From positions 64,001-128,000 of the IMG/VR virus record IMGVR_UViG_3300035670_000018: a stretch of DNA of 64,000 nucleotides; one strand, given 5' to 3'. The notes beneath the pieces are model-generated. The model did not search any database, was not told the DNA's origin, and worked only from the letters and a program-made list of their open reading frames with translations. This document shows, one piece after another, positions 1 to 64,000 of the stretch. The first letter of the stretch is position 1. The number at the start of each line of letters is the position of its first letter. The position numbers were made by a program, and so were the translations under genes. The stretch comes from a virus.

Positions 1-40
1 CTAAATACATAAGATTATTAGTTATAGGAAATAAATGTGA

Positions 41-637
41 ATGGGTATCATCTATCTTTGGACTAACAAAAATACCAACAAACATTATGTTGGACAAACA
101 ATACATCCAGATCAGCGCAAACGCAATCATATACATGAAGCTTTTGTTCGTGGATCAGATTATTATTTTCATCGTTCATTACGTAAACATGGTTTAGATG
201 CTTTTACATACATCGTACTTGAAGATAATGTTGACAGAGACAAACTCAATGATCGTGAAAACTTCTATATCAACAAATACAATACTATCTGGCCAAATGG
301 CTACAATGAATGTGAAGCGAATAGTCTGTCTCAAGATTCCATTAGAAAAATGAGTGAGACTAAAAAACAACAGTGGCAAACAATGAGTGATGAAGACAAA
401 ATAAAATGGAAACAAGAGCGTGAAAACTTTACTATGAAAGGTAAAACTCAAACACCTAAACAAAAGAGAGCCGCAGCAGAAGCTAATCAGAAAGAATGGT
501 TGATTACCTATCCAAATGGCATCATAGTAAAAATAACAAATCTTCGTCAGTTTTGCATCGATGAAGGACTAGGTACAAACGGCCAGTCAAATCTTGTTAG
601 AGGTTCTTACAAAGGATATAAGGCCATCAAAGTATAA
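41..637 (+). CDS. GIY-YIG homing endonuclease (Seg-like)
   Basis: N-terminal GIIYLWTN..YVGQT, R and E-x-x-Y-I..N GYN motifs; late promoter CTAAATA at 1-7. Confidence 0.85.
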   Translation: MGIIYLWTNKNTNKHYVGQTIHPDQRKRNHIHEAFVRGSDYYFHRSLRKHGLDAFTYIVLEDNVDRDKLNDRENFYINKYNTIWPNGYNECEANSLSQDSIRKMSETKKQQWQTMSDEDKIKWKQERENFTMKGKTQTPKQKRAAAEANQKEWLITYPNGIIVKITNLRQFCIDEGLGTNGQSNLVRGSYKGYKAIKV

Positions 638-640
638 ATA
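633..640 (+). promoter_or_regulatory. T4-type late promoter TATAAATA
   Basis: Exact gp55 consensus upstream of gp3; variants (C/A)TAAATA at 1, 3687, 5812, 23477, 36361, 43418, 45217, 50971, 51748, 55992, 56643, 56943, 62327. Confidence 0.8.
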
Positions 641-656
641 GTGTTAGAGGTAATCA

Positions 657-1175
657 ATGACAACAGAATCATTTCTCACAACTATACCAGACAATACTAG
701 TTTTCTTCAGACAACTAGATACACTTTTGTTATACCTAACTTGCCTTTTGCAAGATACTTTTGTCAGAGTATCAATCTTCCTGGTGTCACATCCAACGAA
801 GTTGAAGTTCCTACTCCATTCTCAAACACGTTCAGACATGCAACCAAAATGTCTTTTGAGCCATTCTCTATTACTTTTCTAATAGACGAAGACTTGAAAG
901 TGTGGGAAGAAACATATAAATGGATTGTATCTCTAACTCGTCCTGAAAGCAACAAGCAATACATCAAGTATAGAGATGAAAACGCATCACCTTATCAGGA
1001 CGGTATATTGACGCTCAATACAAACGCAAACATACCAAACATGAGAATCAAGTTTAAAAACGTCCATCCTACTTCTCTCAGTGGCATACAGTTTGGCACA
1101 ATAGCATCCGCTGAAACTACTCCTACAGCAGATCTTTCTTTCAGATACGATTTACTTGAGATTGAAAGATTTTAG
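657..1175 (+). CDS. gp3: tail completion / tail tube terminator protein (gp3-like)
   Basis: FCQSINLPG, FLIDEDLK, FKNVHPTSLSGIQF motifs; gp3-uvsY-uvsW synteny. Confidence 0.75.
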   Translation: MTTESFLTTIPDNTSFLQTTRYTFVIPNLPFARYFCQSINLPGVTSNEVEVPTPFSNTFRHATKMSFEPFSITFLIDEDLKVWEETYKWIVSLTRPESNKQYIKYRDENASPYQDGILTLNTNANIPNMRIKFKNVHPTSLSGIQFGTIASAETTPTADLSFRYDLLEIERF

Positions 1176-1204
1176 TTGACAGGAACTTAATTTCCTTATA
1201 TACT
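1176..1204 (+). promoter_or_regulatory. sigma70-type promoter
   Basis: TTGACA-17-TATACT. Confidence 0.7.
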
Positions 1205-1232
1205 TACAATCATTTTTTGTAATGGAGATGTA

Positions 1233-1682
1233 ATGAAACCGCCAGTGAACATTGACACACTCATGGAAGAATGGGTCAAAGACTCAGCATGGGATGAAAC
1301 TGAACCACAAAAAGCCATGGCTAACATACCAAAGCTTCATGCGAAGTATTTGCGTATCATGACACATCACAATCTGTTAGTCAAGAAGCTTTATGCTGAG
1401 TATAACACTCGGCGCAAGATCAAGTGGGAATACTACAGCGGTGATCTGAACAATCCAGAAGACCTTGAGAAGTATGGCCTTGAACCTATGATGAAGAAGG
1501 TATTGCGCGCAGACTTGTCTCACTATCTTGATTCAGATACTGAACTAAATAACATACTGTTGAAGAAAGTGATACATGAAGAGATTGTTGAGTTCTGTAA
1601 GAATGTATTGAAGGAGTTGAACAATCGTACTTGGCAGTTGAAAGAATACATGTCATGGGAAAGATTTGTTGGTGGACAGTAA
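1233..1682 (+). CDS. uvsY: recombination mediator UvsY
   Basis: IPKLHAKYL, KWEYYSG, RTWQLK..WERF motifs; synteny. Confidence 0.9.
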   Translation: MKPPVNIDTLMEEWVKDSAWDETEPQKAMANIPKLHAKYLRIMTHHNLLVKKLYAEYNTRRKIKWEYYSGDLNNPEDLEKYGLEPMMKKVLRADLSHYLDSDTELNNILLKKVIHEEIVEFCKNVLKELNNRTWQLKEYMSWERFVGGQ

Positions 1683-2199
1683 TAGTAAAATAATAGATCC
1701 TTTATCAGAAGCCTTAGGTATTGAATGTTCTATTGAAATAGATTATTCAGATTGTGTAATCTTTGATCCTGTTACTAACAGAGAAGAAGCTATAAAGCGT
1801 AATGCTGAAATAGTTGAATGTGATAGGTGTGGAGTAAAAGGCAATAGACCTAACATGATAAGGTGGCATTTTGAAAATTGCACAACTAAACTAAAAAAAT
1901 GTAAGCAGTGTCAGAACATTATACCGAGACAAGGCATTAAGGACAGTTTGTATAAAGATAAGAAATATTGCAGTAGAAGTTGTTATATGAAAACTAAGAT
2001 TGGTAAAACACCAATCGTGATGACACAAGAAGTCAGAACAAAGATATCAAAATCTGCTCTAAGCAGGTCTGAACAATTGAGCGTTAGAATGAAAAACAAC
2101 ATTAGTCAACTGGAAAAGTTAACATGTTCCAATTGTGGTAAAACCATGAACAAAGGAAACTTTATAAAATGGAATCATGGAGAACAGTGTGAACAATAG
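1666..2199 (+). CDS. Cys-rich zinc-finger/NUMOD-like protein, possible mobile endonuclease derivative
   Basis: Several CxxC pairs, WHFENC and WNHGEQC repeats; inserted between uvsY and uvsW. Confidence 0.5.
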   Translation: MLVDSNSKIIDPLSEALGIECSIEIDYSDCVIFDPVTNREEAIKRNAEIVECDRCGVKGNRPNMIRWHFENCTTKLKKCKQCQNIIPRQGIKDSLYKDKKYCSRSCYMKTKIGKTPIVMTQEVRTKISKSALSRSEQLSVRMKNNISQLEKLTCSNCGKTMNKGNFIKWNHGEQCEQ

Positions 2200-3664
2200 A
2201 TTGATTGTTATGAATGTTGATGAGGCTTATGTCAAGGTTATATGTGATGACGGTATCGCATATGAACTACGTGAAGCATTCAAGTTCAAAGTTCCTAACT
2301 ATCAGTTTACACCCCAGTATAAGGCAAGACTGTGGAGTGGTGATATTTTTCTTTTTGATGTGCGTAGTAGGCGGCTTTACAGGGGTTTAGTTCCCTATCT
2401 GTTTAAGTTTGCCGAAGAAAGAGATTATGATATTGATTATGAAAACGAAGACTATGATGAAGAGTTTTCGTTAGCGGAAGCAAAAGAGTTTGTAGAACTA
2501 ATAAGGCCGAAACATGCTCCAAGAGATTACCAGTTGGATGCATTCGTTCACGCTATTCGCACAAGGCGCGCTTTACTACTTAGCCCCACTGCAAGTGGTA
2601 AGTCTCTTATTATTTATTTTCTTACTCGTTTTCTGGAACACAGAGGTTTAAAACGAGGTTTGATAATCGTACCAACTGTTTCTCTTGTAGAACAGTTGAC
2701 AAGCGATTTCAAAGATTATAGTGAAACGAATGGATGGAACGTTAGCGACAAAGTACATAAGATTTATCAGGGTCAGGAAAAGTCTAGCGATAAGTTTCTG
2801 ACGATTTCAACTTGGCAGTCTATCTATCAACTGCCGAAGAAGTATTTTATTGACTACGATTTCGTGATTGGTGATGAAGCACATCTATTCAAAGCCAAAT
2901 CTCTAATAGATATTATGACGGGATTATCTAATGCAAGATATAGAATCGGAACTACTGGAACTTTGGACGGTACAAAAACCCATAGATTGGTACTTGAAGG
3001 ACTGTTTGGCTCAGTTCGTAAAGTTATCACCACCAAAGAACTCATGGATGCAAAGCACTTGGCTGAGTTCCAAATCAAGTGCTTACTACTTAGACACAGT
3101 GAGTCTATCTGTCAAGCATCAAAGAACTTTACCTATCAGCAGGAGATTGAATACCTTGTCCTTAACGATGCCAGAAATCGGTTCATCTCTAATCTGGCTG
3201 TCTCACTTGAAGGAAACACGCTCGTTCTCTTCCAGTACGTTGACAAGCACGGACGCATTCTACACAAACTCATTTCTGACAAATTGGGAGTGGACAGAAA
3301 GGTATTCTTCGTAAGTGGTAAAACAGATGTGGACATACGTGAAGAGATTCGTAAGATCGTTGAACAGGAAACGCAGGCTATTATTGTTGCTAGTTTTGGC
3401 ACTTTTAGCACTGGCATCAATATTAGAAATCTTCATAACATTATCTTTGCTAGCCCGTCTAAGTCTAGGATAAGAAACTTGCAATCCATTGGTCGTGTAT
3501 TACGTAAGAGTGAAACAAAAGATTCAGCAACTTTGTTTGATATCGCCGATGATATGAGATACAAAAAGCATGAGAACTATACATTGAAGCATTTTGCTGC
3601 CAGAATACAGATATATGGTGAAGAAAAGTTCAAGTTTAAAATATACAAAATCGAATTGAAATAG
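2177..3664 (+). CDS. uvsW: SF2 DNA/RNA helicase UvsW
   Basis: SPTASGKS Walker A, DEAH, QSIGRVLR. Confidence 0.95.
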   Translation: MENSVNNRLIVMNVDEAYVKVICDDGIAYELREAFKFKVPNYQFTPQYKARLWSGDIFLFDVRSRRLYRGLVPYLFKFAEERDYDIDYENEDYDEEFSLAEAKEFVELIRPKHAPRDYQLDAFVHAIRTRRALLLSPTASGKSLIIYFLTRFLEHRGLKRGLIIVPTVSLVEQLTSDFKDYSETNGWNVSDKVHKIYQGQEKSSDKFLTISTWQSIYQLPKKYFIDYDFVIGDEAHLFKAKSLIDIMTGLSNARYRIGTTGTLDGTKTHRLVLEGLFGSVRKVITTKELMDAKHLAEFQIKCLLLRHSESICQASKNFTYQQEIEYLVLNDARNRFISNLAVSLEGNTLVLFQYVDKHGRILHKLISDKLGVDRKVFFVSGKTDVDIREEIRKIVEQETQAIIVASFGTFSTGINIRNLHNIIFASPSKSRIRNLQSIGRVLRKSETKDSATLFDIADDMRYKKHENYTLKHFAARIQIYGEEKFKFKIYKIELK

Positions 3665-3715
3665 ACATTTGAACATCCTTTGTTGTCTAAATAGTAGAAG
3701 ATAAAGGAAATAACT

Positions 3716-4261
3716 ATGGATATCATTAAACTCAAAGAAGCAAAAGACAAAGGTTTAACATACTACTATACAGGTAAACCTTGTAAACATGGTCATGATT
3801 CGGTCAGACTTGTAAAAGGTGGTTCTTGTCGTGAGTGTAAAAATTTAAAGGCAGCAATAGAACGTTCTAAACCAGAATACAAACAAAAATCTGCAAAATA
3901 TCACCATGAGAGACATAAAAAGTTATATACAACAGAAAAAAGAAGAGAGAAATATAACAAAGACATAGTTGGTGCTATGTGGTATAGAGCAAAGAAACGT
4001 GCTGAACGTCGAGGTATTGAGTTTAGCATAAAACCAAGCGATATCATCATACCTGATGTATGTCCTATTTTAGGTATTACTATAAACAAGATTATTGACG
4101 GTAAAAAAGAGACATCTCCTTCGTTAGATAGAAAAGATGCTAAAGTTGGTTACACAAAAGAAAACATCGCTGTTATATCAAATAGAGCAAATCGCATAAA
4201 AAGTGATGCTACTTTAGAAGAAATAACAAAGATTATGGAATACATGAAAGGAATACAGTGA
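3716..4261 (+). CDS. HNH-type homing endonuclease
   Basis: YYTGKPCKHGH N-domain; CPILG..SPSLDR..GYTKENIAVISNRANRIK. Confidence 0.75.
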   Translation: MDIIKLKEAKDKGLTYYYTGKPCKHGHDSVRLVKGGSCRECKNLKAAIERSKPEYKQKSAKYHHERHKKLYTTEKRREKYNKDIVGAMWYRAKKRAERRGIEFSIKPSDIIIPDVCPILGITINKIIDGKKETSPSLDRKDAKVGYTKENIAVISNRANRIKSDATLEEITKIMEYMKGIQ

Positions 4262-4719
4262 TGGCGAGGAAAAGTTCAAGTTCAAAATCTACAAAATCGA
4301 ACTCAAGTGATATCAGATTTATCAGACTTGTTACAGGTGAAGACATTGTTGCTGAAGTTACTGATGTTGCTAATGGCAAAATGATCATAAACAATCCATT
4401 GAAGATAGTCTATGCTCCTTCTGTACAAACAGGCTTTCTTTCAATATCACTCATGCAATGGGTATTTACTAGAATATCAAGAAACCAGACATTTAACTTG
4501 GACTTACATAACATTTTAGTTATGACGCAAGCCGACGATGCACTTGAAAAACACTACAAGGAATCTTTGGATACCTTTGATACTAAAAATTTTGAAACAG
4601 AATATAATGATTATACTGAAGAATCTGATGAGTTTGACACTCTTGAACCTGATAAAGGACTTGAAATGTTGAAGAATCTTATGGACAAGATAAAGAACAA
4701 TAAAGGAAAGTTACACTAA
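4258..4719 (+). CDS. conserved T4-like Sm-fold protein
   Basis: IRLVTGEDIVAEV..NPL motif; typical position between uvsW and gp55. Confidence 0.6.
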   Translation: MMARKSSSSKSTKSNSSDIRFIRLVTGEDIVAEVTDVANGKMIINNPLKIVYAPSVQTGFLSISLMQWVFTRISRNQTFNLDLHNILVMTQADDALEKHYKESLDTFDTKNFETEYNDYTEESDEFDTLEPDKGLEMLKNLMDKIKNNKGKLH

Positions 4720-4982
4720 TGGCAAAAGAAACTATAACAGAGTTAGATGAATCTAACGATTTTGGTTTTTCATTTCATGATGAAGAAGAGATTGTAACAT
4801 CTTCTGGTGTTACTAATGAAGTTGAATTACTAAAGAACAGATTGAAGACCATAAGAAAGACATATCTTCCTTTGCTTCAACATTTAGCAAAAGATCCTGA
4901 TAAGCCTATGATCAAGTGGCCTAACAGAAAAGACATACTGGATAAGCAGATCAAGAAGATGATTGAACTGACAGAAGTATAA
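4719..4982 (+). CDS. hypothetical protein
   Basis: ORF coupled to the upstream stop; DFGFS and IKWPNR motifs. Confidence 0.6.
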   Translation: MAKETITELDESNDFGFSFHDEEEIVTSSGVTNEVELLKNRLKTIRKTYLPLLQHLAKDPDKPMIKWPNRKDILDKQIKKMIELTEV

Positions 4983-5054
4983 TTAAAGGTATTCATATCA
5001 TCGCTGGCATAGCTAGAATACAGCTATGTCAAGCGTTTGTCAAGAGGAAAGTGC

Positions 5055-5642
5055 ATGACCAAACAAAATAATAAAGTACACTACGTAGATAATCAAAAGT
5101 TCTATCAGGAAATCTTAGAACACAAGAGAAAGCTAAAAGAAGCGAGAGAACAAGGTAAAGAAGATCCTAGATTGTCCAACTACATAGGTGAATGTATATG
5201 GAAGATAGCAAACAAGCTGTCATGTAAGCCTTGCTTTATCAACTATTCCTACAGAGATGAGATGATTTCAGATGCCATAGAAAACTGTATACTATATTTC
5301 AATGACTATGATCCAAATAGAGGTTCCAATCCATTTGCATACTTTACTCAGGTCATATACTTTGCTTTCCTGAGACGCATCAATAAGGAAGAAAAGAACA
5401 GATACATCATCTATAAGAATTTCCAAGAGACTGTTATAAACAATGGACATGCAGGATTCCTCGTAGATGGAGATGACAATCACTTGCTTTCCGTAAATCT
5501 TTATGATAACATAAATGAGTTTATGGAAAAGTATGAGAAGAAAGAAGCTATCAAAAAGCAAAAGCGAAAAGAACAAAAGTTAGGTCTAACAAAGTTTTAT
5601 GAGGAAGAAAAAGATGAACAGCGAAGTACCGTTTCAAGTTGA
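5055..5642 (+). CDS. gp55: late-transcription sigma factor gp55
   Basis: HYVDN, YIGEC, FINYSYRDEMISDAIENC, NPFAYFTQ; ATG 5055 follows GAGGA. Confidence 0.95.
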   Translation: MTKQNNKVHYVDNQKFYQEILEHKRKLKEAREQGKEDPRLSNYIGECIWKIANKLSCKPCFINYSYRDEMISDAIENCILYFNDYDPNRGSNPFAYFTQVIYFAFLRRINKEEKNRYIIYKNFQETVINNGHAGFLVDGDDNHLLSVNLYDNINEFMEKYEKKEAIKKQKRKEQKLGLTKFYEEEKDEQRSTVSS

Positions 5643-5799
5643 ACACTTGATTAATAGTCTTCTGAACCAGAAAGAAAATATCCATATTCGTGGAAACTAT
5701 AGAAACAGACTGGAAACGATAAAAGAAGCTATTGACAAAAGCATCCGTTTATACGATAATGAGTTATATATGTCTAACAATAGAAAAAGGAAGGCATAA
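5614..5799 (+). CDS. hypothetical protein
   Basis: Short ORF overlapping the gp55 end. Confidence 0.55.
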   Translation: MNSEVPFQVEHLINSLLNQKENIHIRGNYRNRLETIKEAIDKSIRLYDNELYMSNNRKRKA

Positions 5800-5811
5800 A
5801 TCATAGGAATG

Positions 5812-5888
5812 ATAAATAGATGTGGGTCGCAGGACGGGAATCCTCACCCACTCTAACGCTATGAAGGAGCGCCAGCATGTCTATTTAT
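5812..5888 (+). promoter_or_regulatory. late promoter within a multi-stem leader that sequesters the start codon
   Basis: ATAAATAGATGTG pairs with CATGTCTATTTAT; inner stems GTGGGT/ACCCAC, AGGA/TCCT, CGCT/AGCG. Confidence 0.65.
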
Positions 5889-6383
5889 ACTTACCGCATA
5901 AACAAATCTATTTCTGAAGCTTTAGGAATAGAATATCAAGAAATTCCAGAACTATCCGATCAAGAACTGAATAAATTTGAGATTTCTGAAACAGAAAGTA
6001 TTCCAGGTCCAAAACATTGTGATGAAACCAAACTAAGCATTTCACTTAGTAATAAGGAATACTACAAGACTGATAGAGGTTTGAAAAGACGCAAAATCAT
6101 ATCAGAAAGAAATAAGATTATCAAGTCTCAAGAAATGAAAAGTAGATGGGAACAAAACTATGAACAACTTAGAGAGTTGACAAAGAATAAAGGACGAAGA
6201 AAAGGTTGTAAAGACTTACGTAAGAGAAAGCAAAGAGACCTTAGAAAAGTTCAAAAAGATATGATACAATATAATGATGTGTATGCTGCTGCGTCTGTTC
6301 ACTATAAAGACAATCCAAACGGAGCGCATTATATAAGACGAATGTGTAGACTACAGATTTCAGGATGGAAGTATAATGACTAA
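5877..6383 (+). CDS. basic NUMOD-like protein, possible mobile endonuclease derivative
   Basis: KHCDETKLSIS NUMOD3-like segment; inserted before gp47. Confidence 0.5.
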   Translation: MSIYTYRINKSISEALGIEYQEIPELSDQELNKFEISETESIPGPKHCDETKLSISLSNKEYYKTDRGLKRRKIISERNKIIKSQEMKSRWEQNYEQLRELTKNKGRRKGCKDLRKRKQRDLRKVQKDMIQYNDVYAAASVHYKDNPNGAHYIRRMCRLQISGWKYND

Positions 6384-7455
6384 AGTTGCTATGATAACAG
6401 ATTTACATCTTGGTGTTAGAAATGACAATCCAATCTTTTATGAATACTTCAAAAAATCGTTTGATTGGTTTTTCAATTACCTTGATGAACATAACATCAA
6501 AGATTGTATTGTGTTAGGTGATCTTGTTGATCGCAGGAAGTATATCAATATACTTACTGCTAATCGACTTAGGGAAGATTTTTTAGAACAACTTGAAAGT
6601 AGAAATATCAAAACACATGTTATTCCTGGAAATCACGATTGCTACTTCAAGAACACTAATGATGTAAACATATTGGAAGAAATAATCGGTAATCGCTACC
6701 AGAACATCAATATATACTCAACACCAACAGAGATTGAGATTGATGGTTGTGCATTCTTTCTTTTGCCTTGGATCACAAAGGCCAATGAAAAGGCGTGTTA
6801 TGAAGCTGTAGAGAATACCAAGTCACTTATTTGTTGTGGCCATCTTGAACTTGATGGGTTTGAGATGCAGAAAGGATTGTTATCAGACCATGGCTGGAAT
6901 CATAAAGTGTTTTCACGTTTTGATCATGTCTTTACTGGTCATTATCATCACCGTTCCACTCGGGATAATATTTACTATATTGGTGCTTTTTGTGAGCATA
7001 TATGGAGCGATTACAATGATCCTCGCGGTTTTATTATCTTTGATACAGGAACCCGTGTTGTTGAGTTTCTTCGCAATCCTTTTCGTATTTTTCATATGGT
7101 GGCTTATGATGATGTGAAGCATCCTGATATTCTTGAGAAGATTAGTGCAACTGACTATTCCAAGTTCAAAGATACCTATGTAAAGATTGTGTGTGTGAAT
7201 AAGACTAATCCATATGCGTTTGATGTTTTACTTGACAGATTGTATCAAGCACAAGCAGCAGACATTTCCATTGTGGAAGATATCAATTCGTTCACTGACA
7301 ATAATGCAGATGAACTTGTAGACGAAGCACAAGACACATTGACGATCCTAGATAATTTTATAAGTGGGTTGACATTACCTGTAGAAAATGATAAAATGAA
7401 ACATTACATGCGTGAGGTATATACCGAAGCACTGTCGTTGGAGACTATAGAATGA
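6376..7455 (+). CDS. gp47: recombination endonuclease gp47 (SbcD/Mre11-like)
   Basis: TDLHLG, GDLVD, GNHD, GHYH metallophosphoesterase motifs. Confidence 0.95.
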   Translation: MTKVAMITDLHLGVRNDNPIFYEYFKKSFDWFFNYLDEHNIKDCIVLGDLVDRRKYINILTANRLREDFLEQLESRNIKTHVIPGNHDCYFKNTNDVNILEEIIGNRYQNINIYSTPTEIEIDGCAFFLLPWITKANEKACYEAVENTKSLICCGHLELDGFEMQKGLLSDHGWNHKVFSRFDHVFTGHYHHRSTRDNIYYIGAFCEHIWSDYNDPRGFIIFDTGTRVVEFLRNPFRIFHMVAYDDVKHPDILEKISATDYSKFKDTYVKIVCVNKTNPYAFDVLLDRLYQAQAADISIVEDINSFTDNNADELVDEAQDTLTILDNFISGLTLPVENDKMKHYMREVYTEALSLETIE

Positions 7456-7826
7456 AGTATAACATTGGTAACAAATTCTGGCGTGTGAATAAGATATTCA
7501 ACCGTCTCACAGGCGTACAGAAGAAGCTGAAGATGGTTGATGCTGATGGTATTGAATGGTATCGCTATGATAAGGATAGTGTCGATTTTGACTTGATGGA
7601 AGTCGAAATTGTAGGTACATTCAATGCTGTTGTCGAAGGGCACAACATTTGGAATGAAGAAGAGTATTGTGACCGCTACTGTATGAAGATCGGTGATCAC
7701 TACGATGAAGTGTGGGAAGATGAATTTGATGGTGAACATCGCGGACACTATACTTCTTATTTCCATACCAAAGAAGAAGCTGAAGAATACATCAAGGAAC
7801 AGCGTGAGTATCACAACGCACTATGA
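7452..7826 (+). CDS. hypothetical protein
   Basis: ORF overlapping gp47 stop and gp46 start. Confidence 0.6.
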   Translation: MKYNIGNKFWRVNKIFNRLTGVQKKLKMVDADGIEWYRYDKDSVDFDLMEVEIVGTFNAVVEGHNIWNEEEYCDRYCMKIGDHYDEVWEDEFDGEHRGHYTSYFHTKEEAEEYIKEQREYHNAL

Positions 7827-9535
7827 TTACATTTGAACTGATTAGATGGAAGAACCTTCTTTCTACTGGTAATGCGTGGACTGAGATTGAACTGAATTCC
7901 TCAAAGACAAACTTGATAGTAGGCGCGAACGGGCATGGTAAATCAACCATACTTGACGCGCTTACTTTTGTTTTGTTTGGTAAACCATTCCGTAAAATCA
8001 ACAAGCCTCTACTTATAAACAGTGTGAATAACAAAGACTGTAAAGTTGAGATTGTATTCAAGGCCTACGGCAAAGACTACAAGATTGTGCGTGGCATTCG
8101 TCCTAATATCTTTGAGATATGGGTTGATGGTTCATTGTTGAATCAGGACTCAGCTTCCAGAGACTATCAGGAATATCTTGAAAAGTTCATTCTCAAGATG
8201 AACATGAAGTCCTTCTGTCAGATTGTCATTCTTGGTTCAGCATCTTTTACACCGTTCATGCAGCTAACACCTGCTGATCGTCGCACTATCATTGAAGACT
8301 TGTTGGACATTCAAATCTTCTCAGTAATGAGTCTATTGGTAAAGCAGCGTTGGCAAGAAAACAAGGAAAGTGTAGAGAAGAACCGTATGCTTCTCAAGTC
8401 TGCACAGGACAAGAGAGACTATGTTGAGCGTACACTTGCCAATCTAAAGCAGAACAATGATGACAGACTGCTTGAACTTGAAAAGCAGCTTGCAGATTTT
8501 ACACAGCAAAAGAAAGATTTGTTAGAGAAAGTGAAAGGTCTTCTGGATGAAAAAGAAGACCTGATGACAGATGTTCTCACACTGACAGATGTTCGCAATG
8601 ACTATTCAAACTCTATTGTATCGCTCACAACTCAGGAAACAAACATTCAAAGATGCGACAAAGAGATTGAGTTTCTGACTGAACATGATGAGTGTCCAAC
8701 CTGTAAGCAGCATATTGATGAACACTTCAGAGCAAGACGAAAGATCAAGCTTCATGAAGAAGCAGCAGAAGCACAGAAGTATGCTGATCTGCTAAAGAAG
8801 TATATGGACGATCTTCTCACAAAGATCAACAATCTTGAAGACAAGTCTAAGCGGTCGCATTCTATCTCTGCTGAAATCAAGTCCAGTAAGCAGACAATGA
8901 TGCATATCGTTTCCATGATGAACGACATTGAAGACAATATGAATAAGATCCGAAATGCAGACAAGCTTGTAATGGACAGCGAAAAGGACTTGAAATCTGC
9001 TGAAGAAGAAATCTATCGCATGGAAGGGTCTTTGCAGTTCCGTCTAAACGAACGTACCATGATTGAAACGGCCATGTCTCTACTCAAGGATGGTGGTATC
9101 AAGACGAAGATCATCAAGCAATATATTCCAATCATTAACAAGCTTGTAAATAAGTATCTTGCTCAGATGGGCTTTTTTGTCAACTTCAACATTGATGAGA
9201 ACTTCAATGAGGTAATCAAGTCTAGATATCGTGATGAGTTTTCATATTCCAATTTCTCAGAAGGTGAGAAGACACGCATTGATCTTGCATTGCTGTTTAC
9301 TTGGCGTTCCATTGCAAAGATGAAGAACAGTGTGAATACCAATCTGCTTATTCTGGACGAGATTCTTGATGGAAGTCTTGATGCAAATGGTACCGATGAG
9401 TTCCTCAAGATCATTCAGACATTGACAGATGACACGAACACCTATATAATATCACACAAACAAGATCAACTCTTGGACAAGTTTGATAAAGTATACCGCT
9501 TTGAGAAGCAAAAGAATTTTAGTAGGATGGTATAA
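7823..9535 (+). CDS. gp46: recombination ATPase gp46 (SbcC/Rad50-like)
   Basis: GANGHGKS, CPTC hook, FSEGE, LDEILD. Confidence 0.95.
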   Translation: MITFELIRWKNLLSTGNAWTEIELNSSKTNLIVGANGHGKSTILDALTFVLFGKPFRKINKPLLINSVNNKDCKVEIVFKAYGKDYKIVRGIRPNIFEIWVDGSLLNQDSASRDYQEYLEKFILKMNMKSFCQIVILGSASFTPFMQLTPADRRTIIEDLLDIQIFSVMSLLVKQRWQENKESVEKNRMLLKSAQDKRDYVERTLANLKQNNDDRLLELEKQLADFTQQKKDLLEKVKGLLDEKEDLMTDVLTLTDVRNDYSNSIVSLTTQETNIQRCDKEIEFLTEHDECPTCKQHIDEHFRARRKIKLHEEAAEAQKYADLLKKYMDDLLTKINNLEDKSKRSHSISAEIKSSKQTMMHIVSMMNDIEDNMNKIRNADKLVMDSEKDLKSAEEEIYRMEGSLQFRLNERTMIETAMSLLKDGGIKTKIIKQYIPIINKLVNKYLAQMGFFVNFNIDENFNEVIKSRYRDEFSYSNFSEGEKTRIDLALLFTWRSIAKMKNSVNTNLLILDEILDGSLDANGTDEFLKIIQTLTDDTNTYIISHKQDQLLDKFDKVYRFEKQKNFSRMV

Positions 9536-9885
9536 TGACAAAGACACCCGTTGAAGAATCTGCACCATATGATAATTTCATTGGACAAACTACTGAACCA
9601 GTAGTGCCTGAAGAGCCAACTCTTGCAGACTTTCTTGGTATGGAAGATGATGAGGAAAGTGAACGTGAAAAGCTTTGGGTAGGAATGCCTGAGTTTGTTC
9701 AGAAAGACAATCCTCCATTCAAGACAATATATTTGCATTTCCGCAATCAGCAAGACTTTGATGAGTTTGTCTCTAAGTATAAGTCGGTTGATGATGAGCA
9801 AACGATTTCAAAGAAGACAAAGAGCATGTGGTATCCTCACCTTGACAAGGACGAGAACTCTTTGAAGAGATGGTTTGAAGAATGA
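9535..9885 (+). CDS. hypothetical protein of the DNA-modification locus
   Basis: WVGMPEF..KTKSMWYP; coupled to the two downstream enzymes. Confidence 0.6.
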   Translation: MTKTPVEESAPYDNFIGQTTEPVVPEEPTLADFLGMEDDEESEREKLWVGMPEFVQKDNPPFKTIYLHFRNQQDFDEFVSKYKSVDDEQTISKKTKSMWYPHLDKDENSLKRWFEE

Positions 9886-10565
9886 CAGTTAAGACAGTAA
9901 CCTATAGAGACATCCAAGCAGAAGTAAGAGAAGGCACCTCAGATGAATTTGTAGTTCATGAGGTGTTTTCTGGTGAGTACAATAAGCTACAGATAAAGCC
10001 TGATGATGTTGTAGTTGACTTTGGTTTGAACATCGGAATGTTCACAACATTTGCATTGAAAAAGGGTGCAGCACTTGTTCATGGATACGAACCTGATATT
10101 GACAATTATAATCTCGCATGTAAAAATGTGGCAATGAATATTCCAGATACAAGCAAGTATGTACTACACAACGAAGCTGTTGTAGGCAATGATGATAAGA
10201 CCCGCGACTTTTCTATTAATCTCAAGAAGAACAAAGGCGCACACTCACTTGTTGCAAAGCGAGGCAGAGATACGGTTACAGTCAATTGTACCAATATCAA
10301 CTATGTCTTTGAGACAGTTCAACCAACAATAGTCAAGATGGACATTGAAGGTGGTGAACTAGAGTGTTTGCCTGCAATCAATAATTGGTACAACATTCGT
10401 GAGTTTATTATGGAATTTCATCATGCACATTTGAATGATCTAAAGACACATGAGAAGTATAATGACACTCTTGATCTTCTTCGCAAGCAGTTCAACTTTG
10501 TGCAAGCCAGAGAAGACACAAAGGGTGCATGGGTAAACATTGTATATTGCAGGAATGATGTATGA
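9882..10565 (+). CDS. FkbM-family methyltransferase
   Basis: VVDFGLNIGMF, YEP, KMDIEGGE, MEFH. Confidence 0.85.
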   Translation: MTVKTVTYRDIQAEVREGTSDEFVVHEVFSGEYNKLQIKPDDVVVDFGLNIGMFTTFALKKGAALVHGYEPDIDNYNLACKNVAMNIPDTSKYVLHNEAVVGNDDKTRDFSINLKKNKGAHSLVAKRGRDTVTVNCTNINYVFETVQPTIVKMDIEGGELECLPAINNWYNIREFIMEFHHAHLNDLKTHEKYNDTLDLLRKQFNFVQAREDTKGAWVNIVYCRNDV

Positions 10566-11515
10566 CGAATCCAAAATGGCCAGTATATATTATATCAAAA
10601 GGTAGACATGAAAGCATGTTTACCTCACGCTCACTCGCGCGTATGAAGATACCACATTACATTGCTATTGAACCACAAGATGAAGAGAACTATGAAAATG
10701 CGCTGGATAACTTTAGCATTCGCGATTATGTTACCCTTCTTATTGCTCCTTTTTCTAACCACGGTGACGGTCCTGGTCGCGCAAGAAACTGGTGTTGGGA
10801 TCACTCAATCTCTATAGGTGCTGAGAAGCATTGGGTGTGTGATGATAATATTCAAGACTTCTACAGATTGAATCGCAATCAGCGTATTCGTGTAGAATCT
10901 GGAGTGATGTTCAAAGCGTGTGAAGACTTTGTGAACAGATTTGAGAATGTGCCAATCTCAGGGCTACAGTATCGTTTCTTCATTGCGCCGAATCAAAGCT
11001 ATTATCCTTTTGTGCTGAACACTCGTATCTATTCTACTCTGCTAATCTCAAACGATTGCAAGCATCGTTGGCGTGGCCGATACAATGAAGACACTGACAT
11101 TTGCCTTCGTGTATTGAAAGATGGCGATTGTACGATTCAGTTCAATAACTTTCTGCAAGGCAAAGCGGCAACGCAAACAGTCAAGGGTGGTAATACGGCC
11201 GAGTTCTATCATGCAGAAGGTGATCTTGACAAGAGCAAGTGGCGTGATGGTCATTTGAATGCAACGGGCACAATTAACAAATCCCAGATGCTGGTAGACA
11301 TGCACCCAGATGTGGCTCGAATCGCATGGAAATATGGACGCTGGCACCATTATGTGAATTATGAGCCTTTTCAGAATCTCAATCATCCGTTGAGAAGACA
11401 GCTTGGTTTAGGACCAGAGGATAATAAGCTGAGATTAAAACCAGGGGTTGATTTGAAGAGTTTCCCTAAGGTCAACAATTATGGGATGATTCTGCGAAAG
11501 ATATCAAAGACTTAG
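10562..11515 (+). CDS. TET/JBP-associated (GREB1-like) DNA base glycosyltransferase
   Basis: PVYIISKGR, ARNWCWDHS, DDNI, WRGRYNEDTD, KGGNT motifs. Confidence 0.75.
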   Translation: MTNPKWPVYIISKGRHESMFTSRSLARMKIPHYIAIEPQDEENYENALDNFSIRDYVTLLIAPFSNHGDGPGRARNWCWDHSISIGAEKHWVCDDNIQDFYRLNRNQRIRVESGVMFKACEDFVNRFENVPISGLQYRFFIAPNQSYYPFVLNTRIYSTLLISNDCKHRWRGRYNEDTDICLRVLKDGDCTIQFNNFLQGKAATQTVKGGNTAEFYHAEGDLDKSKWRDGHLNATGTINKSQMLVDMHPDVARIAWKYGRWHHYVNYEPFQNLNHPLRRQLGLGPEDNKLRLKPGVDLKSFPKVNNYGMILRKISKT

Positions 11516-11523
11516 CCGAACCT

Positions 11524-11544
11524 AATAAAATCAATGACTTAGCC
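11524..11544 (+). repeat. dispersed repeat AAATCAATGACTTAGCC
   Basis: Also at 48562-48578 and 48586-48602; degenerate copy at 11501-11517. Confidence 0.8.
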
Positions 11545-11551
11545 AACCAGC

Positions 11552-11620
11552 TATGCGTCCAGCGTATGGCTGGTATGCATTTGGGATACTTGTAAATCCG
11601 ACTTGCAATACCCATATATA
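11552..11620 (+). promoter_or_regulatory. TATGC triple-box operator plus CTTG..CCATAT promoter
   Basis: Same 28-bp motif and spacing at 48603, 48899 and 51933. Confidence 0.7.
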
Positions 11621-11642
11621 GTATATGACAACGGAGACCTGT

Positions 11643-11906
11643 ATGACCATCACTCTCAATCTGAACTCTGAGCAAGCAGCCATGCTTTCTCATGCCATTG
11701 TTGAGTTTCAAGATTCTTTCCACCGTCTTTCTCATGAAGATCATATGATCATTGAAAAAGACGTTTCCGATCTTGAGAAGCTTGTAATGCAGATTCTCGC
11801 TCAAACTAAAGTTGAACCCAATGTTCCTGTCATGCCCTCTGCTTTTGATTCAGATGAATTGATTGCAGAATGGAACGAGTGCTTTCATGAAGATCGAATC
11901 GGTTGA
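11643..11906 (+). CDS. hypothetical early protein
   Basis: GGAG SD before ATG 11643. Confidence 0.6.
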   Translation: MTITLNLNSEQAAMLSHAIVEFQDSFHRLSHEDHMIIEKDVSDLEKLVMQILAQTKVEPNVPVMPSAFDSDELIAEWNECFHEDRIG

Positions 11907-11931
11907 CATGCATCACATTTCAGTCTATGAT
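11903..11931 (+). promoter_or_regulatory. sigma70-type promoter
   Basis: TTGACA-17-TATGAT. Confidence 0.75.
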
Positions 11932-11954
11932 ATGTCCATAATCAAGAGGACACT

Positions 11955-14186
11955 ATGGAAGTAGTACACAATCACAATGCTAAGTCCCAGCTAGCCAAGT
12001 TGCTGGCTACGGAAAACATTACGGTACAGCACTCGGCCGCCGCACAAACTGCTATGTTTGATGTGGTTAAGCGTGTTCTGATTCTCCCTGTCTGGCGCGA
12101 AATGTCCAATGACCTGTATGACATGCTGGTTGTTCACGAGGTTGGTCATGCTCTTGACACACCCTCTGACGGCTGGCTTGACGCATTGTCTGACATTGCA
12201 AAGCGAGTCACTGGTGCGGCTTCCAATCGTGCTATGGGTGCAGTCAAGGGCTTTCTAAACGTCATTGAAGACGCCCGCATTGACAAGCGCCAGAAGCGCC
12301 GTTTCCCTGGCTCTCGCCGCAACTATGTCAAGGGCTATGCTGAACTCATTGAACGTGACTTCTTTGGCACCAAGTCCAAGGACGTTAACTCTATGGCTTT
12401 CATTGACCGCTTGAATATCTACTTCAAGGGCGGTGCAATGTCTGGTATCAAGTTCTCGGCCGAAGAAAAGGCTATGGTTGCTAAGGTTGAAGCGGCTGAG
12501 ACTTTTGATGAGGTGCTTGCACTCACCGAGGAAATCTTCGGTTGGTCTAAGTCTAAGCAGGAACAGGACGAGCCTGAAACTGACTCGGACGATATTAGTG
12601 CTAAGGGTGGAATGTCCGACGAGGACGACTATGACTTTTCCGACGAGTCTGATGAGGAAGATTTCGGCGATGATGATGAGGAAGAAAACTATACCTCTGG
12701 TCGCGGCGATGACGACTCTGATGATGAGGACGAGGATGAAGACGGTGAGTCTGACTCGGACTATGATGCCGAAGCTAATGACGGCGTTCTCAAGCGCGAC
12801 TCTGATGATCCGATAAACGTCGGTGCAAAGTCTGATGATGACATTCCCGAGTCTGAAACTGAAAAGGCTTGGCAAAAGAATCAGGAAGACTTGGTAATCA
12901 AGTCGGACGAGGAATATGTCTATGTGAAGATCCCTCGCCCTGTCAAGTATGAACAGGTTGTAAATGATTACAAGATTGTTCTGGCGGATCAGCGCAAGTG
13001 TATTGCTGGCTTCTGGAACCAGGATTGGCTCAAGGCTGTTCGGACTGAACTCCAGAAGTTCAAGGCTGATGAAAACGCATCAATCTCTTTCATGGTTAAG
13101 GAGTTTGAAATGCGGAAGTCGGCTGATGAATACAGCCGTACCAGCATCTCTAAGACTGGCGTGATTGACACAAACAAGCTTCATTCATACAAGTATAATG
13201 ATGACCTGTTCCGTCGGATCACCACTGTTGCTTCTGGCAAGAACCACGGCTTTGTCATGTTTGTTGACTGGTCTGGCTCTATGGACATTCATCTTAAGAA
13301 GACTGTAAAGCAGCTTCTTTCGCTGACCATGTTCTGTAAGCGGGTTCAGATTCCGTTTGAGGTCTACTCGTTCCGTAGTGTCACTGGCTTTGATGTTGAT
13401 TCTGGTCGTATTAGTGGCAATCTTTTCACTACCAACCAGAATGAACTGTTCTTTGACAACTTCGTGGCCCGTAATCTGCTTTCATCGCGGATGAATGTTG
13501 CTGAATTCAATGATGCAATGTTCCATCTTTATGTGATGGCTTGCGGCGGTCATATTCGGAGCGATAGTCTCCAGTCCACTCCTCTTAACGAGTGTATTGG
13601 TGTGGCTGACATGATTGTCAATCGGTTCAAGGCTAAGTCTCAGGTTCAGATTGTTAACACAATCTTCCTGACTGACGGCGACTCTGATCCGATCCATGCT
13701 GTTAACGGTCTTATGTCTTCCTGGAAGTCCCGCAAGTATATTCTGCAGGATGAGATTACCAAGAAGACCTACGATATCCGTGCTAACAAGGACTCTTATC
13801 GGTATCGTGATCCTTACTCTGATAAGGAGATGACCAATCTCCTGCTCCGTGTTCTCAAGGATCGGACTGGCTGCAATCTGATCGGCTTCTATATCACCTC
13901 TTATGGCTTTAATTCAGCATATGACCGTGTGAACGGTCAGTCTGGCGAAGCGCAAAAGAAGGCTTCGGCCGATTGGCGTGATAATGGCTTCTTCGGTGTG
14001 TCAACTGCTGGTTATGATGAATACTATATTATCAACCAGAAGACGTTTGATGTATCGTCTGGAAATCTTAAGATTGATTCCAAAATGACCAAGAACAAGA
14101 TGGCCAAGGAATTCATCAAGTTTTCGGAAAAGAAAGCTGTGTCCCGCGTCTTACTCTCTCGGTTTGTCAAGCGAATTGCCGCTTGA
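11955..14186 (+). CDS. CobT-like protein (HExxH domain, acidic linker, vWA domain)
   Basis: HEVGHAL, NVIEDARI, D/E-rich linker, DWSGSM MIDAS, LTDG. Confidence 0.85.
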   Translation: MEVVHNHNAKSQLAKLLATENITVQHSAAAQTAMFDVVKRVLILPVWREMSNDLYDMLVVHEVGHALDTPSDGWLDALSDIAKRVTGAASNRAMGAVKGFLNVIEDARIDKRQKRRFPGSRRNYVKGYAELIERDFFGTKSKDVNSMAFIDRLNIYFKGGAMSGIKFSAEEKAMVAKVEAAETFDEVLALTEEIFGWSKSKQEQDEPETDSDDISAKGGMSDEDDYDFSDESDEEDFGDDDEEENYTSGRGDDDSDDEDEDEDGESDSDYDAEANDGVLKRDSDDPINVGAKSDDDIPESETEKAWQKNQEDLVIKSDEEYVYVKIPRPVKYEQVVNDYKIVLADQRKCIAGFWNQDWLKAVRTELQKFKADENASISFMVKEFEMRKSADEYSRTSISKTGVIDTNKLHSYKYNDDLFRRITTVASGKNHGFVMFVDWSGSMDIHLKKTVKQLLSLTMFCKRVQIPFEVYSFRSVTGFDVDSGRISGNLFTTNQNELFFDNFVARNLLSSRMNVAEFNDAMFHLYVMACGGHIRSDSLQSTPLNECIGVADMIVNRFKAKSQVQIVNTIFLTDGDSDPIHAVNGLMSSWKSRKYILQDEITKKTYDIRANKDSYRYRDPYSDKEMTNLLLRVLKDRTGCNLIGFYITSYGFNSAYDRVNGQSGEAQKKASADWRDNGFFGVSTAGYDEYYIINQKTFDVSSGNLKIDSKMTKNKMAKEFIKFSEKKAVSRVLLSRFVKRIAA

Positions 14187-14211
14187 CAACCACCTCTTCC
14201 TAGACTATAAT
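14183..14211 (+). promoter_or_regulatory. sigma70-type promoter
   Basis: TTGACA-17-TATAAT, perfect consensus. Confidence 0.85.
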
Positions 14212-14249
14212 ATACACATAATCCAAAACACACACAAAGGAAAGTTCTA

Positions 14250-15488
14250 ATGGCTAAGTCCGTTGATAAGAGTGCCTTTTTTGCCGCTGTCAAGGCTGAG
14301 TATGGTGATATCAAGACCATCACTCGCCAGCAGCTGGTTCATCTTTACGAGAATTGCAATGTTTCCTATCCGACGTGGCTTGTCAAGGACGATTCGCGGC
14401 GTATCGGTCGTGGTGTTTACTCTCTTGATGACTCTGGTATTAATGTCCAGACTGTGGCTAAGGCTGCTTGGATTGTGAAGCGGGCTAAGAATGTTATTGC
14501 AGCTTCCGACATTGCTTCGGAAGTTCCTGTTGCTCCGAATACTGCTATCTCGGTGGCTAACCAGTCCGATCTGAGCATGGCTGCTCTCCATGCTTCAGAA
14601 GCTATTACTCTGGTGCCTTCCAAGGCTAAGGGTTACGTTCCCTTCGGCCACTTTGCCGATGTTCGCATGATCATCAAGTCTGGTAAGTTCTATCCGACTT
14701 ATGTGACTGGTCTGTCTGGCAACGGTAAGACCATGATGATTGAACAGATTTGCGCCCAGGAAGGTCGTGAACTGGTTCGCGCCAACATTACCAAGGAAAC
14801 GGACGAGGATGATCTGATCGGTGGCTTTCGTCTCATTGACGGTAAGACTGTCTGGCAGAACGGCCCTGTTATCGTGGCTATGGAACGTGGTGCGATTCTG
14901 CTTCTGGACGAGGTTGATCTTGGTGACGCCAAGCTTATGTGTCTCCAGCCTGTGCTTGAAGGCAAGCCGATCTATCTCAAGAAGATCAATCGGGTTGTGA
15001 CGCCTGCCGCTGGCTTCAACATTCTAGCCACTGCGAACACCAAGGGTAAGGGTTCGGACGATGGTCGCTTCATCGGTACCAATGTCATGAATGAAGCCTT
15101 CCTTGAAAGGTTCAGCATCACCTTTGAGCAGGAATATCCGCCGCTCAAGACCGAAGCCAAGATCCTTAACAATGTGCTTCAGGCATCTGGCATTGAAGAC
15201 AAGGACTTTGCCGACAAGCTTGTCAACTGGGCTGACATGATCCGCAAGGCGTTCTATGATGGTGCGGTTTCCGATATCATCTCGACCCGTCGACTCGTCC
15301 ACATTTGCGAAGCGTTCGCAATCTTCGGCCGTGACCGTGAGAAGGCAATCAAGCTTTGTCTGAACCGCTTTGATGTTGATACCAAGAACGGCTTCATGGA
15401 TCTCTACCTGAAGCTGGACGAGACTGTCAATCCTCAGCCGGTTAAGACCGAAGAAGCTGCGGTTTCCGATGCTGAGATTGCTTTTTAG
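14250..15488 (+). CDS. cobS: CobS-like MoxR AAA+ ATPase
   Basis: GLSGNGKT, LLLDEVD, ATANTKGKG, NEAFLERF. Confidence 0.9.
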   Translation: MAKSVDKSAFFAAVKAEYGDIKTITRQQLVHLYENCNVSYPTWLVKDDSRRIGRGVYSLDDSGINVQTVAKAAWIVKRAKNVIAASDIASEVPVAPNTAISVANQSDLSMAALHASEAITLVPSKAKGYVPFGHFADVRMIIKSGKFYPTYVTGLSGNGKTMMIEQICAQEGRELVRANITKETDEDDLIGGFRLIDGKTVWQNGPVIVAMERGAILLLDEVDLGDAKLMCLQPVLEGKPIYLKKINRVVTPAAGFNILATANTKGKGSDDGRFIGTNVMNEAFLERFSITFEQEYPPLKTEAKILNNVLQASGIEDKDFADKLVNWADMIRKAFYDGAVSDIISTRRLVHICEAFAIFGRDREKAIKLCLNRFDVDTKNGFMDLYLKLDETVNPQPVKTEEAAVSDAEIAF

Positions 15489-15517
15489 TTGACAGAGGGA
15501 CTATGTCCCTCTATAAT
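15489..15517 (+). promoter_or_regulatory. sigma70-type promoter with palindromic spacer
   Basis: TTGACA-17-TATAAT; AGAGGGAC-TAT-GTCCCTCT. Confidence 0.8.
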
Positions 15518-15594
15518 AATGGGATGGTGGTAAGAGTCACACACCGTCCCATTATCTTTGTTTGAATGTGACTCGTTTATTATGGAGTGTTTGA

Positions 15595-15807
15595 ATGTCT
15601 CAGTTGTCTAAGGTTGCTAAGGTTCTCCGTCAGAATAACAAGGGTGCAGGTATCACTGTTGCTCAGGTTGCTCGTCTGACTGGAATGCCTAAGGCAAGCG
15701 TCTCTAAGCGTGTGTATGATCTACGCACTCTTGAAGGCAAGACCATTTACAGCAACTACCGTACTGTGAATGGCAAGCGCAAGATGTTTTATCGTTTTGC
15801 TGCCTAA
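15595..15807 (+). CDS. small winged helix-turn-helix DNA-binding protein
   Basis: ITVAQVARLTGMPKASVSKRVYDLR. Confidence 0.75.
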   Translation: MSQLSKVAKVLRQNNKGAGITVAQVARLTGMPKASVSKRVYDLRTLEGKTIYSNYRTVNGKRKMFYRFAA

Positions 15808-15824
15808 CTTTTACTAACATCGCT

Positions 15825-15863
15825 AAAAGGGATGCTATATAGTTCTGTAGCGTCCCTTTTTTT
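15825..15863 (+). terminator. intrinsic terminator
   Basis: AAAAGGGATGCTAT/GTAGCGTCCCTTTT followed by T run. Confidence 0.85.
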
Positions 15864-15879
15864 ATCATGGAGTTTAATT

Positions 15880-16773
15880 ATGCAATTACAAGTAAAAGTG
15901 GAAGATTTGAGAAAGTGCAAACTGTTCGTTGCTACACCTATGTATGGTGGTCAATGTCACGGTATGTATTCCAAAGCAAGTCTTGATTTGCAAGGACTGT
16001 GTATGCAGTATGGCATTGATGTCCGATTCTCATTTCTATTCAACGAATCTCTAATCACTCGCGCACGAAACTATCTTGTTGATGAGTTCTTGCGCTCAGA
16101 TTTTACCCATCTGCTATTCATCGACTCTGATATCTGTTTTGATCCACAAGATGTTTTAGCCCTCATTGCACTGGATAAGGATGTAATTGGTGCACCATAT
16201 CCAAAGAAGTCTATCAACTGGCGTAACATTGCTCTTGCTCTTACAAAGAATCCTGCCATGAATGCTGGTGATCTTGATGCATTAACAGGCGATTATGTCT
16301 TCAATCCAGTTCCTGGTACAAAGTCATTTCGTGTTACAGAACCTCTTGAGGTAATGGAAATTGGTACAGGCTACATGATGGTCAAGCGTCATGTGTTTGA
16401 TAAGTTTAAGGAAGCTTATCCTAATCTTACATACAAGCCTGATCATGTGGGTCAAGCACACTTTGATGGCTCACGATACATTCATGCATACTTTGATACA
16501 GTGATTGATCGTGGTGAACCCTTTGATAAGGTCCATGAAATGATGGAAGCTGCTGCAAAGGGCGAGAATGTACAAGAGTTGGCTAAGGAACTCCTTGATA
16601 AGGAAACAAATTCTTCTCACCGATATCTGTCAGAAGATTATATGTTCTGTCAGTATTGGAGAAAGATTGGTGGTTCAATCTGGCTATGTCCTTGGATGAG
16701 AACTACACATATGGGTACATATGCCTTCAACGGTAATATGCCCAAAATAGCCGAGTTGACAGGAAATCTCTAA
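15880..16773 (+). CDS. GT-A fold glycosyltransferase-like protein
   Basis: ATPMYGG, ESLITRARN, FIDSDI, LSEDYMFC. Confidence 0.7.
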   Translation: MQLQVKVEDLRKCKLFVATPMYGGQCHGMYSKASLDLQGLCMQYGIDVRFSFLFNESLITRARNYLVDEFLRSDFTHLLFIDSDICFDPQDVLALIALDKDVIGAPYPKKSINWRNIALALTKNPAMNAGDLDALTGDYVFNPVPGTKSFRVTEPLEVMEIGTGYMMVKRHVFDKFKEAYPNLTYKPDHVGQAHFDGSRYIHAYFDTVIDRGEPFDKVHEMMEAAAKGENVQELAKELLDKETNSSHRYLSEDYMFCQYWRKIGGSIWLCPWMRTTHMGTYAFNGNMPKIAELTGNL

Positions 16774-17429
16774 TGATCATTGGTGTAGTTGGTTTTATTG
16801 GATCTGGCAAGGGAACGATTGCTGATATCCTTGTACAGAAACATAACTTCACAAAACTGTCCTTTGCAGACTCGCTAAAAGACGCTACAGCGGCCATCTT
16901 CGGATGGCCGCGGCATCTTCTAGAGGGCGAGACTGCTGAAAGTCGTGCATGGCGTGAAGAAAAGGATGAGTGGTGGTCTGAGAAGACTGGCAAGCATATT
17001 ACTCCACGAAACATGCTCCAGATGATGGGTACAGAAGTCGGTCGTGACATGCTTGATCCAAACATCTGGATATATTCACTTGAGCGAAAGATGGATCTTT
17101 ATCCGAATGTAGTCATCGCTGACGTTCGCTTTCCAAATGAAATCAAGTTCATTCAAGACAAGGGCGGATTTGTTATTCGTGTGAAGCGCGGTGCTGACCC
17201 TGAGTGGTATGATACTGCACTTTCTGATAACAAGAATGGATTTGAATCAGAAGTATCGCAGATGTCCATTTATTATCCAGAAGTTCACTACTCAGAGTGG
17301 GCATGGATCGGACAGAATTTTGACTACCAATTGGACAACATAGGTCCACTTTCCATGCTGGACGGTGATGTACAACATATGATTCGTGTCTTTACAGGCC
17401 CGCAAAAGCCTGCTACAATAGCTGCCTAA
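16773..17429 (+). CDS. gp1: deoxynucleoside monophosphate kinase
   Basis: GFIGSGKGT, FADSLKD, DVRFPNE. Confidence 0.9.
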   Translation: MIIGVVGFIGSGKGTIADILVQKHNFTKLSFADSLKDATAAIFGWPRHLLEGETAESRAWREEKDEWWSEKTGKHITPRNMLQMMGTEVGRDMLDPNIWIYSLERKMDLYPNVVIADVRFPNEIKFIQDKGGFVIRVKRGADPEWYDTALSDNKNGFESEVSQMSIYYPEVHYSEWAWIGQNFDYQLDNIGPLSMLDGDVQHMIRVFTGPQKPATIAA

Positions 17430-17454
17430 ACTGAAATAACTTGGAGATTATATT

Positions 17455-18120
17455 ATGAAGTTGAGTGAAAATACCCTGAGTGTTCTGAAGAACTTTTCCG
17501 CAATCAATTCTGGGCTTGTGCTTCAGAAGGGAAAGACTCAGAAGACTATTTCCCCTGAGAAGTCCATTCTTGTTGAGGTAGAACTTGATGATTCTCTGCC
17601 TGAACAGTTTGGCATCTACGATCTAAATCAGTTCCTTGGTAATATCAGCACATTGAATAGCCCAGAACTCACGTTCTCGGACAGTGCTGTTATCATGAAT
17701 GATGGTGAGATTAGCTTTAACTATTACTCATGTTCTACCAATCTAATCGTATCACCGCCTGACAAGGAACTCAAGCTGAAGCAGACGGATGTTAGCTTTA
17801 CTCTAACGAATGCTGTTCTGACAAAGCTTCTTCGTCTTGCGTCTATGAACAATCTTACTCATCTGTCCGTTGTTGGTCAGAACGGTGAGATTCGTTTGCA
17901 GACACATGAGAAGGCTAATGACACTTCCAATCATGCGTCATTCAAGTTGAACGATTACAATGGTGAAGACTTTACCGCATCGTTCAAGGTTGATAACATC
18001 AAGTTGATCCCAGGAGACTATGATGTTGAAATTCAGCTTGGTGCATTTGCAAAGTTCACTGCATCGGCTGGCTCATTCAAGGACAAGATCAAGTATTTCA
18101 TCGCCCTGGAGAGCAAGTAA
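17455..18120 (+). CDS. gp45: sliding clamp gp45
   Basis: MKLSENTLSVLKNFSAIN, FGIYDLNQFL, YFIALE. Confidence 0.95.
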   Translation: MKLSENTLSVLKNFSAINSGLVLQKGKTQKTISPEKSILVEVELDDSLPEQFGIYDLNQFLGNISTLNSPELTFSDSAVIMNDGEISFNYYSCSTNLIVSPPDKELKLKQTDVSFTLTNAVLTKLLRLASMNNLTHLSVVGQNGEIRLQTHEKANDTSNHASFKLNDYNGEDFTASFKVDNIKLIPGDYDVEIQLGAFAKFTASAGSFKDKIKYFIALESK

Positions 18121-18404
18121 TGGCTGGTATCGGACACAATCAAAACTTCGTTAGCATTAACTCCCTTTCTGACACTCAGAAGAAGGAACTCAAGGAAGCT
18201 ATTGTTCAGTTGAATGATAGCCTTACGCGCGTAGCTTCTGAGCGTGACTATCAGAAGGACTCTATCAATGCAATCTCTGACAAGACTGGTGTTGATAAGA
18301 AGATTATTCGTCGCATGGCTAAGGTATACTTCCGTGCAAACTACACTCAGGAACAGGAAGAGAATCGTCAGTTTGAAGACTTCTACGATGGTGTCATGAA
18401 GTGA
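18120..18404 (+). CDS. DsbA/GapR-like dsDNA-binding protein
   Basis: GIGHN N-terminus; GVDKKIIRRMAKVY helix pattern. Confidence 0.55.
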   Translation: MAGIGHNQNFVSINSLSDTQKKELKEAIVQLNDSLTRVASERDYQKDSINAISDKTGVDKKIIRRMAKVYFRANYTQEQEENRQFEDFYDGVMK

Positions 18405-18658
18405 CAAAGAAGGACAAACAGGATATTATCCAACGTATGGAAGAACTCATGAGGCCTATTGACAGGCAGATCATGATGTGTGATAATGTTGAAGACATAC
18501 TAATGTTAGCTTCCAATATGCTGATTACCGCCAAGAGTATCTACGTACAGAACCTTGTCGGTGCTGGCGCTAAAGAACTTCTTCAAAGAATGGTAGATGA
18601 AATTTATGACCGAATCCTTCCTCTGGACAGAAAAGTTCCGCCCGAAGACAATAAGTGA
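18401..18658 (+). CDS. hypothetical protein
   Basis: Coupled ORF. Confidence 0.5.
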   Translation: MTKKDKQDIIQRMEELMRPIDRQIMMCDNVEDILMLASNMLITAKSIYVQNLVGAGAKELLQRMVDEIYDRILPLDRKVPPEDNK

Positions 18659-19544
18659 TTGTATTCTTCCTGATCGGCTGAAGAAGCCATTTCAAGAATA
18701 TGTAAACAACAAAGAGATTCCAAATCTCATGCTGACTGGTACAGCAGGTGTTGGTAAGACAACTGTTGCACGGGCCATGTGTGATGAGATTGGTATCAAC
18801 CACTTGTACATCAACGCCTCAGAAAATCGTGGTATTGATGTACTGAGAACGACAATTCGTAACTATGCTTCAACCGTGTCTTTGACTGGTGGCAAAAAGG
18901 TCATCATTCTAGACGAAGCAGACTATATGACTCCAGATGCACAAGCAGCCATGCGTGGTGCAATTGAAGAGTTTGCTGCAAATTGTACTTTCATCTTCAC
19001 TTGTAACTTTAAGTCTAAGTTGATTGAAGCCATTCATTCACGATGTTCAGTGATTGACTTTGCCCTTCGCAATGATGAGAAGGCAAAGATGGCTTCACAG
19101 TTGATGAAGCGTATGGAATACATTCTCACACAAGAGAATGTGACATACAACAAAACGGTTCTAGCTAAGATCATTGAAAAGTATTTTCCTGACTATCGCC
19201 GTACTCTCAATGAGTTACAGCGTTACAGTTCTTCTGGTTCTCTTGATGCCGGCATTGTTGCCCAGCTTTCAGATGTAAGAAAGATAGGTGATCTTGTCAA
19301 GCATCTAAAGGACAAGAACTTCAGTGAAATGCGGAAGTGGTGTGTAGCAAACTCTGACATTGAGCCTGCACGAATCTACCGCAAGATTTACGATGGTCTG
19401 TATGAGTATATGAAGCCACACAGCATTCCGCAAGCTGTTGTGACTATCGGTAAGTATCAGTATCAGTCTGCATTTGTTGCGGATCAAGAGATAAATTTGG
19501 TTGCATGTCTGACCGAACTTATGGTAGAATGTGAGTATAATTGA
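18606..19544 (+). CDS. gp44: clamp loader large subunit gp44
   Basis: LWTEKFRP, GTAGVGKTT, DEAD, SRC. Confidence 0.95.
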   Translation: MTESFLWTEKFRPKTISDCILPDRLKKPFQEYVNNKEIPNLMLTGTAGVGKTTVARAMCDEIGINHLYINASENRGIDVLRTTIRNYASTVSLTGGKKVIILDEADYMTPDAQAAMRGAIEEFAANCTFIFTCNFKSKLIEAIHSRCSVIDFALRNDEKAKMASQLMKRMEYILTQENVTYNKTVLAKIIEKYFPDYRRTLNELQRYSSSGSLDAGIVAQLSDVRKIGDLVKHLKDKNFSEMRKWCVANSDIEPARIYRKIYDGLYEYMKPHSIPQAVVTIGKYQYQSAFVADQEINLVACLTELMVECEYN

Positions 19545-20191
19545 TGGAAAGTCAAAGGCACGGATTTGACTTTGAAAATGAAGTGATATATCAGATCACT
19601 GGATTCTTCAAAGAGGAATACGAAAAGAAAATTACGAATAGCTATACTTCTTCGATGGACATTGTGAAAGGTGTCCATAGTGAATATGATTATTCTATTA
19701 AGGTTAGTAAGAATGGACGAGGAATAGGCGGTGGTGATATTCTAAGATTCAACAAACATTGTGAGAAGGGGTTCAAGCTTATCGTTGGTTGTTGGAATCA
19801 AAAGAATTCTTCCATCAAAGTTTATGACTGTATCTATGAGTTCACAATCACACCTAAAGATTATAAGAAACTGTGGGGATCAATACCATTAGATGAACTA
19901 AAAAACTTTGTGAACTATGTGAAATCAATCCCTTCAGGCAAAGAAGCACAAAAGAAAAACACTCTTTTGTGGAAAGAAAAAAGAGATATTTTATATCATA
20001 CATATGATAAAGGTGTTGTTGATATCGCAGCAAAAATTGATAGTGTATCTCAAAGAAGAGTTCAGTGTTCAATGAGACTTGAAGAATTGATTTCTTCTGG
20101 TATCGATTATGTGAAGTATACAAAGTCTTATAAAGGAATTAAGTTACCATATGAGCAAAAAAGCACATCAAGAAAATTCAAGAAAGCTTGA
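19544..20191 (+). CDS. putative PD-(D/E)xK restriction-type endonuclease
   Basis: HGFDFENEV..MDI..YSIKVS pattern; adjacent to an MTase. Confidence 0.4.
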   Translation: MESQRHGFDFENEVIYQITGFFKEEYEKKITNSYTSSMDIVKGVHSEYDYSIKVSKNGRGIGGGDILRFNKHCEKGFKLIVGCWNQKNSSIKVYDCIYEFTITPKDYKKLWGSIPLDELKNFVNYVKSIPSGKEAQKKNTLLWKEKRDILYHTYDKGVVDIAAKIDSVSQRRVQCSMRLEELISSGIDYVKYTKSYKGIKLPYEQKSTSRKFKKA

Positions 20192-20984
20192 TCAATTCTA
20201 CACTAATCCTGAGTATGCAAAAGCACTATATAGGATTATTGAATCGAAGTATGAATTGTCTTCATTTGATTATATTCTAGAACCTTCAGCGGGAACTGGA
20301 AGCTTTTATAATTTGATGGATCCAAATAAGAGAATTGGATTGGACTTAGATCCTAAAAGTCCTGGTATCATCAAGCAAGACTTTCTAACATGGACAGCTC
20401 CTCTAAATGTTAATATGATAGCAATAGGCAATCCACCTTTCGGTAAAAACTCAAGTCTGGCTGTAAAGTTTTTTAACAAATGTTCAGAATCATGTTCTGT
20501 CATCGCTTTCATTGTTCCGAAAACATTTAGAAAAACCAGTATCATCAACAGACTATCATTTCATTTTCATTTGATTCATGATGATGATTTACCAAAAAAC
20601 AGTTTTGTCTATAATGATAAACCATATGATGTTCCTTGTGTGTTTCAGATTTGGGAAAAGAAAAAAGTGAAACGTGATGTCATCAAGACATATAGTTTTG
20701 ATGATATGAAAGCTTGGTTCACTCTTACAGATCCAAATTCAGCACACATATGCATTCAAAGAGTTGGTCAGAAAGCTGGAACAGTAAAGAAATCTCATTT
20801 TTCTTCTTATAGTCCACTCAGTCATTTTTTCTTAAAGTGTGCAAATGATAATGTGATATCCGTGTTTGACAAACTGAACTTTGATGCAGTAAAATACAAT
20901 ACTGCTGGTAATCCTTCGGTAAGTGCCAGCGAGTTGATTGAACTTTGGATAGAACAAGCAAGAAAGGAAAAACTATATGTCTGA
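20151..20984 (+). CDS. amino (N6-A/N4-C) DNA methyltransferase
   Basis: LDQFYT, ILEPSAGTGSF, GNPPFG. Confidence 0.85.
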   Translation: MSKKAHQENSRKLDQFYTNPEYAKALYRIIESKYELSSFDYILEPSAGTGSFYNLMDPNKRIGLDLDPKSPGIIKQDFLTWTAPLNVNMIAIGNPPFGKNSSLAVKFFNKCSESCSVIAFIVPKTFRKTSIINRLSFHFHLIHDDDLPKNSFVYNDKPYDVPCVFQIWEKKKVKRDVIKTYSFDDMKAWFTLTDPNSAHICIQRVGQKAGTVKKSHFSSYSPLSHFFLKCANDNVISVFDKLNFDAVKYNTAGNPSVSASELIELWIEQARKEKLYV

Positions 20985-21402
20985 TCTTTTCAAGGATATC
21001 ATACCGTCTATTCTTCAAACTAAGAAGGTAGTCGTGACACAAGAGAATGAACGGGATTATGTCCCGTTCATTATCAATCGCGCATTATCGTTTCATCATG
21101 ACGTTATCATGTTCGCAAACGAGATGAATAAACAGTCCAGTCTGGATTCCCTTCTACAATACCACTATATGCTAAATACTGTGAGAGGGTATAAGCGACC
21201 TTTTCAGAAATGGCAAAAGCGTGAGATTGTTGAGGACTTGGAAGCAGTGAAGGAATACTTTGGCTATTCCAACGAAAAGGCCAAAGAAGCAATTTCCATT
21301 TTGTCTGACAAACAGATCGAACAGATCAAAAAGACGCTAAACAAAGGTGGTTTGAATGTTAGACATAAGAGAACTAGTGGAGGTAACACTACCAAATCCT
21401 GA
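20977..21402 (+). CDS. gp62: clamp loader small subunit gp62
   Basis: YVPFIINRALS, VKEYFGYSNEKAKEA, KGG. Confidence 0.9.
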   Translation: MSDLFKDIIPSILQTKKVVVTQENERDYVPFIINRALSFHHDVIMFANEMNKQSSLDSLLQYHYMLNTVRGYKRPFQKWQKREIVEDLEAVKEYFGYSNEKAKEAISILSDKQIEQIKKTLNKGGLNVRHKRTSGGNTTKS

Positions 21403-21760
21403 CAACTTTTTAAAGGTTCGTGAGACACTTTCACGTATTGGAGTAGCCTCAAAGAAAGATAAGACATTGTTTCAGTCTTGTCATATACTGCATAAGCAGG
21501 GTAAATATTACATTACCCACTTTAAACAACTATTCTTGTTAGACGGAAAGCAGTCAGACTTTACAGAGGATGACCGTGCCCGTCTTAATTCTATTGCCAA
21601 TCTGTTAGATGAATGGAAATTAGTAGAATTAGTAGACGTTCAGAAAAGTTCTGAACCTGTTGCTCCATTGTCTCAAATCAAGATCATATCACATAAAGAA
21701 AAGTCTGAATGGAATCTTGTAGCTAAATACAATATAGGCAAGAAGCGCAAGGAAGACTGA
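21356..21760 (+). CDS. regA: translational repressor RegA
   Basis: FLKVRETLSRIG, QSCHILHKQGKYYITHFK. Confidence 0.95.
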   Translation: MLDIRELVEVTLPNPDNFLKVRETLSRIGVASKKDKTLFQSCHILHKQGKYYITHFKQLFLLDGKQSDFTEDDRARLNSIANLLDEWKLVELVDVQKSSEPVAPLSQIKIISHKEKSEWNLVAKYNIGKKRKED

Positions 21761-21761
21761 T

Positions 21762-22514
21762 ATGGTTCAATCATATTATCCAAACGAAGATACAAACCTT
21801 AACATAGCCAGAGGTTTGGTAAAGGGTACATTTGGTGTTCATAAGCAAGGTGCTGTTCAAGAACTTTCTCAAAATCAAACTGGTACCGTTTGGGGATATA
21901 ATGACACAAAATATCCATGGAGTGCTTGGGATGCTGGAGCAAATACAGTCGTTATAACATCTGATGCATTAGATGTGGGTAAATTTCTAACGATAGAAGG
22001 TTTGGATAGTAATTTTGAAACTGTTAAAGAAGATGTTAATTTATCATCTACCGTTGTAACAACAAATACAGAGTTCTCCCGTATAAACTTTATGTACGTT
22101 CACAACGGCGGCACTAATAACATAAAGGATATTGTGCTGAATACAAATGGTGCAAATGTTGCGATAGTTAAAGCAAATACAGGACAAGCACTAATGGGTG
22201 TATATACTGTTCCTGCTGGATACACCGCATACATTACAAAAGGTGTTATGTCATGCCAGGCTAGTGCTGATGGTACAGGTAATATGTATATTCGCTTCAA
22301 AGAAGGCTATTTCGCAGAAAACACTGTAACAGGTTTCATAACAGCACATACATTTGAAGTTTCAGGAGCAGGCGGCAAATATTGCTATGACTTCACGATA
22401 CCTCAAGCTATACCAGAAAAGTCAGATATAGATATTCAAGTGACAACAAGAACGAACAATGGTAGGTTCACTTGTGCTTGGGATATGATTTTAATTAAAA
22501 ATGGACTATCTTAA
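21762..22514 (+). CDS. hypothetical beta-rich protein, possibly virion-associated
   Basis: IEGLD, YTVPAG, IPEKSDID motifs. Confidence 0.5.
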   Translation: MVQSYYPNEDTNLNIARGLVKGTFGVHKQGAVQELSQNQTGTVWGYNDTKYPWSAWDAGANTVVITSDALDVGKFLTIEGLDSNFETVKEDVNLSSTVVTTNTEFSRINFMYVHNGGTNNIKDIVLNTNGANVAIVKANTGQALMGVYTVPAGYTAYITKGVMSCQASADGTGNMYIRFKEGYFAENTVTGFITAHTFEVSGAGGKYCYDFTIPQAIPEKSDIDIQVTTRTNNGRFTCAWDMILIKNGLS

Positions 22515-22537
22515 TACAAATGACAATGGAGTATATT

Positions 22538-23164
22538 ATGAACAGATTGAACGTTTACAAGACACATCCTAATATCGTATTGCCTAAGTTTGCTACAAAG
22601 CAATCAGCATGTTTTGATATTGCATTTCAGGCTGAAGGTAAATATGAATACACTGGATACAATATGAACAATGCACCATTCAGTCGGCCACTATCTACAG
22701 GGACAATTCGTCTTATGCCTGGCGATAGAATTTTAGTTCCGACTGGACTCATTTTTGATATTCCAAAAGGTTATTCACTTCGTATTCATCCTCGGTCAGG
22801 GCTTTCATACAAGCAAGGACTTGTTCTAGCCAATCTTGAGGCTGTAATTGATTCTGATTATATTCAAGAGACATTCATCATTCTTACTAACACAACTCAG
22901 GTTGATCAGACTATCAGTAATGGTGATAGAATCGCTCAAGCTGAAATGATTAAGAGTGAAGAATATGTGCTTTGGGAAATTTTTGAAGCTCCTACTCAGA
23001 AGACAGATCGCATTGGTGGTTTAGGATCAACAGGTGTTGCTGTATTCAACGGCGAAGAAATGATGAAGAATATTACAATGTCTAAAGAAGAAGCAGATAA
23101 AGTCACTATTCCTCTAGAAGAACCTATCAAGCGTGGTAGAGGAAGACCAAGGAAGGTGGCATAA
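22538..23164 (+). CDS. dut: trimeric dUTPase with C-terminal AT-hook
   Basis: PRSGLS, VIDSDY, GDRIAQ, RIGGLGSTG; KRGRGRPRK tail. Confidence 0.9.
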   Translation: MNRLNVYKTHPNIVLPKFATKQSACFDIAFQAEGKYEYTGYNMNNAPFSRPLSTGTIRLMPGDRILVPTGLIFDIPKGYSLRIHPRSGLSYKQGLVLANLEAVIDSDYIQETFIILTNTTQVDQTISNGDRIAQAEMIKSEEYVLWEIFEAPTQKTDRIGGLGSTGVAVFNGEEMMKNITMSKEEADKVTIPLEEPIKRGRGRPRKVA

Positions 23165-23457
23165 TGCCAGCAGCACATAGAGATACTGATGATAGAGCAT
23201 GTGGAGCTAAAACAGAAGTTATCGGTCAATCAACAGTCTATGTGAATGGGCTATTATGGGCTGTTGAAGATGATATTGACAATCACTGTGATCCAAAAGG
23301 TCCTCTTGATCCTTCAGGCACAACAGTCTTCATTGAAGGTAAAAATGTGATAGTTGTTGGAGATGGATTTAAAGCACCTGATTATCAGCCGCCAGATTGT
23401 GTGATTGAACATTCTCCTACAGCACAAACTGGTTCTGGTGATGTAAGTGCTTATTGA
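23164..23457 (+). CDS. PAAR-like spike tip protein (gp5.4-like)
   Basis: MPAAHR..CGA..STVYVNG..H..TGSGDV. Confidence 0.8.
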   Translation: MPAAHRDTDDRACGAKTEVIGQSTVYVNGLLWAVEDDIDNHCDPKGPLDPSGTTVFIEGKNVIVVGDGFKAPDYQPPDCVIEHSPTAQTGSGDVSAY

Positions 23458-23547
23458 CATTCTAATCTCAATGTGATATAAATATACGTGTCTTCGCCGA
23501 AAGGGAAGACTTACAACTAACTTGCTAACATAGGAGTTAAGCACATG
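23454..23547 (+). promoter_or_regulatory. overlapping sigma70/late promoter and ROSE-like RNA thermometer
   Basis: TTGACA-17-TATAAA(TA); TAACTTGCT-AACAT-AGGAGTTA hairpin with bulged G opposite the SD. Confidence 0.7.
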
Positions 23548-24045
23548 AATACTAAGCTTTTAGACCCGTTTTCTTTTTCAACTTTTCCTAAGCAACTTAA
23601 TACCACAATTGGCTTTGAACCCATTCTCAAGCGTCTTGCTGAGATGAGTGAAGCAATGCCAAAGATTCCAACCTATCCTCCATACAACATCAAGAAGCTT
23701 GATGAAAACAAGTATGTGATTGAGATGGCTGTTGCTGGCTTCGGCAAGCAGGATCTTGAACTTGAGTTGCAGGATGGTACACTTACCATTAAGGGTAATG
23801 TATCTTCAGAAGACGCTGACTATATCTACAAGGGTATTGCTGAACGCGCATTCACTCGTCAGTTCACTCTTGCTGATACAGTGGAAGTCAAGAATGCAGA
23901 CCTCATCAATGGTATGCTCAAAATTTGGCTTGAACGCTTCATTCCAGAAGAGAAGAAGCCAAAAAAGATTTCGATTGGTGACACTGAAACAGAAAAAGAA
24001 TCTAGCACAAAGCAGTTCTTATCTGAGAAGTATGGTGACAAGTAA
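23545..24045 (+). CDS. small heat shock protein Hsp20 (IbpA-like)
   Basis: YPPYNI, EMAVAGF, GIAERAF, NGML..IPEEKKP. Confidence 0.95.
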   Translation: MNTKLLDPFSFSTFPKQLNTTIGFEPILKRLAEMSEAMPKIPTYPPYNIKKLDENKYVIEMAVAGFGKQDLELELQDGTLTIKGNVSSEDADYIYKGIAERAFTRQFTLADTVEVKNADLINGMLKIWLERFIPEEKKPKKISIGDTETEKESSTKQFLSEKYGDK

Positions 24046-24194
24046 TGTTATCATACCTAAAAAAGTTGTTTGCTATTCGTAGTGAACAGGAACGAATGTA
24101 TGATTTTCTAAGTCAGGCTACGGATCGTGTGCATCTTGAATATCTCCAGCGTGAATGGGATCGTATGTCTCATGCACAAAAGAGTAACTGGTAA
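24045..24194 (+). CDS. small protein (DUF3563-like)
   Basis: MLSYLKKLF..YDFLSQATDRVHLEYLQREWDR; 49 aa, not in the ORF track. Confidence 0.55.
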   Translation: MLSYLKKLFAIRSEQERMYDFLSQATDRVHLEYLQREWDRMSHAQKSNW

Positions 24195-24249
24195 TGGCAC
24201 CGTATACTAACGAAGAAGCTGACTGGCTATCTGGCCAGTAACACTACAT

Positions 24250-24278
24250 ACTGAGGGAGACCATTCTCCCTCAGTTTT
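24250..24278 (+). terminator. intrinsic terminator
   Basis: ACTGAGGGAGA-CCAT-TCTCCCTCAGT-TTT. Confidence 0.8.
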
Positions 24279-24299
24279 CATTATGGAGAAACTGTGAAT

Positions 24300-25025
24300 A
24301 TGAAACTCATTATTGAAAAGTCTGTCGTAGTCATCACGCCCACAATTGGTTCCCGAAAACTGAAAGACGCAATTCAAAGCGTTAAAAATCAAACTTATCA
24401 AAACATTGAACATCTAATTGTTGTTGATGGTCAGGAACATGAATTCACTGCTATGGATAATGGCGGTGCTCACCTATGTAAAATGCTTGTTCTTCCATAC
24501 AACACCGGCGCAAATGGCTTCTACGGTCATCGCATCTATGCTGGTATTCCTCATCTCGTCAACGCTGATTATGTGTTCTTCTTAGACGAAGACAACTGGT
24601 ATGAATCAGATCATGTTGCTTCACTTGTAGAGGTACTGGACAGAGGCAATGACTTTGCACATTCGCTTCGTAAGATTTATCATCCAGATAAGACATATGT
24701 GTGCGATGATAACTGCGAAGCACTTGGCAAGTGGCCAATCTATTTCTCACATAATGACCCACAGTATCTTGTAGATACATCCTCATTTGCATTCAATACC
24801 AAGTTCTTACAGAAGACTTGTCATCTCTGGCATTCTGGTTGGGGTGGTGATAGAAGATATCTATACTCTGTCATGCAGGGTGCAAAGTGGGATACAAATC
24901 GTAAGCATACATTATGCTATCGTCTTGATGGAAATCCAGGTTCAGTCAATGCTGATTTCTTTATCAAGGGCAATGAAGAGCAACTGAAACATTATAATGG
25001 AGAACTACCGTGGCTAAAGACTTAA
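24300..25025 (+). CDS. GT2-family glycosyltransferase
   Basis: VVITPT, SVKNQTY, VVDG, FLDED. Confidence 0.85.
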   Translation: MKLIIEKSVVVITPTIGSRKLKDAIQSVKNQTYQNIEHLIVVDGQEHEFTAMDNGGAHLCKMLVLPYNTGANGFYGHRIYAGIPHLVNADYVFFLDEDNWYESDHVASLVEVLDRGNDFAHSLRKIYHPDKTYVCDDNCEALGKWPIYFSHNDPQYLVDTSSFAFNTKFLQKTCHLWHSGWGGDRRYLYSVMQGAKWDTNRKHTLCYRLDGNPGSVNADFFIKGNEEQLKHYNGELPWLKT

Positions 25026-25900
25026 TCATAGGCGGCGCAGCAAACTACAAATACGATGATGTAAAATACTGGATCAACTCAATCAAGAAGTCTGGTTTTG
25101 ATGGTGATATTGTTCTCGTTGTCACAAACATAGCATTGACTGAACTAGAAAAGATTGCACAGAAGGGCGTCCAGATTCTTGCATACGGGCAGAAAGATGC
25201 AGATGGCAATTACTCATCTAACAGCAAGATGCCGCCTCATGTTGAGCGGTTCTTTCATATCTGGAACTTTCTGAATACGACAAAAGAAGAATACGATTTC
25301 GTCATCACAACGGACGTTCGTGACGTGGTATTTCAGCGCAATCCTGTAAACTTTCTAAGAGGCGACACTTTTACCGGCTTTGTTGCTGCTGGTGAAGGTC
25401 TTGCTTATGAAGATGAGCCGTGGGGTAATAACAACTATCTTCAAGCGTTTGGTCCATTTTTTCACAATATCATCAAGTCGAAAGAAATCTATAATGTTGG
25501 TGTGATGGCAGGAGAAATGTCTCTTGTTCGTGATATGCTGTTGATGATCCTACAGTTGAGCGTCAATCGTCCTATTCCTATCGTTGATCAGGCTGTCTAC
25601 AACTTCATCCTAAGTACAGACATTTTCAAGAATCGAACCGAATTCTTTGGAAACGACTCAGGTTGGACATGTAATCTAGGCACAACTCTTGCTGCTATTC
25701 AGTCTGGCTCTGGTGATATCGGACAGAGAAATGATCCTACATCTCAAATTATGTACCAGACGAAGTATCTAGCAAATCAACCTATCATCAAGAAAGATGG
25801 TACGGTATATAATAGCTATGACATGCCGTTCTATATTGTTCATCAGTATGACCGCGTTGCTGATCTAGCAGAAAAGATCAGGATCAAGTATAATGACTAA
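25010..25900 (+). CDS. GT-A glycosyltransferase-like protein
   Basis: TDVRDVVFQ, DQAVYN, HQYDR. Confidence 0.7.
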   Translation: MAKDLIIGGAANYKYDDVKYWINSIKKSGFDGDIVLVVTNIALTELEKIAQKGVQILAYGQKDADGNYSSNSKMPPHVERFFHIWNFLNTTKEEYDFVITTDVRDVVFQRNPVNFLRGDTFTGFVAAGEGLAYEDEPWGNNNYLQAFGPFFHNIIKSKEIYNVGVMAGEMSLVRDMLLMILQLSVNRPIPIVDQAVYNFILSTDIFKNRTEFFGNDSGWTCNLGTTLAAIQSGSGDIGQRNDPTSQIMYQTKYLANQPIIKKDGTVYNSYDMPFYIVHQYDRVADLAEKIRIKYND

Positions 25901-26762
25901 GCCAAAGTTGAAACTCGGATTCACAGACTACTACAAGACACTTGATGATTTCTTCATGAGTGTCTTGTCAATGTCTTTTGACATTGAACGAGATGATGTA
26001 AATCCGGACTATCTTATCTTCTGTGATGAAACATTTGGACAGAACAATAAGAACTTTGATCCAAACAAGACTGTAAAGATTTTCTTCACTGGCGAAAACA
26101 GACGACCATATCATTATCAAGCACATCATGCTATCTCATTTGATCACTTAGATGGACACCAGTTCTATCGTTTGCCTCTTTATGTCTTAGACAATTGGGT
26201 GCAGACTAAGAATGGTGTCCCTGATATGTTGGAAGAAAAAAGAAGCTATGTTCACTATGACGATAAAGAATGGTTCTGCGGATTTGTAGCATCTAATCCT
26301 GCTGGTGAATATCGCAATCACATCTTTCACAAATTAAATGAATATAAGCCAGTCATGTCTGGTGGACCTTTGTTCAATAATATTGGTAGTGTGTTGCCGC
26401 GTGATGTAAACTCTAAGATTGATTTCTTTCGTAAGTGTCGTTTCTCTTTGTGCTTTGAGAATAGTTCATGGCCAGGTTATTGTACCGAAAAGATAATGCA
26501 CGGCTTCATTGCTAGGACTGTTCCAATCTATTGGGGTTCACCAACTGTTTCTATGGATTTTCAAGAGGGATCATATATCTCTCGTCATGATTTTGTGAGT
26601 GACAATAGCTTCATTGATGCTATTATTCGCGTGGATCAAGACAAGAGTGTTTGGCAAATTATAGCAAATACTCATCCTCTTCCATATAATAACGATAAAT
26701 TTTGGAGCTTAGAACGCTTCAATAGATGGTTCTTAGAGAATGTTTATAGAGGTGAAAGATGA
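25893..26762 (+). CDS. GT10 alpha-1,3-fucosyltransferase-like protein
   Basis: FTGEN, FSLCFENS..GYCTEKI..VPIYWG. Confidence 0.9.
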   Translation: MTKPKLKLGFTDYYKTLDDFFMSVLSMSFDIERDDVNPDYLIFCDETFGQNNKNFDPNKTVKIFFTGENRRPYHYQAHHAISFDHLDGHQFYRLPLYVLDNWVQTKNGVPDMLEEKRSYVHYDDKEWFCGFVASNPAGEYRNHIFHKLNEYKPVMSGGPLFNNIGSVLPRDVNSKIDFFRKCRFSLCFENSSWPGYCTEKIMHGFIARTVPIYWGSPTVSMDFQEGSYISRHDFVSDNSFIDAIIRVDQDKSVWQIIANTHPLPYNNDKFWSLERFNRWFLENVYRGER

Positions 26763-27463
26763 AGATTGCTGTTTGTATCTCAGGTCAGCCTCGCGCGTAC
26801 AAGCAAGGCTATGAATATCTAAAGCGCAATCTGCTAGACAGGTATGACTGTGACATATTCATTCATTCGTGGTACAATAGTGTATATGACTCAAATGATG
26901 TTGTGAAGTTGTATAATCCAAAATCATATAAGTTTGATGCGCCTTTCTCAAAAGAGCCATTTGATTCCAAATACACGAATACACCGAATGCAAAAGGTTG
27001 GCCGCCTCATGCAACTGTGTCTATGTTCTATTCTGTCTTCCTGTCTTTGCTACTCAAAATCGAACATGAACTTGTGTTCAAAAGATATGATTGGATTGTA
27101 AAGACGCGCTTTGATTATGCACTGAATGGTGTTTTGCCTTTTGAGCAGTTAGATAAGACGAAGCTTTATATTCCAAACTGTCGTATGACACCGCTGAGAG
27201 ATTTTGGCAACGATCAGTTTGCTTTTGGTAGCAATGCTGTAATGACCGATTATATGTCTACATATCTACACATGGATCATTACTACAATGCTGATTGTGC
27301 TATGATTGGTGAAGACATGATGAGTGCGAATCTACATAGACATGGATTAGTTGGTGAAAGACTTGTTTATGTTGACATGAACAATCCATTTCCGCCAGGC
27401 CCATACAATGGAACACCTCACTCTCTTATTCGTGATGATATGGAACTATGGAAAAACTTTTAA
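26759..27463 (+). CDS. glycosyltransferase-like hypothetical protein
   Basis: KIAVCISGQPR, KTRFD, NDQFAFG. Confidence 0.6.
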   Translation: MKIAVCISGQPRAYKQGYEYLKRNLLDRYDCDIFIHSWYNSVYDSNDVVKLYNPKSYKFDAPFSKEPFDSKYTNTPNAKGWPPHATVSMFYSVFLSLLLKIEHELVFKRYDWIVKTRFDYALNGVLPFEQLDKTKLYIPNCRMTPLRDFGNDQFAFGSNAVMTDYMSTYLHMDHYYNADCAMIGEDMMSANLHRHGLVGERLVYVDMNNPFPPGPYNGTPHSLIRDDMELWKNF

Positions 27464-28188
27464 AGAAACTCAAAGGTCATTCTGGCTCAACTGTTGCGTT
27501 GATGCAGGCCGATGACAATATGTTTGTCCGTAAGATTGAGAACGTTCAGCGTAACTATGAAAGGCTATCAGCCCTTATAGGATACGTTGACGTTCCTAAA
27601 ATCTATCACTATGATGGAACAATTCTTGACATGGAATATATTCATGGTACAGACATGAGAAACTACTTGCTCAACAATCCAATCAAAGACCTAAAAGAAT
27701 TTCTAGTGAACACAATATCAATGTTCGCTTCGAAATCTGTTGACAAAGACTATACTAACGTGTACAATGAGATGTTGTCATGGTTAGAAGATGGTATGTT
27801 TCCATTCACGAAAGATGAGTTGATTGCCAAGCTACCTAAGATACTGCCTAAGTCAGTATATCATGGTGATATGACACTAGAGAATATCATTTATTCCACA
27901 TCTGGTCGTTTCTACTTTATAGATGCTGTAACATTGAAGTATGATTCCTGGGTATTTGATATCGCAAAGATGAGACAAGATTTAGAATGTAAGTGGTTTC
28001 TTCGTCATGATCCTGTAATGCTAGATGTAAAGCTGCTCAACATTCAAGATCATATCCTGAAGAAGTTTCCTATAGCAAACGATGATTATTTTTTGATTCT
28101 CATGTTGCTTCGCGTCTATTTACATTGTGAGAAAGATACGCTAGAATACAATTTTATTATGAAGGAGATTAACAGACTATGGAAGTGA
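27448..28188 (+). CDS. APH/kinase-fold phosphotransferase
   Basis: GHSG, HGDMTLENI, FID. Confidence 0.75.
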   Translation: MEKLLKKLKGHSGSTVALMQADDNMFVRKIENVQRNYERLSALIGYVDVPKIYHYDGTILDMEYIHGTDMRNYLLNNPIKDLKEFLVNTISMFASKSVDKDYTNVYNEMLSWLEDGMFPFTKDELIAKLPKILPKSVYHGDMTLENIIYSTSGRFYFIDAVTLKYDSWVFDIAKMRQDLECKWFLRHDPVMLDVKLLNIQDHILKKFPIANDDYFLILMLLRVYLHCEKDTLEYNFIMKEINRLWK

Positions 28189-29213
28189 TTGTACCAGCCG
28201 CTGGTCTTTCTACCAGATTTCCAAATGTAAAGCCAAAGTATCTACACTTTGGATATGATAACAAGATGATGCTTGTGAAGGCAGTTGAACCTTACATCGG
28301 CAAGCATGATATTACGGTTGTTATTCTACAGGAACATGTTGAGAAGTATAATGCACTTGAATTTGTTCGTAATGAACTTCCTGGTGCGTATATTATCATT
28401 GTCGATAAGCCAACAAAGGGTCCTGCCCAGACAGTACAGATTGCTATCAATGATATCAAGTTGACAAAGAAACATGATTTTCCAATTCTTGTGAAGGACT
28501 GTGATTCCTTTTTCGATCATCAAGTGAGTGGTGGCAACTATATCTGTACATCAAACATTTCAGACCATGAACGATTGAATAAGCTTGCCTCTAAGAGCTT
28601 TGTGAAGTATAATGATCAAAGTGTTATTACCGATATCATTGAGAAGAAGGTTGTATCCGATTCTTTCTGTGTCGGCGCTTATCGTTTTGAGTCTGCCGAA
28701 GACTATCTCGCAACATATGATGCCATCAAAGACCGCAATGGTGAATTGTTTGTATCCCATATTATTCAGCATATGTTAGCTAATGGCAGAATCTTTACCA
28801 AGAAGGATGTCACTAACTACGTTGACGTTGGCACTGCTGATGACTGGCATAGGTACAATGACATGCCTGTTATCTTCTGTGACATTGATGGCACTCTTGT
28901 CAAGGCACAGTCTCGCTATGGCAAGAATAAATATGGCACTGTTCCTGAAGTTCTAGAAGAGAATGTGAAGCGTATTCGTGAATATCATGACAAAGGATGT
29001 CAAATTTTCTTCACAACGGCCAGACCTCACATTTATCGTGAACAGACAGACAGGATGCTTCGTGATCTTGGCTTTATAAATTTCGAACTTATAACTGGTC
29101 TATATAATGCTAGACGGGTATTGATCAACGATTACAATACATCTAATCCGTACCCGCGCGCAGAAGCAATAAATATCTACCGTGATCATGATAACTTGAA
29201 GGATTTTCTATGA
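28179..29213 (+). CDS. sugar nucleotidyltransferase-HAD phosphatase fusion
   Basis: [11 protein letters not shown]; C-terminal DIDGTL, TAR, IND. Confidence 0.8.
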
Positions 29214-30211
29214 GATTTGTGGCATTAATTACAGGCATTACAGGACAAGACGGATCATATCTGGCCGAATTGCTCCTTGAAAAAGGTTATGAAGTACATG
29301 GCATTGTTCGCAGATCCAGTTCTATCAATACTGATCGCATCGACCATATTTACCCTCGTATTAATCTACACTACGGGGATTTGACAGATAGTTCATCACT
29401 CATTCGACTAATTCAGGAAATCAGACCAACCGAGATTTATAATCTTGCGGCACAATCACATGTGAAAGTGTCATTTGAGATTCCTGAATACACCGGACAA
29501 GTAGACGCACTTGGCACTCTGAGAATATTGGAAGCTGTGCGTCTACTTGGCATGGAAAAAGACGTTCGTATCTATCAAGCGTCTACATCTGAACTCTATG
29601 GGCTTGTGCAAGAAACACCACAGTCAGAAACAACTCCATTTTATCCTCGCTCACCATATGGTGTTGCGAAGCTATATGGCTTTTGGATTGTGAAGAACTA
29701 TCGTGAAGCATATAATATGCATTGTTCATCCGGCATTCTGTTCAACCATGAAAGTCCTCGCCGTGGTGAAACATTTGTGACACGAAAGATTGTTCGTGGA
29801 CTATCGCGCATCTCTACTGGTTATCAATCTTGTTTAGAATTAGGTAATTTAAATGCTAAGAGAGATTGGGGACATGCTAAGGATTTTGTTGAAGCAATGT
29901 GGCTAATGCTACAAGAGCCAGAACCAGATGATTATGTGATTGCAACAGGTGAACAATATTCAGTGAAGCAGTTTGTAGAGACCGCTGCTCCTTATTTTGG
30001 CATTCGCATCAAGTGGGAAGGCGAAGGTTTAAATGAAGTTGGTGTAGATCAAGATGGTATTGTTCGTATTCGTGTGAATGAACGTTATTTCCGTCCTGCT
30101 GAAGTTGAAACGCTGCTTGGTAATCCTGAGAAAGCCAAGAAGAAGCTTGGTTGGCGTCCTAAGTTTACATTTGAAAAGCTTGTAGAGGATATGTGTATCA
30201 ATGGACAGTAA
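29210..30211 (+). CDS. gmd: GDP-mannose 4,6-dehydratase
   Basis: [34 protein letters not shown]. Confidence 0.97.
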
Positions 30212-31139
30212 TAGTAAAATCTATGTTGCAGGACATAAAGGTCTTGTTGGCTCTGCACTCATTCGTCAGTTGCAGAAGCAGGGTTATATGAATATCCAAG
30301 TGAGTGATAATTTAGACCTTAGAAATCAGAGAGATGTTAACACATGGTTTAACAATCATAAGCCTGAGTATGTGTTTCTTGCTGCTGCTAAGGTCGGTGG
30401 TATCGGCTTTAACAAAACATATCCAGCAGACTTCATTCGTGATAATCTACTCATTCAAACGAATGTCATTGATGCTGCTAACTGGTACGGAACAAGAAAG
30501 CTAATGTTTTTAGGTACAGCCTGTATCTATCCTAAACATGCACCTGTGCCGATCAAAGAAGAATACTTGATGACTGGTCCGCTAGAAGAGACTAACATTG
30601 GTTATGCTCTAGCGAAGATTGCCGGTCTTACCATGTGCCAGAAGTACACTGAGCAGTATAGTATGAAAACTGTTTCCGTCATGCCAAATAATCTCTATGG
30701 CATTTTCGATAATTTCAGACTGAATGAATGTCATGTTATTCCTGCATTCATCAATCGATTTATCCACGCGAAAGAAAAGGGTTTGTCGCAAGTGGTGTGC
30801 TTTGGTGACGGTACGCCTACGCGCGAGTTTCTTTTTGCCGATGATTTGGCTGACGGACTAATTTTTCTAATGAACAATTACGATGACCCAAAGCCAATCA
30901 ACATTGGACCAAATCGTGAAGTGTCAATTCGTTATCTGTCTGAGTTGATTGCATCGCTTGTTGGTTATACAGGCGATATCATCTGGGATACCGCACAACC
31001 AAATGGCACACCAAGACGCGCTCTAGATACTAGCAAGATGGATGCACTTGGTTGGAAAGCCAAGACTTCACTTGAAGATGGTTTGAAGGTTACGATTGAT
31101 TGGTTCTTAGAGAATAGGAAAACATATGACCGAGTATAA
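30201..31139 (+). CDS. fcl: GDP-L-fucose synthase / ColC-type epimerase-reductase
   Basis: [25 protein letters not shown]. Confidence 0.92.
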
Positions 31140-32280
31140 TTGGCCATTGATGAAAGACACACTGACTTGGAGTGATCGCTTCAAGTTGGCCAAATTTGTA
31201 ATGACTGCTGGTCGTTTCACTCAAGGCAAGAAAGTTGAAGAGTTTGAAGAGGCTTGGTCTAATTGGCTAGGTGTAGAACATTCGTTGTTTGTCACATCTG
31301 GTAGTACTGCAAATTTCTTGTTGCTTGATGCAGTCAAGGAAATGTACTTTAAGAAAAAGAAGAAGATCAAGGTGCTAGTGCCCGCTTGCACATGGGTGAC
31401 TAACGTCAATCCGGTGTTTCAGCTTGGTATGGAACCAATCTTCTGTGATATCAATCTGTACGACTACAGCTTTGACCTTGTAGAAGCTGAAAAGATTTCA
31501 AAGAAACATGAAATTGATATTGTGTTCACAACACATCTTCTTGGTTTACCTGCTTCTGTTAGCTTGTTGAGAAGCATGTTTTTTAAAGCTGTTATGATTG
31601 AGGATGTATGTGAAAGTCATGGCGCAGAGAATGTCTCTGGTAAAGTTGGATCAAAGTATGATGGTTCAACATTCAGCTTCTACTTTGGTCATCATATGTC
31701 TACCGTTGAAGGTGGTATGGTCAGCACAAACAATAGTCAACTCTATACAATGATGAAGATGAAGCGTTCTCATGGTATGTCCAGAGTGATTGATGATCCA
31801 CAAGTATTCAACGATCTGTTTCCTGACATTGATCCGCAGTTTCTATTTGTGACTGCCGGGTATAACTTCCGAAACACTGAATTAGGTGCTGTACTTGGTC
31901 TTTCACAGTTGAAGAGACTGGATCAATTCATTGATATAAGAAGAAAGAATTTTGACCGATATCATAAGATCATTCGTGACAGAAATGATATCTTTCACAT
32001 TCCTTTCCCTGATACCGGCAACAGTTCTTTCTGTTTTCCATTCGTCGCAAAAGACAAGAAGATAAAGAATGATTTGATCCATGAGTTGATCATGAATGGC
32101 ATTGAGTATCGTCCAGTTGTGGGTGGTAATCTGCTTCGTCAACCATACCTCTCAAAGTATAATACAATATCATGCCCTAATGCTGACATTGTACATGAGA
32201 ATGGTATATACATAGGCAATAACCAGTTTGTCGGTAAAAAAGAACTGGATCTACTTGAACAGATAATTGGAGATTTGTAA
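31126..32280 (+). CDS. DegT-fold PLP enzyme, ColD-like 3-dehydratase
   Basis: SGSTAN, EDVCESHG, SFYFGHHMSTVEGG with His at the usual Schiff-base Lys. Confidence 0.8.
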   Translation: MTEYNWPLMKDTLTWSDRFKLAKFVMTAGRFTQGKKVEEFEEAWSNWLGVEHSLFVTSGSTANFLLLDAVKEMYFKKKKKIKVLVPACTWVTNVNPVFQLGMEPIFCDINLYDYSFDLVEAEKISKKHEIDIVFTTHLLGLPASVSLLRSMFFKAVMIEDVCESHGAENVSGKVGSKYDGSTFSFYFGHHMSTVEGGMVSTNNSQLYTMMKMKRSHGMSRVIDDPQVFNDLFPDIDPQFLFVTAGYNFRNTELGAVLGLSQLKRLDQFIDIRRKNFDRYHKIIRDRNDIFHIPFPDTGNSSFCFPFVAKDKKIKNDLIHELIMNGIEYRPVVGGNLLRQPYLSKYNTISCPNADIVHENGIYIGNNQFVGKKELDLLEQIIGDL

Positions 32281-32639
32281 TGAGCAATAAGATTGTTGCA
32301 GAGATGTTGGATGCAATCATTCGTGAACATGTCAAGGAAATTCTTGATAGAAGAATTGCGTTTGGTATTGAACCGCCAGATTATGCTGCATCTGATAACA
32401 TCGGCGAAATTCTAGAGAAGCTGGCCATTCTTCACATTCGGACATGGCACCTTGAAGATGCGATGCAAGCTGTTAAGTCTGATGAAGAACTGGCTGAACT
32501 CAAGCGCAAGGTTGATATCTGTTTCAAGATCAAGCGGCCAAAGTTAGTTGCTGCATTGAATGCTATCATTGATGATGCCATTATAAATGCAAAGTCTCTG
32601 CGTGAAGATTCTGTAAAACTGTATAAGGGCATCAAGTGA
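32280..32639 (+). CDS. hypothetical helical protein (DUF4254-like)
   Basis: IGEILEKLAILHIRTWHLED. Confidence 0.55.
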   Translation: MSNKIVAEMLDAIIREHVKEILDRRIAFGIEPPDYAASDNIGEILEKLAILHIRTWHLEDAMQAVKSDEELAELKRKVDICFKIKRPKLVAALNAIIDDAIINAKSLREDSVKLYKGIK

Positions 32640-33505
32640 CAAAGCTATGTTTCTTCAACTTCTATCATAACGGTGATCTATTTCATAGTAAGCCATTTGT
32701 TCGTGAAGTCATAAAGTATCTAGGCAAAGAGAAAGTTCTATATGCACACAATAAAGATCCTCGTGCAATTGAGGACTTAGGTTTGCAGCATGTCAGACTT
32801 GAAGGCCTATCTGATAAAGTAAAGGTCTTTCGTCCAAAAGATCCAGATATTCTCTTCGTAAATACATGGATTGGTTCTTACTTTGACAAGTATACAGGTG
32901 AATGCACACTCAATTTCAACATGAAAATGTGGGCAGATATCTACGAGGATATCAATACTGTCTTTGGTAAGAAGATGAAGCTTGGACCAGTTGAGAACTA
33001 TCTGCCTTACGTTGACTACACAAAGTATGATTTAGCCAATGTCAAAATGTATATTGATAATGAATCAAAACGCAAGATCATGTTCTGTAATGGCCCTGCA
33101 TTATCAGGCCAGTGTGAATACAATGGTAATATGGATTACATAATTAATCCATTAGCAGAAAGAAATCCAGATAAGATTTTCATAACAACACATAAGATTT
33201 CTACAGGTCTAGAAAATGTGGTGTATACAGGTGATATCATCAAGTCTGATAGATGTGACCTGAACGAGATTTCATACTTGTCAAAGTATTGTGATCTTTT
33301 TGTTGGTAGAAACTCAGGTCCTTTCTGTTATGTGTCAACAGGTGAGAACCTAAATGATACAAGAAAGACCTTCTATGCATTTGGTCATCAAGAATCAGAT
33401 TGTTTCTCATTAGGCATTCCAAAGAAGTCAAACTACATATTTGAGAAGTATGAGAATCAAATTCAACTTTTTCACTCAATAGAAGAACTTGTAACCAAGC
33501 TATGA
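32636..33505 (+). CDS. glycosyltransferase-like hypothetical protein
   Basis: HNGD, FVGRNSGP (GT-B-like). Confidence 0.55.
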   Translation: MTKLCFFNFYHNGDLFHSKPFVREVIKYLGKEKVLYAHNKDPRAIEDLGLQHVRLEGLSDKVKVFRPKDPDILFVNTWIGSYFDKYTGECTLNFNMKMWADIYEDINTVFGKKMKLGPVENYLPYVDYTKYDLANVKMYIDNESKRKIMFCNGPALSGQCEYNGNMDYIINPLAERNPDKIFITTHKISTGLENVVYTGDIIKSDRCDLNEISYLSKYCDLFVGRNSGPFCYVSTGENLNDTRKTFYAFGHQESDCFSLGIPKKSNYIFEKYENQIQLFHSIEELVTKL

Positions 33506-33687
33506 CAAATTCAATTTGTAGAAAGGTATGTGAATATGAAGACGATCAAAGAATATGCAGAGGCTGCGGCCGCACGGCTGAAGAAATCACAGAATGGTTC
33601 TACGCCAACAAAGAACGAAAAATTGAAATTGCCAAAGCAGCAAGGGCGCGTACAAAAGCCAAACGTGAGGCCAACAGGCAGGGGTAG
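33502..33687 (+). CDS. DUF1289-like Cys protein
   Basis: CRKVC..CRGCGRTAEEITEW. Confidence 0.75.
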   Translation: MTNSICRKVCEYEDDQRICRGCGRTAEEITEWFYANKERKIEIAKAARARTKAKREANRQG

Positions 33688-33690
33688 ATA

Positions 33691-34389
33691 ATGTCAGAAG
33701 TAAAAACATTGGCACTTTTTCCTGTGCCAGTATCAATTGTAAATTTTGGAGAAGAAGCAAAGGAATTAAACGAGAGTTTGATTGCGGACGCTTTTTCTGA
33801 ACAGAATATGGTGCCAAAAACAGCAGGTCGTTCTGCTGTCAATGGATGGCAATCAGAAGGATATATGGATGAGAAGTATGAGAGTTTTGCTCTATTGAGA
33901 GGAAACATCAAGACGATTATATACAATCTTCTTCCTAAGTATGGCTTTGAGACTGATTTTCCATATGATGATATCTTTGATTGTGGTATGCTCTGGGCAA
34001 ACATATTGACAAAACACTCTGCATATCACATGCCACACATTCATGGTACAGGTGAGACTTTGTTTTCTGGTGTGTATTATCCATCATCAGGACTGACACC
34101 ACAATACGAAGATTACTTCACTGACGAAGACTACAGCGATGTGGAAATAAGAGCGTCTTCTGTTCCTGAATCTGGTGATCTTGTTTTGTTTGATCCAGCG
34201 GCTGTTGAAAAACGTCAAGTTATACCAGCTTTCGTTAAGAGATATCCATACTACGGTTCAGAGATTTGCATAAAGCCTAAGAAGTCGCATCTGATTATCT
34301 TTCCTAACTACATGACACACATGGTTGCACCTATAACCATGGACAATTTTTACAGACTTAGCGTCTCATTCAGCTTCAGAAAGAAATGA
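33691..34389 (+). CDS. 2OG-Fe(II) oxygenase
   Basis: WANI..HIH, SGVYY, IFPNYMTHMV, RLSVSF. Confidence 0.85.
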   Translation: MSEVKTLALFPVPVSIVNFGEEAKELNESLIADAFSEQNMVPKTAGRSAVNGWQSEGYMDEKYESFALLRGNIKTIIYNLLPKYGFETDFPYDDIFDCGMLWANILTKHSAYHMPHIHGTGETLFSGVYYPSSGLTPQYEDYFTDEDYSDVEIRASSVPESGDLVLFDPAAVEKRQVIPAFVKRYPYYGSEICIKPKKSHLIIFPNYMTHMVAPITMDNFYRLSVSFSFRKK

Positions 34390-36077
34390 CATTCACTCTT
34401 GTAACAGGACTATGGGACATTAAACGTGGCAATCTAACAGAGTTCGGACGTTCTTTTGATCACTATCTTGAAAACTTTGATAAGCTTCTGTCATTAGACT
34501 TCAACATGGCCATATATGTGCCTGCTGAATTGAAGCAGTATGTCCTAAAACGTAGAACACATAGAAATACAAGAGTATATGTCCAGGAACTATCTGATTT
34601 TGAAAGATCATTTGAGTTCTACAAAGAAGTTCAGTGTATCAGAATAAAAGAAGACTGGTATAAGAAAGCAGCTTGGTTAGAGAACTCACCTCAAGCAAAG
34701 CTGCCTCATTACAATCCAATTGTAATGTCCAAGTTCTTCATGTTGAATGATGTTGCAATATTCAATCCTTTTGACACCCAATATCATTTTTGGATTGATG
34801 CTGGTCTGACTAATACTGTTGATGTAAATCTCCTCAACAATCTAAGCCATATCAAGAACTACATGAAGAGTGTGAATGATAAGTTTCTTTTCTTATCTTT
34901 TCCATATGAGAACAGCAACGAAGTTCATGGCTTTGACAGCCAAGCTTTCGCTGAGTTCTGCAATGTAGATAAGACTGAATATGTTTGCAGAGGTGGATTC
35001 TTTGGTGGCACAAAAGAAAAAATCCACAGAATGAATGGTATATACTACGGGCTTCTCAAAGATACTCTTGATAAAGGTCTGATGGGTACCGAAGAGAACA
35101 TTCACACTATCATGACATATAACTATTCCAGTTCTATAGACAGATTTGAGTTGGATGAAAATGGACTCGTATATCCTTTCTTTGATAATCTAGGAAAGAT
35201 CAAGTCGGATATAGTTACGCACAATTCAGATTTGATTGCTTGGGAAAAGAACAAGCCGATTGAAGAAATCAAAACGTCATTGTATGTTCTAACATTCAAT
35301 AGTCCGAGACAATTTGAGGCTCTTGTTAAGTCATATGAAAAGAATGATCAAGACTTTCTGAATAGGACTAGAAAGATTCTTATTGATAATTCCACAGACA
35401 GAAAAACATACAAGGTCTACAATCAGTTGTGTAAGCAGTATGGTTTTGAGCATATCAAGAAAGAGAATAACATAGGCATATGTGGCGCAAGACAATTCGT
35501 GGCTGAACATTTCAATGAGAGTGATTCTGAATACTATGTGTTTCTAGAAGACGATATGACATTGAATGATGAAACGAGTGAACTTTGCGTATCTGGATAC
35601 AGGAAGCACGTTGACAATCTGTTCATAAAATCGCTTGCAATTGTTCATAAAAACAAGTATGATTATTTAAAGCTGTCCTTCTCTGAATTTTATGGAACGA
35701 ACAAGACACAATGGGCATGGTATAATGTTCCTCAAGATGTGAGAACAGAATACTTTCCAGATAGACCTAATTTGCCTGAGACAGGATTAGATCCTAATCC
35801 ACCACAAACAATCATTCTGCAAGAGAAGAGATATAAGGACTTGAAGTATTTTGAAGGTGAGTTTCACTATTGCAACTGGCCTCTGTTCTTTTCCAGAACA
35901 GGAAACAGAAAAGTTTTTCTTGACACGAAATGGAATAATCCGTATGAACAGACATGGATGAGCAACGTATTCCAGCTTCAGAAGATTGGAAAGATAAAGT
36001 GTGCTACTCTAGCCTTGAGTCCTATCTTCCATCATAGATTTGAATTTTATGATGACGACGAAAGAAAAGAGTCTTGA
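34386..36077 (+). CDS. HtrL/WlaTC-family glycosyltransferase fused to a GT2-like domain
   Basis: TLVTGLWDI, WIDAG, GGFFGG, GTEE; second domain FLEDD. Confidence 0.75.
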   Translation: MTFTLVTGLWDIKRGNLTEFGRSFDHYLENFDKLLSLDFNMAIYVPAELKQYVLKRRTHRNTRVYVQELSDFERSFEFYKEVQCIRIKEDWYKKAAWLENSPQAKLPHYNPIVMSKFFMLNDVAIFNPFDTQYHFWIDAGLTNTVDVNLLNNLSHIKNYMKSVNDKFLFLSFPYENSNEVHGFDSQAFAEFCNVDKTEYVCRGGFFGGTKEKIHRMNGIYYGLLKDTLDKGLMGTEENIHTIMTYNYSSSIDRFELDENGLVYPFFDNLGKIKSDIVTHNSDLIAWEKNKPIEEIKTSLYVLTFNSPRQFEALVKSYEKNDQDFLNRTRKILIDNSTDRKTYKVYNQLCKQYGFEHIKKENNIGICGARQFVAEHFNESDSEYYVFLEDDMTLNDETSELCVSGYRKHVDNLFIKSLAIVHKNKYDYLKLSFSEFYGTNKTQWAWYNVPQDVRTEYFPDRPNLPETGLDPNPPQTIILQEKRYKDLKYFEGEFHYCNWPLFFSRTGNRKVFLDTKWNNPYEQTWMSNVFQLQKIGKIKCATLALSPIFHHRFEFYDDDERKES

Positions 36078-36133
36078 CATTCTGTTGGAATAGTGTATTA
36101 TATACAGACTGACACAGACACATAGAGGAAGTT

Positions 36134-36364
36134 ATGACAAAGACCAAGTATTTTACCGAAACAGTTGAGATTGATGTTAGTCTTGATGATTGGGAAGATC
36201 AGGAACTCATTGAGGAACTTGAGGCTCGCGGCTACAAGGTTGAAGAGGAAGAAAATCTGGTTGAAGCCTTCCACTATTGGTCTCGCGGTCAGAAAAAGGA
36301 AGCACTCATTCTTCTTGAACGAGAATTTAAGTGGCTTCGTGGAATTTCTGATTTAGCAAACTAA
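36134..36364 (+). CDS. hypothetical protein
   Basis: GAGG SD; TTGACA promoter at 36074. Confidence 0.65.
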   Translation: MTKTKYFTETVEIDVSLDDWEDQELIEELEARGYKVEEEENLVEAFHYWSRGQKKEALILLEREFKWLRGISDLAN

Positions 36365-36374
36365 ATACAAACAG

Positions 36375-36448
36375 GCGGAGTTGGCATATTGGTTGTGTTC
36401 CAGCCTTCCAAGCTGGCTAAACGAGTTCGATTCTCGTACTCCGCTCCA
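36375..36448 (+). tRNA. tRNA-Gly(TCC)
   Basis: Cloverleaf, CCAGC-CTTCCAA-GCTGG, TTCGA, CCA. Confidence 0.95.
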
Positions 36449-36470
36449 ATTTAAATAATGAGGTATAAAC

Positions 36471-36710
36471 ATGATTTGGTTTATCGTTTTGAATATTGTA
36501 ATGAACAATGGTGATGTTTATACCGATGTTCATTATCCTAATGCTCCCCAATACAACAATGAACAGGAATGCAATGCCGCTGGCCGCGCTCTTGTAGACG
36601 CAAAGCAGATTGAGGTCGGCACAAACTCAGGTCGCACTTTCTATGCTTGCATGGCAATCACTCCTGAGCAGATTCGGGCAGCAACAGGAAAGTCCGGCAG
36701 CAACTCATGA
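36471..36710 (+). CDS. hypothetical protein
   Basis: GAGG SD, hydrophobic N-terminus, two Cys. Confidence 0.6.
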   Translation: MIWFIVLNIVMNNGDVYTDVHYPNAPQYNNEQECNAAGRALVDAKQIEVGTNSGRTFYACMAITPEQIRAATGKSGSNS

Positions 36711-37402
36711 ACTACGTGTTTGATGTTGACGGAACTCTAACACCATCAAGAGGCAGAATAGATCCTGAGTTTGGTATTTTCTTTGCAACATTCTGTAAAA
36801 ACAATCCTGTTTATTTGGTAACAGGATCAGACTATGAAAAGACTGAAGAGCAACTTGGCGCACTCGTCTGCTTAGTTGAAGGTGTCTATAGCTGTTCCGG
36901 CAACATGCTGACACGATATGGTGTTGAAGTATATCGTAAAGAGTTCAAGTTACCCGAAGCTGTGCGTATGACATTGAATCATGAATATATGAAGTCTGGA
37001 TTTAGTGTAAGAACTGGTAATCACATTGAATACAGACCGGGCACAGTGAACTTCTCTGTTGTCGGCCGAAATGCTAGTAAGTGGGAACGGCAGGCATACA
37101 TTGATTGGGACATTGCCACTAATGAACGCGCCGAAATCTGTAAGCGAATGAGCAATCTGTTTCCGGACATTGAGTTTGTTGTTGGCGGTGAGACAGGTAT
37201 TGATATCTATCCAAAGGGATGTGATAAGTCTCAGATTGTAAAAGATGTATGCCCCTTCACATTCTTTGGTGATAGATGTGAAGTTGGTGGCAATGATCAC
37301 ACAATCTATCTTGAAGCTGATCAAGCACATTGGGTAAAAAGCTGGCAAGATACATATGACATACTACGAAGACTAAATGAAAAAGAAGATCAAGCACTAT
37401 AA
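36707..37402 (+). CDS. HAD-family (eukaryote-type) phosphomannomutase
   Basis: FDVDGTLT, VTGSD, NFSVVGRNA, FFGD..GGND. Confidence 0.85.
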   Translation: MNYVFDVDGTLTPSRGRIDPEFGIFFATFCKNNPVYLVTGSDYEKTEEQLGALVCLVEGVYSCSGNMLTRYGVEVYRKEFKLPEAVRMTLNHEYMKSGFSVRTGNHIEYRPGTVNFSVVGRNASKWERQAYIDWDIATNERAEICKRMSNLFPDIEFVVGGETGIDIYPKGCDKSQIVKDVCPFTFFGDRCEVGGNDHTIYLEADQAHWVKSWQDTYDILRRLNEKEDQAL

Positions 37403-38132
37403 ATCAATTTTCATATCTGATGTTCATCTTGGTAGCGAAGGTTGCCAAGCTGAGATTGTTAATTCATTCTTGAAGAATCATTCTTGCGACAATCTATTTC
37501 TTGTTGGTGATATCATAGATGGATGGAAGCTTAGTAAGCGCATTTATTGGCCAAAAGAACATTCTCTTGTTATCCGTCAAGTTATTAACAAGCAGAAGCA
37601 TGGTTCTAATGTTGTCTATCTAACAGGCAACCATGATGAGTTTCTGAGAGATTGGTCTGATATTTCCATTGACATTGAGTCTATTGAAATCAAAGACACA
37701 CATGATTATTATGCTATCAACGGTAAGAGATATCTAGTTGTTCATGGTGATTTGTTTGACGGTGTGCATAAAGTTGCAAAGTGGTTAAGCTATCTTGGTG
37801 ATAATGCTTATGCTATTCTTCTCAAGCTTAACAAGTTTTACAATCGTATTCGGCACTTACTTGGCTTCGGTTATTGGAGTTTGTCTGCATATCTTAAAGC
37901 CAATGTGAAAGGTGCAGTTAACTTCATATTTGATTTTGAAAACACTTTGTCTGATTACTGTAAGTCTCAAGGTTATGATGGTGTTATATGTGGGCATATA
38001 CATACTGCTGTGATTAAAGAAATCAACGGCGTTGAATATATGAACAGTGGTGATTGGGTTGAAAGCTGCACCGCTCTCGTAGAACACATAGACGGCACTT
38101 GGGAGATAGTTAATTGGACTTCAAAAGAATAG
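37377..38132 (+). CDS. metallophosphoesterase (UDP-2,3-diacylglucosamine hydrolase family)
   Basis: SDVHLG, GDIID, GNHD, HGD, GHIH, NSGDW. Confidence 0.85.
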   Translation: MKKKIKHYKSIFISDVHLGSEGCQAEIVNSFLKNHSCDNLFLVGDIIDGWKLSKRIYWPKEHSLVIRQVINKQKHGSNVVYLTGNHDEFLRDWSDISIDIESIEIKDTHDYYAINGKRYLVVHGDLFDGVHKVAKWLSYLGDNAYAILLKLNKFYNRIRHLLGFGYWSLSAYLKANVKGAVNFIFDFENTLSDYCKSQGYDGVICGHIHTAVIKEINGVEYMNSGDWVESCTALVEHIDGTWEIVNWTSKE

Positions 38133-39118
38133 TCATAGTAACTGACGCATGGGAACCACAAGTTAGCGGTGTTGTTACAACACTCAAGAAGATGGTAGAG
38201 TTTGCTGAAAAAGATGGATACGATATCGTTGTTGTTCATCCTGGCTTGTTTAAGAGAAAATTTTACTCTAAGCTTTATCCTGAAATACCATTTGCAGTAC
38301 CTTTCGGTATCTCAAAATATCTCGAATATAAGACAGATACAGTTTATCATATCGCAACAGAAGGACCGTTAGGTCTGGCTGCTGCATTCATTCTAACATT
38401 CAAGAATAGAAGATATACAACATCTTATCATACCGACTGGTCAAAGTTTATGAAAGATGTTGCTGGTATTCCTGAATGGATTACCAGGACATATCTCAAA
38501 TGGTTTCACAGAAAACGCAAAGTATTTTGCCCAACTGAAACTGTTAAGCAGTATATGATTGATAATGAAATTGGTCGCAGACAAATTGTTTGGCCTAGAG
38601 GAGTTGATCCTGAAATTTTTGTCGCAAGAATAAAAGCACATTTAAGAGGAACAAAAACAATACTCTCTGTTGGTCGCGTATCAAAAGAAAAAAATCTAGA
38701 TGCTTTTTGTCAGTTGTCAAACAAGTATAAAAAGATTGTGGTTGGTGATGGACCATATAAAGAAGAACTGAAAAGAAAATATCCTGATGTGATCTTTGTA
38801 GGATACAAGTTTGGAGCAGAACTAGCAGAGTATTACAGACAAGCTGATTGTTTTGTTTTTACCAGCAAAGCTGATACATTCGGTGTTGTAATGATTGAAT
38901 CGATGTATTGTGGAACGCCTGTTGCTGCTTATCCAGTTCAAGGTCCAATTGATGTTGTGGATAACAAGTACACAGGAATACTTGATGATAATATAGAAAC
39001 TGCGATTGAAAAGTGTTTGACATTATCACGAAAAAAGTGTAGTATAGTGGCAAGAGATAGCTGGTCGTGGAATGTTGTTTGGAACATCTTCGTTAATAAC
39101 TTGGAGAAAGATAAGTGA
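38114..39118 (+). CDS. GT4 glycosyltransferase
   Basis: TDAWEPQVSGVV, GRVSKEKN, DTFGVVMIE. Confidence 0.9.
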   Translation: MDFKRIVIVTDAWEPQVSGVVTTLKKMVEFAEKDGYDIVVVHPGLFKRKFYSKLYPEIPFAVPFGISKYLEYKTDTVYHIATEGPLGLAAAFILTFKNRRYTTSYHTDWSKFMKDVAGIPEWITRTYLKWFHRKRKVFCPTETVKQYMIDNEIGRRQIVWPRGVDPEIFVARIKAHLRGTKTILSVGRVSKEKNLDAFCQLSNKYKKIVVGDGPYKEELKRKYPDVIFVGYKFGAELAEYYRQADCFVFTSKADTFGVVMIESMYCGTPVAAYPVQGPIDVVDNKYTGILDDNIETAIEKCLTLSRKKCSIVARDSWSWNVVWNIFVNNLEKDK

Positions 39119-39852
39119 AAGTATATATCGGACCATACGTAGATAGTCGCTACGTTGTTTCTTTTCATTACAAGTATATGAACAAGAAGTATAAGTGGGA
39201 ATGGGAAAAGAGCAATACTCGCTTTGAGCGAACGCTTGAGAAGCTTGAAGATTGGACTCAGGTTGTTCTGGACGCGACAATCAACAAGCTGATCAAGGAT
39301 CGTAAGCGCAAGTTTGATGTTCAGATTGACGATTATGATACCTGGTCTATGGATCATACACTCGCATACATCATTCTTCCTATGCTGAAACAGCTTAAGG
39401 CTACCAAGCACGGCAGCCCTTACATTGATAAGGAAGACCTGCCAGAGCATCTTCGTCTTTCTGAAAGAGAAGAAGCTGTTTTCAATCACGGCTATTATGA
39501 TAAGAGTCTAAATGCATCCGAAGAAGAACTTGAAGCAGCAAGCGAGAAGTTTCATTCACAGTGGGTTTGGGTTCTTGATCATATGATCTGGAGCTTTGAA
39601 CAGGAACTTGATGAGGACGAAGGTGATCATAACTTCTATGAACCCTATGCTCCTGATGAAGTTATCAAGCCACGCATGATCAGTGTCGTTAATAAAGATG
39701 GCACCACACTTGAAAAAGAATGGCCGAACTGGTCTGAAGATCGTGAGCGTGAGCGCGGCAAGTTCAGCAAAGAAAAGTATGAGGCTTATCACAAGCGCAA
39801 GCAGCTTGGCTTTACTCTCTTCGGCAAATACTATCAGAGTTTGTGGGACTGA
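39115..39852 (+). CDS. conserved phage hypothetical protein
   Basis: DTWSMDHTLA..HGSP..LFGKYYQSLWD. Confidence 0.65.
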   Translation: MKVYIGPYVDSRYVVSFHYKYMNKKYKWEWEKSNTRFERTLEKLEDWTQVVLDATINKLIKDRKRKFDVQIDDYDTWSMDHTLAYIILPMLKQLKATKHGSPYIDKEDLPEHLRLSEREEAVFNHGYYDKSLNASEEELEAASEKFHSQWVWVLDHMIWSFEQELDEDEGDHNFYEPYAPDEVIKPRMISVVNKDGTTLEKEWPNWSEDRERERGKFSKEKYEAYHKRKQLGFTLFGKYYQSLWD

Positions 39853-39855
39853 CAA

Positions 39856-40532
39856 ATGAAATGTGAAACATGTAAGACCGAATACAAACCGATGCAAGGT
39901 CTTGAAGATACAGATCAAGCATCTGGTTGTGCTGCAACTCTGTATCTACATGGTGGTGTGCATTATATTCTTGCTCATTATGGTTCGCGGTTTGACATGC
40001 AACGATATGCTCTTAAACGCGGATCATTCTATGATACAGGCAACATATGTGACAACTGCATAAATAACCTTATCAATGAAGGCAAAGCAGGTCTCATTGA
40101 AGATGGAGTTTGGTAAACAACAGAAGGAATAGAACATGGCATATCAGACTATTTCCGAAGAAATCCTAAAGCAAGCAGCAGAGATTATGGGACCAGACAG
40201 CAACTTTCACACAGCATTAAAATGGGGAGAAGAGTATAGACAAGCAGGGATGAACCCTGTATACTATACAGACGATACCGAGAAAATGGTATTCGTAACA
40301 ACAGAAGAAAAGATGAGCGGCGTTAAGTTTAACTAATTTGGAGATTGTAATGAATATTCTTGAAACACAGTGGAAGCAGCGGGCCTTTGATAGTAAGTGG
40401 GAAAAGCTTGCTAAGGTTATGGACTACGATAACAAGTATGTCTATAAGTCCGAGTCGGGTGGCAATCTGACTTACATTCCCACAAAGTGGGTCACTGTTG
40501 GTGTGTTTGACTATGTGGGGGAACTTGAATGA
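39856..40532 (+). CDS. three small hypothetical ORFs (39856-40116, 40136-40336, ~40350-40532)
   Basis: Closely spaced ORFs with SD sequences. Confidence 0.55.
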
Positions 40533-40828
40533 ATATTAAGATTATCAAGCTAATCAATGGTGAAGACCTGATTGCAAAGGTTCTTCCTTCATCTAGTGAA
40601 GTGGTAAAGGTAGAAAATCCTGTTCGCATTGTTGTGATGCCAAACAAGATTGATCCAAAGACACCAAATGTTGGTCTTGCTCCTTGGGCAGAGTTCAGTG
40701 ATGAGAAGGTCTTTCATCTTGACAAATCACATGTATTGTGTATAATGACGCCTGTAAAAGAGTTTGTCAATCAATACAATACCATCTTTGGTGGACTCGT
40801 ATTACCTAACTCTGGATTGGTTACTTAA
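40529..40828 (+). CDS. Sm-fold conserved phage protein
   Basis: IKLINGEDLIA..NP..YNTIFGG; contains TTGACA-16-TATAAT (40719-40746) upstream of gp43. Confidence 0.65.
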   Translation: MNIKIIKLINGEDLIAKVLPSSSEVVKVENPVRIVVMPNKIDPKTPNVGLAPWAEFSDEKVFHLDKSHVLCIMTPVKEFVNQYNTIFGGLVLPNSGLVT

Positions 40829-40839
40829 CAAGGAATATA

Positions 40840-43392
40840 ATGACCGACTTTTACACTAACGTTCAAGTGTATGGTTCCAGAATTCTTTATAGAGGTGTAG
40901 AAAACGGCAGGAAAGTAAGACGCAAGATCGATTACTTTCCTACTTTTTTTGTGCCTGCTAAGAGTAAGACTGACTGGACTACCATTCACGGTGAGTATGT
41001 ATCAGAACTGAAGCCAGGTAACATTCGTGATGCGCGAGACTTCATCAAGCAATACGAAGATGTTGATGGCTTCAAGATTTATGGCAACAACAAGTATGAG
41101 TATGCGTTCATCGGAGATACATTTGCCGATGACATTGAGTGGGATCTATCTCATATCAACATTACCAATATTGACATTGAGGTAGGCTCAGAGAATGGTT
41201 TTCCTGAGCCTGCAACTGCATCTGAACCTATCACCGCAATCACGTTCAAGAATAAGAATAAGTTTGTGGTGTTAGGTTGTGGTGCATTTGATAATCGTCG
41301 TGAAGATGTTTGGTACATTCAGTGTCGTGATGAAGCCGATTTGCTAAATAAGTTTCTTGATGAGTGGACATTCGATTATCCAGATATCATCACTGGTTGG
41401 AATGTCAAGTTCTTTGATATTCCCTATCTTGTTAATCGGATCACCAAGATCCTTGGTGAAGTAGATGCAAAACGTCTTTCGCCGTGGCTTAATCTTGATG
41501 AGCGCCGTGTAGTCATCATGGGTCGTGAACAGATTGCATTCGTGCCTTCTGGTATCTCGGTGCTTGACTACATTGAACTCTATAAGAAGTTTGCTCCTGG
41601 TGGTCAGTCTCAAGAGTCATATAAGCTTGATGCTATCTGTAATGTAGAACTTGGTGAGCGTAAGCTTTCATATGAAGAGTATGGTTCGCTCCATACTCTT
41701 TACAAGGACAACTATCAGAAGTTCATTGAGTATAACATTCGTGACGTGGAACTGGTTGGTAAGCTTGAAGATAAGTTGCGATTGATTGAACTTGCGCTCA
41801 CTCTGGCTTATGATTCCAAGTCTAACTACGATGATGTGTTCACACAGGTGCGTATGTGGGATAACATCATATATAATTATCTGAAGAAGAAGAACATGGT
41901 CGTTCCTCCGATCATTAGGCATTCTAAGGATGCAGCGTATGTTGGTGCGTTTGTGAAAGATCCATTGATTGGTATTCACAAGTGGATTGCAAGCTTTGAC
42001 TTGAATTCACTGTATCCACATTTGATTATGCAGTACAATATCAGCCCTGATACACTGATTGAACCTGCAAACTATGATGGTACTATGAGAGAGTTTATCT
42101 CACGAAACAATGTGACGATTGATTCACTCTTGAACCAAGAATGTAAGACTAGCGTCCTTAAGGTTGCTAATGTGACATTGACACCGAATGGCCAGTTCTT
42201 CACGAAAGAGAAGCACGGGTTCTTACCTGAAATCATGGAGACAATGTACAATGATAGGTCTGCGTACAAGAAGAAAGCTATCGCAGCTAAACAAGAAGCT
42301 GAACGCGAAACAGATCCAGGAAGAAAAGTTGAAATTGAAAAAAGAATCGCTAGGTTCAACAATCTTCAATTGGCTAAAAAAGTTTCTCTGAACTCGGCCT
42401 ATGGTGCTTTGGGTAATGAGTTCTTCCGCTTCTTTGATGTAAGACAGGCTTCTGCTATCACAACAGCAGGTCAGTTGTCTATTCGCTGGATTGAGAATAA
42501 GCTAAATGATTATATGAACAAGCTACTCAAAACGGAGAATGAAGACTATGTTATTGCATCGGATACGGATAGCATCTATCTCTCTCTTGATAAACTGGTC
42601 AGCAAGACTATTGTTGAGCAGAACCCAGATGCTAGTACAAAGCAAATCATCAAGTTCATGGATAAGGTTTGTGAAGATCGCATTCAACCGTTTATTGACA
42701 AAGCTTATGCTGAACTTGCTGAGTATATTAATGCCTACGAACAAAAGATGCAAATGAAGCGTGAGGCTCTTGCTGACAAGGGTATCTGGACAGCAAAGAA
42801 GCGTTACATCATGAACGTTTACAATAACGAAGGCGTTGAGTATGCGAAGCCGAAAGTAAAGGTGATGGGCTTGGAAGTAAAGAAATCTTCCACACCAGCA
42901 TTCTTTCGAGATAAGATGGAAGAGTGTATTCATATCATGCTCAACTCCACAGAAGACAAGCTGATTAGCTATGTTGAATCTGTGCGAGACGAAATGAAGA
43001 AAGCCTTGATTTCGGACATTGCATTTCCTCGTGGTGTCAATGGACTTGAGAAGTTTAGTGATGCTAAGATGATATATGGCAAAGGTTGTCCGATACATGT
43101 TAGAGGCGCTCTTGTTTACAATCATATGCTTTCGGCCAAGAAACTGAACAAAGTGTATCCACAAATCAATGAGGGTGAAAAAATCAAGTTCATCTACATG
43201 AAAGAGCCGAATCCTATTCGCAGTAATGTCATTGCCTTTCCAATGTCTCTGCCTAAAGAGTTTGGTATCGATTCATATGTTGACTATGAAACACAGTTTC
43301 TAAAGGCTTTCGTTGAACCAATCAAGATCATAACTGAAAGCATAGGATGGAAAACTGAAAGTGTATCCAGTTTAGAAGATTTTTTCTTGTAA
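40840..43392 (+). CDS. gp43: family B DNA polymerase gp43
   Basis: DIEV exo I, FDLNSLYP, KVSLNSAYG, DTDS, SLEDFF clamp-binding tail. Confidence 0.98.
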   Translation: MTDFYTNVQVYGSRILYRGVENGRKVRRKIDYFPTFFVPAKSKTDWTTIHGEYVSELKPGNIRDARDFIKQYEDVDGFKIYGNNKYEYAFIGDTFADDIEWDLSHINITNIDIEVGSENGFPEPATASEPITAITFKNKNKFVVLGCGAFDNRREDVWYIQCRDEADLLNKFLDEWTFDYPDIITGWNVKFFDIPYLVNRITKILGEVDAKRLSPWLNLDERRVVIMGREQIAFVPSGISVLDYIELYKKFAPGGQSQESYKLDAICNVELGERKLSYEEYGSLHTLYKDNYQKFIEYNIRDVELVGKLEDKLRLIELALTLAYDSKSNYDDVFTQVRMWDNIIYNYLKKKNMVVPPIIRHSKDAAYVGAFVKDPLIGIHKWIASFDLNSLYPHLIMQYNISPDTLIEPANYDGTMREFISRNNVTIDSLLNQECKTSVLKVANVTLTPNGQFFTKEKHGFLPEIMETMYNDRSAYKKKAIAAKQEAERETDPGRKVEIEKRIARFNNLQLAKKVSLNSAYGALGNEFFRFFDVRQASAITTAGQLSIRWIENKLNDYMNKLLKTENEDYVIASDTDSIYLSLDKLVSKTIVEQNPDASTKQIIKFMDKVCEDRIQPFIDKAYAELAEYINAYEQKMQMKREALADKGIWTAKKRYIMNVYNNEGVEYAKPKVKVMGLEVKKSSTPAFFRDKMEECIHIMLNSTEDKLISYVESVRDEMKKALISDIAFPRGVNGLEKFSDAKMIYGKGCPIHVRGALVYNHMLSAKKLNKVYPQINEGEKIKFIYMKEPNPIRSNVIAFPMSLPKEFGIDSYVDYETQFLKAFVEPIKIITESIGWKTESVSSLEDFFL

Positions 43393-43398
43393 ACACTG

Positions 43399-43448
43399 AC
43401 TTGACTATCTCAAAATACTAAATAGAAGTGAAGAGGAGATAGTCAAGT
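43399..43448 (+). promoter_or_regulatory. 13-bp hairpin masking SD/start with late promoter in the loop
   Basis: ACTTGACTATCTC / GAGATAGTCAAGT perfect inverted repeat; CTAAATA 43418-43424. Confidence 0.85.
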
Positions 43449-44115
43449 GAAATACAACTTCTACAAAATCATCAATAAGGCAAACGATAAGTCATACATA
43501 GGTATGACGAAGCGCGACATTGAGACACGATATCAGGAACACATTAGATGTGCCCTAAGCAATCACGATCTAAACAACGATTACATCATGCCATTATATA
43601 ACGCAATAAGAAAGTATGGAATCGACTCGTTTCATATCGTAGAACTCGATTCTACAGAACTTTCATCTCACAGAGATGCAGAGATATATGAAGGTAAACT
43701 GATAACAGAGAATGCATCACTATTACACATGAATGGTTATAATCTTAATCACATGAACGAAAATGGCACAAGAACATATGAAGCACACATCAAAACAAAG
43801 ATCGTAGAAAACAATACTGGTAAAAACAATCCTTTCTTCGGCAAGAAACACAGTGATGAGACGCGAAAGAAGATGTCAGATAAGGCAAAGAAAAGACTGT
43901 CTGATCCTAAAAACAATCCGCGATATGGTTATCAATACACAGAAGAAGATAGAGCAAAACACAGAGAGTCGAAAAGAAAGTTCGGTAAACCTTTCATGGC
44001 CGAAGGCATTCGATATCAGACATTATGTGAAGCATCAATGAGGTATAATGTGACGAAACAGGCAATACAGTTTAGATTGAAATCTAACACATATGAAGAT
44101 TGGTATTGGTTATGA
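43447..44115 (+). CDS. GIY-YIG homing endonuclease with NUMOD3
   Basis: FYKI..YIGMT, GYN, NPFFGKKHSDETRKKMS. Confidence 0.85.
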   Translation: MKYNFYKIINKANDKSYIGMTKRDIETRYQEHIRCALSNHDLNNDYIMPLYNAIRKYGIDSFHIVELDSTELSSHRDAEIYEGKLITENASLLHMNGYNLNHMNENGTRTYEAHIKTKIVENNTGKNNPFFGKKHSDETRKKMSDKAKKRLSDPKNNPRYGYQYTEEDRAKHRESKRKFGKPFMAEGIRYQTLCEASMRYNVTKQAIQFRLKSNTYEDWYWL

Positions 44116-44651
44116 GTCTGGAACAGTTCACAAGACTGGCTGGCTCAGGGAATCCTAATCGTGAGAAGGATGACTTCTACGCGACTCCAGATTGGGCTAT
44201 CGACGCTCTTCTGGATCGCGAGAAGTTTGAAGGTGAAATCTGGGAACCTGCATGTGGTGATGGTGCTATCTGTAAAAGGTTACAGCAATATGGATACAAT
44301 CACATCTACGCAACCGATCTGATTGACAGAGGATATGGTGATGCTCATTTTGATTTCATGAATAGCAATCGAAAGACAGACAACATCATTACCAATCCTC
44401 CATTTAAGATTGGAACCAAGTTTACACTTCATGCTCTTAATCTAGCCAATGATAAGGTAGTCATGTTCAATAAGCTTTCTTTTCTTGAAGGGAAAGAAAG
44501 AAGAGATAGACTTTACTCTTTGAATATGCTAGAATGCTGTTATGTTTTTGGTGAACGAGTTGGATTTAATGGTGGAGGTGGTATGTTGGCCTTCGCATGG
44601 TTCGTGTTCAACAAAAAGTATAATGGTAAATCAAGATTGGAATGGATATGA
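44112..44651 (+). CDS. orphan amino DNA methyltransferase
   Basis: DFYATP, WEPACGDG, ITNPPF. Confidence 0.85.
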   Translation: MSLEQFTRLAGSGNPNREKDDFYATPDWAIDALLDREKFEGEIWEPACGDGAICKRLQQYGYNHIYATDLIDRGYGDAHFDFMNSNRKTDNIITNPPFKIGTKFTLHALNLANDKVVMFNKLSFLEGKERRDRLYSLNMLECCYVFGERVGFNGGGGMLAFAWFVFNKKYNGKSRLEWI

Positions 44652-45220
44652 GATGTAACTGTGACGCATCATGTGGTGAGAATCGATATCACAACGTTGG
44701 TGATCGTGAATGTAGATTCCATACGGTAGAAGAATATGAAGCATATTGGGGCATTAAAAAGACTATACTACCTGAACCAGAACGAAAGTTTTCAGACAAA
44801 TATCGGGAAAAAATACAAGAGTTGAAAGACATGACAGATTATAGAGACTTTGATGAAATCATGGAACAGATTGCAGCGGAACGTAAGCAGCCTTATATTC
44901 AATCAATGAAGCGCCCTTGGGGTGAGTGGCATGTGCTTGATGTAGATCGCGGATACAAGGTCAAGCGTCTTGAGATTCTACCTGATCAGGCCATCTCGCT
45001 TCAGTATCACAATCATCGCAGTGAGCATTGGACGATTGTGCAGGGCAAAGGTAAGGTCATTGTTGATGGCAATATCTTTACCGTTGAAAAGGGAGAATCG
45101 TTTCATGTTCCTCGCATGGCTCTTCACAAGATCACGAATACTCACCTAACTGAAACTTTGATTGCTATTGAAGTGCAGATGGGTGAGATATGCAGCGAAG
45201 ACGATATCGTTCGTTGCTAA
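44642..45220 (+). CDS. cupin, mannose-6-phosphate isomerase type II C-domain
   Basis: RPWG, SLQYHNHRSEHW, IEVQMG..EDDIVR. Confidence 0.85.
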   Translation: MDMRCNCDASCGENRYHNVGDRECRFHTVEEYEAYWGIKKTILPEPERKFSDKYREKIQELKDMTDYRDFDEIMEQIAAERKQPYIQSMKRPWGEWHVLDVDRGYKVKRLEILPDQAISLQYHNHRSEHWTIVQGKGKVIVDGNIFTVEKGESFHVPRMALHKITNTHLTETLIAIEVQMGEICSEDDIVRC

Positions 45221-45273
45221 ATAAAGCGTCACGGAGATACGTGACATTAACATAGACATAAAGGAGATACGAT

Positions 45274-46326
45274 ATGTCAAATCTATTCAACTCTCTACTA
45301 AAGGAGATCGACAATGAGTATGCGGGAATTGCTGATGAAGGAGTGGAAGCTGGCGATGTTACTGGCTTTATTGGCACTGGTAGCTACAGTCTCAATGCCC
45401 TCCTTTCTGGCAGCATTTACGGAGGTCTTCCTGCCAATAAAGTCACAGCACTCGCTGGAGAACCTTCTACAGGAAAGACCTTCTATGCAATCAACATTGT
45501 CAGGCAGTTCCTCAGAGACAACGACAACGGATTCGTTTTCTACTTTGAATCCGAATCTGCTATATCTAAACAAATGCTGGCAGATCGTGGAGTTGACACC
45601 AAGAGAGTTGCAGTTGTGCCAGTCGCAACTATCCAAGAGTTTAGAACTCAAGCAGTAAAGATCCTCGACAAGTACATTGCAGACAAGGAAAGCAAAGAGC
45701 GTCCTCCAATGCTGTTCGTTCTCGACTCACTTGGCAATCTTTCTACTGACAAAGAAATGGCCGACATTGCTGACGGCAAAGACACACGCGACATGACACG
45801 CGCACAGCTTGTTCGTGGTGCATTCCGTGTTCTTACATTGAAGCTTGGTAAGGCAAAGGTGCCTCTCATCGTGACCAATCACGTTTATGATGTAGTTGGA
45901 TCATATGTGCCGACCAAGAAGATGGGTGGTGGTTCTGGTCTAGAGTATGCTGCATCTACTATTCTGTTTCTCTCTAAGAAGAAAGACAAGGACAAGGACG
46001 GTGGTGTGTCTGGTGCTATCATCACAGCAAATCTAAAGAAGGCACGACTGACGATTGAGAACAAGAAAGTAGAGACGTTACTTGATTATGCAACCGGTCT
46101 TGATCCTTATTATGGACTTCTTGACCTTGCTGAGAAGTTTGGAATCATTAAGAAAGTCTCAACAAGATACGAACTACCGGATGGCACTAAAGCTTTTGAA
46201 TCAGTCATTCTGATGAACCCAGAAAAGTATTTCACAAAGGACATTCTTGACCAGATTGATGAAGCATGTAAGAATGAGTTTTTGTATGGCAAGTCTAGTG
46301 TCACTGATGTGGAGGATGCATCATGA
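45274..46326 (+). CDS. uvsX: RecA-like recombinase UvsX
   Basis: [20 protein letters not shown]. Confidence 0.95.
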
Positions 46327-46679
46327 TTCTAGGAACAGATTTCAGATTCAGCAATGTCTATAATACTGACACTTCTGCAATTGAACTATTGACAGAAGCA
46401 TACAAGGGTGTTATATTTCGCTTTACGAATGTTGGTGTTCGTGAGAATGATGATGGAACAGCAACTCTTAGATTCTCATATGAGATCCTTTCTCCTGGCA
46501 AGTTCAAGGAAGAGAAGCTTAGAGATGATCAATACTTTGAACAACATCTTGGACTGATCCTTAATACCTTAATTCTAGACATTGTGGAGTTAGAGAGTGC
46601 AGATAGAGAAAGTTATACTGAAGAATCTGTTGATGAAAGAATCGTACACTCGGAAGACTCTACCGTTTCTGAAAAGTGA
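46323..46679 (+). CDS. hypothetical protein at the gp40 position
   Basis: Synteny uvsX-x-gp41. Confidence 0.5.
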
Positions 46680-47979
46680 ATACTTCACGAATGAGGTTGA
46701 ACGTAACATATTCAACGAAATTCGTGACTTCACTATCAAGTATAACAATCTACCAACCGCAGATGCATTGAAGATTGAGGTTGATTCGCTTCGTAATCTT
46801 ACAGCGGATCAAGCAAGAGATGCTGCCAAGCTTATTGATGATTTACAAAACGACAATGTAGATACCAATATTGATTGGCTCATTGATAGCACTGAAAAGT
46901 TCTGTCAAGAAAAAGCAATCTACAATGCAATCATGCAGTCCATTGATATCATGAACAACAAGGGTGGCGCTCTCACAAAGGGCGCCATCCCTGATCTTCT
47001 GACACAAGCACTTGCTATCTCATTTGATCCTAATGTTGGTCACGACTATCTTGAAGACTTTGAAGAACGTTATGAGTATTACCATCGCGTAGAACACAAG
47101 ATTCCTTTTGATCTTGATTTCTTCAACAAGATCACCAAGAATGGTTTCAGCAAGAAGACACTCAACATCTTTCTTGCTGGTACTGGTGTTGGTAAGTCTC
47201 TGACGATGTGTCATATCGCTGCTGCTGCACTCGCTCAAGGCAAGAATGTATTGTATATCACTCTTGAATTGGCCGAAGAAGAGGTTGCAAAACGTATTGA
47301 CGCAAATCTGATGAACATCACCATTGATGATCTTCTACAGTTGCCGCAAGACTTGTATATGAAGAAAGCTGCTGTTCTCAAAAATAAGTCTCAAGGCAAG
47401 TTGATTGTGAAAGAGTATCCGACTGCATCTGCTTCTACACTGCATTTCAAAGCATTGTTGAATGAGTTGCATTTGAAGAAATCGTTTCAGCCAGATATCA
47501 TCTTTGTTGACTATCTCAACATCTGTGCTTCTGCAAGAATCAAACCTGGTGGTAATGTGAATAGTTATACATACATCAAGGCTATCGCAGAAGAGTTGCG
47601 TGGGCTTGCTGTTGAGTTTGAAGTTCCATTGGTATCTGCTACTCAGACAAACAGAACAGGCTTCACAAGCACCGATGTTGGTCTTGAAGATACATCTGAA
47701 TCGTTTGGTCTACCTGCAACTGCTGACTTCATGGCTGCTCTAATCTCTACTGAACAGCTTCAAGAGTTGAACCAAATCATGGTAAAGCAGTTGAAGAATC
47801 GCTATGCTGATCCAGCAACAAACAAGAGATTTGTCATTGGAATCGACAGAGCAAAAATGAAGCTGTATGATGTAGAGCAATCTGCACAGGTAGATATTGT
47901 TGACAGTGGCCAAAAACAAGGAGCAGATGATAAGATGGTAAACCGTATGACAAACAAGTTCAAATCTTTGAAGGTGTGA
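46597..47979 (+). CDS. gp41: replicative helicase gp41
   Basis: AGTGVGKS, VKEYPT, DYLNI, SESFGLPATAD. Confidence 0.97.
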   Translation: MQIEKVILKNLLMKESYTRKTLPFLKSEYFTNEVERNIFNEIRDFTIKYNNLPTADALKIEVDSLRNLTADQARDAAKLIDDLQNDNVDTNIDWLIDSTEKFCQEKAIYNAIMQSIDIMNNKGGALTKGAIPDLLTQALAISFDPNVGHDYLEDFEERYEYYHRVEHKIPFDLDFFNKITKNGFSKKTLNIFLAGTGVGKSLTMCHIAAAALAQGKNVLYITLELAEEEVAKRIDANLMNITIDDLLQLPQDLYMKKAAVLKNKSQGKLIVKEYPTASASTLHFKALLNELHLKKSFQPDIIFVDYLNICASARIKPGGNVNSYTYIKAIAEELRGLAVEFEVPLVSATQTNRTGFTSTDVGLEDTSESFGLPATADFMAALISTEQLQELNQIMVKQLKNRYADPATNKRFVIGIDRAKMKLYDVEQSAQVDIVDSGQKQGADDKMVNRMTNKFKSLKV

Positions 47980-47980
47980 T

Positions 47981-48449
47981 ATGAATGATAAGATAGAACT
48001 CAGACAAAAGTTTGAAGATATAGACATATCAGATCCGTCAAAGCTAAAAGATGAAGACTTTGTTAAGATTTGGGTAAAAGACTGTTATCGCTGGCATGAT
48101 AGACTACTGACCGGCAATTATCAGCACTACTGTCCAGACTGGGACTATCTACCGATTGATGATACATGTATGGAATTTGAAGCTTGCACTTGTAATAAGG
48201 AAACCAGCGATGAGTAAGTATTACGTTCTGCCTCTTGAAACTGACGAACATGATTTCATTTGGTGCGTCATGGAAAATCAAACCGAACAATTGATTCAAG
48301 CCTTTGGATTTGAGGAAGACGCATTAGAGTATGCTAATTTTCTAGAAGATGGTGGTGCATTTGCCGGTTTTACTCCTTCATTTGTTCTACGTGAGGTTGT
48401 AATCCAGAAAGACATGAACAAGGAATTTACTTCTTTCATATCTGAATAA
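47981..48449 (+). CDS. two small hypothetical ORFs (47981-48217, 48210-48449)
   Basis: Overlapping ORFs after gp41. Confidence 0.55.
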
Positions 48450-48557
48450 CAAGACACAGGAAAGCGGCTGGAGAGCGTTCCGGAAGACGGTTGCTACGGA
48501 TCTATCAACCCCAGAACCCTCGCTCCAGCCGCTTCCTACCTCATTCCAAACGATCCC

Positions 48558-48670
48558 AATAAAATCAATGACTTAGCCACCATATAAATCAATGACTTAG
48601 CCTATGCGTCTGGTGCATATCTGCTATGCGGAGATAACCCTTGAAAATCGGGGTTGCCGACCCCATATCT
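48558..48670 (+). promoter_or_regulatory. two AAATCAATGACTTAGCC repeats, TATGC triple box and CTTGAA..CCCCATAT promoter
   Basis: Same module as 11501-11620. Confidence 0.75.
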
Positions 48671-48703
48671 AGTATGTAACAAGAGAAGAGGTATTCCATG
48701 TGA

Positions 48704-49330
48704 GTGTTCGCGATGTTCGGTTCTATTCATTATGAGGGCGATGACTTGCTCGGCGTATACTCTACCCTTGAAGCGGCCCGCGCTGCTCGGGACACGTATC
48801 AGTTGCAAGAACGTCAGTATGAGTATGACGAGTTTCGTATTCGCGCTCTGGATGTAGACGCTGCGGCTTATGCCGTGCCGTTCTTCACCTCGCTCTGATA
48901 TGCGTTCCGCGCATATCAGACATGCGTTTGCTGCTCTTGATAATCTGATCGACCGACACTATCTTATGAGTATGACAAAGGAGAATAACATGACATATCG
49001 TTGGGGTGAATACATTCTTGTCATTACTGAGAATGAAAGTGGTAAGGTCGTCTATACTAAGCGGTATGAGAATATGTCTGGTACTGCTATGATGGATGAA
49101 CAGAAGTTCTTTCGTCGGGACTACCCGATGCCCAAGTATCGTATTGAATGGTAAGGAAAATTGAAATGGAAAAAGTCTACGTCCTCCTTGAGAAGAATCT
49201 TGATACGAAAAATGTTCGTATTGAGGGTGTCTATGAATCTCTCAAGAAGCTTGAAGATCAAATGTGGTTTCTCATGAACTTCAATGAGGAACAAAAGTAT
49301 TACATGATTGAGGAGATGGATGTGCAATGA
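48704..49330 (+). CDS. small early hypothetical ORFs (48704-48898, 48990-49154, 49166-49330)
   Basis: SD-preceded short ORFs after promoters. Confidence 0.55.
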
Positions 49331-49619
49331 TTAGGCACTATGCAAACGAATATCAGATTCAGCTTCAAGCTGAGGCTCTGATGGACGCTCTGGATCACAA
49401 GTATATCAACACCGCAATGACGGAAATGGAATACGACATGCGTGTGGATGCAATCAACAAGTGGGAAAAAGCGCGACTCAAGGAGTTGAAGCAGTATGCT
49501 TAGGTTCCTGCTCGGTATGGTTGTCGGCGCTTCGGCCACAACTGGTTTCGGTTTTCAGATTGTGATGGGCGCAATCGGTCTCGGCTTCATGGCTTGGGGC
49601 TTCTATGCAATGTATATGA

Positions 49620-50150
49620 ATGGTGAACTCAGTGAATATTGATATCTATGGCAAGTCTAAGCATATGTGCAAAGCGGAAATCAAGTTCGCTACTGCATTC
49701 TTTGCTCAGTATCTAATGGGTACCAGACTCGCAAAGAATCTTGACATTGAGATTCGGATTGAGGGTCAGGGTCGCGCAGAGGGGCATTGTAATCCTCTTG
49801 ATGGTGAACGGCGCCCTCGGTCCTTTGAGATTGGTATCAGACCTGGAATGCAGCGGTACAAGATGCTCCAGTGCCTCGCGCATGAGATGGTGCATTTGAA
49901 GCAGTATGCTAAGGGTGAGTTGTCCAATGAGTTGATCACTGCAAAGTGGCAGGGAAAGACTTACAAGCTTACCAACTCAATGGAAGACTATTTCAACTGG
50001 CCTTGGGAAATTGAAGCTTATGGTCGTGATCGGTCGCTTTATCTGTTCTATCAGGTGATGTTGAACTCGGAAAAGATCAAGTTCAAGAATGGTAAGATGT
50101 ATATGAAGGGTAAGCTTTTCAAGCTTGACAAGGCTAAGAATACCAAGTAA
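49620..50150 (+). CDS. HExxH zinc metallopeptidase-like protein
   Basis: LAHEMVHLKQY, PWEIEAY. Confidence 0.75.
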   Translation: MVNSVNIDIYGKSKHMCKAEIKFATAFFAQYLMGTRLAKNLDIEIRIEGQGRAEGHCNPLDGERRPRSFEIGIRPGMQRYKMLQCLAHEMVHLKQYAKGELSNELITAKWQGKTYKLTNSMEDYFNWPWEIEAYGRDRSLYLFYQVMLNSEKIKFKNGKMYMKGKLFKLDKAKNTK

Positions 50151-50159
50151 GATATACGC

Positions 50160-50974
50160 ATGATCAAGACACAGTGGAAAATCAAGATTGGCGACATGAT
50201 CCATGTTCGCACTCATTACAAGTATGGTGTGATGGATAATGTCCATATCAAGTCTGGAAAGGTAGTGCAAAGTGAGCGACATGATCCCGTTGGTACTTTT
50301 CGTTTGTATACAGGTAATCCTCAGTACCCCGTTTCTCTTATCGCAGATGAACGGGTCACTGGCATTAAGCTTCGTGAGGTCGCGTAATGGCTAGTATTCA
50401 TGTACCGTCAGGTAAACTGACATGGGAAGAAAAGTTGGAGATCCGCAAACACGCGCTAGAGTGTGCCGCTAGGACGTATCAAGGACAAGGCGCATTTAAT
50501 GCAGAAAACGTTACCAATCGTGCTGCAATCTTTGAAGACTACTTGATGGGGAAGAATGATGGTTAAGTCTTATGATGTAAGTTTTCATCTTGACGAATCT
50601 CTTGCAGGATGGTATCTTTACTGCTTTGAGGACGATGATGTAGTCCATGAGCAGTTCTTCCGCGACCGCGATGATGCTCACGCTATGGGCCATCGCTTTC
50701 TTGATGGACTGTATGTCAAGGGTTTCCCGATTGAGGAACTGGCATGAGAAAGCAGAGTCTTTGGAATCGATTTCTTAACTGGTACAGTCCAGTTTGGGGT
50801 ATGCTCGTTCCGCTTGTCATCGCAGTAGGCTTTCTTTTTGTTCTAGAATATAAAGCAGATGAACAAAAGCTTGCATTTTCTAATGCCTGTGCTACAATGG
50901 GTGGTGTCGCATTGATTGGACGTAACGGAACAAAAGTTTGCTTCAAGCAGGATGTTGTCCTGTCTGTACACTAA
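50160..50974 (+). CDS. small hypothetical ORFs (50160-50387, ~50387-50560, 50556-50747, 50744-50974)
   Basis: Translationally coupled run after TTGACA-17-TAAGAT at 50125. Confidence 0.55.
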
Positions 50975-50991
50975 ATAAAATACAGTTTAAT

Positions 50992-51074
50992 GGCCACGTA
51001 ACCGATGGCGGCTTCTACCCGCTTAACCGTAACTGGAGTTGAAAATGGGAGTTCGAATCTCTCCGTGGTCGCCA
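50992..51074 (+). tRNA. atypical tRNA-Arg(TCT), D-arm absent/rearranged
   Basis: GGCCACG/CGTGGTC acceptor, GGCGG-CTTCTAC-CCGCT, GGGAG-TTCGAAT-CTCTC, GCCA. Confidence 0.7.
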
Positions 51075-51096
51075 TTTCAAATTATGGAGAAAGTGA

Positions 51097-51363
51097 ATGT
51101 CTGCACCGAAGACCAAGACCAAGTACACTTCTAAGGGTGAGCGTGAAGCGAACCGTAGCTTGTCAAAGGCTATCAAGCGTGATCGCACAGTCATTGAGAA
51201 GTCTCAGATCAAGCAGAAGGCATGGTTGAAGGGACAGAACCCTTGGATCGTCGTGCCGAATGAGAATACAGCCGATACTAAGGCACGGTTTGTTCGCGTT
51301 CGTGCTGAGACTGAGTGGGGTGATCCGCGCAAGGGCTTCATGTTCGGCGCGATGAAGGACTAA
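51097..51363 (+). CDS. basic hypothetical protein
   Basis: GGAG SD; YTSKGER, AWLKGQNPW. Confidence 0.65.
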   Translation: MSAPKTKTKYTSKGEREANRSLSKAIKRDRTVIEKSQIKQKAWLKGQNPWIVVPNENTADTKARFVRVRAETEWGDPRKGFMFGAMKD

Positions 51364-51370
51364 GATTAAC

Positions 51371-51447
51371 GCCCCCTTAGCCCAGCGGTAGGAGGCACCG
51401 GACTTAAAATCCGTACAGGGACAGTTCGAATCTGTCAGGGGGTACCA
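51371..51447 (+). tRNA. tRNA-Leu(TAA), short variable loop
   Basis: Cloverleaf, CT-TAA-AA loop, CCA. Confidence 0.85.
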
Positions 51448-51452
51448 AATTT

Positions 51453-51528
51453 GCATCTGTAGCACAGCGGTTAGTGCTATCGGCTCATAACCGATTGGTC
51501 CTTGGTTCGAATCCAAGCGGATGCACCA
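51453..51528 (+). tRNA. tRNA(CAT), probably Ile2
   Basis: ATCGG-CTCATAA-CCGAT; Ile2-like body. Confidence 0.9.
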
Positions 51529-51533
51529 AATAA

Positions 51534-51623
51534 CGGAGTGAGACTAAGAGTCAGAGAGGACTTATAAACCTTTTGCAGCCGATTACTGCCTTTGAGGTGG
51601 AGCGTTACCACCCACTCCGACCA
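51534..51623 (+). tRNA. atypical tRNA-like RNA with TAT anticodon (Ile)
   Basis: CGGAGTG/CACTCCG-ACCA; CT-TAT-AA; T-stem GGTGG/CCACC with loop AGCGTTA. Confidence 0.55.
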
Positions 51624-51628
51624 ATATT

Positions 51629-51705
51629 GCCCTCGTAGCCCAACTGGCAGAGGCAGCAGATTCAAATCCTGCTCAGTGTAAGTTCGACTCTTACCGAGGG
51701 CACCA
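51629..51705 (+). tRNA. tRNA-Leu(CAA), short variable loop
   Basis: Leu-type D arm, TT-CAA-AT loop, CCA. Confidence 0.8.
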
Positions 51706-51714
51706 AAAAAAAAG

Positions 51715-51755
51715 TTGACAAAAACATAAAATCCAGCTAGGATGTTGTATAAATA
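51715..51755 (+). promoter_or_regulatory. tandem sigma70 and late promoters
   Basis: TTGACA-17-TAGGAT then TATAAATA (51748-51755). Confidence 0.8.
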
Positions 51756-51779
51756 GAATACAGTTTAAGAAAGACGGAA

Positions 51780-51866
51780 ATGAAACCCATTCTACCTCCA
51801 TTTACAATTAATCAAGAAACATGCCAGCCATCATGGGCAGGTGTGATGAGGGGTTCTATGTATTAA
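51780..51866 (+). CDS. putative attenuator leader peptide MKPILPPFTINQETCQPSWAGVMRGSMY
   Basis: 28-codon ORF between promoters and terminator; its 3' end is complementary to the terminator arm. Confidence 0.65.
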   Translation: MKPILPPFTINQETCQPSWAGVMRGSMY

Positions 51867-51890
51867 GTCTTAGTACAGACTTAGTTTCTT

Positions 51891-51929
51891 AGAACCCCGA
51901 AGCCAAAAGTTTCGGGGTTCTTCGTTTTT
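51891..51929 (+). terminator. intrinsic terminator (attenuator)
   Basis: AGAACCCCGAAGC-CAAAA-GTTTCGGGGTTCT-TCGTTTTT. Confidence 0.85.
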
Positions 51930-51932
51930 ATA

Positions 51933-52072
51933 GTTGCGTCCAGTGCATAGCAGATATGCGAAAAAAGAATAAGAAAAGACTTGAAATTGGCTGCGACAAG
52001 CACTATATTAGATATGTAAGAGAGAAAAGAGTTTCCCAGCCGCGCGGGACAAGATGCGGTCGCTGTTTAACA
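51933..52072 (+). promoter_or_regulatory. TATGC triple box, TTGAAA-17-TATATT promoter and boxA-like site
   Basis: CGCTGTTTAACA at 52061-52072 vs rrn boxA TGCTCTTTAACA. Confidence 0.6.
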
Positions 52073-52164
52073 TTGTTAAGTTCCTATGAGTTACCCTTGC
52101 TCACTCAAGGGCGCACTGAGTAGCGAAATATCCAGTGAGGGACTGTGACTCAGCACAGCCTCAC

Positions 52165-52289
52165 ATTCTATCTCTTCAGATATGCACCGGGCATTGTAGC
52201 TACTGCCTAGTGTGGCACAGTCGCGCTGCTTCGGTGGCGTTCAAGATGAACTGTTCGATTCAGTTGGTGCATATCTGAAGTGATAGAAT
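52165..52289 (+). ncRNA. tRNA-like RNA closed by a 24-bp stem
   Basis: ATTCTATCTCTTCAGATATGCACC / GGTGCATATCTGAAGTGATAGAAT; T-arm AACTG-TTCGATT-CAGTT. Confidence 0.65.
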
Positions 52290-52293
52290 ACAT

Positions 52294-52370
52294 TCCTCTC
52301 AAGCCAACTAGGTGGAGGCAACTGACTGTTAATCAGTGTACGACAGGTTCGAATCCTGTGGGGGGAGCCA
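52294..52370 (+). tRNA. tRNA-Asn(GTT)
   Basis: ACTGA-CTGTTAA-TCAGT, GCCA. Confidence 0.92.
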
Positions 52371-52376
52371 ATTCAT

Positions 52377-52463
52377 GGACCAGTCGCCTAGTGGCTATGG
52401 CAGCAGACTCTTAATCTGTCGTGAGAAATCACATCGTGGGTTCGAGTCCCACTTGGTCCTCCA
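52377..52463 (+). tRNA. tRNA-Lys(CTT) with long variable arm
   Basis: GCAGA-CTCTTAA-TCTGT; GTGA-GAAA-TCAC. Confidence 0.85.
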
Positions 52464-52468
52464 ATCAT

Positions 52469-52542
52469 GGCCTATTAGTGAATGGATATCACACCGCTCT
52501 GTCTAAGCGGAGAAGCGAGTTTGAGCCTCGCATAGGTCGCCA
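52469..52542 (+). tRNA. tRNA-Asp(GTC)
   Basis: CCGCT-CTGTCTA-AGCGG, GCCA. Confidence 0.88.
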
Positions 52543-52613
52543 TTTAGTACGCCTGTCCCGCTTTGGGAAGTTGGGTAGGGTTGACGGCACCCTCGCAGTA
52601 CGAAAGCCGTTAT

Positions 52614-52691
52614 CTGAGTGTACGAGAGTCTGGTTACATCCCATAGATTTGGAATCTATGAACGCAGGTTCGAATCCTGCCACTCAGACCA
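52614..52691 (+). tRNA. tRNA-Pro(TGG)
   Basis: ATAGA-TTTGGAA-TCTAT, C1-G72, ACCA. Confidence 0.85.
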
Positions 52692-52696
52692 ATTAT

Positions 52697-52770
52697 ATCA
52701 GTGTAGTGTAACGGTAGCACGGCAGCCTCCAAAACTGCTTGTCAGGGTTCGAATCCTTGCACTGGTGCCA
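52697..52770 (+). tRNA. tRNA-Trp(CCA)
   Basis: CT-CCA-AA loop, GCCA. Confidence 0.92.
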
Positions 52771-52773
52771 GTC

Positions 52774-52884
52774 AGAAAGAGCGGTAGTCGGAGTGCGAAT
52801 CCGATGAGAACATGCCTGTGATCGCACACAGGCATTAAGTATCCTCACCATAGACTTCGGTCAACATAGAGGAACGCTCTTTCT
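52774..52884 (+). ncRNA. unassigned four-way-junction RNA
   Basis: AGAAAGAGCG/CGCTCTTTCT enclosing three hairpins. Confidence 0.55.
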
Positions 52885-52939
52885 ACTTGACTTTACGTGA
52901 TGCCTCGTCTATAATAAGACAACAATCAACGAGGTAACT

Positions 52940-53155
52940 ATGGCAAAGATGACGATTAAGAAAGTGATGGAATTACAAGATCATTTCATCAAAGCTGGTA
53001 TTATGAAAGACCCTAAGTCTTATACCGCAGATGAATTGAAGTATCTTAATCCTGCTATTCCATCTGACTTCATTGATGATTATGTTGATGTTCGTGATGG
53101 TAAGAAGAAAGAAAGCGACTGGCAGCGTATTCCGCTGAAGATCGAAGATTTGTAA
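52940..53155 (+). CDS. hypothetical protein
   Basis: GAGG SD; TTGACT-17-TATAAT at 52887. Confidence 0.7.
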   Translation: MAKMTIKKVMELQDHFIKAGIMKDPKSYTADELKYLNPAIPSDFIDDYVDVRDGKKKESDWQRIPLKIEDL

Positions 53156-53161
53156 TACAAT

Positions 53162-53236
53162 GGGCTTGTAGTATAATGGGTATTATCTCCCGCTTGCACC
53201 GGGAAGAACAGGGTTCGATTCCCTGCTTGTCCACCA
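53162..53236 (+). tRNA. tRNA-Ala(TGC)
   Basis: G3-U70, CT-TGC-AC loop. Confidence 0.88.
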
Positions 53237-53244
53237 AGTTTAAC

Positions 53245-53318
53245 GCCTCTATAGTTCAATGGCAGAACGCCTGTTTTGTAATCAGGATATCAGGGTTCGA
53301 TTCCTTGTCGAGGCACCA
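53245..53318 (+). tRNA. tRNA-Thr(TGT)
   Basis: Cloverleaf, TT-TGT-AA loop. Confidence 0.9.
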
Positions 53319-53320
53319 GT

Positions 53321-53439
53321 TTAGCGTTGTAGGAGCAGAAGTGACCTTGTTGGGATGGTCTGCTGTATGCGGCTCACAGGCGAGTTGAGGGGTTTGATCA
53401 CCCCAAGTCTGGCGAGGGTTCAATTCCCTCCAACGCTAA
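53321..53439 (+). ncRNA. tRNA-like RNA without CCA or clear anticodon arm
   Basis: TTAGCGTTG/CAACGCTAA, T-arm GAGGG-TTCAATT-CCCTC. Confidence 0.55.
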
Positions 53440-53445
53440 TCTAAT

Positions 53446-53516
53446 TTGATCTGGCTACGTAGCAGCAATGTGCGTCATGAATGTCAGACAGTCAACCAAA
53501 TAACTGTGCGGTTGAC
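53446..53516 (+). ncRNA. pseudoknot RNA motif, copy A
   Basis: Covaries with copy B (53613-53698). Confidence 0.6.
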
Positions 53517-53524
53517 ACCAGTTT

Positions 53525-53610
53525 GGGTGAGCGGCAACGACGGTGAGTTGCGGCGGACTGTAAATCCCCTGTCTATGACTTAGAAGGTTCGAATCCTTTC
53601 TCACCCACCA
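53525..53610 (+). tRNA. tRNA-Tyr(GTA)
   Basis: CT-GTA-AA loop, long variable arm, ACCA. Confidence 0.9.
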
Positions 53611-53612
53611 AA

Positions 53613-53698
53613 TTGATTTAGCTACTCACACAGTATGGTTACGCCATATCTTAGAGTCACGAATGCTAAACAACCAGACTTAATACTGTGCTGTCTGG
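53613..53698 (+). ncRNA. pseudoknot RNA motif, copy B
   Basis: TTTAGC/GCTAAA, ACTC/GAGT, CCAGAC/GTCTGG, CACAGTA/TACTGTG. Confidence 0.6.
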
Positions 53699-53708
53699 AT
53701 TATTTTAT

Positions 53709-53794
53709 ACTACCTTATCCAAGTGGTTGAAGGAAGGCGGCCGATAACCGTCTGGCGAAAGCCCGCGTTTGTTCGAATCAAACAGGTAGTACCA
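53709..53794 (+). tRNA. tRNA-Ile(GAT) with C33 and long variable arm
   Basis: GGCGG-CCGATAA-CCGTC; GGC-GAAA-GCC. Confidence 0.8.
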
Positions 53795-53872
53795 TTTCCT
53801 GTGCTTGCAATCTCTCAGTTAAAAGCTGTTGCAAGATTAAGTGTTATGTCTAATATGACATAGACACAGGAT

Positions 53873-54157
53873 CTATTCTCTTGAAGGATAAAGACCTTCA
53901 ACCACCATATGTGGTACAAGTTCGTCATCATGCCATTCGCGTCTGACTTTCTTGCCATAGTCTGGTCCAGAATCAACGAATGGTCTTAAGTCTGGTAGTG
54001 CGAAAGTGTGAATACCATCGCCACCCCAACGGGTGCCCAGTAGAGAGAACAAAGGTTCATGATGTTGAATTTCTAATATCTGCCCGCGACATACCACAGT
54101 GTCTCTTGTGTTCCAAGTAAAAGGCAGATAAACAACTTGACTAATATAAGCTTCCAT
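53873..54157 (-). CDS. phage tail-collar domain protein
   Basis: CRGQIL..LFSLLGTRWGGDG..FALPDLR, GLYPSR; minus-strand CTAAATA and GGAG SD. Confidence 0.8.
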   Translation of the reverse strand: MEAYISQVVYLPFTWNTRDTVVCRGQILEIQHHEPLFSLLGTRWGGDGIHTFALPDLRPFVDSGPDYGKKVRREWHDDELVPHMVVEGLYPSRE

Positions 54158-54197
54158 GGTATACTCCATTATATGAGTTGACATGGTATTTAGTTAT

Positions 54198-54271
54198 TGG
54201 GAGATCATCTAAAGGTAGGATAGCGGTCTTTGAAACCGCCGATCTTGGTTCGATTCCAAGTCTCCCAGCCA
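54198..54271 (+). tRNA. tRNA-Gln(TTG)
   Basis: U1-A72, GCGGT-CTTTGAA-ACCGC. Confidence 0.92.
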
Positions 54272-54323
54272 ATTCGTGCTTGCATAGCATATAGTCAATA
54301 GATGTAGCCGCACTACAATAGAC

Positions 54324-54407
54324 GGACTGGTTACCGTAGTGGCGAACGGCGCTGACTTTTAATCAGCTATGCAAACACCGTGGGTTCGAGTCCCACCCAG
54401 TCCTCCA
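54324..54407 (+). tRNA. tRNA-Lys(TTT) with enlarged variable region
   Basis: GCTGA-CTTTTAA-TCAGC, TCCA. Confidence 0.85.
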
Positions 54408-54412
54408 ATTAT

Positions 54413-54487
54413 GGCGCATTAGTTTAGTGGTCAGAATACTGGGCTTTCAATCCGGGGAGAAGGGTTCAATTCCCTTATGCGCTGCCA
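54413..54487 (+). tRNA. tRNA-Glu(TTC)
   Basis: CT-TTC-AA loop, GCCA. Confidence 0.9.
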
Positions 54488-54492
54488 AATAT

Positions 54493-54570
54493 TGCGGGAT
54501 AGAGCAGTCAGGTCAGCTTGCTAGGTTCATATCCTAGAGGTCGCAGGTTCGAATCCTGCTCCCGCTTCCA
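54493..54570 (+). tRNA. tRNA-Met(CAT), initiator-like
   Basis: 1:72 mismatch, fMet-like D arm GAGC..GCTT. Confidence 0.85.
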
Positions 54571-54571
54571 T

Positions 54572-54646
54572 GCTGCATTAGTCTAGTGGTTAAGACGCAG
54601 GTCTGTGAAACCTGTTACGGCGGTTCGATTCCTCCATGCAGTACCA
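54572..54646 (+). tRNA. tRNA-His(GTG), no G-1, A73
   Basis: CAGGT-CTGTGAA-ACCTG; preceded by T, ends ACCA. Confidence 0.9.
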
Positions 54647-54651
54647 TTTAT

Positions 54652-54725
54652 TGCCCGGTCGTCTAACGGTAGGACGCCAGATTCTGACTCTGGCTATCGT
54701 GGTTCGAATCCATGCTGGGCAGCCA
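54652..54725 (+). tRNA. tRNA-Gln(CTG)
   Basis: CCAGA-TTCTGAC-TCTGG. Confidence 0.92.
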
Positions 54726-54729
54726 ATAT

Positions 54730-54804
54730 GGGGTAATGGTGAAATGGGAACACCGTGGTCTGCAAAACCATTATGAGTAGGTTCGATTCCTACTTACCCC
54801 TCCA
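54730..54804 (+). tRNA. tRNA-Cys(GCA)
   Basis: CT-GCA-AA loop, U73. Confidence 0.92.
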
Positions 54805-54810
54805 AACTAT

Positions 54811-54904
54811 GCATCCGTATCCCCCTTGGCTACGAACCAAGAGTAAGGTAACTGGAGATGGTCAGAGATGACTAATGCAGGTTCGAATCCTGTCGGATGC
54901 TCCA
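54811..54904 (+). tRNA. atypical tRNA-Arg(ACG), D-arm absent/rearranged
   Basis: GCATCCG/CGGATGC, CTTGG-CTACGAA-CCAAG, GCAGG-TTCGAAT-CCTGT, TCCA. Confidence 0.7.
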
Positions 54905-54920
54905 CTAAAGGAAAACAACA

Positions 54921-55283
54921 ATGAAACTATTAATAGCAGCCTTTGCTGCCCTATTTTTAATGACAGCACCCAGTAATGCTACAACAATGGTAGCATCATG
55001 GTATGATTGTGTTAAGCCTGGTGAATGTAGTAAACATAAGATTACTGCAAGCGGGCAAAAATTCAATCCAAATGCTTTAACAGCAGCACACAAGACATTG
55101 CCTTTCGGCACAAGACTGAGAGTTACACACAAAGGAAGATCGGTAATAGTAGTAATTAATGATAGGGGCCCGTTCATTAGAGGCAGACATTTAGACCTAT
55201 CAAGAGCAGCAGCAAGAAAGATTGGCTGCGGTGGAGTTTGCACAGTCAAGGTTGAAATCTTAGGAAAGAAGAAGAAAAGATAG
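54921..55283 (+). CDS. RlpA-like (DPBB) lytic transglycosylase with signal peptide
   Basis: ASWY, TASG, TAAHKTLPFGT, INDRGPF, DLSRAAA. Confidence 0.9.
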   Translation: MKLLIAAFAALFLMTAPSNATTMVASWYDCVKPGECSKHKITASGQKFNPNALTAAHKTLPFGTRLRVTHKGRSVIVVINDRGPFIRGRHLDLSRAAARKIGCGGVCTVKVEILGKKKKR

Positions 55284-55444
55284 ACTTGACAACATGTGGG
55301 ATTTAGTCTAATATATACATCGTGGCGGTAAGTAATGCGTTCCGTCATCCCGCAGCTAGAGGTTTGTGAGTGGACTGTTGACTGGAAACTCTCATTAACA
55401 CAATAGTGGAGGCCGTAACCACTTTAAGAAATCGGAGCGAAATT

Positions 55445-55532
55445 GGATAGGTGGCAGAGTGGTCTATCGCATCGGTCTTGAAAACCGAAGTACCTTCGGG
55501 TACCGTAGGTTCGAATCCTACCCTATCCGCCA
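55445..55532 (+). tRNA. tRNA-Ser(TGA)
   Basis: TCGGT-CTTGAAA-ACCGA, long variable arm. Confidence 0.95.
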
Positions 55533-55549
55533 AACAAGAGGAAGATACA

Positions 55550-55696
55550 ATGAGTAAAGATTGTGGTTGTGGAAGAAGTCCGACTGGTAAGTGTATCGGT
55601 TGGCATGGGTTGACAAATGAACAATACTCTGCTAAACTACAAGAATACGAAAAGAAGAACTTGACGGAATCAGCTCCTCAGTTGCTTCGTGATTGA
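55550..55696 (+). CDS. small CDGSH-like Fe-S/Zn protein
   Basis: CGCGRSPTGKCIGWH; GAGG SD. Confidence 0.6.
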   Translation: MSKDCGCGRSPTGKCIGWHGLTNEQYSAKLQEYEKKNLTESAPQLLRD

Positions 55697-55702
55697 ATAA
55701 AC

Positions 55703-55778
55703 GCTGCCTTGGTATAGCTGGTGCGTACATGCGCCTGAAGAGCGTGGGGACTCTGTTCGATTCAGAGAGGCAGCACCA
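55703..55778 (+). tRNA. tRNA-Phe(GAA)
   Basis: TGCGC-CTGAAGA-GCGTG. Confidence 0.9.
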
Positions 55779-55792
55779 TTTAGAGAGTTAAT

Positions 55793-55948
55793 ATGAAACT
55801 TAAAACTTGGTGGAAACATGCTGTGTTCCATTATGACATTCTAAAGGTGGATGATACTTGTGTTGATTACCTTAAGATGGTAACATTCTGGCATCCCGAA
55901 TACAAAGAGTATCAGACAACAGTAAGTCATGTTTCAAACATAGAATAA
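55793..55948 (+). CDS. hypothetical protein (51 aa)
   Basis: Fills the gap between tRNA elements. Confidence 0.45.
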   Translation: MKLKTWWKHAVFHYDILKVDDTCVDYLKMVTFWHPEYKEYQTTVSHVSNIE

Positions 55949-55949
55949 T

Positions 55950-55988
55950 GCGTCTTGGGAGGTGATGGTCACCTCACCGCTCTCTGAA
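55950..55988 (+). pseudogene. possible 5' half of a tRNA truncated by endonuclease insertion
   Basis: GCGTCTT, D-arm GAGG..TGG..CCTC, CCGCT-CTCTGAA, then late promoter. Confidence 0.45.
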
Positions 55989-56003
55989 ATACTAAATAGT
56001 AGT

Positions 56004-56576
56004 ATGAGATACACCATTTACAAAACGACTAATACAGTCAACGGCAAATACTACATTGGTAAACATCAAACCATTGATCCAATGGATAACTATCTGGGTT
56101 CAGGTAAGGCTATTGCTAATGCCATAAAACTACACGGTAAAGATTCTTTTGTGAAAGAAGTTCTGTTTGATTTTGATACAGAAGAGGAAATGAACAGTAA
56201 AGAGCGTGAACTTATTACTGAAGATATCGTAAACGATCCGATGTCTTACAATTTAGGTGTCGGTGGAGAAGGCGGTCCTCACTTCAGTGGAAGAAAACAT
56301 ACAGACGAAACGCGAAAAAAACAGAAAAACGCAAATACAGGTCGTGTCTATGATTACGATAAGTATAGCGAAGAAAGAAAAAAGACCTTCTTTACTGAAG
56401 GCAATGAATACTGGAAGAAAAGAAAAAAGAACTTTCATACGGAAGAGAGCAAACAAAAGATTCGAGAAAAAAGGTTATTACAACCAACACCGAATTTAGG
56501 GCGCAAAATGTCTGAGGAACAAAAAGAAAAGATTCGTCAGACGCTTCTAAAGCGAAACAAGAATATGCCTGTGTAG
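56004..56576 (+). CDS. GIY-YIG homing endonuclease (SegB-like) with NUMOD3 repeats
   Basis: TIYKTTN..YYIGKH..YLGSG; KHTDETRKK. Confidence 0.9.
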   Translation: MRYTIYKTTNTVNGKYYIGKHQTIDPMDNYLGSGKAIANAIKLHGKDSFVKEVLFDFDTEEEMNSKERELITEDIVNDPMSYNLGVGGEGGPHFSGRKHTDETRKKQKNANTGRVYDYDKYSEERKKTFFTEGNEYWKKRKKNFHTEESKQKIREKRLLQPTPNLGRKMSEEQKEKIRQTLLKRNKNMPV

Positions 56577-56641
56577 TTCATTGATAGAACATGCGTCTCA
56601 TAAGCGCAATGTAGGTGGTTTGATTCCACCCACAGGCACCA
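56567..56641 (+). tRNA. tRNA-Met(CAT), elongator-like
   Basis: TGCG(T)-CTCATAA-(G)CGCA, ACCA; overlaps the endonuclease stop codon. Confidence 0.85.
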
Positions 56642-56653
56642 AATAAATAGAAT

Positions 56654-56856
56654 GCTAACTCCGACGGGAGTTGGCCGAGTGCAAGGAAATGACTGCTCAC
56701 CAGGAGCGGTTAACTTGGCTAGATGGTGTGGTGCCCGTGCGCGACTGACGAGAGTCAGAGGCGTATCGTCTCCGACCAAGAGAATCTAGGCTGACACGTG
56801 GCAGATACAAGGTATCTTGGTCGTGTCTTGTGGGTGTACCCCAGTCCCACCTCACC
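56654..56856 (+). ncRNA. unassigned ~200-nt structured RNA
   Basis: GC-rich, at least seven helices, preceded by ATAAATA. Confidence 0.6.
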
Positions 56857-56865
56857 TTATTAAAT

Positions 56866-56939
56866 GCGGGTTTGTTGTAGTGGTAGCGAACTACCTTGCC
56901 ATGGTAGAAGCGCGGGTTCGATTCCCGCATCCCGCTCCA
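56866..56939 (+). tRNA. tRNA-Gly(GCC)
   Basis: CTACC-TTGCCAT-GGTAG, U73. Confidence 0.9.
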
Positions 56940-56954
56940 ATCATAAATACCAAT

Positions 56955-57309
56955 ATGCTAACTATTCTATTTGTATTTTTGTTGTTGGGAACAGAAGTTC
57001 TTGCTTTCCTTATCATGATAGTGGTGTTAACATATGAAAAGATGTTTCCTAAAGAAGAACAGAAAAACAATATATTCTATGATGATAAGATGATAAATAT
57101 TGATGACCAATCAAGGTCAAACACGAGGTAAGAATATGTTGAACACAGTTGTTGTTTTGGTTCTTGTTGCTGTTGTACTATGGGTCGGTTGGACTCTTTG
57201 GCAGAACGGCTGGGATGTAAAGAAGGCAGGTGCTGCTCTTGTAGCTGCGGCCGCTGCTGCTTGGCTCTGGATATCAGATTCGATTACATCTCTAACCGCA
57301 GGCATGTAA
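56955..57309 (+). CDS. two small membrane proteins (56955-57131, 57136-57309)
   Basis: Hydrophobic helices; late-promoter motifs upstream. Confidence 0.5.
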
Positions 57310-57420
57310 TCTAGAAACCGCTCTTGGCCCGTAGCGGTATAGAAGTCTTCTGGGTAAGTCGTGCAAATGCTAATTCCAAATTATCAGGTTGCAGGACAAG
57401 CTAACGGGCTTCCAATTCAA

Positions 57421-57495
57421 GCTTCTTTCGCCAAATGGGAAGGCATCGGTTTTACACACCGACATGACAAGGTTCGATTCCTTGAAGAAGCACCA
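57421..57495 (+). tRNA. tRNA-Val(TAC)
   Basis: TCGGT-TTTACAC-ACCGA. Confidence 0.9.
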
Positions 57496-57500
57496 TTAAT

Positions 57501-57582
57501 GCGAGTATGGTGAAATGGCAGACACACTTGCCTTAGAAGCAAGCGCGAAAGCATGGGGGTTCAAGTCCCTCTACTCGCACCA
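57501..57582 (+). tRNA. tRNA-Leu(TAG)
   Basis: CT-TAG-AA loop, GC-GAAA-GC variable arm. Confidence 0.92.
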
Positions 57583-57588
57583 ATCACT

Positions 57589-57662
57589 GCCTCTATAGTT
57601 CAAAGGCAGAACACGGCTTTGGTAAAGCCGAAACACAGGATCGTTACCTGTTAGAGGCACCA
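57589..57662 (+). tRNA. tRNA-Thr(GGT), T-loop ATCGTTA
   Basis: CGGCT-TTGGTAA-AGCCG. Confidence 0.85.
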
Positions 57663-57677
57663 TTTAGGAACTTAACA

Positions 57678-58175
57678 ATGATCAGAAAGAATATGGATTT
57701 AGACGAAGTTCGTGCATTCATCCAAGCACAATCTCCCGAAACAAAGATTTATCTAGGTGGCGACTCTGAACGCTTTCAGTTGAATGGTGTATGGATGGCT
57801 GACTACATCAACGTTGTCGTTGTTCATAAGAACGGCAAGAACGGTTGTCGTGTGTTCGGTTCTGTTGTGCGTGAGCGTGACTATGACCAGCAGAAGGACA
57901 AGCCACGTATGCGTCTCATGAATGAAGTAATGAAGACTGCACAGCTTTACCTTGATCTGGAAGAAGCTATCGGTGAACGTGACTTTGAAATTCATCTGGA
58001 CATCAATCCTGACTTGAAACACGGCTCATCTTGTGTTATAAATGAAGCTGTTGGTTACATTCGTGGTATGTGTAATGTGGTACCGCTAGTGAAGCCAAAT
58101 GCTTGGGCAGCATCTTACTGTGCTGACAGGTACAAGGACGCTATTCAACATATTCCACAAGTGAAGGTAGGATAA
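57678..58175 (+). CDS. RNase H-like YkuK/DUF458 family protein
   Basis: IYLGGDS, RLMNEV, EIHLDIN, KPNAWAASYCAD. Confidence 0.8.
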   Translation: MIRKNMDLDEVRAFIQAQSPETKIYLGGDSERFQLNGVWMADYINVVVVHKNGKNGCRVFGSVVRERDYDQQKDKPRMRLMNEVMKTAQLYLDLEEAIGERDFEIHLDINPDLKHGSSCVINEAVGYIRGMCNVVPLVKPNAWAASYCADRYKDAIQHIPQVKVG

Positions 58176-58179
58176 AATT

Positions 58180-58629
58180 ATGACTAAGTTTTTTGTTATG
58201 TTGGCAGTGATGGCTGCTGCAATCTTTATGCTTGCTACTGGCACTAGAGCAGGAGTTGAACCTCTTGGTGAGCATGAAGTGATTATTAGGATTGACAAGT
58301 CCGATCAGAAGATGTACGTAGAAACGCCTACTGATTATTTTGAGTGGGATGTTTCTACTGGTCGTAAGGGTTATCGTACTCCTGTTGGCGTGTTTCAGCC
58401 CTATCTTTTGAGACCGATGCATTACTCAAGCAAGTATAATAACGCGCCGATGCCTCATTCAATTTTCTTTCATGGTGGTTATGCAATTCATGCGACAACA
58501 GAAGTAAAGAAGCTTGGTCAACCCGCATCACATGGATGTATTCGTCTTAGCCCTCAGAATGCTCGTTGGTTGTATCGCATCGTAAACGAGTACGGCAAGT
58601 ATAATACATATATAGAGATTACAGAATAA
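58180..58629 (+). CDS. L,D-transpeptidase (YkuD family) with signal peptide
   Basis: VSTG..TP, GYAIH..LGQPASHGCIRL. Confidence 0.9.
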   Translation: MTKFFVMLAVMAAAIFMLATGTRAGVEPLGEHEVIIRIDKSDQKMYVETPTDYFEWDVSTGRKGYRTPVGVFQPYLLRPMHYSSKYNNAPMPHSIFFHGGYAIHATTEVKKLGQPASHGCIRLSPQNARWLYRIVNEYGKYNTYIEITE

Positions 58630-58633
58630 TATA

Positions 58634-58724
58634 GGAAGGATGGCCGAGAGGCCGAAGGCACCTCACTGCTAACGAGGCGTACCCTAATCAGGTACCGTGG
58701 GTTCGAATCCCACTCCTTCCGCCA
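58634..58724 (+). tRNA. tRNA-Ser(GCT)
   Basis: CT-GCT-AA loop, long variable arm, GCCA. Confidence 0.95.
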
Positions 58725-58739
58725 AATTATGGATTAGTT

Positions 58740-59429
58740 ATGGAATACGATGGCATTTTCTTTATCAATCATGCGCTGAAGGTAAATCAACTATCAGTGT
58801 ATTCAAATCAGGAGCGTTTCGAGCAAACACTTGAAACGCTCTCTTCTATTAACAAGTATTGTCCCAATAACAAAGTGTTCATCTTTGATTCGTCTCCTGA
58901 AAGACCTGATGTAGAATATTTTGAGGAACTTAGCAACAGAGGCTCAATCGTTTTCTACTCTGGTGAAGAACCGGATGTAAAACGATTTTCTCAACACGGA
59001 CAACGAAGTATTGCCGAATGCATCTCATTCATATACTTTCTAAGCTGGTTTCAAAAACAAGACTTTAAGGCCAAGCGCATCTATAAGCTGTCTGGTAGAT
59101 ACAGACTGAATGACAATTTCATTGTTGATGATGATCGGTATAAGGATGCATTTGTCTTTGCTAATGCTCTAGACTCATGGATGCCAAAGCACATGCAAGA
59201 GAGTATTGGAATTGATAAACTATTCAGACTTAGACTCTGGCATATGGACTACAATCTGTTAGGACTATTCTATATACAGCTTTCAAAAATCCTTCAAGAC
59301 TGTGCCAAATATCACATAGATGTTGAGCATAGCTATTATAAAAACTTGCATACATATAAGACAATTGAACTTGACAAAATTGGTGTATGTGGTAATATAG
59401 CACCAAGTGGAGAATATATTGATGAGTAA
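58740..59429 (+). CDS. hypothetical protein (glycosylation-island type)
   Basis: ERFEQTLETL, YKLSGRY. Confidence 0.6.
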   Translation: MEYDGIFFINHALKVNQLSVYSNQERFEQTLETLSSINKYCPNNKVFIFDSSPERPDVEYFEELSNRGSIVFYSGEEPDVKRFSQHGQRSIAECISFIYFLSWFQKQDFKAKRIYKLSGRYRLNDNFIVDDDRYKDAFVFANALDSWMPKHMQESIGIDKLFRLRLWHMDYNLLGLFYIQLSKILQDCAKYHIDVEHSYYKNLHTYKTIELDKIGVCGNIAPSGEYIDE

Positions 59430-60447
59430 AACGGTATTGATTACAGGCGGTGCAGGCTTTATTGCACATCATGTTGTAGATTGCTTCCTTAAAAACACCG
59501 ACTGGCATATTGTCACATTGGATAGATTGGACTATTCAGGCAATCTCAATCGTCTACATGAAGTCCTAGAAACATATCCTCATGAAACAAGAAAGCGCGT
59601 TCGGACAGTCTTTCATGATCTGAAGGCTGAACTGAATCCTCTTGTACAGAATTTCATTGGTGATCCAGATATCATTCTACATCTGGCCGCAGCATCACAC
59701 GTTGATAGGTCTATCACACATCCTCTAGAATTCATTACCGACAACATCATGGGTACAGCCAATCTTCTTGAGTATGCAAGACGACTGAACAATCTTGAAA
59801 TGTTCCTATACTTCAGCACAGATGAAATCTTTGGTGTTGCACCTCCAGGCGTTGCGTATAAGGAACGTGATCGCTACAACTCAACTAATCCATACTCTGC
59901 ATCAAAGGCTGGTGCAGAAGAACTATGCGTTGCATATGAGAATACATACAAGATGCCTATGATGGTCACTCACACAATGAATGTGTTCGGTGAGCGTCAG
60001 ACTCCAGAGAAGTTTATTCCGCTCTGTATCAAGAAGGTCATGCGCGATGAGACTGTGACCATTCATGCAGATGCAACAAAGACAAAGGCTGGTTCACGGT
60101 TCTATGTTCATGCTAAGGACGTGGCCGATGCGCTACTATTCTTGCTTCAGAACAATCCTCAGATTGAACCAGATTATGGTCTTGCAAAGTGTCGTAAGTT
60201 TAATATCGTTGGCAAAGAAGAAGTGGACAATCTATCTCTAGCTAAGATGATTGCAGCCGCTCAAGGCAAGGAACTAAAATATGAAATGGTCGACTTCCAT
60301 ACGTCTAGGCCTGGGCATGATTTGCGTTATGCTCTTAGTGGTGATCTTATGCGAAGCCTTGGTTGGGAACCTCGCGTGGCTCTAAGTGATCGCATTAAGG
60401 AAGTATCTGATTGGTACGTTAACAATACAAAATGGTTAGGACTGTAA
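59422..60447 (+). CDS. NDP-glucose 4,6-dehydratase (RmlB-like)
   Basis: TGGAGFI, SHVDRS, STDE, YSASK, RPGHDLRY. Confidence 0.9.
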   Translation: MSKTVLITGGAGFIAHHVVDCFLKNTDWHIVTLDRLDYSGNLNRLHEVLETYPHETRKRVRTVFHDLKAELNPLVQNFIGDPDIILHLAAASHVDRSITHPLEFITDNIMGTANLLEYARRLNNLEMFLYFSTDEIFGVAPPGVAYKERDRYNSTNPYSASKAGAEELCVAYENTYKMPMMVTHTMNVFGERQTPEKFIPLCIKKVMRDETVTIHADATKTKAGSRFYVHAKDVADALLFLLQNNPQIEPDYGLAKCRKFNIVGKEEVDNLSLAKMIAAAQGKELKYEMVDFHTSRPGHDLRYALSGDLMRSLGWEPRVALSDRIKEVSDWYVNNTKWLGL

Positions 60448-60448
60448 T

Positions 60449-61669
60449 ATGAATCAATGTGAAGAAATCAAAGAGTGTATCGCTTGTGGTAACACAAACT
60501 TAGAGCCATTGCTTGATCTTGGTTCTCAGCCACTAGCTAACTCATTCTTGAAGCATGAGAACGAACCTGAGAATTTCTATCCACTTGCAACAAACTATTG
60601 CAAAGATTGCTTTCATGTTCAGTTGACACACAAAGTCAATCCTGATCTTCTATTCAAGAACTATCTGTATGTGTCTGGCACTGCAAAGACACAGCTTGAA
60701 TACTTTGAATGGTTTGCTAAGTTTGTGTATGAGAGATGTGGTAATTTCAGAAGTGTAAAGGTTCTTGACATTGGTTGCAATGATGGATCACAGCTAGATG
60801 AATTAAAGTCTTATGGCGCTCATACCTTTGGTATTGATCCAGCTGAAAATCTTCATAAGCTAAGTTCCAAGAATCACGTTGTTCACTGTGCATATTTTGA
60901 TGGTACACAGTTTGCACCAAATGAATTTGCCGCTGTGATCTGTCAAAATGCATTTGCACACAACTACAATCAGCTTGAGTTTCTCAGCAACATGAAGAAG
61001 GTTGTTGATCCTGAAGGATATATCTATATCACAACATCACAAGCTGACATGATCTTGAATTGTGAGTTTGATACAATCTATCATGAACACCTCTCGTTCT
61101 ATAACATCAAGTCTATGAATGAACTGTGTAAGAGAGCCGGATTGTATATCCATGAAGTTGTGAAGCATCCAATTCATGGTACAAGCTTCATATTTGTTCT
61201 GACAAAGAACTCAGCTAAAAATCGTTCAGCATATGTTGAATTGCTTATTGAAGCTGAGAAGCGTATGGACTTACACAATCCAGAACTATATCAGAACTAT
61301 GTTGAAGAGTGTAAATACATCATTGAAAGCTTTGCCGAAACAGTAGCGCAAATGAAGAGTCAGTATAAGATTATTGGTTATGGTGCACCAGCTAAGGGTA
61401 ATACATTACTCAATGCTGCTAAGGTAAAGCTAGACTTTATCGTGGACGACAATCCATTGAAGCAAGGAACATTTACACCTGGTATACATATTCCTGTTTA
61501 TGGTTCAGATAAGCTGAAGGAATATAAAAACGATGATGTTGTCTTTGTTCCTCTTGCATGGAACTTCTTTGATGAAATCAAGAAGAAGATTACTGAAATG
61601 AGACCTAATCGTCTCGACATGTTTTTGAAAACTTATCCCCTAGTATATTTGGAATCAGCTAATGAATAG
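60449..61669 (+). CDS. NDP-hexose C-methyltransferase
   Basis: CxxC zinc site, LDLGSQPLAN, DIGCNDG, YHEH, YGAPAKG. Confidence 0.88.
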   Translation: MNQCEEIKECIACGNTNLEPLLDLGSQPLANSFLKHENEPENFYPLATNYCKDCFHVQLTHKVNPDLLFKNYLYVSGTAKTQLEYFEWFAKFVYERCGNFRSVKVLDIGCNDGSQLDELKSYGAHTFGIDPAENLHKLSSKNHVVHCAYFDGTQFAPNEFAAVICQNAFAHNYNQLEFLSNMKKVVDPEGYIYITTSQADMILNCEFDTIYHEHLSFYNIKSMNELCKRAGLYIHEVVKHPIHGTSFIFVLTKNSAKNRSAYVELLIEAEKRMDLHNPELYQNYVEECKYIIESFAETVAQMKSQYKIIGYGAPAKGNTLLNAAKVKLDFIVDDNPLKQGTFTPGIHIPVYGSDKLKEYKNDDVVFVPLAWNFFDEIKKKITEMRPNRLDMFLKTYPLVYLESANE

Positions 61670-62330
61670 AATTGAAGAACTGTTTGAAACAACTGAAAAG
61701 CCCTCTACAAAGTGGTCTGGATACTTTGATGTATACGAGAGACACCTATCAAAGTTTGTAGGCAAAGCACCAAAGATCCTTGAGATTGGTGTGCTTGGCG
61801 GCGGCTCAATTGAACTGTGGCTAAAGTATTTTGGTGCAGACACTAAGGTTATAGGTATTGACATTGATGAAAGATGCTTGAAATATACCTATGATGGTGA
61901 TGCAACTGTCATAATGGGTGATCAGAATTCTACTGAGTTCTGGCAAAAGTTCCTGCAAGATAATACAGACTTTGATATCATCATTGACGATGGTAGTCAT
62001 ATCATGGAACACCAGATAACTACTCTGCAACAAACATTTCCTCATCTACGTGAAGGCGGTGTTTATATTTGTGAAGATACACATACAAGCTACTGGCCAA
62101 GATGGAACGGCGAGTATGACAAGAAGGACACGTTCCTTTCATACTCAAAGTATGTCAGCGATATCATGAACCAGCAGCACTACAAGAATAAGATAGATGA
62201 AAATACACTGAAGACGTTTCATAATCTGTATGGTGTATCATTCTATAACAGCATGGTCGTATTTGAAAAAGAGCATTTGAAGCCTTTTGAAATCAGAGAC
62301 AACACCAAGCTTACAATTGGCATACGCTAA
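61662..62330 (+). CDS. class I SAM sugar O-methyltransferase
   Basis: LEIGVLGGGS, IIDDGSH, EDTHTSYW. Confidence 0.85.
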   Translation: MNRIEELFETTEKPSTKWSGYFDVYERHLSKFVGKAPKILEIGVLGGGSIELWLKYFGADTKVIGIDIDERCLKYTYDGDATVIMGDQNSTEFWQKFLQDNTDFDIIIDDGSHIMEHQITTLQQTFPHLREGGVYICEDTHTSYWPRWNGEYDKKDTFLSYSKYVSDIMNQQHYKNKIDENTLKTFHNLYGVSFYNSMVVFEKEHLKPFEIRDNTKLTIGIR

Positions 62331-62356
62331 ATACTGTGATGCAACAGGAGAAAATT

Positions 62357-62800
62357 ATGGAAGAAGTTCATAGCACACTAAAGATTGTTTTGGCTGATAC
62401 ATTTACAATGTACATGAAGACACATTCATTTCACTGGAACGTAATTGGTCCAAACTTTTCAGAGTATCATGCATTCTTTGGCACGTTGTATGAGGAACTT
62501 CATGCTGCAATTGATTTGATAGCAGAACAGATTCGTGCAGCAAACTCTTTTGCTCCTAGTTCTCTTGACCGTATCAAAGAACTAACACGTATTGAGGAAT
62601 CTGATACAATTCCAGCTGCTGATAGAATGTTTCAGATTCTCATCAACGATAACAACATTGTTCTAGATGCACTCAAGCAAGCATATGATGCTGCTGACAA
62701 GGCAGAGGAGTTAGGTCTTGCCAACTTTCTACAAGACCGTATGGACATTCATAAGAAGCACGGATGGATGCTTCGCTCTACAGCAGGCATGAAGTCTTAA
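62357..62800 (+). CDS. dps: Dps ferritin-like DNA protection protein
   Basis: HWNVIG..H..E..D..AEQIR; HKKHGWML. Confidence 0.92.
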   Translation: MEEVHSTLKIVLADTFTMYMKTHSFHWNVIGPNFSEYHAFFGTLYEELHAAIDLIAEQIRAANSFAPSSLDRIKELTRIEESDTIPAADRMFQILINDNNIVLDALKQAYDAADKAEELGLANFLQDRMDIHKKHGWMLRSTAGMKS

Positions 62801-64000
62801 ACTCTAGGAAGTGGTCCTGATACCATTTCACACCAACCAGTCTCTCTATCATAAGGCCACACGATCCACTTGTGTGGCCTTATTGTTGTCTCAAACTCTC
62901 TCCATATGTTGTAGAAGTTTCCTTCTACTTTCTTCAAGTCTGCAATTTCTTCTGGTGATAGATCGTATCTGTCTATGTCTTCACCCTGCTCATCCTGAAA
63001 TATGACTGCCCAAAATTCATGGTCTTTATCTTCAATTGATTCTTTCCATACATCTATGCAATGCCTAAACACATTCTTGTATGATGCATCGTATGCTTCC
63101 TGTGTTCTGTAGATAGGATTAGGAGGATCAAACTTCATCAATGTGTATTTCTGTACGGCTCTATCTTTAAATGAAATGCCCGCATATTCTTCATAGTCTT
63201 CAAGTGTTCGTACTGTGCCAAATCCATATTGTTCAAAATCATAATCAGCTTTATCATCATCTACACCAAGAAGCTGCTTCACTCTCTTCAATGACTTGAT
63301 GTTCAGTTCTTCCCACTTTTTGTTTTCATCCCAGTGCCTTACACGGTTCTTTCTAGTATACTCATGCCAGCATACAATCTCATTGGGTATGAATAGATCA
63401 TAACCTGCTGTATATGCTCTCACGGCCATGGATATCTCTTCGCCATGAAAATACAGATTTGGGTCGTATGGTACTTCTTCAATGAACTTACCAAACGTGA
63501 ATGCAAAATGTGCAGAGAAGAATCTGGTAGGTATTGGCATCTTGCGTGTCTCAATATTCTGAACAGATTCAGGCAACATGAATATTACACCCTCAGGAGT
63601 AAATCTATCAAATGTCAGTTTCCATACTTCTTTTGTTCTACCAGCTGGATCATTATCTGGATCATAAGAAGGAACATATGCTGTCAGCAGAGGCTTTTCA
63701 TATCCAGATTCAATGAGTTTGTCTATCATTGCTTTACACTTGGTATCCCAGCCTCTTACGAACCTGTGATGACTATCAAGCTGAAGAGTATACTTTTCGC
63801 CAGAGTAATGCTGATTGAGAATGCTTCTGGCCCAGCAAGTGCCTAGACCATCTTTGTAGTCAATGTCTATGATCTTGAATCTAGGGTCATCTTTATATGC
63901 ATCAAGATTGTCCCACTCATCTTCTTTTGACCTCTGCCAAGCTATGGCAAATACCAAGTCTTCCGGATTGTCTGCTCGTTTGATGCAATTGCGTATTGTT
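62797..64000 (-). CDS. GT60-like (Skp1 hydroxyproline GlcNAc-transferase family) glycosyltransferase, 5' end outside window
   Basis: WARS, LQLDSHHRF, VPYDPNLYFHGEE. Confidence 0.75.
   Translation of the reverse strand, partial: TIRNCIKRADNPEDLVFAIAWQRSKEDEWDNLDAYKDDPRFKIIDIDYKDGLGTCWARSILNQHYSGEKYTLQLDSHHRFVRGWDTKCKAMIDKLIESGYEKPLLTAYVPSYDPDNDPAGRTKEVWKLTFDRFTPEGVIFMLPESVQNIETRKMPIPTRFFSAHFAFTFGKFIEEVPYDPNLYFHGEEISMAVRAYTAGYDLFIPNEIVCWHEYTRKNRVRHWDENKKWEELNIKSLKRVKQLLGVDDDKADYDFEQYGFGTVRTLEDYEEYAGISFKDRAVQKYTLMKFDPPNPIYRTQEAYDASYKNVFRHCIDVWKESIEDKDHEFWAVIFQDEQGEDIDRYDLSPEEIADLKKVEGNFYNIWREFETTIRPHKWIVWPYDRETGWCEMVSGPLPRV

What the first reader, a model, noticed from the sequence alone, without database searches (positions are those of the whole stretch)
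50992..54904. Two topologically rewired tRNA-Arg genes with the D-loop moved 3' of the anticodon arm
Seen: both RNAs (50992-51074, TCT; 54811-54904, ACG) have normal acceptor, anticodon and T arms plus CCA, but only 7-8 nt where the D-arm belongs. Both carry TAACTGGA, an Arg-type D-loop with GG and the following A, after the anticodon arm. The 5' linker can pair around it with compensatory changes: TAAC-CG with CG[TAACTGGA]GTTG, and TATC-CC with GG[TAACTGGA]GATG. No canonical Arg tRNA is present although the other 19 amino acids are covered. Known: D-loop A20 is the major ArgRS identity element. Inference: functional tRNAs that rebuild the L-shape by a different strand path, possibly evading host anti-tRNA nucleases. 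I know of no description of this fold, but could not search.
Basis: partly seen in the sequence, partly recalled or inferred. Interest (0 to 1): 0.9.

Follow-up and report, generated by a model that had tools for sequence, protein, structure and literature searches.

The report
Rewired arginine tRNAs of a phage
This T4-like phage's only two arginine tRNA genes are conserved members of a mostly unannotated family found almost only in phages, in which the anticodon arm sits inside the D stem and the D loop is a side bulge, so they are probably working tRNAs that are not cloverleaves.

Summary
Both genes are real: 50992-51074 (anticodon UCU) and 54811-54904 (ACG). Each has a 7-bp acceptor stem, anticodon arm, T arm and encoded CCA, but only 7-8 nt where the D arm belongs, and TAACTGGA lies 3' of the anticodon arm. 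ARAGORN finds 28 tRNAs for the 19 other amino acids and no Arg; the whole 167-kb genome holds no other Arg tRNA.

I found 68 distinct Arg-type homologues in the viral contigs and phage records fetched (Felix O1, Vibrio D260, Caulobacter Ccr10, Stenotrophomonas DLP_6, Xanthomonas X1). Only three copies turned up in 596 Gb of cellular genomes.

C11-C12 pair with GG, position 10 with the first base after the bulge, and "ATG" belongs to a variable hairpin.

The base after GG is A in 68/68 Arg types and U in Ile and Lys versions. The bulge's third base covaries with the base before the T stem. The two anticodons read about 90% of the phage's Arg codons.

Charging, expression and any nuclease evasion are untested. 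I found no published description. This scan met the family before on other DNA.

The parts
50972..50990 (+). Promoter-like 19-mer TAAATAAAATACAGTTTAA. It ends 1 nt before tRNA 1 and resembles a T4-type late-promoter box (cTAAATAa).
   Evidence: A second exact copy lies at 51750-51768 and contains TATAAATA. There are 3 matches against 0.1 expected by chance. The 3' part (AAATACAGTTTAAT) is conserved with the tRNA in relative L033, while sequence further upstream is unrelated. Promoter function is inferred.
50992..51074 (+). Rewired tRNA-Arg(UCU), type A, 83 nt with encoded CCA.
   Evidence: Read from the sequence. RF00005 gives 27.6 bits. The family model R1 gives 93.6 bits. ARAGORN does not find it.
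50999..51004 (+). tRNA 1, 5' strand of the split D stem (T8 A9 A10 C11 C12 G13). A14 follows at 51005 and position 26 at 51006.
   Evidence: In A1, pair 10:50 is GC in 25 and AU in 9 sequences. Pair 11:49 is CG 32, AU 1, UA 1. Pair 13:39 is GC 33, AU 1. Pair 12:40 is CG in all 34. The 8:52 (U-G) and 9:51 (A-U) pairs never vary.
51007..51023 (+). tRNA 1 anticodon arm, GGCGG-CTTCTAC-CCGCT. The anticodon TCT is at 51014-51016.
   Evidence: All 5 stem pairs show changes on both sides across A1. U33 and A37 are present.
51028..51041 (+). tRNA 1: CG (pairs with G13, C12), the 8-nt D-loop-like bulge TAACTGGA (51030-51037; G18 G19 A20 equivalents at 51035-51037), then GTTG (pairs with C11, A10, A9, T8).
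   Evidence: A follows GG in 68/68 distinct Arg-type homologues. The third bulge base covaries with the base 5' of the T stem.
51042..51063 (+). tRNA 1: AAAAT connector, whose last T is the position-48 equivalent, and the T arm GGGAG-TTCGAAT-CTCTC.
   Evidence: Four of the five T-stem pairs covary and the T loop is TTCGAAT.
54811..54904 (+). Rewired tRNA-Arg(ACG), type B, 94 nt with encoded CCA.
   Evidence: Read from the sequence. RF00005 gives 32 bits. R1 gives 49.6 bits. ARAGORN does not find it.
54818..54824 (+). tRNA 2, 5' linker TATCCCC. T10 (54820) pairs with the first base after the bulge. C11 and C12 (54821-54822) pair with GG at 54847-54848.
Evidence: In A3, 11:38 is CG in 17/17. Pair 12:37 is CG 13, GC 2, AU 1, UA 1.
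54825..54841 (+). tRNA 2 anticodon arm, CTTGG-CTACGAA-CCAAG. The anticodon ACG is at 54832-54834.
   Evidence: All 5 stem pairs covary. The loop CTACGAA occurs in 20 of 21 ACG-type homologues.
54847..54858 (+). tRNA 2: GG, the bulge TAACTGGA (54849-54856), then G (pairs with T10) and A.
   Evidence: sequence.
54859..54874 (+). tRNA 2 variable hairpin, TGGTCA-GAGA-TGACTA (6 bp with a GNRA loop).
   Evidence: It is part of the minimum-free-energy and centroid folds. The same hairpin with compensating stem changes occurs in L006, L013 and L023 (GGTG/CACT, GGTA/TACC, GGCA/TGCC).
54877..54893 (+). tRNA 2 T arm, GCAGG-TTCGAAT-CCTGT.

Best explanation
The two genes are the phage's own arginine tRNAs, for AGA/AGG (UCU) and for CGU/CGC/CGA (ACG, presumably deaminated to ICG by host TadA). 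They have a non-cloverleaf secondary structure. The acceptor stem, anticodon arm and T arm are canonical. The D stem is not closed by a D loop. Its 5' strand (positions 8-13) is followed directly by the anticodon arm. Its 3' strand comes after the anticodon arm and is split by an 8-nt bulge, UAACUGGA, that carries the D-loop residues R15, G18, G19 and A20. The anticodon arm is therefore nested inside the D stem, and the D loop leaves from the side of the helix. Inferred steps follow. The bulge still docks on the T loop through G18/G19 with U55/C56. It makes a Levitt-type pair with the base just before the T stem. It presents A20 to the host ArgRS, so an L-like shape and arginine identity (A20, C35, U36 or G36) are kept. 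The RNAs are transcribed from phage promoters, one immediately upstream of tRNA 1, trimmed by RNase P and used by host EF-Tu and ribosomes. Shown: the genes, the fold by covariation, the family and its distribution. Inferred: three-dimensional shape, charging and use in translation.
For: (1) The whole genome has tRNAs for 19 amino acids and none for Arg other than these two. (2) AGA makes up 35% and CGT+CGC+CGA 55% of Arg codons in the window's ORFs. (3) The family comprises 68 distinct Arg-type sequences with only Arg anticodons (UCU, ACG, UCG, GCG, CCU); 51 of them encode CCA. (4) On 34 type-A homologues 99.6% of cells pair, 20 of 24 pairs show changes on both sides, and 0 of 500 shuffles reach the observed score. 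RNAalifold finds the same structure unaided. The split D stem shows compensatory changes at 10:50, 11:49 and 13:39. (5) For type B, pair 12:37 has four pair types and 11:38 pairs in 17/17. (6) The base after GG is A in 68/68 Arg types but U in the Ile(GAU) and Lys(CUU) genes of the same design. This matches bacterial identity rules: A20 for Arg and U20 among the Ile determinants (PMC9976931). (7) The third bulge base and the base before the T stem are A with U in 63 sequences, G with C in 2, and G with G in 3-4. G is never found with U. (8) Of 23 tRNA-rich related loci with a rewired Arg gene, 14 have no separate canonical Arg tRNA, and only 3 carry a canonical one with the same anticodon. (9) tRNA 1 is 100% identical to the L033 copy, while the ORF next to it has diverged and the upstream sequence is unrelated.
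Against: No charging or decoding data exist. The three-dimensional shape is conjecture; a nested long arm with a bulge might not give the canonical anticodon-to-CCA geometry. The 8:52 and 9:51 pairs never vary, so they are unproven. In type B the pair after the bulge is a standard pair in only 9 of 17 sequences. Single-sequence folding of tRNA 1 prefers a local hairpin and is no more stable than shuffled sequence (z = 0.15). Some phages (DLP_6, L003, L028) carry a canonical Arg tRNA with the same anticodon beside the rewired one, so it is not always indispensable. The homologues were gathered with sequence patterns and filters that demanded perfect acceptor, T and anticodon stems, so the pairing percentages for those stems are partly built in.
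Confidence: 0.77

Rival explanations
1. The fold exists mainly for immune evasion. The rewired core makes the phage's Arg tRNAs invisible to host tRNA-cleaving defence nucleases that read the canonical body, or to a phage activity that destroys host tRNA, while the tRNAs still work in translation. This is an added purpose on top of the best explanation, not an alternative identity.
For: Host defences that cut tRNAs, and phage tRNAs that resist them through sequence changes, are documented: PARIS AriB, Retron-Eco7 PtuAB, P2 OLD, Septu and bacterial Schlafens (abstracts; PMC10264068; PMC12445682 read). The family is almost confined to phages: 3 rewired copies in 596 Gb of cellular genomes, at least one beside prophage genes, and 0 of 150 further genomes of one class. 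The same window also carries Lys tRNAs with unusual long variable regions, and tRNA-Lys is a known nuclease target.
Against: My searches turned up no defence nuclease specific for tRNA-Arg. The anticodon loops are the ordinary Arg loops (CTACGAA, CTTCTAA/C), so nucleases that read the anticodon loop would not be evaded. Nothing in the window links the genes to a defence or counter-defence gene. No experiment has been done.
Confidence: 0.25
2. These are tRNA-shaped RNAs with a role outside translation, such as a decoy or sponge for ArgRS or a nuclease, a primer, or a donor for arginyl transfer. They keep tRNA-like ends but are not used on the ribosome.
For: The core is unlike that of any tRNA known to work on bacterial ribosomes. 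The abstract of PMC11551756 states that all known bacterial tRNAs are cloverleaves. Other tRNA-like elements without an assignable anticodon lie in the same cluster at 52182-52276 and 53323-53441.
Against: The anticodon loops are strictly tRNA-like, with U33, a purine at 37 and only Arg anticodons. The anticodons fit the phage's codon usage. They fill exactly the one gap in an otherwise complete set of 19 amino acids. Where a canonical Arg tRNA is also present, its anticodon usually differs.
Confidence: 0.1
3. They are decaying tRNA pseudogenes, or products of a rearrangement, with no function.
For: Standard tRNA finders reject them. Phage tRNA clusters do hold fragments and relics.
Against: There are 68 distinct versions in unrelated phage groups (T4-like, Felix O1, Ccr10, D260, X1), with compensatory changes in every stem and invariant functional residues. 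The copy in L033 is 100% identical despite diverged flanks.
Confidence: 0.02
4. The gene is a precursor that RNA processing (splicing, permutation or trans-ligation) converts into a canonical cloverleaf.
For: Permuted and split tRNA genes exist in some algae and archaea (from my own knowledge, not checked here).
Against: The order of parts here is acceptor 5' strand, D 5' strand, anticodon arm, D loop with D 3' strand, T arm, acceptor 3' strand. That is not a circular permutation of the canonical order, so cutting and circularising cannot restore a cloverleaf. No intron-like motif is present. The 5' and 3' ends already form a perfect acceptor stem with CCA.
Confidence: 0.02

Closest known systems
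Canonical bacterial and phage tRNA-Arg (Rfam RF00005), e.g. E. coli tRNA-Arg(ACG) and tRNA-Arg(UCU), and the annotated tRNA-Arg-TCT and -ACG of Stenotrophomonas phage DLP_6
   Same: A 7-bp acceptor stem with discriminator and CCA. A 5-bp anticodon stem with a 7-nt loop (CTACGAA or CTTCTAA/C). A T arm with the TTCGAAT loop. GG followed by A, as in the Arg D loop. U8, A9 and A14 at the usual places after the acceptor stem.
   Different: There is no D hairpin. The anticodon arm lies between the two strands of the D stem, and the D-loop residues form a bulge in the 3' strand. RF00005 scores are 27.6 and 32 bits, against 44-68 for most of the other tRNAs of this phage.
Metazoan mitochondrial D-armless tRNAs, e.g. 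human mt-tRNA-Ser(AGY) (PMC9427863)
   Same: No D hairpin between the acceptor stem and the anticodon arm, yet a working tRNA.
   Different: Those tRNAs have lost the D-loop elements and depend on co-evolved mitochondrial synthetases and ribosomes. Here the D-stem strands and D-loop residues (G18, G19, A20, R15) are kept but re-threaded. The T loop is fully canonical, and the partners would be ordinary bacterial enzymes.
allo-tRNAs and other non-canonical bacterial or phage tRNAs with 8/4 or 9/3 acceptor/T branches (PMC5389517)
   Same: Natural tRNAs found in metagenomes, some in phages, that depart from the 7/5 cloverleaf and are missed by standard finders.
   Different: allo-tRNAs keep the cloverleaf order of arms and alter only stem lengths. 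Here the stem lengths are canonical and the order of strands is changed.
Phage tRNAs that escape tRNA-targeting defences by sequence change (PMC10264068; the T5 tRNA against PARIS, PMC11464382; phage tRNA-Thr against P2 OLD, PMC12445682)
   Same: Phage-borne copies of tRNAs that differ from the host's in ways that could block recognition by nucleases.
   Different: The known cases are point changes in the anticodon loop or stem of ordinary cloverleaves. Here the anticodon loops are ordinary and the body is rebuilt. No nuclease target is known for this case.

Membership tests
tRNA (canonical cloverleaf, Rfam RF00005) | 7-bp acceptor stem, discriminator base and 3' CCA | tested here: met
   GGCCACG/CGTGGTC-G-CCA and GCATCCG/CGGATGC-T-CCA. 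All 7 acceptor pairs covary in 34 homologues.
tRNA (canonical cloverleaf, Rfam RF00005) | Anticodon arm with a 5-bp stem and a 7-nt loop carrying U33 and a purine at 37 | tested here: met
   CTTCTAC and CTACGAA loops. All stem pairs covary.
tRNA (canonical cloverleaf, Rfam RF00005) | T arm with a 5-bp stem and a T-psi-C loop (TTCRANY) | tested here: met
   GGGAG-TTCGAAT-CTCTC and GCAGG-TTCGAAT-CCTGT.
tRNA (canonical cloverleaf, Rfam RF00005) | D arm as a hairpin (stem 10-13 with 22-25 closing the D loop) between the acceptor stem and the anticodon arm | tested here: not met
   Only 7-8 nt separate the acceptor stem from the anticodon stem. The partners of positions 10-13 lie 3' of the anticodon arm.
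tRNA (canonical cloverleaf, Rfam RF00005) | Score at or above the Rfam gathering cut-off of 29 bits, or detection by ARAGORN | tested here: inconclusive
   tRNA 1 scores 27.6 bits, below the cut-off; tRNA 2 scores 32 bits, above it. Neither appears in the gathering scan of the window or in the ARAGORN output.
Bacterial arginine tRNA identity set (A20, C35, U/G36, A/G/U73; PMC9976931) | C35 with U36 or G36 in the anticodon | tested here: met
   The anticodons are TCT and ACG. Every Arg-type homologue carries an Arg anticodon.
Bacterial arginine tRNA identity set (A20, C35, U/G36, A/G/U73; PMC9976931) | A20 in the D loop, directly after G18 G19 | tested here: inconclusive
   An A follows GG in both genes and in 68/68 Arg-type homologues, while the Ile and Lys versions have U. 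Whether it occupies the position-20 pocket in three dimensions cannot be tested with these tools.
Bacterial arginine tRNA identity set (A20, C35, U/G36, A/G/U73; PMC9976931) | Aminoacylation by ArgRS | not testable with these tools
   This needs an in vitro arginylation assay or an in vivo charging assay.
Rewired phage tRNA-Arg family (model R1 built here from 34 sequences) | The 5' linker TA-N-C-C-G pairs on both sides of a TA-R-N-N-GG-A bulge 3' of the anticodon arm, with an AAAAT-like connector to the T arm | tested here: met
   tRNA 1 scores 93.6 bits and tRNA 2 49.6 bits, against at most 35 bits for the phage's canonical tRNAs. tRNA 1 was in the seed alignment, so its score is partly built in. 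tRNA 2 was not in the seed.
Mitochondrial-type D-armless tRNAs | The D arm is replaced by a short connector and the D-loop/T-loop contact elements are lost | tested here: not met
   GG, A20-like and R15-like residues and both D-stem strands are retained, and the T loop is canonical.
Class II tRNAs (long variable arm: Leu, Ser, Tyr) | A long variable hairpin together with a normal D arm | tested here: not met
   tRNA 2 has a 6-bp variable hairpin but no D hairpin. In tRNA 1 the local hairpin alternative is not conserved: pair 37:50 forms in only 7 of 34 sequences.

The most novel reading that the evidence does not exclude
A natural, non-cloverleaf tRNA fold, with the anticodon arm nested inside the D stem and the D loop as a lateral bulge, works on ordinary bacterial ArgRS, EF-Tu and ribosomes. 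It has spread among unrelated phages because the rebuilt body escapes host enzymes, or phage-made enzymes, that recognise and destroy canonical tRNA bodies. The same design has been reused for Ile and Lys by swapping the identity base after GG.
Probability: 0.25. Interest if true: 0.92.

Novelty: new variant of a known kind. Interest (0 to 1): 0.8.

Why it matters
If these RNAs are charged and decode, they break the rule that bacterial translation uses only cloverleaf tRNAs. They would show a second way of threading an RNA chain into a tRNA-like body. They would also show how ArgRS finds A20 when it is delivered by a different strand, and they offer a natural scaffold for orthogonal tRNA engineering.

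In practical terms, tRNA finders leave an apparent "missing arginine tRNA" in many phage genomes, including Felix O1, Ccr10, DLP_6, D260 and X1, so tRNA complements and codon-usage arguments for phages are biased. If the fold serves to escape tRNA-targeting immunity, it would be a new class of counter-defence that acts through RNA architecture and not through point mutations.

Tried and rejected
- **Megablast against cultured phages.** The 4.1-kb region gave no match. Distant blastn with each tRNA gave only partial hits, which nevertheless led to DLP_6, Ccr10, D260 and X1.
- **Single-sequence folding**. For tRNA 1 the minimum-free-energy fold uses a local TTAAC/GTTGA hairpin and is no better than shuffled sequence. 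I rejected that hairpin because it is not conserved.
- **Loose viral patterns.** By my own estimate of chance matches, most of these hits are probably chance, and only those passing a structural filter were used.
- **Processing into a canonical order.** I rejected the idea that RNA processing restores a cloverleaf, because the order of parts is not a circular permutation of the canonical one.
- **Literature.** Six full-text searches found no description of this fold. They cannot see most subscription journals.
- **Neighbouring ORF.** A PHROG scan of the small ORF after tRNA 1 failed on a coordinate slip and I did not repeat it.

Full report
**What is there**

The window is bases 64001-128000 of a 167-kb IMG/VR virus record that is rated complete. 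The phage is T4-like. It has a gp43-type DNA polymerase 50-52% identical to those of cyanomyoviruses, a UvsX-like recombinase, an SbcC-like nuclease subunit and helicases. Its host is unknown.

ARAGORN finds 28 tRNA genes, all on the + strand between 36375 and 58724. They cover 19 amino acids but not arginine. RF00005 run over the whole genome finds no tRNA outside this region. It scores the two candidates at only 27.6 bits (50992-51071) and 32 bits (54811-54901), where most of the other tRNAs score 44-68 bits.

Each candidate has a perfect 7-bp acceptor stem, a discriminator base, an encoded CCA, a normal anticodon arm (CTTCTAC with TCT; CTACGAA with ACG) and a normal T arm (TTCGAAT loop). 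Only 7-8 nt lie between the acceptor stem and the anticodon stem. The octamer TAACTGGA sits after the anticodon arm.

**It is a family, not a local accident**

An exact pattern shared by the two genes (GTAACTGGAG, 8-30 nt, GTTCGAATC) hits 43 viral contigs. A structural filter applied to all fetched loci gives 68 distinct Arg-type sequences. Their anticodons are UCU, ACG, UCG, GCG and CCU only, and 51 of them encode CCA.

Members occur unannotated in cultured phages of unrelated groups:
- Stenotrophomonas phage DLP_6 and Caulobacter phage Ccr10;
- Vibrio phage D260, 85.6 bits with my model;
- Salmonella phage Felix O1, at 25951-26031;
- Xanthomonas phage X1.

T5 and KVP40 have none.

The same exact pattern finds 26 places in 596 Gb of bacterial and archaeal genomes, and only three of them have the rewired design. 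One is a 641-bp MAG contig. The other two are copies in Gellertiella hungarica, one of them beside a caudovirus prohead protease gene. None of 150 further genomes of that bacterium's class has a match at E <= 1e-10. On this evidence the family is almost confined to phages.

**The fold of tRNA 1 (type A)**

I aligned 34 distinct homologues (A1). RNAalifold, given no hint, returns five helices:
- the acceptor stem;
- 8-11 with the four bases after the bulge;
- 12-13 with the two bases before the bulge;
- the anticodon arm, including a 26:44 pair;
- the T arm.

Counting pairs on that structure gives 99.6% paired cells and 20 of 24 pairs with changes on both sides. None of 500 shuffles reaches the observed covariation, and sliding the partners collapses the pairing to 35-50%.

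In the split helix the pairs are:

| Pair | Types seen |
|---|---|
| 10:50 | GC 25, AU 9 |
| 11:49 | CG 32, AU 1, UA 1 |
| 13:39 | GC 33, AU 1 |
| 12:40 | CG 34 |
| 8:52 (U-G), 9:51 (A-U) | never vary, so untested |

The search pattern did not constrain column 10, so the perfect G/A with C/U association is a fair test. The alternative available in this particular sequence, a local hairpin TTAAC/GTTGA that single-sequence folding prefers, is not conserved: its central pair forms in 7 of 34 sequences.

In canonical numbering the D stem G10-C25, C11-G24, C12-G23, G13-C22 is intact. However, A14, the whole anticodon arm and a 4-5-nt linker lie between 13 and 22, and the D-loop residues bulge out between 23 and 24.

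**The fold of tRNA 2 (type B)**

In 17 homologues (A3) the register TATC/GATG plus CC/GG pairs in 41% and 76% of cells for its two helices. The register one base over gives C11-G in 17/17. It gives position 12 with its partner in 17/17, with four pair types (CG 13, GC 2, AU 1, UA 1). Position 10 with the first base after the bulge forms a standard pair in 9/17 (UG, CG, GC, UA), and most of the rest are A opposite G.

The "ATG" after the bulge belongs to a variable hairpin (TGGTCA-GAGA-TGACTA). That hairpin is in the minimum-free-energy fold. It recurs with compensating stems and GNRA loops in L006, L013 and L023.

So both genes share the principle of a 5' linker pairing on both flanks of a bulged D loop. 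The bulge sits one pair further towards the 5' end in type B, and the resemblance TAAC/GTTG versus TATC/GATG between the two paralogues is partly coincidence.

**Signs that the bulge is a working D loop**

- G18-G19 equivalents are invariant.
- The next base is A in 68/68 Arg-type genes. It is U in two Ile(GAU) genes and one Lys(CUU) gene of the same design, and C in an Ile(UAU)-like one. A20 is the main determinant for bacterial ArgRS, and U20 is listed among the Ile determinants (PMC9976931).
- The third base of the bulge (R15 equivalent) and the base just before the T stem (position-48 equivalent) go together. They are A with U in 63 sequences, A with C in 1, G with C in 2 and G with G in 3-4, and never G with U. 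That is the pattern of the Levitt pair. The G15 cases are few and some may be related, so this is suggestive only.

**Signs of use in translation**

- AGA accounts for 35% and CGT+CGC+CGA for 55% of Arg codons in the window's long ORFs. These are the codons read by UCU and by ACG after deamination.
- The ACG loop CTACGAA occurs in 20 of 21 ACG-type members.
- Of 23 related loci with at least 10 tRNAs and a rewired Arg gene, 14 show no separate canonical Arg tRNA in the stretch held. Only three have a canonical one with the same anticodon.
- tRNA 1 is identical in L033 although the neighbouring ORF has diverged and the upstream region is unrelated. What is shared upstream is a short box, AAATACAGTTTAAT.
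- That box is part of a 19-mer that occurs twice in the window, at 50972-50990 and 51750-51768. The second copy contains TATAAATA. This suggests a T4-type late promoter right in front of tRNA 1, which is inference.

**How it most likely works**

My reading is that these are the phage's arginine tRNAs. The long arm (8-13 helix with bulge, small internal loop, 26:44 pair, anticodon stem) has about 13 stacked layers. That is about the length of the D-stem-plus-anticodon limb together with the core layers of a normal tRNA. The connector to the T arm is 5 nt, like a variable loop.

I infer that the bulge runs up to the T loop and returns through A20, as positions 14-21 do in a cloverleaf. An L-like body, the ArgRS contact at A20 and the acceptor/T-arm surface for RNase P and EF-Tu would then be preserved. 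None of this three-dimensional picture could be tested here.

**Why phages would do this is open**

Escape from enzymes that recognise the tRNA body is attractive, because many defence systems cut tRNAs and phage tRNAs are known to resist them. However, my searches found no nuclease specific for tRNA-Arg, and the anticodon loops here are ordinary.

**Comparison and novelty**

The genes work like tRNA-Arg, but they fail one defining feature of the cloverleaf family, the D hairpin. They differ from mitochondrial D-armless tRNAs, which have lost the D-loop elements. They differ from allo-tRNAs, which keep the order of arms.

Six full-text searches found no description. A 2024 paper states in its abstract that all known bacterial tRNAs are cloverleaves (PMC11551756).

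Earlier notes of this scan report the same family on other phage DNA, including Felix O1. I checked Felix O1 myself. Those notes are unchecked AI notes and do not count as independent evidence.

**Verdict**

The register for tRNA 2 needs correcting. Function as noncanonical Arg tRNAs is likely, at about 0.77. The purpose of the rewiring is unknown.

Noticed in passing
window 52377-52463 and 54324-54407: The two tRNA-Lys genes (CTT, 87 nt; TTT, 84 nt) have a normal D arm but unusually long variable regions. The CTT one has a GTGA-GAAA-TCAC hairpin. Caulobacter phage Ccr10 has annotated tRNA-Lys genes of 87 and 91 nt. tRNA-Lys is a known target of defence nucleases.
   Followed up: partly
window 53709-53794: ARAGORN's tRNA-Ile(GAT) is 86 nt, with a 3-bp D stem, a long variable arm (a class II-like body) and C at position 33 of the loop CCGATAA. 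It is absent from the RF00005 lists.
   Followed up: no
window 52182-52276, 53323-53441 and about 51535-51625: Further tRNA-like elements have a 7-bp acceptor-type closing stem and a T-arm-like hairpin (TTCGATT, TTCAATT). They have no CCA and no assignable anticodon arm, and they match no Rfam family.
   Followed up: partly
L138:3891-3971(-), L167:9723-9803(+), L167:10358-10450(+), L161:11000-11080(-): The same rewired design carries Ile (GAT twice, TAT once) and Lys (CTT) anticodons. The base after GG is then U (C in the TAT gene) and not A, so the architecture is not restricted to arginine.
   Followed up: partly
L045 (Caulobacter phage Ccr10) about 2890-2965 and 3090-3176: Two more unannotated tRNA-like genes flank the rewired Arg(ACG). 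One has a GTT (Asn) loop. The other has a CCG (Arg) loop and an oversized, roughly 17-nt D loop that contains GAGCAGGA.
   Followed up: no
L044 (Stenotrophomonas phage DLP_6) about 3095-3180: An unannotated tRNA-like gene with a GTC (Asp) loop and an aberrant D region lies directly after the rewired Arg(ACG). This phage also has annotated canonical tRNA-Arg-TCT and -ACG.
   Followed up: no
L062:4371-4450 and L065 (Gellertiella hungarica DSM 29853): A cultured alphaproteobacterium carries two copies of a rewired tRNA-Arg(TCT). In these a 4-bp CGGC/GCCG helix precedes the bulge. One copy lies between a caudovirus prohead protease gene and O-antigen genes, which suggests a prophage end.
   Followed up: partly
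window 56657-56858: A manA RNA motif (RF01745, 61.6 bits) lies inside the tRNA cluster.
   Followed up: no
window 51097-51363: An 88-aa basic ORF directly downstream of tRNA 1 is conserved together with the tRNA in L033, at roughly 90-95% nucleotide identity by eye. L016 shares the first 10 nt of the same downstream flank. Its function was not examined.
   Followed up: no
window 50972-50990 and 51750-51768: The 19-mer TAAATA(A/G)AATACAGTTTAA is repeated. The second copy overlaps TATAAATA and follows a sigma-70-like TTGACA...TAGGAT site. These are possibly phage promoters driving parts of the tRNA cluster.
   Followed up: partly

Follow-up and report, generated by a model that had tools for sequence, protein, structure and literature searches.

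The window analysed here is a stretch of 64,000 nucleotides (positions 64,001 to 128,000) of a 167,363-bp IMG/VR virus record with a G+C content of 40%, and all coordinates below are those of the window. The DNA polymerase of the virus is ~50% identical to gp43 of T4-like Synechococcus phages. ARAGORN called 28 tRNA genes, among them tRNA-Leu(CAA) at 51629-51705 and, on the + strand, tRNA-Asn(GTT) at 52294-52370, which opens a main array of 24 tRNAs ending at 58724. Between these two genes lies a cassette in which a short leader ORF and a terminator together take up ~215 nt. Arg tRNAs were left uncalled by ARAGORN at 51371-51705 and 54811-54904; in relatives the corresponding positions are occupied by Arg(TCT) and Arg(ACG). 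The tRNA region also holds a manA RNA motif (RF01745, Rfam) at 56657-56858, which scored 61.6 bits against a gathering score of 55.2.

The cassette is read on the + strand. A sigma70-type promoter (TTGACA-17-TAGGAT, 51715-51743, 10/12 matches), whose TTGACA box is placed alike in most of the variants described below, is followed by a match to a late-type promoter motif, TATAAATA, at 51748-51755. We take TATAAATA to be a late promoter from knowledge of T4-like phages; in the variants the motif reads (T/C)TAAATAG, with CTAAATA in some relatives, and a conserved transcript start comes after it. The leader ORF (51780-51866) consists of 28 codons and a TAA stop and encodes the peptide MKPILPPFTINQETCQPSWAGVMRGSMY. 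It contains a C-rich stretch in codons 5-7 (candidate segment 1, 51794-51800), a hairpin P1 (51820-51845, from folding and RNAalifold) and, in the last codons (Arg-Gly-Ser-Met), segment 2, GGGGTTCTA, at 51850-51858. An inner hairpin with the stop codon in its 5' arm (51862-51885) leads to segment 3, TAGAACCCC (51890-51898), whose partner is either segment 2 or segment 4, the 3' arm of the terminator hairpin. The intrinsic terminator (51891-51929) is made up of a 13-bp hairpin (51891-51921) and a U-tract (51922-51929). Beyond it, a separate promoter (TTGAAA-17-TATATT, 51981-52009) serves the downstream unit, whose first products are a structured RNA with a tRNA-like tip and then tRNA-Asn (52015-52370). 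An earlier, sequence-only reading of this DNA had listed a sigma70 promoter, a late promoter, the ORF, a terminator and the tRNA array in this order, with a further promoter near 51981, and all of these elements were found where it had placed them.

The downstream promoter is preceded by a conserved box, TGC-N7-GCAT-N7-ATGC, and both box and promoter (51930-52009) are kept in relatives. The structured RNA occupies 52015-52293, between this second promoter and tRNA-Asn, and is conserved as well. Its long terminal stem (~52165-52290), which shows compensatory changes when compared to relatives, encloses a UUCG hairpin and the tRNA-like tip with a T-arm AACUG-UUCGAUU-CAGUU; in one relative (L007) ARAGORN called an odd tRNA at the matching place. 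The region 52015-52293 had no match in Rfam. Our scan detected no + strand terminators between 51930 and 52294.

The sequence-only reading had rested on a complementarity between the end of the ORF and the 5' arm of the terminator. This complementarity is exact over 9 nt (GGGGTTCTA and TAGAACCCC). Between the two strands lies the inner hairpin that had been proposed to bridge them, TAAGTCT (51864-70) and AGACTTA (51877-83); its pairing extends further than had been described, to 9 bp, and begins at the stop codon. The terminator hairpin comprises 13 pairs, 7 of them G-C, and is followed by TCGTTTTT; such a G+C-rich hairpin directly before a U-tract is kept in all variants. The region folds with z = -4.7 relative to shuffled sequences. 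When the 15 terminator-like hairpins of the 167-kb genome were searched for an upstream complement to the 5' arm longer than 5 nt, only the leader's own hairpin had one (9 nt), while none was found for the other 14 terminators, and the complementarity therefore goes beyond chance. The U-tract ends 63 nt past the stop codon. The trp leader has a similar distance between stop codon and terminator.

Pattern scans of IMG/VR and JGI metagenome contigs recovered the cassette in 45 related contigs of uncultured phages, representing 23 distinct variants. Except for the first scan, which used the exact terminator, the patterns left segment 2 unspecified, and segment 3 was mostly free. Several pattern matches were set aside as unrelated (L010, L035, L040, L051-L057 and L058-L060), some of them being coding sequences that share the searched motif. 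When the region was compared to 50,697 GenBank phage records by megablast and blastn, the leader was unmatched and only tRNAs gave matches. In every contig with enough flanking sequence the cassette is located between tRNA-Leu(CAA) and tRNA-Asn(GTT), at a distance of 50-1400 nt from the former and 300-1000 nt from the latter in the relatives. A sigma70-type promoter (TTGAnn-17-TATATT) always lies 3' of the terminator in the relatives, and in nearly all contigs the conserved structured RNA follows this second promoter, with tRNA-Asn after it.

The two sides of the cassette differ in how freely they take up other DNA. In L003 (9363-9545), as well as in L004 and L006, tRNA-Leu(CAA) is separated from the leader promoter by an inserted small Cys-rich ORF (MTYWEIYYGKCKEKPNGSPECHAYCKLCNG...), whose 3' end overlaps the -35 and -10 boxes of the leader; in other relatives up to 1.4 kb is inserted upstream of the leader. 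Judging from these insertions the upstream region is plastic, while the junction from leader to array is not. Variants of the L016/L017/L039 type have, ~10-300 nt past the terminator, a differing promoter (TTGCAA-17-TATATT) and a short ORF whose Shine-Dalgarno sequence is good, and the structured RNA and tRNA-Asn are placed after that short ORF.

Frame 0 of the leader ORF is open in all 23 variants, with a length of 25-28 codons, and the +1 and +2 frames are closed by stops in 22 of the 22 variants checked (a set without L049). At least five indels separate the variants, every one a multiple of three. Synonymous changes are frequent and concern His (CAT/CAC), Pro (CCA/CCG/CCC), Thr (ACA/ACG), Phe, Glu, Arg, Ala, Gly and Val codons. 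The leader of the window departs from the family at codons 3-7, where small insertions that total three bases give PILPP in place of HYCP before the frame of the family resumes. Values of pN/pS between variants ranged from 0.13 to 0.94. By this measure the residues appear to be under weak to moderate constraint, and frame and length under firm constraint, as expected for a leader peptide. The comparison of variants indicates that the leader ORF bears a coding signature: the open frame, the in-frame indels and the many synonymous changes argue that it is translated, which the sequence-only reading had needed and which the sequence signature favours.

The Shine-Dalgarno sequence is poor in most variants, as had been cautioned: GGA stands 1 nt from the AUG, whereas the norm for the genes of this phage is AGGA or GGAG 7-8 nt upstream. 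A few variants have a better one, GAGGA at 4 nt (L024, L049). An argument from rare codons fails for this phage: of the codons that had been singled out in the leader, CTA, ACA and TCA are common (RSCU 1.03, 2.11 and 1.80) and only AGG is rare (RSCU 0.30). The leader codons are mostly the common ones of the phage, AGG and CCC (RSCU 0.17) being the only exceptions. Three leader peptides scanned against Pfam and PHROG matched no family. The idea that the small ORF encodes a type I toxin was rejected, as MKPILPPFTINQETCQPSWAGVMRGSMY and its relatives are polar throughout and lack a hydrophobic stretch.

To follow the pairing of segments 2 and 3 through the relatives, we used alignment A3 (23 sequences) together with folding of single sequences. 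MAFFT misregisters segment 3 of L009, L041 and the L033-type and the inner hairpin of L049, and per-sequence folding was used there. The sequence-only reading had suggested looking for the same layout, with compensatory changes, ahead of the tRNA arrays of related phages, and had made its case dependent on conservation of the complementarity. Both were found in the 23 variants: ~95% of the cells in segment 2:3 are paired and 4 of the 9 pairs have changed on both sides, counts that reflect few independent events among related sequences and whose significance is overstated by shuffle controls. The terminator hairpin likewise has 4 pairs with compensatory changes. RNAalifold recovered the antiterminator, the inner hairpin and P1 unprompted; one pair of P1 is C-G in 9 variants and U-A in 9. 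The stem of the inner hairpin is kept across the variants and its loops vary.

Single variants illustrate how the three strands changed together. In L018 segments 2, 3 and 4 were altered jointly (GAGGUUCUA / UAGAACCUC / GAGGUUCU), segment 2 from GGG to GGA, which is synonymous, segment 3 from C to U and segment 4 from G to A. Apart from this compensated change the third codon positions of segment 2 are invariant, and about half of the other synonymous sites vary. In the most divergent variant, L049, GGGGUUUCGUGU pairs with ACACGAAGCCCC over 12 bp, and the inner hairpin (UUGUAGG/CCUACAA) has a wholly different sequence with the stop codon still inside. A clade of six variants (L007, L011, L020, L024, L009 and L041) converted the outer pair of segment 2:3 from A-U to G-C. 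These six variants have also lost the sixth pair of the helix: U-A has become G.A or A.A through a change of Ser to Ala or Thr, and such changes resemble substitutions at the protein level. In the L039 type segment 3 went from G to A; segment 4 changed to match, and segment 2 did not. The terminator 3' arm of L016, L017 and L039 carries a C to U change, which yields G.U in L016 and L017 and a restored A-U in L039.

The RNA up to the terminator loop was predicted to fold as antiterminator, with 8-13 bp, in 23 of 23 variants, and the pair probabilities of its core were 0.7-1.0 in the 20 variants computed. Among the variants folded in full, with segment 4 included, the minimum-energy fold switched to the terminator in every case except one. 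The antiterminator module amounts to -14 to -25 kcal/mol and the terminator to -20 to -23 kcal/mol across all variants; in predicted stability the two folds are therefore nearly equal, as in known switches. In most of the 22 prefixes folded, which represent the RNA before segment 3 exists, the G-run of segment 2 finds a partner in the C-run of the Cys/Pro codons (codons 5-7), forming a weak helix; once segment 3 is made, the antiterminator beats this candidate segment 1:2 in the minimum-energy fold. In the finished RNA the terminator outcompetes segment 2:3, and selection on the latter helix therefore makes sense mainly during transcription.

Taken together, we consider the cassette to be a ribosome-dependent transcription attenuator, with a probability of about 0.65. 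The architecture of such a putative attenuator is well supported by the comparative evidence. Trp/his-type attenuation is the textbook model behind the proposed ribosome logic. The sigma70-type and late-type promoters would drive a short RNA that encodes the leader peptide of 25-28 residues. A long interrupted hairpin, segment 2:3 with the inner hairpin inside it, would take its 5' half from the last five codons, the stop codon and 20-30 nt beyond, and would consume the 5' arm of the strong terminator. As segment 2 consists of the last five codons and the stop codon lies inside the antiterminator, a ribosome at the stop would open the 5' half and free segment 3. If it stands there while the polymerase copies segments 3 and 4, segment 2 and the inner hairpin would be melted or masked, segment 3 would pair with segment 4, and transcription would end at 51922-51929. 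If the ribosome has stalled upstream, or possibly is absent, segment 2 would capture segment 3 first; with the antiterminator formed, the polymerase would go on to transcribe the promoter region, then the structured tRNA-like RNA and then the tRNA array. From the geometry and the trp/his model, a stall anywhere before about codon 19 would leave segment 2 free and result in readthrough.

By analogy with these leaders it is probably the position of the ribosome that decides the outcome, and stalls at many different codons probably count. P1 might serve as a pause hairpin. According to the folding model the untranslated default may be readthrough, segment 1:2 being weak. The purpose of such a device would presumably be a higher output of tRNAs when decoding fails. 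As the array has its own conserved promoter 60 nt past the terminator, readthrough would only add to array expression. Of the attenuation originally proposed, the architecture has held, with its coding signature and its conserved, compensated pairing; an argument from rare codons fails, and readthrough would not by itself switch on the array.

What the leader might sense is a separate question. The window peptide indeed contains 18 distinct amino acids and lacks Asp and His, as had been counted from the sequence. Its commonest residues, Pro (four) and Met (three), are unclustered, and no cluster of control codons was seen. Leader peptides contain 14-20 distinct amino acids per 25-28 residues (mean 17.1), compared to about 14 expected at random and an average of 13.3-13.8 in same-length windows of the phage's own proteins, in which 18 or more occur with a probability of <1.5%. 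The 26-mer of L011 holds all 20 amino acids (P = 3e-5 under an i.i.d. model). In each of 5000 trials the real variants exceeded column-shuffled chimeras in diversity, a test that is weakened by the relatedness of the variants. The match between leader codons and downstream tRNAs (coverage 0.89 strict and 0.93 relaxed, versus 0.78 and 0.89 for phage genes) was not significant, and this test is uninformative because the array reads nearly everything. The amino acids absent from leaders showed no correspondence to the tRNAs absent from arrays.

We tentatively suggest that the leader is a sensor of overall decoding capacity, in which nearly any tRNA shortage would stall the ribosome before segment 2; this is possible, and we would not bet on it. 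As almost all amino acids are represented in it by one or two codons, the leader might respond to shortages caused by anticodon nucleases, by other tRNA-targeting defences or by a poor supply of the phage's own tRNAs. Early and late transcripts would then pass the terminator into the tRNA-mimic RNA and the 24-tRNA array, which covers nearly all 20 amino acids. It is the geometry, combined with the high diversity of the peptide, that suggests the sensing of almost any tRNA loss.

The same observations could be accommodated by an ordinary small gene whose peptide matters, whose plain terminator also insulates the next promoter, and in which the complementarity reflects mRNA stability or processing, or chance. 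The unit has its own promoters and terminator, and as the second promoter follows at once, the cassette resembles a self-contained unit. Some of the residues are conserved, and replacements stay among similar residues (Ser/Ala/Thr, Met/Val) even at sites where they break the helix. For a functional peptide, however, the pN/pS values indicate weak constraint, and the N-terminus in the window was rewritten with the frame restored. In L049 the C-terminal residues changed non-conservatively (GGFVL versus RGSMY), yet the RNA pairing was kept by compensation. Also the defeat of the segment 2:3 helix in the finished RNA, which confines sensible selection mainly to transcription, and the unmatched Pfam and PHROG families speak against a plain gene, and we judge this explanation unlikely.

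Alternatively, the cassette could be a peptide-specific attenuator, in which some signal makes the conserved residues halt the ribosome at the stop codon or close to it, similar to TnaC or SecM, and the dwell on segment 2 sets termination. Asn11, Gln12, Pro17, Trp20, Ala21 and Gly26 are invariant in 22 variants, and L049 keeps all of them except Asn11-Gln12. In these 22 variants the codons AAT-CAA and CCA are invariant even at their synonymous sites, and the stop codon is embedded in the antiterminator. The invariant codons may instead reflect a constraint on the RNA (P1) rather than on the peptide. The last three residues, on the other hand, differ among the variants (SMY, AVH, TV, FVL, SMI), and no known arrest motif was recognised in the leader peptides; an arrest of this kind seems quite improbable to us. 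Still, the invariant residues leave room for a peptide-specific effect, since a purely generic sensor presumably would not need them.

A small regulatory RNA of ~170 nt (hairpin, A/U-rich spacer and 3' terminator), with the ORF incidental or a second function, is highly improbable: the 3' architecture (hairpin, UUUCUU and terminator with U-tail) recalls that of many base-pairing sRNAs and the 3' half of the cassette RNA is far better conserved than the 5' half, but the ORF stays in frame through at least five indels with synonymous changes, Rfam gave no family match, no target is known and this reading would not account for the joint covariation among segments 2, 3 and 4.

To our knowledge, hardly anything is known about how the expression of phage tRNA arrays is controlled, and in the full texts searched no published description of a leader of this kind ahead of phage tRNA genes turned up. 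The arrays have come to be viewed as a counter to tRNA-cleaving host defences (PMC10264068, PMC11464382). If true, a translated leader gating tRNA genes would extend to them a feedback control known until now from amino-acid, synthetase and resistance genes, and the sensing of decoding capacity, if true, would be a feedback loop that supplies replacement tRNAs on demand. A leader with so many different amino acids (all 20 within the 26 residues of one variant) would, if this diversity is selected, represent a new design principle for leaders.

An Rfam 15 scan of 50900-59000 (E up to 1) found no leader family across 51715-51929, and no match to a T-box. With neither an Rfam match nor a control-codon run, and with a different cargo, the cassette belongs to no curated leader family. 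Among known systems, the vmlR leader of B. subtilis (PMC9226507), the whiB7 uORF of mycobacteria (10.1101/2023.06.02.543512) and the topAI uORF of E. coli (PMC12121999) are described as elements in which the translation state of the uORF decides premature termination. In these systems stalling from several causes, beyond one amino acid, is reported to open expression (PMC9226507, 10.1101/2023.06.02.543512, PMC12121999). Like vmlR and whiB7, the phage cassette combines a uORF with predicted conditional premature termination ahead of downstream genes, and it is untied to one amino acid. By contrast, the three bacterial elements control resistance or stress genes, some of them via Rho or translation, whereas here a phage uses an intrinsic terminator ahead of tRNA genes. 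The cassette also differs from the vmlR/whiB7 type in the separate promoter between terminator and downstream genes. T-box leaders of aminoacyl-tRNA synthetase and amino-acid genes offer a functional analogy only: there the choice between terminator and antiterminator is set by the state of the tRNA pool, but T-boxes recognise uncharged tRNA by direct binding and, unlike the cassette described here, lack a leader peptide.

In layout the cassette resembles the leaders of enterobacterial amino-acid operons (trpL, hisL, pheL, thrL, leuL and ilv). These also have a short translated ORF upstream of an intrinsic terminator and an antiterminator formed from the 3' end of the ORF, which excludes the terminator by sharing one strand with it. 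Stop codon and terminator are similarly spaced, a hairpin lies in or near the ORF, and the cassette has a candidate counterpart of their segment 1:2. In the phage cassette, however, segment 1:2 is weak, and the run of codons for a single amino acid is missing, its place being taken by near-maximal amino-acid diversity. The cassette is moreover phage-encoded, with an early-type and a late-type promoter, and instead of biosynthetic genes it precedes a promoter, a structured RNA and tRNA genes.

Follow-up and report, generated by a model that had tools for sequence, protein, structure and literature searches.

Two copies of an RNA element in a phage tRNA array

The window analysed here is a 64,000-nt stretch of viral DNA that comprises bases 64001-128000 of a 167,363-bp IMG/VR virus record. 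It encodes T4-type replication proteins (a family B DNA polymerase, a UvsX/RecA-like protein and a gp41-type helicase), and the closest isolates by helicase, at ~61% identity, are Methylophilales phage Melnitz and cyanomyoviruses. The source genome is that of an uncultured T4-like phage. A long array of tRNA genes (Table 1) includes a manA RNA and an RNaseH-like ORF (PF04308) at 57678-58175. The locus under study lies within this array, where the gene order is tRNA-Thr(UGU), a tRNA-like RNA, copy A, tRNA-Tyr, copy B and tRNA-Ile. The original prediction had described two diverged copies of a structured element flanking tRNA-Tyr, and both were confirmed in the sequence. Together with a GUUU tail (53521-53524), copy A makes up the 5' leader of tRNA-Tyr.

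Table 1 Coordinates of the two copies, their structural parts and neighbouring features in the window.
Feature	Position	Strand	Basis
Copy A, 75 nt, short 'A-type'	53446-53520	+	Sequence; covariance models
Copy A, P1 5' strand: UG, bulged A at 53449, UCUGGC	53447-53455	+	Pairs with 53483-53490
Copy A, P2 hairpin: ACGU/GCGU, 11-nt variable loop	53457-53475	+	Proximal 4 bp conserved and covarying
Copy A, J2/1: CAUGAAU, 7-nt 3' side of the P1/P2 internal loop	53476-53482	+	GUCA.GAAUG invariant
Copy A, P1 3' strand: GUCAGA plus CA	53483-53490	+	A/B alignment, 14-sequence alignment, RNAalifold
Copy A, P3 hairpin: GUCAACC, 12-nt loop AAAUAACUGUGC, GGUUGAC	53491-53516	+	Compensatory changes in 6/7 pairs
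Copy B, 90 nt, diverged duplicate between tRNA-Tyr and tRNA-Ile	53613-53702	+	R1, 37.4 bits, E 4e-7
Copy B, P2-loop segment CACAGUAU, complement of P3-loop segment 53683-53690	53629-53636	+	8-bp duplex
Copy B, P3 hairpin: CCAGAC, 13-nt loop, GUCUGG	53674-53698	+	R1 match, A/B structural alignment
tRNA array, 27 same-strand tRNA genes, encloses both copies	51371-58724	+	ARAGORN, Rfam
Unannotated tRNA-like RNA, immediately 5' of copy A	53322-53438	+	Rfam tRNA 17.5 bits, sub-threshold
tRNA-Tyr (GUA), long variable arm	53525-53610	+	ARAGORN; Rfam tRNA 35 bits
tRNA-Ile (GAU), gene 3' of copy B	53709-53794	+	ARAGORN

The scheme proposed for the two copies, UUGA-P1-U-P2..P2'-CAYGAAU-P1'-CA-P3-..ACUGUGC-P3', is correct, and all three pairs of stem strands quoted in its support do pair. 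Two details needed revision: P1 is longer than noted, with extra U-A and G-C pairs (UG/CA) around the bulged A, and P3 of copy B has 6 bp rather than 7, in a register one base off relative to copy A. A covariance model (R1) that took its sequence from copy A only and its fold from the proposed scheme was run without filters on both strands of the whole window and recovered copy B (Table 1; E value for the whole window). R1 found no third copy in the window, the next match scoring 10.9 bits (E 1.4). For copy A itself the score is 110.5 bits with R1, which was built from it, and 88.1 bits with R2, the model made from copies A and B.

We took the structural alignment of the two copies from R1, a MAFFT alignment having misplaced the insertion in P2. 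Aligned in this way, 97% (37/38) of the pair cells can pair, compared to 19-36% when the 3' partners are slid, and seven pairs are changed on both sides between A and B. The unpaired core is 85% identical (22/26) and the paired positions only 53% (20/38). Loops that are kept while stems vary are the signature of a structured RNA and not of a recent DNA repeat.

Homologues and covariation

Homologues were sought among related loci (L-labels denote those retrieved for comparison), metagenomes and reference genomes. Relatives fetched through the RNaseH-like ORF inside the array carry tRNA arrays themselves, and R2 matches eight of them at 61-72 bits. Those fetched through the gp41 helicase (≤67% identity) gave no element matches; most have no tRNA array near the helicase gene. 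A strict sequence pattern ending in ACTGTGC produced a single chance match, in a coding region of L003. Relatives carry ACTGTGA, so a relaxed pattern was needed, and it yielded further viral and metagenomic contigs. The metagenome scan returned 24 loci, five of them real, and added three new contigs with two distinct sequences. No member turned up when 185,579 bacterial and archaeal species genomes were scanned with sequence patterns, and blastn against 50,697 phage records gave matches to tRNA-Tyr only, with the element in no isolated phage.

These searches brought 12 further distinct homologues, all in contigs of uncultured T4-like phages and all within tRNA arrays; the type represented by copy B is so far known from the lineage of the window phage only. 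With R2, to which both window copies contributed, the 14 distinct sequences known altogether reach 59.6-107 bits. Their alignment has 19 bp, in which 98.5% of cells pair, and compensatory double changes occur in 11 of the 19 pairs, including six of the seven in P3. P1 (8 bp) is paired in 99% of cells and has three pairs with double changes, with the covariation support for P1 and P2 coming mainly from copy B and a few divergent members. None of 500 shuffles reached the observed covariation, a statistic inflated by kinship, since the cores of A-type orthologues share 75-100% identity; slid controls pair at 19-36%. RNAalifold, run independently, recovered the same three helices and two additional invariant pairs inside the P3 loop. 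G-U pairs are present in P1, P2 and P3, which places the structure on RNA of the + (tRNA) strand.

The family layout consists of P1 with its bulged A, a P2 branch of variable length, a purine-rich joiner (GUCAYGAAU) and P3. Five segments are invariant in all 14 sequences (UGAU, CUAC, GUCA.GAAUG, ACA and AAUA.CUGUG), and the P3 loop spans 11-13 nt across the family around a core of AAUA(A)CUGUG. The distal part of P2 is hypervariable, with 7 to 46 nt of unrelated sequence. All 14 sequences share the bulged-A P1, P2, the GUCAYGAAUG joiner, the AAUA(A)CUGUG loop and the covariation. The 14-sequence alignment thus supports the original prediction of a conserved RNA structure in which stems covary and unpaired residues are invariant. 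An Rfam match, or a lack of further homologues supporting the pairings, had been named as counting against it; no Rfam family matched, and the further homologues do support the pairings. Judged from these comparisons, the element is a new RNA family of narrow distribution, found in uncultured T4-like phage contigs only.

Loop-loop pairing in copy B

The P3 loop had also been predicted to pair with the P2 loop. In copy B this complementarity is real and longer than noted, with 8 bp between CACAGUAU and AUACUGUG at -10.7 kcal/mol, a value equalled by none of 300 shuffles. It does not extend to the family as a whole. Copy A can form 4 bp only (GCAG/CUGU), no better than shuffles, and it is one of eight of the 14 sequences in which the pairing is weak (4-5 bp); the 4-5 bp offered by AGCAG-type loops are equalled by 5-28% of shuffles. 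Five of the 14 (L172, L200, L164, L165 and L190) show no loop-loop pairing at all. The pseudoknot is confined to copy B and does not characterise the family.

Comparison with known RNA classes

We compared the locus with Rfam release 15 (4227 models), applying gathering thresholds to the window and a permissive cutoff of E≤10 to positions 53300-53720. At gathering thresholds the window contains tRNAs and a manA RNA only. At E≤10 neither copy was matched, save for a chance hit of tmRNA_permuted over the first bases of copy A (9.9 bits, E 7.7), and Rfam searches of the relatives L164, L169, L171 and L172 reported tRNAs only. No Rfam family fits either copy, in agreement with the original prediction, which could name no matching ribozyme or riboswitch.

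That prediction went on to suggest a catalytic or ligand-binding RNA. Covarying helices that frame invariant unpaired nucleotides, and the 8-bp loop-loop pairing possible in copy B, are what a self-cleaving ribozyme or a riboswitch might display, but the other evidence points elsewhere and we consider either class very unlikely. No Rfam model of a self-cleaving ribozyme or of a riboswitch matches at E≤10, and the topology of two adjacent hairpins with a 1x7 internal loop falls, by inspection, outside the hammerhead, twister, twister-sister, pistol, hatchet, HDV-like and hairpin classes. The pseudoknot is not conserved, and a tRNA operon already has processing enzymes. A cis-regulatory leader would be expected to control a gene through an expression platform. 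Neither copy has a terminator-like site in it or after it, the genes downstream are tRNAs, and an ORF follows the element only in L166, L173 and L200, where there is a short U run after P3. Being tRNA-sized, embedded in the array and linked to tRNA-Tyr, the element is instead placed with the stable RNAs of phage tRNA clusters, and its layout is theirs: a non-tRNA on the tRNA strand, inside the cluster and abutting tRNA genes.

We also weighed whether the element might be a degenerate or aberrant tRNA, or a tRNA pseudogene that has kept only the size and spacing of a tRNA. Its size of 72-75 nt, its strand and its tRNA-like spacing of 2-6 nt to neighbours agree with this, P1 followed by U and the 4-bp P2 recalls an acceptor stem, U8 and a D arm, and other odd tRNA-like RNAs occur in the same array. 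However, neither ARAGORN nor the Rfam tRNA model (RF00005), even at E≤10, calls anything at 53446-53520 or 53613-53702, and the element has no cloverleaf, T arm, anticodon arm or conserved CCA, its 3' tails varying among ACCA, AUCA, GCUU, ACUU and AUUA. A decaying pseudogene would also not be expected to show purifying selection on a fold that is not that of a tRNA, nor to exist in a long form of 100-120 nt (below), and this origin appears extremely unlikely.

Array context and association with tRNA-Tyr

Every member of the family lies inside a tRNA array on the same strand as the tRNAs. The element starts 2-5 nt past the CCA of tRNA-Ala, tRNA-Thr or tRNA-Tyr, the exceptions being a few long forms for which the upstream neighbour was not identified and copy A, which lies 7 nt downstream of the tRNA-like RNA at 53322-53438, and it ends 4-10 nt ahead of the next tRNA. 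With a length of 72-75 nt (110 nt in L164), it has the size of a tRNA gene.

tRNA-Tyr follows units of both the short and the long form. An A-type or hybrid unit abuts tRNA-Tyr in the window, L167 and L164, and a long form does so in L093, L100, L102, L115, L120/L213 and L168-L175, next to several sequence types of tRNA-Tyr; ARAGORN and Rfam overlook several of these genes, which were called by eye or from a CUGUAAA motif. At their 3' ends the units carry CA(A)GUUU, which is the native -7..-1 leader of tRNA-Tyr. Some A-type copies lie away from this gene, before tRNA-Thr in L165, before tRNA-Ile in L172 (as in copy B) and directly before a small ORF in L166, L173 and L200. In L084-L088, the closest relatives by the RNaseH-like protein (98% identity), tRNA-Tyr is present and the element is absent, so the element is dispensable.

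Because gene order is otherwise conserved, most of this adjacency could reflect synteny. In L210, however, the element abuts an ARAGORN-called tRNA-Tyr in a differently ordered array (Asn-?-element-Tyr-Lys-Ala), and the array of L208 is also reordered, with a downstream tRNA-Tyr identified by its motif only. Adjacency in these two arrays suggests that element and tRNA-Tyr move as one module. It is L210 and L208 only that argue against synteny.

A long form and a hybrid

In the tRNA-Ala/tRNA-Ile spacers of relatives, a longer element of ~100-120 nt lies directly 5' of tRNA-Tyr. Its 5' part has the same UUGAUCUG P1 as the A-type, followed by an inner domain that forms a covarying hairpin with a GYUUGA cap, a joiner of the form GUCG..AAKU, a terminal hairpin with the loop RA..YGUGM and the tail AGCA(A)GUUU(C). 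The R3 model did not significantly detect the long forms; its best match outside the A-type was a short variant in L208 with the same helix assignment, which is not significant on its own (14.2 bits, E 0.33). Kinship between the short and long forms is indicated by shared motifs, by position and by a hybrid in L164. This hybrid combines the P1, joiner and P3 of the A-type with a P2 insert that hardly differs from the inner domain of the long form in L102, and it aligns with that long form end to end. On this alignment, the A-type is probably the long form minus its distal P2 domain, and the tandems of A-type, long form and tRNA-Tyr in L168-L175 look like duplications of the leader.

A probable leader module of tRNA-Tyr and its possible partners

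The fold and its covariation, the strand, the tRNA-like embedding in the array and the linkage to tRNA-Tyr are established features of the element. Beyond these, we think it reasonably likely that both copies represent an undescribed family of structured RNAs in the tRNA operons of T4-like phages, and that the family is a 5' leader module of tRNA-Tyr that has been duplicated. Copy A would be the leader of tRNA-Tyr, and copy B a diverged duplicate that now lies ahead of tRNA-Ile. No promoter- or terminator-like sites were found inside the elements, so the simplest arrangement is that the unit would be transcribed as part of a polycistronic tRNA precursor. RNase P would then cut at +1 of tRNA-Tyr, and 3' processing of the upstream tRNA would take place just past its CCA, which, by analogy with the stable RNAs of T4 and T5, may release an RNA of 75-120 nt. 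The invariant single-stranded joiner and P3 loop would contact a specific partner, either protein or RNA, which might be met in cis during maturation of tRNA-Tyr or in trans after release.

Complements of the P3 loop occur in the phage's own genome at chance level (two 11/12 matches compared to about 0.7 expected), and no conserved site was found in ~2 Mb of related phage loci. Three further pairings were considered and dropped because, by eye, the partners do not covary: GUGAG of the leader with the 3' acceptor strand of tRNA-Tyr, the GCUUGA loop of the long form with the CAAGU tail, and the GUA anticodon with a UAC 'specifier'. With no complementary site and no covarying pairing to tRNA-Tyr, a protein or a host RNA is the likeliest partner. 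A role centred on tRNA-Tyr is plausible by analogy with evasion of retron-Eco7, in which phage T5 overexpresses tRNA-Tyr from a strong promoter (PMC11555353), and from the S4 mini-protein described below.

Part of this pattern might be explained by a leader that acts purely in cis, its fold tuning the maturation or yield of tRNA-Tyr (through RNase P cleavage, precursor folding or protection from 5'-end-dependent decay) and the RNA being degraded after cleavage, with no function in trans. The element directly adjoins several sequence types of tRNA-Tyr, also in the reordered array of L210, the CA(A)GUUU tail at -7..-1 is conserved, and the supply of tRNA-Tyr matters to phages, as in T5 against retron-Eco7 (PMC11555353). 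On the other hand, invariant single-stranded sequences of 7 and 11 nt exceed the needs of a generic protective hairpin, copies persist before tRNA-Ile, tRNA-Thr or an ORF, and close relatives carry tRNA-Tyr without the element. We regard an exclusively cis-acting role as unlikely.

A different possibility is that the RNA is a mimic or decoy that binds a tRNA-Tyr-recognising protein, such as a TyrRS-type S4 domain, the host TyrRS or a host nuclease directed at tRNA-Tyr, and serves as an operator or an anti-defence sponge. ThrRS and ribosomal protein S4 are known to autoregulate through mRNA leaders that mimic their own RNA ligands. Between the A-type element and tRNA-Tyr, L166/L176, L173/L095 and L200 encode a stand-alone ORF of 58-59 aa resembling S4 and the C terminus of TyrRS (PF01479, E 2e-12; PF22421, E 3e-10; PDB TyrRS, E 3.5e-5), and its position directly after the element makes the element its 5' UTR, a likeness to the ThrRS operator and the S4 alpha-operon pseudoknot. 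The CUGUGA of the P3 loop resembles the anticodon loop of tRNA-Tyr (CUGUAAA), and depletion of tRNA-Tyr by retron-Eco7 is a known defence. Yet, unlike the ThrRS and S4 leaders, most members of the family, including both window copies, have no such ORF, which is absent from the window genome, and mimicry of tRNA-Tyr is not demonstrable from sequence. The loop is 12 nt long rather than 7, and the GUA triplet is not kept, being GUG in the A-type loop and CGUG in long-form loops. A mimic or decoy therefore seems doubtful to us, and less credible than a leader restricted to cis.

With similar reserve, we suggest that the element, tRNA-Tyr and, in some lineages, the S4 mini-protein form a tRNA-Tyr 'care package' in which the leader RNA is a specific protein ligand, a proposal that we hold to be rather improbable as it stands. 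The RNA could act as an operator, a chaperone or a decoy, and the protein could be the S4 mini-protein, the host TyrRS or a defence nuclease that depletes tRNA-Tyr.

Relation to stable RNAs of phage tRNA clusters

Its placement groups the element with the stable RNAs known from phage tRNA clusters. It is homologous in neither sequence nor structure to the examples from T4 and T5, the functions of which are unknown (PMC3014915, PMC9697503). Like T4 RNAC (species 1) and RNAD (species 2), it is small, lies on the tRNA strand within the cluster (the T4 RNAs are 1-6 nt from neighbouring tRNA or RNA genes) and is presumably released by the tRNA-processing machinery. It differs from them in that the R3 model, with filters off, found nothing significant in the T4 tRNA region. 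T4 RNAC has a canonical T arm and an acceptor-like stem, which the element family does not have, and the T4 RNAs follow tRNA-Arg, whereas the family is tied to tRNA-Tyr.

The comparison with T5 is similar. RNAI, RNAIII, RNA1, RNA2, RNA2H, RNAIV, RNA3 and RNAX are annotated as stable RNAs and are likewise interleaved with tRNA genes, and some abut a tRNA directly, for example RNAIII before tRNA-His. RNAI and RNAIII form a neighbouring pair of the same size, which is reminiscent of a duplication. The T5 RNAs have no homology to the element detectable with R3, the sole match being on the opposite strand (12.7 bits, E 0.7, filters off), and T5 tRNA-Tyr has its own promoter ~100 nt upstream in place of an element.

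Spacer RNAs offer a further parallel. The 3'ETS-leuZ sRNA sponge of E. coli is a by-product of a tRNA precursor that acts through base pairing, and the element is, by analogy, a putative by-product of tRNA precursor processing. In contrast, RNAs of the 3'ETS-leuZ type are short, weakly structured host spacers, and the element family has no complementary target in ~2 Mb of related phage DNA.

For about fifty years the tRNA clusters of T4 and T5 have been known to encode small stable RNAs, and to our knowledge none has an assigned function. The family described here is a case constrained by comparative data, with a covarying fold, invariant loops that suggest a partner and a link to one particular tRNA, itself already contested between phages and host defences. 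P2 appears as a modular domain that can be lost or swapped. Assays of processing, binding and anti-defence activity could start from this concrete RNA, which would also make a new family of the Rfam type. If the 'care package' proposal were true, it would add an RNA-based layer to the conflict between phage and host over tRNA-Tyr and would provide the first function for a 'stable RNA' of a phage tRNA cluster.

More generally, the family shows that the 'spacers' of large phage tRNA arrays hold several conserved non-tRNA RNAs that current annotation misses. The tRNA-like RNA at 53322-53438 is likewise absent from the ARAGORN calls. An acceptor stem and a T arm are present in it, an insert of ~45 nt takes the place of the anticodon loop, and its MFE fold has a z-score of -2.4.

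Long form of the RNA family and neighbours of the short form

Directly 5' of tRNA-Tyr, relatives carry a long form of the family (~100-120 nt), whose inner domain contains a covarying hairpin capped by a conserved GYUUGA loop. Its terminal hairpin also covaries (GAGCC, GUACC, GCGCC, GCACC and GUGCC) and has the loop RA..YGUGM.

In related phages (L166, L173, L095, L176 and L200), a mini-ORF lies between the A-type element, the short form of the family, and tRNA-Tyr. Its product is a stand-alone S4/TyrRS-C-terminal-like protein of 58-59 aa (PF01479, E 2e-12; PF22421, E 3e-10), with weaker relatives at L140, L147, L153-155 and L162-163; the window genome was found to contain no such S4-like mini-ORF. 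Where the ORF follows the element in L166, L173 and L200, the tail 3' of the A-type P3 helix reads GCGCUUUU(U) rather than A(N)CA(A)GUUU, and P3 at these loci resembles an intrinsic terminator or attenuator placed just 5' of the ORF's ribosome-binding site.

Features of the window and of related loci (L-numbers)
Feature	Location	Strand	Details
S4 / TyrRS-C-terminal-like mini-ORF	L166:11107-11280	-	
S4 / TyrRS-C-terminal-like mini-ORF	L200:4044-4220	+	
S4 / TyrRS-C-terminal-like mini-ORF	L173, L095, L176		
Long form	L169:4558-4680; L102:5110-5227; L208:4342-4424; L210:9352-9460		~100-120 nt; directly 5' of tRNA-Tyr
Long form, other loci	L093, L100, L115, L120/L213, L123, L114		directly 5' of tRNA-Tyr
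Divergent tRNA-Tyr genes	L084, L085, L088, L165, L168-L171, L175 (e.g. L169:4681-4764); L208:4425-4510		
tRNA-like RNA, unannotated	window 53322-53438	+	adjoins copy A on 5' side
Spacer RNA X			~125 nt; same place in relatives as copy B in window
Spacer RNA Y	L084, L085, L099, L171		~100 nt
Spacer RNA Z	L093, L100, L113, L114		~170 nt
NUMOD3-motif protein ORF	window 55962-56576	+	within tRNA array
manA RNA	window 56657-56858	+	Rfam RF01745, 61.6 bits, cutoff 55.2
RNaseH-like protein ORF	window 57678-58175	+	within tRNA array; PF04308, E 8e-17

Divergent tRNAs and other array RNAs

The divergent tRNA-Tyr genes have a GUA anticodon, a long variable arm and unusual T loops (for example, GGAUCGUAACC). 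They escape ARAGORN as well as Rfam's tRNA model, and the arrays therefore seem to be without tRNA-Tyr. Using blastn, similar tRNAs were found in Rhodobacter, Erythrobacter and Cellulophaga phages.

The tRNA-like RNA beside copy A, the window's first family member, combines a 7-bp acceptor-like stem and a canonical T arm (GAGGGUUCAAUUCCCUC) with an insert of ~45 nt in place of the anticodon loop, and its score against the Rfam tRNA model was sub-threshold (17.5 bits). It is similar to T4 RNAC, which is likewise tRNA-like with a large insert. By eye, comparable units were seen in L088 and L100.

The tRNA-Tyr to tRNA-Ile spacer of relatives' arrays holds at least three more conserved non-tRNA RNAs (X, Y and Z; spacers at, for example, L169:4765-4888, L167, L164, L102 and L115), none of which is matched by Rfam. 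A different, internally duplicated element was observed upstream of the L131 tRNA-Tyr.

Within the window's own array, the manA RNA accounts for a highly structured late RNA of ~200 nt, previously without a class, at 56654-56856, and the NUMOD3-motif protein is probably a homing endonuclease. At least 80 related contigs have the RNaseH-like protein within their own arrays, where it is conserved at 67-98% identity.
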